Shown: positions 1 through 64,000 of the stretch, piece by piece
Layout: each line of letters begins with the position of its first letter
How positions within the stretch are numbered: position 1 is the first letter of the stretch
Assembly: GCA_964016885.1 (NCBI GenBank)
Contig: OZ024743.1
Location: 373,054,001 to 373,118,000, forward strand
DNA from: Eledone cirrhosa
Taxonomy: Eukaryota
Direction of reading: 5' to 3'
DNA length: 64,000 bases
Program-made: the position numbers and the translations under genes
Notes under the pieces: generated by a model
Databases searched by the model: none
Told to the model about the DNA's origin: nothing
The model's input: the letters and a program-made list of their open reading frames with translations, nothing else

Positions 1-321
1 CATGGGCTGTCCAGTGATATTTGTTGTTTTCCCACAGAGTTTGTATTGAAGGAATTTTTGAATTGAAGGAATGTTTGTATTGAAGGAATTTTTGTCCATT
101 AGAACACTTCTGTATCTGCGACATTCTCTTGACACTTAAAGCTTAACAATCCACGGAGAGATGTGGTGTGAAGATGATTCATCTGTTTGGTGTGTCTGCT
201 CTAAATACTCCATGTCTCACATGCAGAGAGGAGTATCAAGAGTACAACTGCTTTATAGTAATCCTGGTTATCTCTACAATCCCTGACTATAGAGAAGAGG
301 TCTTGAATTTGTGGTATAGAG

Positions 322-465
322 CAGGGGTCTCAAATATGTGGCCCACAAGCTACTTTTCTGTGGCCTGTGGCAAAACAATTTTTATAACTTATATTTTCTT
401 AAAACTTGGCAATTTGTCCCTCAGGACTTAACAGCCCTTTTGAGTACTTGAGTTTGAAACCCGTG
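322..465. mobile_element. hAT (Charlie-like) MITE
   Basis: Imperfect TIRs CAGGGGTCTCAAA / TTTGAAACCCGTG; 8-bp flanks gtatagag / ctatggag match 6 of 8 (decayed TSD). Confidence 0.6.
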
Positions 466-539
466 CTATGGAGCTTAGCCTCAAAATCCGAGCATGCTTT
501 AGCTATCTTGTAATTGACCTCATCATCAATGAGAACACA

Positions 540-800
540 GCTCTGATACTATGGGGGACATGTGGTTAGAATGTCTCAGGAAAGAACCACTGGACAGATT
601 TTATGGGCAAAACCAACTGGTAGGAGACCCAGGGGTAGACCTTGAGCAAGATGGATGGATAACATCTATGAGCTTGGCTGGTCTCACTTGGAGATCCAGC
701 TGGAGACGGTTGCATCTGACAGGGCCTGCTGGAGGGAGTGTTTGAGGACTCTGCCCCCACAGCCCTCTCAGGAATAAGTGAGTGAAGAAGAAGAGAAGAT
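540..800 (+). pseudogene. Decayed 3' end of an RTE-clade LINE ORF
   Basis: Reads LWAKPTGRRPRGRP*ARWMDNIYELGWSHL...VASDRACWRECL, the typical RTE C-terminus, with an internal stop. Confidence 0.65.
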
Positions 801-1279
801 CAATGTGGGCAAGTCTGAAAGAGAAAGCTACCAAGAAAGGAGATATTACATTTACTTCTCCACTGTCTGACGGCAGATATCTTTGACCATTATTTTTGAT
901 GATTTGGTGTACTCGTGACCTGGTGAGGGTTGCTACATCACTTCAGATTTTTTTAATTAATTAATAAACCAACAACCTAGATGCCATGTGCTGTCAAAAG
1001 CAACTAATTTGTTCTTTTTTTTTCTTTTCTTCTTTTTTACTTTTTTTTTTTTTTCATAGGAGTTCCATTCATAAGACTAAATGAATCCATAATCCTTTAG
1101 AGACCACTCAGTTTGTATGCAGCACTTTACTAACTCCTGATATTGGAGCAAAATGAAATCTCAACTACAGACCTGAGTGGCACCATCTATGCTTGCTCCA
1201 CTCCACTGCTTAATTGACCAAACCCACTTTTCACTGTCAACTGCTTTGCACATAAAACATGTAGGACCACTACTACTTC

Positions 1280-1280
<1 letters not shown>

Positions 1281-1341
<61 letters not shown>
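1281..1341. repeat. (CT)n microsatellite
   Basis: Directly visible. Confidence 0.95.
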
Positions 1342-1347
<6 letters not shown>

Positions 1348-2794
1348 ATTGATCTCTCTCTATCACTAAACAATACATTAGAATTATTAAAAGGTCTACC
1401 ATTTCTCTCTCTCTCTCACTCTCACTTTCAACTCTTTCTCTCTGTATATACATATAAATAAAGTCACCTGACAGCAAGAGCTCAGCCGTCAAGTCCTGAC
1501 TCTTTATAATATAGCCATACTCTACTACCCCAAGTATTGAGTACTCTGTTGAGTAATGATCTAACTAGTTTTAAACTGGTTCTATCCTAATATATATATA
1601 TGTAAATAAATAGATAGTATAATTTCAATGGAAGAGAGCCCTCCATTGGCATTATAGTATATATATTTATTTACTCTGCACCTAAACATGTATTGAGTAC
1701 TACCCTCATTTGTGGTCTTCACCATCCACGAACCATAAATACACCGTGTGTGTGTGTGTGTGTGTGTGTGTGTTGGGGTGGAGTGTAAAGCCACATGGCT
1801 TAATGATTAAAGTGTTTTGCTCAAGATTGTGAGTTTAATTCTCGGTGTCACGTTGTGTTTTTGAGCAAGACACTTTATTTCATGTTCTTCTTGTCCATTC
1901 AGCTGGTGAAAATATGTTACACACACTGTCCTGCTGAATCTCCCTGTATAAATACTCAGCCACTTAGATATTAATTTCGTCAGTAAGCTGTTCTATTGGT
2001 CAAACTACCAATGCACTGATCATTGGTATCCTATTTAAATTAAAACCCTCCAGAATTATTTGATACTAGCACCTTTTGTTGATTTATGCTGCAAATACCA
2101 ATCTTACCATCATCATCATTATCATCATTGTTTAATGTCCATTCTCCCTGCTAGCAAGGGTTGTATATGTCATTACAGACTGGTCAGTACTGAAGCAGAG
2201 GCACTGACCCCCTGGTGGACCGAGGGGCCTGACATATGTTCCTGCATTCTACCAAGTGAATTTTATCACAACACCAACACTAGGGAAGCTGTCATGTCTT
2301 TGATAAAGCTGAAGAATCTTCCCGATGCTTGATTCCCTTCCTATCACCAACAGCTTTACAGATTGTACTGGGTGAATTTATCATGTAGATCACATCATTG
2401 GAGAGGTTGTCATGTCTATAGCTTAGCTGAAGAGTCCTCCTGACACTTTGTTTGGCAGGTTTTCTACAACTGGATACCCTTCAACCACTCTACAGGGTGT
2501 ACTGGTTGCACTTATCATACAGAGTGGTTCAGTTTCTAAACAGCTATAGGTTCAACTTCGTGAATGGAACACATATGGAGTAAAATAATGAAATTCTGTT
2601 ATTATTTTCCCTGATAGCTTTAATACATACACATATGTCTAACCCATGCTAGTGTGGAAAGTGGACATTAAACGATGATGATGATGATGATGGCATGCAT
2701 TCACACACACAGCTGTAGTTTTTAATGTCGTGACATTTAACTGTTGGCCTAACTGGCCAGATGATGATGATTACTGAAGCTATAGTAATAAGCA

Positions 2795-2960
2795 GAGGCA
2801 TGGCTGTGTGGTTAAGGAGTTTGCTTCATAACCATGTAGTTTGGGGTTCAATCCCATTGTGTGGCATCATTGTCAAGTGTCTTTTACTGCATCCTTGGGT
2901 TGATTAATGCTTGTTTTAGTGATATTTAGTAGACAGAAACTGTTTGGAAGCTTATCAGCT
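2795..2960 (+). mobile_element. tRNA-derived SINE; related heads at ~1790-1910 (+), ~19150-19280 (+), ~37300-37452 (-)
   Basis: A-box-like TGGCTGTGTGG and B-box-like GGTTCAATCCC; the related copies carry a TTGAGCAAG body motif. Confidence 0.6.
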
Positions 2961-4425
2961 GGATTGTATCTGTAATTGAATGGCCAGCTTTGTCACATGG
3001 AATCTCCCCAAGAATTACATCAGTGGTACACATATCTGGAATGCTCAGCCACTTACTCTTTAATTTTATGAGAGGGTGTTCTATTAATCAAACAACTGAA
3101 ACACTCATTTTTAAAACTGATGAAGGTCAATTTATATATGTGTTTAGTATAGAACATGTATGAAACTGCAACTGTTTGTGGAGTTGTGGTGGAATACCCA
3201 GCAGAACCTATCCTCTCTCCAGGTCTGAACACAACCATTTTCTTCCATAGGTAGAGGAAGCAAGAAAGAGATATAGAGGAAGAATTTCCCCCATTACTGG
3301 ATACTGGACTAGGTACTTCTTTTTTATCAACCTTGAAAAGATGAAAGGCTAAGTCGACCTCAGTAGTTTTTGAACTCAGAGAGCCAGAAAAAATATCATA
3401 AAGCATTCTATTTGATGTTTTAATGACTCTGCCAATTCACTGCCTTTAGTATAGGACAAAAGATGGGAAAATGTTAGTATTTTAGAACCTTGGCATTAAC
3501 AGGAAGAGGATTGATCACTCTAGGAGGCTGATACCAAACTAAATTCTAGAATACTGTACACAATATAGTTCAACCCTTGCTAGCAAGGAAAGATGTTAAA
3601 CGGCGGGGAAGATGATGGTGGTCATGGTGATGATGAATATACCCAGATGGATGGAATGCAAAACTGGCCACTTAACACTAGAGAGGCCACAGTAGAAAGG
3701 TCAGTTCACCATCCATTTGTGGACTTTAACAAGCTGTGTTAGGACAAAACCACTTCCAACCATAAGAATAAGCTTTCTGAGAGAAGTTGTTAAGGTGCCT
3801 ATCAGTTCTCCACTAATGTTGATTAAAACCATTTCTCAGATATCACTAAAATGTAATTTTGTCCTCTGTCATATCAATAATGTCTATGACATGTTGATTT
3901 TTGAGACTTCTGATTTTAGACCATTCTTTCAGGTTTGGAATGTATTGTCTTCAACAAAATTTACAATCAGAACTAAGTCATGAGTATATAAAAGTTTTCA
4001 AGGACATTCAGTCCTGAACTACTGTTGCTATTACCTTAAGCAATACATTGAAAAAAATGTGGGCTATGAACAGAACCTTGGTAAACACCTACTAGCACTA
4101 AATATCACATGGAATTCACTGCCAACTCCCATGTTTCTGTTGTTGTTTTTTACTACATTAATACATGACTTCAATTAATACACAACTTCAGTAGCACTTA
4201 TGAGCCAACCATTTATACTTAACTTTCTCAGCATAGATCCCTGTTAAAAATCTCCTTGTCAATGAATGCAAACTAAAATTTAACTTATGGCTTCTATTAA
4301 ATCTACAATGGTTCTTTCAATTACTTTTATAACTTTATTATAATTTCTAAAGCTGAAGTGATATACCAGCCCTCTCCAGGTCAAGAGCCTATTGACTTGA
4401 TGCCTCTATATTTCTACAGTTCTTT

Positions 4426-4730
4426 TCCAGTGCACCCCCTGCCCCCTCTGCGCTTTTTGTTGTTTGTGATGCTGCTGCTATGTTAGTCGATGTGATAGCA
4501 CTTTGCTGCAGAGCTGATATCTGATATTTTCCATGCACCCCTCCCTTTGCTCTTGTTGTTTATGATGATGCAACTATGTTAGTTGATGTGATAACACCTT
4601 CCTGTACTGCACAGCTGACATCTGATATTCTCCAGTGCACCCCCACTTGCTGCTCTTTTTGTTTGTGATGCTGTTTGTCATGTTAATCATTGTGATAGCA
4701 CCTTCCTTTACAGCCGATATTGTCTGATAT
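4426..4730. repeat. Degenerate ~100-bp tandem repeat, 3 copies
   Basis: Recurring (g)tgcacccc...ttgtttgtgatg...atgttag...tgtgatagcac...gctgatatctgatat blocks. Confidence 0.75.
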
Positions 4731-4785
4731 ATCAGAATCTCTGCAACTATCCCTGGTGGACATGCACTTTTTTTGTTCTGTCTTT

Positions 4786-5043
4786 ATCCCTTTCATTGCC
4801 ATATTTCTAATGAAAGACACTGCCTATAATTTTCAAATAATTTTGAAAATAATCAAGAATTTGGAGGGATTTAGTAATATAACTAACTCATTCATGATTA
4901 AGTTGGTTTTTGGAAAATAACTTAATAAAGGTTCTTATATAGAACTATGATGGAAAGTTTTTAGATAAATATAAATACTTTAAAACAAACAGTTTTGCAT
5001 AATAGTACCAAGGGTTGTTTCAGGTGGTTTGGTATCAAAAGAG
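4786..5043. mobile_element. TTAA-flanked piggyBac-like MITE, family 1 (decayed copy)
   Basis: Body aligns with 34397-34637 (taatgaaagacactgccta...ggtatcaaaa). Confidence 0.65.
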
Positions 5044-6469
5044 TTAAATTGCGTAACTAACCATGCTTGACAGCTAATTCCATTTAGGTAAATTTTCATT
5101 ATTTCATCTTATACCTGTTATACTCCTTAGACAACAACTTATAGAAGCACTTTCATATCTCTTTCTTTTCATTGTCACTAATAGTAAGTGAGGCAGCAAA
5201 TTGGTAGAATCATTGGAACATCAGATAGAATGTTTTGCATTCTTTGAGTTCAAATCCTGTTGAGGTCGATACAAAAGTACCATTCCAGTACTGGGGTTGA
5301 TTCTTATTCTATATTTCACTTTCTTTCTATCTCTATCTCTCTCTTCTGGAAGAAATCGACTATGTTCAGACCTGGAGAGGGGATAAGCTCTGCCATGTTT
5401 AAAATGTCCAACACATACTGCATGTTACAATGGTGCCTCTATGACTCCATCAGGAGTAATAAGTCCATAAATATATACATTAGTAAGTTTGCTGATATTG
5501 TTTGAAACACAATTGGGATTGTTTTATGGCAAACAAGGATTGGCCATACTTAATATGTTCAATACTAACTCATGAAGTATCAGTTCTGTTAATGAAATCA
5601 TTGTTGTTTAATTATTCAATTTGGCACACCCTTTTTTATTGAAAATAATTATTAATACAGTGGACTGAGTGTTTTATTTACTTTGGCATCAGTATATATA
5701 TATATATATTAGTTTGGCAGATTAAATAATCCTCTTTAATCTGTGTTATCAGTATTTCAGTGTCTAGCAGATGAAAAGGCCTTCTCTAATCCATGGCATC
5801 TGTATTAAATCAAAGTGTCTCTCAGGTTAAATAACCCTCTCTAATCCTAGGCATCAGTTTTGTTCTGAAATGGCTACCTTACCTCCCATCTCTTCTCTCC
5901 ACTCTATGGTAATAATAAAAATGTCTTTTCCTACACTGATGGGGTTTCTATGTAATAACCATTTTATTCACTGAGACAATAGAAATCATATTTTCGCTTC
6001 ATAGTATTTAAGAGAAGGCAGAGATTAAAGAGATGTGTGGATGGATGCAGGGCTGGATTTAATGGGGGAGCAAAAGGAGCAATTGCCCCGGGACCCCTAC
6101 AATGGGGAAGCCCTACCAGCGACGGCTGTAGCAATTTATTTATGCCCTCAGCTGGGATTTTTAGTTTTAAGATGGTTAGAATTTTTTAATTTAATACCTG
6201 TGTATGTAACTTTTCAATTCCAATTACGTGCGCCAAGTTGGGATGTGTAATATTGGGGGGTTTGCTGTGTATGAGCCCCCATTATCTCCCATTATCCCAC
6301 ATCTCACAGGCTCTGGAACTCACTGTCACTATCACTATAGCAGGCTCTGGAACACACACACACAATAGGTATACTGCTGTTGGTGTACTTCTTTTCTACA
6401 TATTGTGCATAGTCATTTCCCTGATAGTGGCAGAGTCTTAGCCTCTTTCTTGCTGACTAAAACGAGACA

Positions 6470-6630
6470 TAGAAAAAGTCTATACTTAGGATTTCTTGGC
6501 ATGACCACATCACAAATGAAGAGGTTATGGAAAGGTCCCAGCTGAGTAATGTGTGGAATACTATCAATATACAATAGCAGATGATGGGCCTGGCTTAGGA
6601 GCAGGCTTGTGTCAAGGTTTGCAACCATGT
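6470..6630 (+). pseudogene. Decayed LINE (RTE-like) ORF fragment
   Basis: Reads ILRISWHDHITNEEVMERSQL, a common post-RT LINE motif. Confidence 0.55.
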
Positions 6631-7388
6631 AGAATGGAGATCTAATTGCTCAAATACTTCATAAGGAGTAAAAGGATCTAAAGAAGAATTAATTGTATTA
6701 GAAAACATTTTAATTGGAAAAAAAAGAAAATCATTCATGAAATTCCGTATTTATATCATTATCATCATCACCGTCATTTTTATATATCTATTTGTCCATA
6801 CCAGTTAAATCATCTCTAATGACACGCAGGGATACTGTGTACATGTTCAAAAATGGATACAATTATTAGATTGCAACAGCATTAATCAACTTCACAATAT
6901 GGCAGGTCATTTATTATTACAAATACGATATTATGTCATAATTAATCTGGGACCATTCATTAGTTATTTTACAATTAAAAAAATAAGTTTGACTTTTATC
7001 TCCAGATTAAACACCATACAATTCTAAATATATAATAATTTGATCAGCTCACTCTGTTTAATGTGTGTTGTATATTTAGAACAGTCTGCTTTCAAATGTT
7101 TTCTTACTACTGTTACTCTATCACAAAACCACCTTTCGATTTTCAGATAAAATAGCCAATAAGGATTTAAGGGGGATTCAGTGTGGTCATTAGACCTGCT
7201 AGAAATAGTAGCAAAATCCACCTCAAATCATATCCTATCATCATCATCATCATCAATTTATGTTTGCTTTTCTTGCTAGCATGGGTTGGATAGGCTGAGA
7301 AACCTTCTCATGCTCATACATTCTGTTTTTAGCATGGTTTCTATGGCTAAATGTCCTTCCTAACACCAAACACTTCACAGAATGTACT

Positions 7389-8650
7389 GTGTATATTATT
7401 GTGAAAACCAGCACTATTACTTTACAGATTGGGCAGAGTGTATATTATTGTGATACCAGCACTACCACTTTACAGATTGGGCAGAGTGTATATTATTGTG
7501 ATACCAGCACTACCACTTTACAGATTGGACAGGGTATATATTATTGTGACACCAGCACTACCACTTTACAGTTTGGACAGGGTGTATATTATTGTGACAC
7601 CAGCACTACCACTTTACAGTTTGGACAAGGTGTATATTATTGTGACACCAGCACTACCACTTTACAGTTTGGACAAGGTGTATATTATTGTGACACCAGC
7701 ACTACCACTTTACAGTTTGGACAAGGTGTATATTATTGTGACACCAGCACTACCACTTTACAGATTGGACAGAGTGTATATTATTGTGATACCAGCACTA
7801 CCACTTTACAGATTGGGCAGAGTGTATATTATTGTGATACCAGCACTACCACTTTACAGATTGGGCAGAGTGTATATTATTGTGATACCAGCACTACCAC
7901 TTTACAGATTGGGCAGAGTGTATATTATTGTGATACCAGCACTACCACTTTACAGATTGGACAGGGTATATATTATTGTGATACCAGCACTACCACTTTA
8001 CAGTTTGGACAGGGTGTATATTATTGTGACACCAGCACTACCACTTTACAGTTTGGACAAGGTGTATATTATTGTGACACCAGCACTACCACTTTACAGA
8101 TTGGGCAGAGTGTATATTATTGTGATACCAGCACTACCACTTTACAGATTGGGCAGAGTGTATATTATTGTGATACCAGCACTACCACTTTACAGATTGG
8201 GCAGAGTGTATATTATTGTGATACCAGCACTACCACTTTACAGATTGGGCAGAGTGTATATTATTGTGATACCAGCACTACCACTTTACAGATTGGACAG
8301 GGTGTATATTATTGTGACACCAGCACTACCACTTTACAGTTTGGACAAGGTGTATATTATTGTGACACCAGCACTACCACTTTACAGATTGGACAGGGTA
8401 TATGTTATTGTGATACCAGCACTACCACTTTACAGATTGGGCAGAGTGTATATTATTGTGACACCAGCACTACCACTTTACAGATTGGGCAGAGTGTATA
8501 TTATTGTGATACCAGCACTACCACTTTACAGATTGGGCAGAGTGTATATTATTGTGATACCAGCACTACCACTTTACAGATTGGGCAGAGTGTATATTAT
8601 TGTGATACCAGCACTACCACTTTACAGTTTGAACAGGGTGTATTATTATA
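7389..8650. repeat. 48-bp minisatellite, about 26 copies
   Basis: Unit gtgtatattattgtga(t/c)accagcactaccactttacag(a/t)ttgg(g/a)ca(g/a)(a/g); explains the 16-aa periodic ORFs. Confidence 0.97.
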
Positions 8651-9902
8651 ATACCAGACCCAGAGAGGTGTTATGTCTTAAAAAACAAATAAGAAAGAAA
8701 GAAAATTGTCCCAAACCTAACAAAACATAATTGTCTGATGGTAGAGGAGGGGTAAAGAAGTGCCAGGAGTTCCAAGTGGAAGAAAGCTGTGAAAGAGTAA
8801 GACCAAGGAAGACATAGGTAGATGTAGTGAAAGCTGATTTCACGATCCTGAATCTTACAAAGAAGATGACAAAAGAAAAAGACAAGTAGCAAGCATGACA
8901 CTGTTTTGGAGTTAACCTGTCCATCCTATATAAACATTGGAAAGAGGAAGTAAAGGACATTAGATAATATAGTCCTTGATACACTATGCCAGATTAAAGA
9001 CAGGATTGTCACAGGAGGACTATCTTTGATTATGGATCTTCTCGATCAGGGTTGACCTGGGACGAAGCAACAAGGTATTCAGTAATTAAGACAATAGAGA
9101 GAACAAGTATTTCTTTATTACCAGATAATACTGTCTGTAATTGCTAATTAGTGAATTCTAATTAAAATTGGCAATCATTAAACTACAGTAGTAAAATTGC
9201 AAATGCAGATGCAATTAATTGCAATTTATATCTAGGGCAAGTCTTCCATAAATTTTGAATTCTATGAAAATTTAACTCTTATTTATCATCCTCTTGGCAA
9301 ATAAGTGGAGATAATGTAGGAGTGAGAGGTACTGCTAATGACAGAAGAACCTCTTTTGTGTTGGTGCTACAAAATAGACTTGGTGTAGACTGTAAAGTGG
9401 TTGGTCATAGGAAGGGCATCTAACCATAGAAACCAAGCCAAAAATTGAAACATTTTGAGGGAGATGTCATCTCCTGACCCATCTAGGAAAGTGATAATTT
9501 GTAATAAGAATTTCATATTAGCCAGCACTTCAATAGTTTGTATAGAAGACTATATATATATCATCATCATCATCATCGTTTAACATCCATTTTCAACACT
9601 AGCATGGATAAGACATGTGGATATATATATATTATAAAGAGTCAGGACCCCGACGATTGAGCTCTTGCAGTTTCAATTTATATATATATCATCATCATCG
9701 TTTAACATCTATATATATATATCGTCATCATCTTCATCATCATCATGTAACATCCATATGTATATGCTCTGTTATATATGTCACCATTTTCTTCTATCTG
9801 TTCCATATTTCTATCTATAATAAGATAAACACATTGAGCTTAAATATATTGATTGTCAATTTTAATTCTCTTTAGTTAATTCTGTATGTGTGTGTGTGTA
9901 TA

Positions 9903-9937
<35 letters not shown>

Positions 9938-9940
<3 letters not shown>

Positions 9941-10320
9941 TCATCATCATCATCATTTTACGTCCGTTCTTCCACGCTAGCATGGGTTAAACGGGTTGTC
10001 CTGGTGTGGGCAGTGTCCGGTCGGCTGACCTTGTCTTGCTCATACGGGAACTGATTCTGGCTTGATTTCTACAGCTGGATGCCCTTCCTAACACCAACCT
10101 CATTTACAGTGAGTGCTGGGTGCTTTTTTGCCGTGGCGCCTACACGTCCACTTTACAGTGTGGGCTGGGTGCTTTTTTGCCGTGGCACCTCCATGACCAC
10201 TTTGCAGTAGGAGGGTGTGGGGGCATATTGTCTATATGCTTCAGCTTCGGGTTGCACCCATGGGGGGGTCGGGTCTTCTGTATTACTGTGTGACACCAGA
10301 GGTCACGGTCGTATGTCATC
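9938..10320 (-). mobile_element. 5'-truncated RTE copy (3' UTR plus (CAT)n tail)
   Basis: Close match to 12101-12480. Similar stubs at ~19285, ~31680-31800 (+), ~33525, ~37110 and ~63828. Confidence 0.85.
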
Positions 10321-10321
10321 G

Positions 10322-10382
<61 letters not shown>

Positions 10383-10409
10383 ATATCCATATAGTTAGTT
10401 TCTCTTCAT

Positions 10410-10760
10410 CATCATCATTTTTACATCTACTTTTCCACACTTGCATAGGCTGAACGGGTCCTTCTCAGCACGGCATCCCTTCATTTGCTGTGCTCCTTCG
10501 TCATCTCCTCCATGAGTCTCAGCGGTTTGAAGTCAGCTCTCACCACCTCTGCTCAGGTCTTCCTTGGTCTACCTCTACTTCGGCTTTCTTCCACTGGGAT
10601 TTCTTGGCATTTCTTCACCCAGCCATCATCATCCATGTGCATCACATGTCCATACCAATGCAGTTTTCTTTCCTGCACACCATCTCGGATTCCTCTTAAA
10701 CCCAGCTTTTCCCTCACCTTGTCCAAGCTCTGCCTTTCTCTCACCCTTACATGTGCTATA
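10410..10760 (-). pseudogene. RTE LINE 3' fragment
   Basis: Reads REKLGLRGIRDGVQERKLHWYGHVMHMDDDGWVKKC...RGRPRKT. Confidence 0.85.
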
Positions 10761-10994
10761 TGTGTGTGTGTGTACACCCCATTCCCAGTTGTTAGCTGCC
10801 GGGACACTGCATCCTTCAAAACTTCCATGCTTCCTGAAATTTGCCAACACTACACCTGATATTCCCCCTCCATACACATGCACACATGTGTCTGAGTCTG
10901 TGTGTATATCATGACTCATACACTGTTAACTTTCCTGACATTTGTACATTATTCTATGTATTATACATGCACCTTTGATGAGTGGTAGTGCATA

Positions 10995-11722
10995 GAGGGC
11001 CGGAAGCTATGCTTTGCAGCATAGAGTTATGGCCCTTTGCGTTCCAGGTTCAAATCCTGCCGAGGTTAACTTTGCCTTTCATCCTTACGGGGTCGATAAA
11101 ATAAAGTACCAGTAATGCTCTGGGATAATTTCTGGCCTTGTGTCAAAAGAGGAAACAATTATTAAAATATAATTCAGTTGAAAATTTTTTTTGTTCATAT
11201 AATTCCCCCCTGCCTCCATTATCAATACATTATCATTATTGATAACATATGTGTATTCCAAATATACAATTGAAATATTTGTTTGTTTGTTTTTTTACTT
11301 TAAGCTAATATACATTTCTATTTTTCAAAATAGTTTTCATTTCATTATGTATTAAGGGCAGTGGATTAGCAGAATCGGTTGATCATCGGACAACATGCTT
11401 TGCGGCATAGAGTTACGGCCCTTTGCATTCTGATTTTAAATCCCACCGAGGTTAGCTTTGCCTTTCATCCTTAAGGGGTCGATAAAATAAAGTACCAGTA
11501 ATGCACTGGGGTTGATTTAATAGACTTTTCCCTCCCCGAAATTGCTGGCCTTGTGCCTAAATCAGAAACCATTATGTATAAGCAGCACTAGATCCGAGGG
11601 TTCATTAGAGCCTTGGACAGAATACTTTGCAGCATTTAGTTATATCTCTTTATGTTCTGAGTTCAAATCCTATCGAGGTTAACTTTACCTTTTATCCTTA
11701 CAAGGCTGATAAAATAAAGTTC
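10995..11722 (+). mobile_element. Three tRNA-derived SINEs with a Nin-like central domain
   Basis: B-box GTTCAAATCC followed by conserved gcctttcatccttacggggtcgataaaataaagtaccag. Confidence 0.8.
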
Positions 11723-12408
11723 ATTTAAGCCCCAACTCTCTTGATATATACATGCAAATGTGGTGTGTGTTTGTTTATGTATGGGTGCATGTCTACACAA
11801 GAGTGTGATTGCGTGTGTGTGCATGTACATGCTTGCACACATGCATGAATATATATGTGTGTATGTGTGTGTGTGTGTATATATATATATGGTGTTAAGA
11901 GGAGCATCAAAGCCATAGAAACCAAACCAAAATGAAAGATATGAGCAAAGACTGGCCTAGCCTCAGAACATGATAACCCATCTAACCTATGCAAGCATGG
12001 AAATTAGACATTAAACAGTGATAATGATGTAATATATATCATCATCATCATTAACGTCCATTTTCCACGCTAGCATGGGCTATATATATATATATATTAT
12101 ATCATCATCATCATCATCATCACCGTTTTACGTCCGTTCTTCCACGCTAGCATGGGTTAGACGGGTTGTCCTGTTGTGGGCAGTGTCTGGTCGGCTGACC
12201 ATGCCTTGCTCATACAGGAACTGATCTGGCTTGATTTCTACAGCTGGATGCCCTTCCTAACACCAACCTCATTTACAGTGAGTGCTGGGTGCTTTTTCGT
12301 GGCGCCTACACGTCCACTTTACAGTGTGGGCTGGGTGCTTTTTTGCCGTGGCACCTCCACGACCACCTTGCGGTGGGGGGGGGGGGGGGGGCATATTGTT
12401 TATATGCT

Positions 12409-43304: not shown

Positions 43305-44759
43305 GTGGGCCTCTTTCTCCTTTTCAACATAAATGCCTCCTTTCCCCACCTTAAAGGTGGTTTATATCGTGATGACTGTCTTCTTCTTTCCAACAACCTT
43401 AGCCTTTCAGAAATAGAAAAAAACAAAAAGCATATTAGAACTTTCCTTAAAGACTATTATAGTCTTCATATTACTTTTGAAAAAACAAGTAAAGTAGTAA
43501 ATTTCCTAGATATAACTTTAGACTTAGCTACGGGTATCTACCAACCTTACCATAAACCCAACCAAAACTTACACTACATACACTCACAATCTAATCACCC
43601 TAAATCTATCCTTAAAAACCTTGCATATAATATATCACTTAGAATTTCTAACCTTTCTTCTAACCAAGATGTATTTGATAAAAATGCGACCTTCTATAAC
43701 GAAGCTCTAGATAGAAGTGGCCACAAAAATAGATTAGAATATATACCTTCTACTAAAAATACTATAAACATACAACCTAATATTACCAACAAACACCAAA
43801 TGAAAAGTACACACCTAAATGCCACCCACACTATACCCCAAAATACCAACTCTTCTAATATAAAGTATAGTAACTCTCAAAAAACTACTCATCATACAAC
43901 TCTAATAAATGTTAATAATAAAACTCCTAATAAACAAGATAAAACACCTAAATCTACAAATCTAACTAAAAATGTGCGTGGTGAGATCATTAACATTAAT
44001 CCTCCTAGTAAACATCACGATACAACCTATAAAAATAATAAACAACATAGAAACCGTAATAGACGGGTTACTTGGTATAATGCTCCATTTAATTTACAAA
44101 TTAAGGATAATATTGCTAAAAAAATTTTTTATATCCTAGAGAAAAACTTCCCGCCAAACCACAAATACCATCAAATCTTAAATAGGTCTACAGTTAAATT
44201 CTCATACTCAACAACAAATAACATAAAACAAAATATAAGTGCCTATAATGCATATAAATGTAAGAATACCATAAGTATACCACCAATACATCAAACTAAC
44301 CATATCTCTTCAAATACAGAATTAACGAAAGGTTGTAACTGTAGAAACAAGGCAAACTGCCCATTAAAAGGAAATTGTCTTGTTAACAACATAGTTTATA
44401 AATGTAATGTTAAAACTAAAGATTCTATTTGCTCATATATAGGAGCTACTTCTAACAAATTTAAGGCAAGGTTTAATACCCACAAACATAGTTTTAAAAA
44501 TGCCGCACTGGCTAATACAACATCTCTAGCAGAAAAAATCAATAGTTATAAAAATAAGAATATAGAATATGATTTGACCTGGAGTGTGCTCAAAAGAGCC
44601 ACCCCTTATCAAAATAATAGAAATGAATGTAGATTATGTTCCCAAGAACTATTTGAAATAATGAAATCTAAGGATATCCTATTAAATAAACGACAGGAAT
44701 TAATTATATCGTGTAATCATAAACTAAGAAAAACATTTAAATATTATAAACCTAATTAA
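43305..44759 (+). CDS. 5'-truncated PLE ORF (RT C-terminal half plus GIY-YIG endonuclease), Hydra-clade-like
   Basis: [29 protein letters not shown]...CPL.GNCL, IVYKC...YIGAT, CRLC..E, NKRQE...C.H. The start is a truncation, not a true start codon. Confidence 0.9.
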
Positions 44760-45357
44760 TAACATTATTTTAGAATTTAATATATAATTTAATTTAAATG
44801 TTAGTTAACCTATAAATTTAATTTAATTAAAATTTTACTACAGATGAGATTATAAAATATTGTGTAATCATTAATTGTGAAAAACTTTTAAATATCACTA
44901 ATATATACTTCGTAAATTAATTTATAGATTAATTTTAATTTATTTAACTTTTTATTAAAATTCCTTTACAGATAAAATATAACAATATATCGTGTATTCA
45001 ATGACAGAGAAATAATTTTTAGTATTATAGACCTAATTAATGTACATTTTAGAAATATATTTATAATTTGGTTTTAAATTTGGTCAACCTAAAAATTTAA
45101 TTTAATTGGCTTAAAATTAATATCCTAATACAGATGGATTGCAGAGTGTCATGTAATCATAGACTGAGATAGGTTTTGGATCTATACCTAGTTAATATAT
45201 TCTTTGCAATTTTTGAAAAAATATGTATATGTATGTATATATATGTATATGTATATATATATATGTGTATATATATATATGTATATGTGTATGTATTAAT
45301 TTTAATTTTCTGTTTACCTATAATTATATTCTACTATAGATAAAATACAATATCTGT

Positions 45358-49391
<4,034 letters not shown>

Positions 49392-52300
49392 AGTAAATAA
49401 TTTATTATTGAACAAAACACAAGCTGAACGGCTAAAACACACAATAACAGTTAATATGAAAAGAACAACATACACAAAAGTCAACGCACTCTACAGACAA
49501 AAACGCATCAACGGTAAGGAAATCCGAAATCTCATCACAGCAAACGAGAGAGATGACTTCATGAGCGTCATCCGACGCGAAACGAAATATGCTCAAAACG
49601 AATGCTGTAGGCATTTCAAGAAGAAATTAGAATGGATGAATAAGAAAAAACTACAAGAAAGGAAAATCGAATATTCTCAAAAATACCCAGATAACATCGA
49701 CAACATCCGTATGAGTGATGTAAAACTACCGGAAGAATTTACCAATGACCACACAGTAAATATCTATGGGAACACTTTAATCAGTGAACAAGAACAACAA
49801 ATCCTAAAGTTACCACCAAAATTTGCCATCTACAAAAAGATTAATCCTATGGAATGCAAAACGGAGCTGGAAAAGTGTTTCACAAAAATACGTTGGAATG
49901 CAAAGGTAAACAACAACAACAATAATAACGGTAGTAGTAATATAAACAATAACTCTGGGTATAGAAATAACAGCCATAACCATAACAATGGCAGGAAAGT
50001 GAGAAATAGTGATAATGGTAATAATACTAGCGATAGACAGAACAACAACAACCACAATAATAATAATAATAGAAACGTTAACCACAGACACAGCAACAGT
50101 GACCACAGTAGTAATAACGGTAACAATACGAACAACAACAACAACAATAACCACAGTGGTAATAATGGAAATAGTACATGTAGCAACATCAACAAAAACA
50201 AGAAACATAATAATAGTAACAACCACAATGGTAGAAATAGCAGTAACAACAACAACAATAACGGTGAAGTAAACAACAATACATCTAGCAATCATAACAA
50301 TAATAATATTAATGCTAAGGATAGAAACAACAACAACCACCATGATAACAATAATAGCAACACACACAACTATGACGATAGAAATAACGACAACCCCTTA
50401 GAGAAACTATTTTTCAACCCAGCTGACAAAACATATAAGATGGGTAATATCTATCCTACGAGGTTACCCTTTAATAAAAGAGTTTGCATACCACAACAAA
50501 TAGATGACGAGACGGAGGCACAGTTCACCATAGCTAGAAATAAGATTAGACAAGTAGTAGACAGGTACACTATGAGACAGAGCAGACCAGAGGCCCAACA
50601 ACTTGGGATAAAACCTGTAGAAGGCTTGGTTAGCCTCAAGCAGCGCACAAGGGATGGTGAGGTAGTGTGTCTACCCACAGATAAGTCTGGTAGGATGTCA
50701 ATAGATAGCATGCCGAACTACATCGAGGCAATGCAACCCCACATCACCAACACGAGCGAAGTTGCACAACTAACACACGATGGGAGAGAAAAAATCCTCA
50801 ACGCTCACATGATGATGTGGACTGACATCCTAAAGCCAAGCAGACGCACTGCCAACAACTTCCAGGCGTCTAACAATGGCATACCACCCTTGTATGGGCT
50901 CCGCAAAGACCACAAGACAGTCGACGACCCGACAATAGGACCACCAACAAGACCTGTATGCGGAGCTAATATAGCTAGCAACTACAGGATCTCCTACTTC
51001 CTCTCAATGGTTATACGCCCCATAATCAAGATGTCCCCAGATGTATGTGAAAGTACAGAGGACCTCCTCAGCAGAATCAGTGAGTGCAACAAAAACAGGA
51101 GCCTATCCAACTGCATAATAGGCAGCATGGATGTGGTGTCACTGTACCCATCCATTAACATTGATTTTGCTGTGAAAAGATGTGTGGAGATGATCATTGA
51201 GAGTGAGGTGGAGTTCTGCGACGTCGACACAGACGAACTGGGCCTCCTACTTAGACTTACCTACGACACTGACTACCTAGACAGCCATGACCTTAGATGT
51301 TTCTGCCCTAGTAGACCTATAAGAGGTAGACCCCCCACCATAACCTCAATGGCTAAAAAGACTCCCATAGGAAGGTGGATTGGGTGGACCAAAGCTATAC
51401 GGACCCCCCAAAACACTGATCAGGTAAGAAAAATGGTCGCACATGCAATAGGGGCTAGTATCAAAACTACCCTAAAGGGCCACATATTTAAGTTCAATGA
51501 GAAAATCTACACCCAAAATGAGGGAGCAGCCATCGGCGTCAGCATAGCTGGCGATGTTGCCAACCTTTTCATGGTATGGTGGGAAAGGAGACTTAAAGAT
51601 CTCCTTAATGAAAGCTCCATAGACCTCATCATGTACTCTCGTTATGTAGACGATATCAATATAGTTATAAGAACACCCCCACTAGAGAGCACTAACAAGT
51701 TTGATTTAGAACGTAGCACGATGGAAAGCATCCAGCAGATAGCTAATTCCATACACCAGAGTATAACTGTAACTATAGACTTCCCTTCCAAACACCCTAA
51801 CAATAGACTACCTGTATTAGACACAGAACTCTGGATCAACACTATAGACGAGAGAGCCCAAATTCTCCACTCACACTATGCTAAACCCATGGCCTCCAAA
51901 TACCTGATACTCAAAAACTCAGCAATGTCCAGTAGTGCTAAGTTTAATATTCTGATCGCAGATTTGGTACGAGTGATGAAGAATGTGTCCAGCATGTGCG
52001 ACCCAACAGAAATGGAAGGACACATCCAACACTTCATCAACCGCATGCAGTTCTCTGGCTACAACCAAAGAGACAGAGTCAGAGTATACGAAGGAGCCAT
52101 GGAAAAGTATAAGACCCTCATAGAACTGGACATGAAAGGAATTTGCCCACTATACAGGAGCAAATCATGGAATAGCTTAGATAGGGCTAGACATAAGATA
52201 GGGAAGGCCACATCATGGTACGACAACCAGAGATATCAGAGTGTCATGTTTGTGGACGCCACCCCTGGAGGGAAATTAGCTAACCAGTGTAGAAAGGCCC

Positions 52301-52800
52301 TGAGAAAGACCCACTTAAAAATAAAGGTGGTAGAAAAGCCAGGAACCACCATAAAATCCCTGATCAGCAAAACCTACCCTTTTAAGAAAACCCACTGTAC
52401 CAATAGGAAATGTATCATATGTAAGGTGAACCCCCGGATAAACTGTAAAACTAGAAACGTAGTCTATAGCATAAGATGTACAGAGGGTACTTGCAGAAAC
52501 ACGACAACAACATACATAGGTGAGACAGCTCGTAGCATAGGTGAAAGGATAGACCAACACTGGGGGGAACTAAAAGGACGAAAAAACGGGTCAGTACTAT
52601 ACGAACATGCTAGACAACATCATGACGGTAACATAGATAACATAGAAATTAGAATAATATCTAAACATAGGAATGACCCAGCAGATAGGCAAATCAGAGA
52701 GGCCAGTGAAATAGAAATTAGAAGACCAAAGCTAAACAGAAAGAATGAGTGGAACAACAACAACACCCAAACAAACAACACTGACCTAAGAGAAGTATAA
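49392..52800 (+). CDS. 5'-truncated first copy of the PLE ORF
   Basis: Translation identical to 53529-56937; the upstream part of the 1549-aa track ORF is microsatellite. Confidence 0.88.
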
Positions 52801-53304
52801 ATAAATAAGTAAATTAAATTAAATAAAATAAGATAAATAAATACATACACAAGCACATAAACACACACTAGTCACCCAGCAGACACAACACTATACACAC
52901 TAGTCACACATCACACATAACACTATACACACACGCAAACGCATGCGCAAAGAAGACAAAATAAAATAAGATAAACAAACAAGCAAATAAATAAATAAAT
53001 ATATAGACAGACTGAACAAAAAAAAAAAAAAAAATGGCGTAGACATACAACACAACAGGAGGAACAATGAATATAACACCACTGACGATGTTGCAGATGT
53101 GCAACGAAAGATTTATGTAAACTATATATATATGTGTTTGTCTATATTGTATCTGTATTATTTTTGACCGCCGGTCAGTCAATGGCAACATTGAGGACCG
53201 AATAAGTTAGATCGCAGATATATATATATAAAAGACAGCGAGAAGCGAAAACCAACCAAACAGTGAGTGTGTTCTGTTATTAATTCTGGCAATATTACGC
53301 AAAT

Positions 53305-56300
53305 ATGACCCTCCCCAAATATAACAATATCTGTTTCGACACACGATTTCATATAAAAAACCTCGCAAAACTAATTCATCGCCGCTATGGCATTAGCTTG
53401 TGCCAAGCTGAAAGGTTATTGAAAGACACTGTTTTCTGTTATATAAAAACTACAATAACAACAGAACAAATCCGCTTCTTAAAACACTGTGTTTCCTCCA
53501 AAACATACACAACAAACATATCAAAACAAGTAAATAATTTATTATTGAACAAAACACAAGCTGAACGGCTAAAACACACAATAACAGTTAATATGAAAAG
53601 AACAACATACACAAAAGTCAACGCACTCTACAGACAAAAACGCATCAACGGTAAGGAAATCCGAAATCTCATCACAGCAAACGAGAGAGATGACTTCATG
53701 AGCGTCATCCGACGCGAAACGAAATATGCTCAAAACGAATGCTGTAGGCATTTCAAGAAGAAATTAGAATGGATGAATAAGAAAAAACTACAAGAAAGGA
53801 AAATCGAATATTCTCAAAAATACCCAGATAACATCGACAACATCCGTATGAGTGATGTAAAACTACCGGAAGAATTTACCAATGACCACACAGTAAATAT
53901 CTATGGGAACACTTTAATCAGTGAACAAGAACAACAAATCCTAAAGTTACCACCAAAATTTGCCATCTACAAAAAGATTAATCCTATGGAATGCAAAACG
54001 GAGCTGGAAAAGTGTTTCACAAAAATACGTTGGAATGCAAAGGTAAACAACAACAACAATAATAACGGTAGTAGTAATATAAACAATAACTCTGGGTATA
54101 GAAATAACAGCCATAACCATAACAATGGCAGGAAAGTGAGAAATAGTGATAATGGTAATAATACTAGCGATAGACAGAACAACAACAACCACAATAATAA
54201 TAATAATAGAAACGTTAACCACAGACACAGCAACAGTGACCACAGTAGTAATAACGGTAACAATACGAACAACAACAACAACAATAACCACAGTGGTAAT
54301 AATGGAAATAGTACATGTAGCAACATCAACAAAAACAAGAAACATAATAATAGTAACAACCACAATGGTAGAAATAGCAGTAACAACAACAACAATAACG
54401 GTGAAGTAAACAACAATACATCTAGCAATCATAACAATAATAATATTAATGCTAAGGATAGAAACAACAACAACCACCATGATAACAATAATAGCAACAC
54501 ACACAACTATGACGATAGAAATAACGACAACCCCTTAGAGAAACTATTTTTCAACCCAGCTGACAAAACATATAAGATGGGTAATATCTATCCTACGAGG
54601 TTACCCTTTAATAAAAGAGTTTGCATACCACAACAAATAGATGACGAGACGGAGGCACAGTTCACCATAGCTAGAAATAAGATTAGACAAGTAGTAGACA
54701 GGTACACTATGAGACAGAGCAGACCAGAGGCCCAACAACTTGGGATAAAACCTGTAGAAGGCTTGGTTAGCCTCAAGCAGCGCACAAGGGATGGTGAGGT
54801 AGTGTGTCTACCCACAGATAAGTCTGGTAGGATGTCAATAGATAGCATGCCGAACTACATCGAGGCAATGCAACCCCACATCACCAACACGAGCGAAGTT
54901 GCACAACTAACACACGATGGGAGAGAAAAAATCCTCAACGCTCACATGATGATGTGGACTGACATCCTAAAGCCAAGCAGACGCACTGCCAACAACTTCC
55001 AGGCGTCTAACAATGGCATACCACCCTTGTATGGGCTCCGCAAAGACCACAAGACAGTCGACGACCCGACAATAGGACCACCAACAAGACCTGTATGCGG
55101 AGCTAATATAGCTAGCAACTACAGGATCTCCTACTTCCTCTCAATGGTTATACGCCCCATAATCAAGATGTCCCCAGATGTATGTGAAAGTACAGAGGAC
55201 CTCCTCAGCAGAATCAGTGAGTGCAACAAAAACAGGAGCCTATCCAACTGCATAATAGGCAGCATGGATGTGGTGTCACTGTACCCATCCATTAACATTG
55301 ATTTTGCTGTGAAAAGATGTGTGGAGATGATCATTGAGAGTGAGGTGGAGTTCTGCGACGTCGACACAGACGAACTGGGCCTCCTACTTAGACTTACCTA
55401 CGACACTGACTACCTAGACAGCCATGACCTTAGATGTTTCTGCCCTAGTAGACCTATAAGAGGTAGACCCCCCACCATAACCTCAATGGCTAAAAAGACT
55501 CCCATAGGAAGGTGGATTGGGTGGACCAAAGCTATACGGACCCCCCAAAACACTGATCAGGTAAGAAAAATGGTCGCACATGCAATAGGGGCTAGTATCA
55601 AAACTACCCTAAAGGGCCACATATTTAAGTTCAATGAGAAAATCTACACCCAAAATGAGGGAGCAGCCATCGGCGTCAGCATAGCTGGCGATGTTGCCAA
55701 CCTTTTCATGGTATGGTGGGAAAGGAGACTTAAAGATCTCCTTAATGAAAGCTCCATAGACCTCATCATGTACTCTCGTTATGTAGACGATATCAATATA
55801 GTTATAAGAACACCCCCACTAGAGAGCACTAACAAGTTTGATTTAGAACGTAGCACGATGGAAAGCATCCAGCAGATAGCTAATTCCATACACCAGAGTA
55901 TAACTGTAACTATAGACTTCCCTTCCAAACACCCTAACAATAGACTACCTGTATTAGACACAGAACTCTGGATCAACACTATAGACGAGAGAGCCCAAAT
56001 TCTCCACTCACACTATGCTAAACCCATGGCCTCCAAATACCTGATACTCAAAAACTCAGCAATGTCCAGTAGTGCTAAGTTTAATATTCTGATCGCAGAT
56101 TTGGTACGAGTGATGAAGAATGTGTCCAGCATGTGCGACCCAACAGAAATGGAAGGACACATCCAACACTTCATCAACCGCATGCAGTTCTCTGGCTACA
56201 ACCAAAGAGACAGAGTCAGAGTATACGAAGGAGCCATGGAAAAGTATAAGACCCTCATAGAACTGGACATGAAAGGAATTTGCCCACTATACAGGAGCAA

Positions 56301-56937
56301 ATCATGGAATAGCTTAGATAGGGCTAGACATAAGATAGGGAAGGCCACATCATGGTACGACAACCAGAGATATCAGAGTGTCATGTTTGTGGACGCCACC
56401 CCTGGAGGGAAATTAGCTAACCAGTGTAGAAAGGCCCTGAGAAAGACCCACTTAAAAATAAAGGTGGTAGAAAAGCCAGGAACCACCATAAAATCCCTGA
56501 TCAGCAAAACCTACCCTTTTAAGAAAACCCACTGTACCAATAGGAAATGTATCATATGTAAGGTGAACCCCCGGATAAACTGTAAAACTAGAAACGTAGT
56601 CTATAGCATAAGATGTACAGAGGGTACTTGCAGAAACACGACAACAACATACATAGGTGAGACAGCTCGTAGCATAGGTGAAAGGATAGACCAACACTGG
56701 GGGGAACTAAAAGGACGAAAAAACGGGTCAGTACTATACGAACATGCTAGACAACATCATGACGGTAACATAGATAACATAGAAATTAGAATAATATCTA
56801 AACATAGGAATGACCCAGCAGATAGGCAAATCAGAGAGGCCAGTGAAATAGAAATTAGAAGACCAAAGCTAAACAGAAAGAATGAGTGGAACAACAACAA
56901 CACCCAAACAAACAACACTGACCTAAGAGAAGTATAA
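53305..56937 (+). CDS. Intact PLE polyprotein, 1210 aa: N-terminal region, Asn-rich tract, RT, Cys linker, GIY-YIG endonuclease
   Basis: [66 protein letters not shown]...[21 protein letters not shown]. Confidence 0.95.
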   Translation: MTLPKYNNICFDTRFHIKNLAKLIHRRYGISLCQAERLLKDTVFCYIKTTITTEQIRFLKHCVSSKTYTTNISKQVNNLLLNKTQAERLKHTITVNMKRTTYTKVNALYRQKRINGKEIRNLITANERDDFMSVIRRETKYAQNECCRHFKKKLEWMNKKKLQERKIEYSQKYPDNIDNIRMSDVKLPEEFTNDHTVNIYGNTLISEQEQQILKLPPKFAIYKKINPMECKTELEKCFTKIRWNAKVNNNNNNNGSSNINNNSGYRNNSHNHNNGRKVRNSDNGNNTSDRQNNNNHNNNNNRNVNHRHSNSDHSSNNGNNTNNNNNNNHSGNNGNSTCSNINKNKKHNNSNNHNGRNSSNNNNNNGEVNNNTSSNHNNNNINAKDRNNNNHHDNNNSNTHNYDDRNNDNPLEKLFFNPADKTYKMGNIYPTRLPFNKRVCIPQQIDDETEAQFTIARNKIRQVVDRYTMRQSRPEAQQLGIKPVEGLVSLKQRTRDGEVVCLPTDKSGRMSIDSMPNYIEAMQPHITNTSEVAQLTHDGREKILNAHMMMWTDILKPSRRTANNFQASNNGIPPLYGLRKDHKTVDDPTIGPPTRPVCGANIASNYRISYFLSMVIRPIIKMSPDVCESTEDLLSRISECNKNRSLSNCIIGSMDVVSLYPSINIDFAVKRCVEMIIESEVEFCDVDTDELGLLLRLTYDTDYLDSHDLRCFCPSRPIRGRPPTITSMAKKTPIGRWIGWTKAIRTPQNTDQVRKMVAHAIGASIKTTLKGHIFKFNEKIYTQNEGAAIGVSIAGDVANLFMVWWERRLKDLLNESSIDLIMYSRYVDDINIVIRTPPLESTNKFDLERSTMESIQQIANSIHQSITVTIDFPSKHPNNRLPVLDTELWINTIDERAQILHSHYAKPMASKYLILKNSAMSSSAKFNILIADLVRVMKNVSSMCDPTEMEGHIQHFINRMQFSGYNQRDRVRVYEGAMEKYKTLIELDMKGICPLYRSKSWNSLDRARHKIGKATSWYDNQRYQSVMFVDATPGGKLANQCRKALRKTHLKIKVVEKPGTTIKSLISKTYPFKKTHCTNRKCIICKVNPRINCKTRNVVYSIRCTEGTCRNTTTTYIGETARSIGERIDQHWGELKGRKNGSVLYEHARQHHDGNIDNIEIRIISKHRNDPADRQIREASEIEIRRPKLNRKNEWNNNNTQTNNTDLREV

Positions 56938-57539
56938 ATAAATAAGTAAATTAAATAAAATAAAATAAGATAAATAAATACATACACAAGCACATAAACA
57001 CACACTAGTCACCCAGCAGACACAACACTATACACACTAGTCACACATCACACATAACACTATACACACACGCAAACGCATGCGCAAAGAAGACAAAATA
57101 AAATAAGATAAACAAACAAGCAAATAAATAAATAAATATATAGACAGACTGAACAAAAACAAAAAAAAAAAAAATGGCGTAGACATACAACACAACAGGA
57201 GGAACAATGAATATAACACCACTGACGATGTTGCAGATGTGCAACGAAAGATTTATGTAAACTATATATATATGTGTTTGTCTATATTGTATCTGTATTA
57301 TTTTTGACCGCCGGTCAGTCAATGGCAACATTGAGGACCGAATAAGTTAGATCGCAGATATATATATATAAAAGACAGCGAGAAGCGAAAACCAACCAAA
57401 CAGTGAGTGTGTTCTGTTATTAATTCTGGCAATATTACGCAAATATGACCCTCCCCAAATATAACAACATATATATATATATATTCATATATATTCATAT
57501 ATATATATATATTCATATATATTCATATATATATATATA

Positions 57540-57589
<50 letters not shown>

Positions 57590-57625
57590 TATATATTCAT
57601 ATATATATATATATTCATATATATA

Positions 57626-57703
<78 letters not shown>

Positions 57704-57780
57704 TATTGAAATTATTGAATATATATATAAAGTATTGAATATATATATATATATTGAATATATATATATATATATATATA

Positions 57781-57846
<66 letters not shown>

Positions 57847-57870
57847 TATATATATACATATATATATATA

Positions 57871-58152
<282 letters not shown>

Positions 58153-58223
58153 TATATATATATATATATATTCATATATATATATATATATATATTCATA
58201 TATATATATATATATATATATTC

Positions 58224-58380
<157 letters not shown>

Positions 58381-58503
58381 TATATATATATATATATATA
58401 TATTCATATATATATATTAATATATATAACGAAGGAAATGTGGTAAGGAACCAGGTGGACCATAACGCACCAAAGTACTCAATACTTGAGGTAGTAGAGT
58501 GGG

Positions 58504-58620
58504 TAATAGGAACCAGTAAGACCCCGACAGCTGAGCTCAAGCCGTTTCGACGGCTAATTCTGAGAATTAGCCGTCGAAACGGCTTGAGCTCAGCTGTCGG
58601 GGTCTTACTGGTTCCTATTA
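58504..58620. repeat. Perfect 58-bp-arm palindrome with a 1-nt spacer, inside a short PLE-type terminus (58428-58620)
   Basis: 58504-58561 is the reverse complement of 58563-58620; related to 24149-24241. Confidence 0.92.
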
Positions 58621-59243
58621 ATATATATATATATATATATTCATATATATGTATATATATATATATATTCATATATATATATTCATATATATTCATATAT
58701 ATATATATATTCATATATATATATATATATATATGCATATATATTCATATATATATATATATTCATATATATTCATATATATATATATATATTCATATAT
58801 ATATATATATTCATATATATATATATATATATTCATATATATATTCATATATATATATATATATTCATATATATTCATATATATATATATATTCATATAT
58901 ATATTCATATATATATATATATATTCATATATATATATATATATTCATATATATATATATATATTCATATATATATTCATATATATATATATATTCATAT
59001 ATATATATATATATTCATATATATTCATATATATATATATATTCATATATATTCATATATATATATATATTCATATATATATATATATATTCATATATAT
59101 TCATATATATATATATATATATTCATATATATTCATATATATATATATATTCATATATATATATATATATATATATTCATATATATTCATATATATATAT
59201 ATATTCATATATATTCATATATATATATATATTCATATATATA

Positions 59244-59292
<49 letters not shown>

Positions 59293-59295
<3 letters not shown>

Positions 59296-59971
59296 TATTG
59301 AAATTTCAGCTAGAAACAGAAAAGATCATAGAAATGAAGAGTGCTCTATGTCAGTATCAGAGCAAAATTTAATGTATAAAATCAATACAATATTATTACC
59401 TCATTACCAGAGGTTTCCCGAATGAGGCGAATACGAAATAAACGACTTCATTCGTTCGTCAGACGAGGCAATATAAAACATGGGCAAATACTTAGAAAAA
59501 CACATCAAGAAAATCAAAAAAATATATAGATAAATGAAATAGAAATTGAAATATATAAAAATCTATCAAGAAAAATAGTTAGGTGTGTGTATGTGTATGT
59601 ATATACGCTCATAGATGTGCATATATGTATATGTGCACGTGTAAATGTATGGTTAGAAAGTGTGCGTAATTATAAAAATTTAGGGCAAATGTATCTATAT
59701 GTCTGTATTATGCAGACGGAAATGGTTACTTCGTAAAAATAAGAAAATAAAGTCGCGCGCATAAAAACGCCTGGACACTCGTACATTTAGATACGGAAAG
59801 TAAGGAGATGAAGAGAGTATAATAAATAAAAGAAAAGTATCTATTACGATATATTTATAAAAATATATTAACGATAAATTAGAAAGACAAGATAGAAAGA
59901 AAAAATTAAAGAAAACAAAAAAAGCGGGGGTACATACATACACAGACACGCGTGACATACGTTCGATACGT

Positions 59972-60002
<31 letters not shown>

Positions 60003-61651
60003 TACTTATACTCGCGCATATAAACCTGTCTGCATGCCCATGTATGAAACTGGGTAAGTAACAAAAGAGGGAAGGGGGGGGAGAAGAAAAAAGAAACAAA
60101 AAAATATAAAACCGAAATGTCAAAAACACGGATATAAAGACACTTACACATACGCATAATATACACACGCGCACACACACAAACACCAGTACACACACGC
60201 ATACATACACGTACATATACATATAAATATATATATATATACACATACATGCACGCACGCGCGCGCACATACGTAGTCACTCATGTACATATATAAAAAA
60301 ATTATACACACATTAAGGCGTTCAACCATATTGAAATGTGGATAAATAAATACAAATATAAAATTGTAAGATAGGCTGCGCAAAAATAAAATAAAAATAA
60401 AAATGAAAAATATATCTGAATTGAAAAACACAAAAGACAAGTATAATCAGTTAGTAGAGGAAAAAGGGAAGTAAAAAATAGAAAATAGGAAGTTGATCGG
60501 AGAATAAGGGGGGGGGGGGGGGGGTGAAGTAAAAATAAATAAAAAAATAAATAAAAGTGAAAATAAATGAAATTATCGACAAGGATAAGAATGAAAGTAA
60601 GTCAGAAAGGGTAATTAAAAAGAGAATAATCAGAGTTTATGGAGGATAAGTGTCTGAAAGTGTGTTAAGTTTATATGAGCTGGAAAGCAGGTGTGATTTC
60701 ATGTGTGGACAACTGGTAAACATTTCCGTCTTTGTGTTCAGGCAGGTCTTTGGTGATTTGAGATTTTGCAATATCCAAAATTTTTCATTTATGCAGAGCG
60801 TGCATTTTCTTGTTCCTCTAGCATATTTTTTAGATTGGTTCAAAATTGACCAATCTAGTTTATATTGGATGCCTTGGTCTTTCAAATCCCAGATTCTGCT
60901 AGCCAGAGCTGTTGTAAATCTTTTTTCTGGATGTCGAAAGGATGCGACATGTGAGTAATAACGCGTTTTGAATTTGTCTTGCGTCATACCCACATATCGT
61001 TCACTGGTGGCTGGTTGGTTGTTGCTGATGGTTGTCACTTTAGCCGCATATACAATGGCTTTGATGTTGTATTTACCTTGTAATGGGTATTCACTTTTGA
61101 CTCTACAGGAGCAAGTTTGATTTTCTCTAGGTGATGTTTTGTTGAGGATATAGGACTTAATAGGGGGACCGCAGGAATAGCTAATTTTAACACAGTTTCT
61201 GTTAAAGATCTTATAGTATCTATGTGTTCTAGGGAAATGTTTATCTAGGAGTTCTAGGAATTTTTTGCCTACATAAGTTTTAACTGCTAGAGAGTAGGGG
61301 GTTGTGAACCAGATTATTTTTCTTTTCCTATTTTTATGTTTAATAGAGTTAGTGTAGTTAGGTATGTATTTAATCGGTTCGCTAAAGCCGCTATTTTGGA
61401 GGGCTTTATTATAGTAGGGGGATGCCTTATTGAAAATAGCTTCTGATGAAGAGAGGGTGGAGATCCTACGGCTAATATTAGGGATAGGTTTTTAAAAACT
61501 ATAGGTGGATGGCAAGATCCTTTATTTATATATTTTAAGTTTTCATTAGGTTTATGGTATGGTTTATAAGAAGCAGTAGGCAAATCTAGGTTTATATCTA
61601 GGAAATCTACATTGGAAAGGTTAGTATCAATAGTAATTTTAAGATTAAAAC
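59293..61651 (-). mobile_element. 5'-truncated, frameshifted Hydra-like PLE with a long 3' region
   Basis: VDFLDINLDLPTASYKPYHKPN, WFTTPYS, RYVGMTQDKFKTRYYSH, CTLCINEK, LNTKTE...CPH; stop at 60637. Confidence 0.88.
59395..59472 (-). ncRNA. Type I hammerhead ribozyme in the PLE 3' region
   Basis: 10-bp stem I AUUGCCUCGU/AUGAGGUAAU; CUGACGA; stem II CGAAUGA/UCAUUCG; GAAA; stem III ACC-UCU-GGU; GUA triplet; same strand as the PLE ORF. Confidence 0.85.
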
Positions 61652-61754
61652 TATATATTATATATATATATATATATATTCATATATATTCATATATATA
61701 TATATATATTCATATATATTCATATATATATATATATTCATATATATATATATA

Positions 61755-63502
61755 TCATCATCATCATCATCATCATCAACGTTTAACGTCCGTGTTCCAC
61801 GCTTGCATGGGTTTGGACGGGGGTAGTCCCACTTGAGGCAAGAGTGATTGTCTTGCTCGCATAGGACTGTCTGGCAGGTTTTCTACAGTTGGATGCCCTT
61901 CCTAACACCAACCACATTTACAGTGTGGGTCTGGGAGGTTTTTACCGTGTTGCCTACACGGCCACATTACAGCGTGGACTGTGTTTTTTTGTCGTGACAC
62001 CTACACGATCTCATTTGTTTCGGCCTCGATGGCGCGGCACCAACATAACTTTACATAGAACGGGGTGGTGTGGATGGGGTGGGGGCGGGGTGGTGGGACG
62101 GGGTGTATTTTGTTAGAGATGCCTACTGATTGTAGTAGGTTTTACTATGTATTTAGGTAAGGCGGGTCTTCTCTGTTACTGAGTACCGCCAAAGGTCTCG
62201 GTCCAGTGACATTGTCTTGGAGAGGTGTAAGTGTGTGATGTCGGAGTTTATCAGCTCGTCCCAGGTTTTCCTAGGTCTGCCTATTCCGTGACTACCGTCT
62301 ATCTTTATTGCCCTGCACTTTGTTATACAGCTATCGACTTTCATGCGCATCACGTGTCCATACCAACGTAGCCTTCTCTCGAGTAAACAACATCTGATCC
62401 CTCTTATCTCTAATTTTTTCCTTAGTTCGTTTATGCTTTGCTGTTCACGTATATTACTGTTACACATCCAGCGGAGCATGCAAGCTTCGTTCCTCTCTAG
62501 TCTGCGTATATCCTCTGCACACAATGCCCAGGTCTCACTGCCGTGCAGCATTGCTGTTCGTATGCAGGCATCGTACAACCTGCCTTTCATTTTTAGTGAG
62601 AACCCTTTAGCAGCTAATAGTGGTATAAGCTCTCTGAACTTTTTCCAACCAGTTCTGACTCTAGCTACAGTACTTTCAGAGCACCCTCCCCCACTGCTGA
62701 TTTTATCGCCCAGGTAACGGAAGCTGTCCACTATTTCTATAGAACCCTCTGCGCAATTGAAAGAGCTAGTAGTTTGTGGGCACTTGCTGCTACTTATTGC
62801 ACCAGAGCACCGGCCACATGTAAAATCTATGTTCTTAGTTAGCTTACCTGTGATCCCACTACATCTTTTATGCACCCATACTTTGCATTTAGGACATAAA
62901 ATGGAGTTTCTACCTACGCCTTTCCTACACACCGAGCACGACCATTTCCCAGAAGGGACCGCCGCCTTGTTTTCTTTCCTACAAACTAGTACTTTGGTCT
63001 TAGCCAGGTTAATTTTAAGTCCTTTTGACTCTAGGCCGTGCTTCCATGTTTGGAATTTCTTCTCTAGCTCGGCCATTGATTCCGCTATGAGTGTCAGGTC
63101 GTCTGCGTATAGGAGTTCCCATGGGCAGCCTGTCTTGAACTCCTCTGTTATAGCCTGAAGGGCAATAATAAATAGTAGTGGGCTGAGAACAGAGCCCTGA
63201 TGGACGCCAACTTTTACGCTAAACTCTTCACTATATTCGTTGTTAATTCTAACCTTGCTGACTGTTTCTTTATACATGGCTTGTATAGCCCTCACAAGCC
63301 ATTCGTCAACGCCTAGTTTTCTAAGAGCCCACCAGATAATGGAGCGGGGGACTCTGTCGAAGGCTTTCTCCAAGTCGACAAAAGCTAAGTAGAGGGGTTT
63401 ACCTTTAGATAGGTACTTCTCCTGTAGTTGTCGTACTATGAAAAGAGCGTCTGTGGTACTTTTGCCTGACACAAACCCGAACTGCATTTCATCTAGGTCA
63501 AA
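61755..63502 (-). mobile_element. 5'-truncated RTE LINE (sister family of 12101-17166); open frame 62153-63487
   Basis: QFGF...YADD...PHD-like finger...RLRWYGHV; 3' UTR and (CAT)n tail. Confidence 0.92.
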
Positions 63503-63536
63503 TTCATATATATATATTCATATATATATATAAATA

Positions 63537-63572
<36 letters not shown>

Positions 63573-63600
63573 TATATATATATATATATATATTCATATA

Positions 63601-63632
<32 letters not shown>

Positions 63633-64000
63633 CATATATATTTATATATATATGCATATTTATATATATACATATTTATATATGTATTTATATATACATA
63701 TTTATATATATATATATACATATTTATATATGTATTTATATATACATATTTATATATATATATATACATATTTATATGTATATTTATATATATATATTTA
63801 TATATACATATTTATATATATATATTTCATCATCATCATTATCATCGTTTAACGTCCATCTTCCATGCTAGCATGGGTCTGGACGAGAATTGTCCCACTT
63901 GAGGCAAGATTGGTTGTCTTGCTCAGGACTGTCTAGCGGCTTTTCTATGGCTGGATGCTCTTCCTAGCACCAAACACGTTTACAGTGTGGACTGGGAGGT

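Follow-up and report, generated by a model that had tools for sequence, protein, structure and literature searches.

A very young tandem copy of a Penelope-like element that pairs a C-terminal GIY-YIG nuclease with a telomerase-length insert in its reverse transcriptase

Introduction

How does a Penelope-like element come to lie in a genome as nearly two seamless and almost identical units, and to which Penelope-like lineage does such an element belong? These questions are raised by a 64,000-nt stretch of the Eledone cirrhosa genome (contig OZ024743.1; hereafter the window), for which an earlier note had proposed a potentially active, Naiad-like element copied by template jumping or on a circular template, and had suggested a reverse transcriptase (RT) phylogeny as a check. 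Telomerase has the Penelope-like RTs as its sister group. In the published scheme (PMC8557442), the insertion in fingers is attributed to telomerase, Naiad/Chlamys and some Coprina, canonical elements with a C-terminal nuclease being without it, and the defining traits of Naiad are a GIY-YIG at the N-terminus, the DKA motif and a CxC domain.

Results

Structure of the tandem insertion

The element forms a head-to-tail tandem of 1.95 units (8,076 nt / 4,140) at 49392-57467 (Table 1). Self-alignment of the window paired 49392-53020 with 53529-57157 and 53021-53330 with 57161-57470, at a unit-to-unit period of 4137-4140, and this repeat is far beyond chance. The two units are identical across 3,114 non-repetitive bases and differ by a sole substitution (T at 52820, A at 56957, 3' UTR) and a sole 3-nt gap within the A-tract, which comprises 17 A (53018-53034) in the upstream unit and a 20-nt tract with one C (57155-57174) in the downstream unit. 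The upstream unit begins at ORF nt 225, its first 75 codons missing, and the 3' end of the element (57445-57467) is a 23-nt match to the ORF start. The earlier description of a young, intact Penelope-like element in partial tandem was thereby confirmed in its details, namely two differences between the units, both within the UTR, a full ORF in the downstream unit only and a 3' end 23 nt inside the ORF start. Both flanks are TA/TTCA satellite with CA at both element/flank junctions, and a target-site duplication is unreadable because the insertion sits in satellite.

Table 1. Features of the tandem insertion and its flanks (window positions)
Feature	Start	End	Strand	Remark
Left flank, TA/TTCA satellite (target)	45982	49391	.	
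5'-truncated upstream unit, from ORF nt 225 through the UTR	49392	53304	+	pseudo-LTR for the full unit
Hammerhead-like core, copy 1	53082	53110	+	CUGACGA, 6-bp stem II, GAAA; putative cleavage
Intact ORF	53305	56937	+	1,210 aa, no internal stop
Asn-rich low-complexity stretch	54037	54532	+	48% Asn
RT core	54814	55791	+	DKS (54814), KDHK, motif A (55261), motif B GAAIG (55660), YVDD (55780)
Conserved ~70-aa insert between RT motifs A and B	55345	55551	+	position of telomerase insertion-in-fingers domain; predicted fold, pLDDT ~90
C-terminal ORF region	56533	56886	+	compared by eye with Fig. S2 text (PMC8557442)
UTR of the full unit	56938	57444	+	includes A-tract 57155-57174
Hammerhead-like core, copy 2	57222	57250	+	
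3' end at ORF +23	57445	57467	+	short end class of the family; putative site at which reverse transcription began
Right flank, TA/TTCA satellite (target)	57468	58420	.	

Domain organization and the insert between motifs A and B

The ORF encodes, in order, an N-terminal domain, the Asn-rich stretch, the RT, a thumb, a zinc-finger-like linker and, at the C-terminus, a GIY-YIG; a relative (P0020) has a comparable FDTR stretch at its N-terminus, which supports the start of the ORF. The distance from RW to LPFNKR amounts to 192 aa in the window protein versus 31-79 in 31 of the 36 measurable relatives; Asn-rich inserts are already known from rotifer Penelope elements (PMC3846280). The GIY-YIG motifs lie at aa 1093-1194, in a region that aligns with the nuclease region of a Hydra-type ORF. 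Searching Pfam with the full-length ORF returned no family, the Pfam GIY-YIG model gave no score on the protein, the RVT_1 match (E=1.7e-4) fell below the Pfam cut-off, and a PDB sequence search yielded weak RT matches only. By fold, the best matches of the RT are telomerase RTs, which occupy ranks 1-14 (Z 14.9, rmsd 3.9, 368 aligned). As in EN+ Penelope-like elements, a telomerase-like RT and a GIY-YIG share one ORF, and insertions are partial tandem or inverted pseudo-LTR arrangements with an optional tail.

The spacer between motifs A and B measures 131 aa in the window protein and 120-162 residues in 171 relatives, versus 57-89 in the other measured Penelope-like groups. The relatives comprise 101 of 106 with 126-141 aa and 70 of 145 further ones with 120-162 aa, the remainder of the latter being unmeasurable by pattern; the corresponding values are 57-73 in 96 of 101 canonical-type proteins, 81-89 in nine Naiad-type proteins and 58-63 in 62 of 62 Nematis-type proteins. 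Eleven insert columns are conserved at ≥80%, and the insert is predicted to be mostly helix and loop. The TERT insertion in fingers occupies the same position, with spacers of ~118 in human and ~150 in Tetrahymena (counted from the Fig. S1 text of PMC8557442). Whereas the whole window RT folds most like TERT, a fold search with the insert alone found nothing above Z 5.4 among 48,161 PDB chains, the TERT insert included, and nothing at E≤0.001; the likeness to telomerase is therefore one of position and length. Such an absent match is no evidence of a new fold. By analogy with the telomerase insert, the insert may touch the template RNA or the primer duplex.

Placement among Penelope-like clades

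The RT tree was built from 61 of 89 extracted cores (28 dropped; Athena, Coprina, Chlamys and TERT absent), with reference labels assigned by ourselves through motif comparison with the supplement text of PMC8557442; the Naiad-type references are metagenome ORFs chosen by the Naiad motif, 4 of 9 of which bear the N-terminal nuclease motif. The element family was monophyletic (SH-aLRT 100), its stem being 1.4-1.7 versus 1.1-1.7 for Naiad-type, and the two formed separate clades, each at 99-100. In this tree, which is without a curated nematode reference, the family was, with weak support (86 and 73), sister to or nested in Nematis-type. The element-family profile scored 114-165 bits (median 143) on Nematis-type proteins, 85-92 on Neptune-type ORFs of the same genome, 24-39 on the nine Naiad-type proteins and 8-27 on Hydra.

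The Naiad-like assignment fails because the GIY-YIG is C-terminal, as in 120 relatives (one of which has an extra N-terminal one), and because the RT falls outside Naiad. Moreover, the window protein carries DKS, the commonest form among relatives (86 counts), instead of the DKA found in 9 of 9 Naiad-type references, and its spacer exceeds theirs. Naiad motif patterns gave 0 matches in the own genome. PMC8557442 lists TA targeting, CxxC beside the nuclease, an A-B insert and tandem and inverted insertions tailed at one end for Naiad or Naiad/Chlamys, and grouping the family with Naiad was not rejected by the AU test (p-AU 0.26); the insert described there, however, is ~20 aa rather than 70 and accompanies an N-terminal nuclease, DKA and CxC. 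A (TA)n bias is not diagnostic of Naiad, since Hydra shares it. We thus regard the window element as a real, very young Penelope-type tandem copy that is not Naiad, a reading of it as Naiad being scarcely credible.

KDHK and RW had hinted at a closer relation to Hydra, which was rejected (8-27 bits; E 2e-4); a first Hydra motif pattern gave 0 matches. According to PMC8557442, Hydra resembles the family in RW, KDHK, DKS/DKT, TA targeting and the C-terminal nuclease, but is without CCHH and has CxCX5C, a short spacer and a length <3 kb. Neptune membership was likewise rejected, the linker being short where Neptune has a long Zn-finger one and the Neptune-type ORFs branching apart at 100.

Closest in score and tree position is Nematis, for which PMC8557442 describes an RT followed by a short CX2-5CxxC linker and a GIY-YIG with CCHH, an arrangement that the window protein shares, and, in Nematis_Pp, a VEKPG stretch ahead of the linker as in the window protein. 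The family may be a fast-evolving Nematis sub-branch that gained the insert, perhaps held in Repbase under generic Penelope names. This reading is supported by the short linker (Fig. S2 of the same paper), by the LG+G4 tree, which joins the family to Nematis-type at 86 with the fork open, and by a profile comparison with a Nematis-type ORF (L082; probability 100, E 4.7e-44, 831 columns), in which the insert appears as one clean gap. Against it stand the long stem, the mixture model, which sets the Nematis-type rows apart as a group at 82, and the motifs DKS, KDHK and GxAIG versus DKG, KTHK and GxxMG, together with the Asn-rich stretch; Nematis has a spacer of ~61, DKG and no fingers insertion. 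In the supplement of PMC8557442, which covers selected references only, four family motifs occur 0 times, and the literature searched, with Repbase and Dfam outside that scope, yielded no clade with these features. The window element thus likely belongs to a large lineage not found described, and we regard the Nematis sub-branch as possible, if on balance doubtful.

Copies across the genome

The hammerhead-core 29-mer has 8,708 exact matches genome-wide, older subfamilies included, and 246 read-through junctions were found (controls 0). The core and stem II are nearly invariant among copies, while stems I and III are imperfect and non-canonical; Rfam returned no hammerhead match on the UTR, only three chance hits. 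Copies are too alike for covariation in the hammerhead and the end-adjacent hairpins. Insertion arms reach up to three full units, such that the 1.95-mer is not exceptional and its layout is ordinary for the family. The ORF is intact in 39 of 70 sampled full-length units, a sample biased toward young copies, and the potential activity claimed earlier can be restated as that of a probably active family.

The 3' ends at or below +100 (n=135) fall at fixed sites, +26 accounting for 65 of them as scored, +69 for 17 and +84 for 28, and 118 of the 135 continue into TA repeats. Of 70 insertions with two arms, 66 have one arm, and never both, ending at ORF +22-26. In contrast, 202 5' ends are scattered across the whole unit, with a minor accumulation in the A-tract (7 ends) and no fixed transcription-start pile-up. 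Poseidon PAc of Anolis (PMC11167929) similarly has two or more fixed positions within the ORF for its 3' ends, AT-rich targets and a hammerhead core in the pseudo-LTR; it belongs to another clade, however, and the family described here differs in its sites (+23-26, +69 and +84), in a core that precedes the start codon by ~220 nt and in two arms that almost always end at different sites.

Units of one insertion resemble each other more than units of different insertions, diverging by 0.6 per kb in tandem (73 pairs) and 0.8 in inverted (92 pairs) arrangement versus a median of 2.7 between insertions; the median A-tract length difference is 0 inside an insertion and 4 from one insertion to another, although in a few insertions the A-tracts are very unlike (e.g. 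8 vs 24 in L026). Private variants are common to tandem and inverted arms of the same insertion, and at C1:14.38 Mb three full units all stop at codon 552. Variants confined to a subset of units were found at C3:90.46, C3:170.96, C2:74.89 and C1:181.30, the last having a 117-nt UTR deletion in all three forward units that is absent from the inverted full unit. In a sister insertion on another chromosome (C22), the three rare window alleles are all present wherever a segment covers them. Among the loci retrieved, none with the haplotype of the window 1.95-mer was long enough to have been its donor.

Discussion

Taken together, we consider it probable that the window holds a recent insertion of an intact Penelope-like element with a C-terminal GIY-YIG and a 70-residue fingers insert, made from a nick in TA satellite, an internal start and a longer-than-unit RNA template. 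The satellite was likely nicked by the GIY-YIG nuclease, and copying by the RT likely began ~23 nt into the ORF, a target-primed internal initiation proposed by analogy with anole Poseidon (PMC11167929); the enzyme would then have copied 8 kb of seamless longer-than-unit RNA, stopping at random.

Since variants and A-tract length are common to the units of an insertion, such a template is favoured over a fresh jump at each junction, and the template jumping considered in the earlier note appears quite improbable; addition of the A-tract as a poly(A) tail at each junction was rejected on the same shared length. The template may have been read-through RNA from a longer tandem donor, which we regard as close to an even call. 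A rolling-circle mechanism, in which the RT copies a monomer RNA circularized at the hammerhead site, would likewise account for seamless junctions, a 5' end that is not fixed, arms as long as three full units, and private variants, A-tract length and the codon 552 stop common to all units. Nevertheless, it is rather unlikely, as subset-shared variants would need reversions on a single circle, the hammerhead is without canonical stems I and III, and hammerhead cleavage was dispensable for anole Poseidon in vitro (PMC11167929). Because of these subset-shared variants, no single invariant template suffices, and there must be a contribution from template switching or from unequal exchange at a later time. 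An assembly duplication, or a subsequent DNA duplication or unequal crossover of a single unit, could explain the identity of the non-repetitive bases, but is improbable given that the units differ at two places, that partial tandems are common in the family, that private variants extend to inverted arms, a product that tandem duplication cannot give, and that alleles common to both window units recur at C22.

With the tandem itself ordinary, the new point is the protein, a C-terminal-nuclease Penelope-like RT with a conserved telomerase-length insert. We tentatively propose, as a reading that falls just short of an even chance, an undescribed deep Penelope-like clade, with members in octopus and coral and a wide spread among environmental assemblies, in which the C-terminal GIY-YIG is joined to a telomerase-length fingers insert that would support very long, repeated copying of one template, the young intact family offering a natural test system for how tandem and two-armed insertions form. 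Such a lineage is easily missed, as the full-length protein gives no match in Pfam. If it does join C-terminal nuclease and fingers insert, it adds a clade and bears on whether the insert is ancestral, and with hundreds of near-identical copies carrying private variants, the formation of tandem and inverted arms becomes testable from genome data and in vitro.

The tandem is a long but ordinary product of its family

The seamless, nearly two-unit insertion claimed in the earlier note is present in the sequence as described, as seen from the unit alignment and the single full ORF. Over 3,939 aligned nt, the two units differ by 1 substitution and a 3-nt A-tract difference; the upstream unit starts at ORF nt 225, the insertion at its 3' end takes in the first 23 nt of a third ORF, and TA/TTCA satellite is found on both flanks. 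The insertion is real and young, and its tandem layout is known biology: partial tandems, inverted arms and a tail at one end have been published for Penelope-like elements (PLEs) (in PMC8557442), as have Asn-rich inserts (in PMC3846280).

Features of the window element and its surroundings (window positions in nt; aa, residues of the window ORF)
Feature	Position	Remark
LINE-like ORF	12409-15033 (-)	RVT_1 then PHD finger
Small two-armed copy, same family	24700-25350	older (88-92% identical); one arm ending at +85
Inverted pair of Hydra-type Penelope fragments	43272-45980	47% like L220 ORF
Unit substitution	52820/56957
ORF, downstream unit	53305-56937	1,210 aa, unbroken
Small hairpin (predicted)	53332-53341	just 3' of +26 end; UUCG loop
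Small hairpin (predicted)	about 53393-53409	just 3' of +84 end
Hydra-type Penelope piece	61318-61652	up to 100% like L220 ORF
LINE-like ORF	62153-63517 (-)	RVT_1 then PHD finger
DKS	aa 504	RT
Motif A	aa 653	RT
Motif B	aa 786	RT
YVDD	aa 826	RT
CX4CxxC linker	aa 1077	downstream of RT
GIY-YIG with CCHH	aa 1093-1194	C-terminal

Across the E. cirrhosa genome, the RT region gave 1,914 candidate places, of which the 40 scored were all about 100% identical, and a hammerhead-core 29-mer occurred 8,708 times; the copies that carry it resemble the window at 85-99%. Family copies hardly vary in the hammerhead core, but the motif has irregular stems I and III and was not recognised by Rfam; minimal hammerheads are known in PLEs (in PMC4209133). 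A probe over ORF +73 to +104, beyond all usual ends, occurred 246 times, and among the 100 listed of these at least 8 arms were counted in which such sites recur about every 4 kb, twice or more. The arrays fetched held up to three full units in one arm, and the ORF was intact in 39 of 70 sampled full-length units. Because read-through sites, multi-unit arms and three-unit arrays all occur in the family, the 1.95-mer is a long but ordinary family product. This genome also has long, open ORFs of Neptune, Nematis and Hydra type (loci L080-L089 and L220), and two Naiad motif patterns gave 0 matches against it.

Among 135 3' ends, 65 lay at +26, 17 at +69 and 28 at +84 from the ORF start, the last 1-3 nt being ambiguous since element AT matches the target; 118 reached TA repeats, and the 5' ends were scattered. 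Of 70 two-armed insertions, 66 had exactly one short-class end, where independence of the two ends would predict 35 (p 8e-16). In anole Poseidon, ends of this kind fall on internal sites at which the RT starts (reported in PMC11167929), and we infer by analogy that the family's 3'-end sites are RT start sites.

Near-identical contigs, at 0-4 differences across 150-820 nt, also turned up in runs whose codes denote three other organisms; in runs X1, X5 and X7 (compared with window 50450-54000) their depth was far below that in X2. Close species, horizontal transfer or cross-contamination could each account for them.

Template of the tandem

Within a single insertion, units resemble one another far more than they resemble those of other insertions, also across inverted arms, and have private substitutions and A-tract length in common. 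These features argue against a jump to new RNA at each junction, template jumping being one of the two routes proposed in the earlier note, and against reading the A-tract as a newly added poly(A) tail. The window's three rare alleles occur together at C22:24.79 Mb too, in a tandem that has an inverted arm; they were therefore inherited from a donor and are no sign of later duplication. As the template we prefer RNA that reads through longer tandem donors. A circular RNA comes second; a single invariant circle, however, is at odds with four insertions having variants in only some units, and with one having a UTR deletion in one arm only. Even with read-through RNA from tandem donors, arrays still need occasional lengthening, by circle, jump or unequal exchange.

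At L103-L104 (C1:181.30 Mb), a 117-nt UTR deletion is carried by all three forward units and absent from the inverted full unit, and five private substitutions are common to all units despite the arm-limited deletion. At L099-L100 (C1:14.38 Mb), one arm holds three full units, each with a stop at codon 552; it thus appears that copying of a defective template took place repeatedly, probably with protein from another copy.

The protein is that of a PLE with a long fingers insert

The unusual part of the window element is its protein. Naiad is defined by an N-terminal GIY-YIG, DKA and CxC (Craig et al. 2021, in PMC8557442), whereas in the window ORF the nuclease follows the RT and linker and the motif is DKS, so the label 'Naiad-like' given previously was wrong. 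Among relatives with measurable RT, the nuclease motif is C-terminal in 120, 1 of which, P0235, possibly a fused tandem, has an additional nuclease-like motif upstream of the RT. In a 783-aa structure model (pLDDT 92), the 14 best structural matches were telomerase RTs. Domain order and motifs, together with this telomerase-RT-like model, therefore identify a Penelope-like element, not Naiad. Pfam found no family on the whole ORF and, on a trimmed part, RVT_1 only, sub-threshold. The homologue search gave 106 strong relatives, of which almost all were environmental proteins without a name (closest, Octopus vulgaris, 68%), below which it dropped to three canonical elements (E 1e-6 to 1e-4); in a profile search, 3,049 clusters passed E<=1e-30, and canonical elements may be among them.

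In a tree of 61 RT cores (383 columns), built on uncurated sequences and with reference clades labelled by our own motif comparison, the family came out monophyletic (SH-aLRT 100). Its stem measured 1.44 under LG+G4 and 1.72 under the mixture model, where the Naiad-type stem measured 1.1 and 1.70, respectively. The family joined Nematis-type elements at support 86 and 73, and grouping with Naiad was not rejected (p-AU 0.26). Median family-profile bits were 143 for Nematis-type, 88 for Neptune-type, 88 for Poseidon-type and others, 36 for Naiad-type and 23 for Hydra-type. On these sequence comparisons, the family either is sister to Nematis, branching deeply, or belongs within Nematis as a very derived part.

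The motif A-to-B distance is 131 in the window RT and 126-141 in 101 of 106 relatives; of 145 further proteins, 70 fall at 120-162. By comparison, 96 of 101 canonical-type proteins have a distance of 57-73, and 9 Naiad-type ORFs one of 81-89. The published alignment in PMC8557442 has Penelope, Poseidon, Nematis, Neptune and Hydra with short spacers and TERT with long ones, about 118-150 by our own count. The insert, a single clean gap in the alignment to a Nematis-type ORF, equals the nuclease in degree of conservation (mean top residue 0.48; the residues E, L, C, P, R, G, P, R, W and P are conserved) and, folded alone, is predicted at pLDDT 90. Since spacer lengths are similar but a PDB fold search with the insert alone gave no match, it is telomerase-like by place and size, not demonstrably by fold. 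In Coprina such inserts are sporadic, and the same paper (PMC8557442) warns against reading them as a shared derived trait. No description of such a lineage was found in the literature searched, Repbase being outside the search scope. Overall, what may be new here is a large lineage of PLEs combining a C-terminal nuclease with a long conserved fingers insert.
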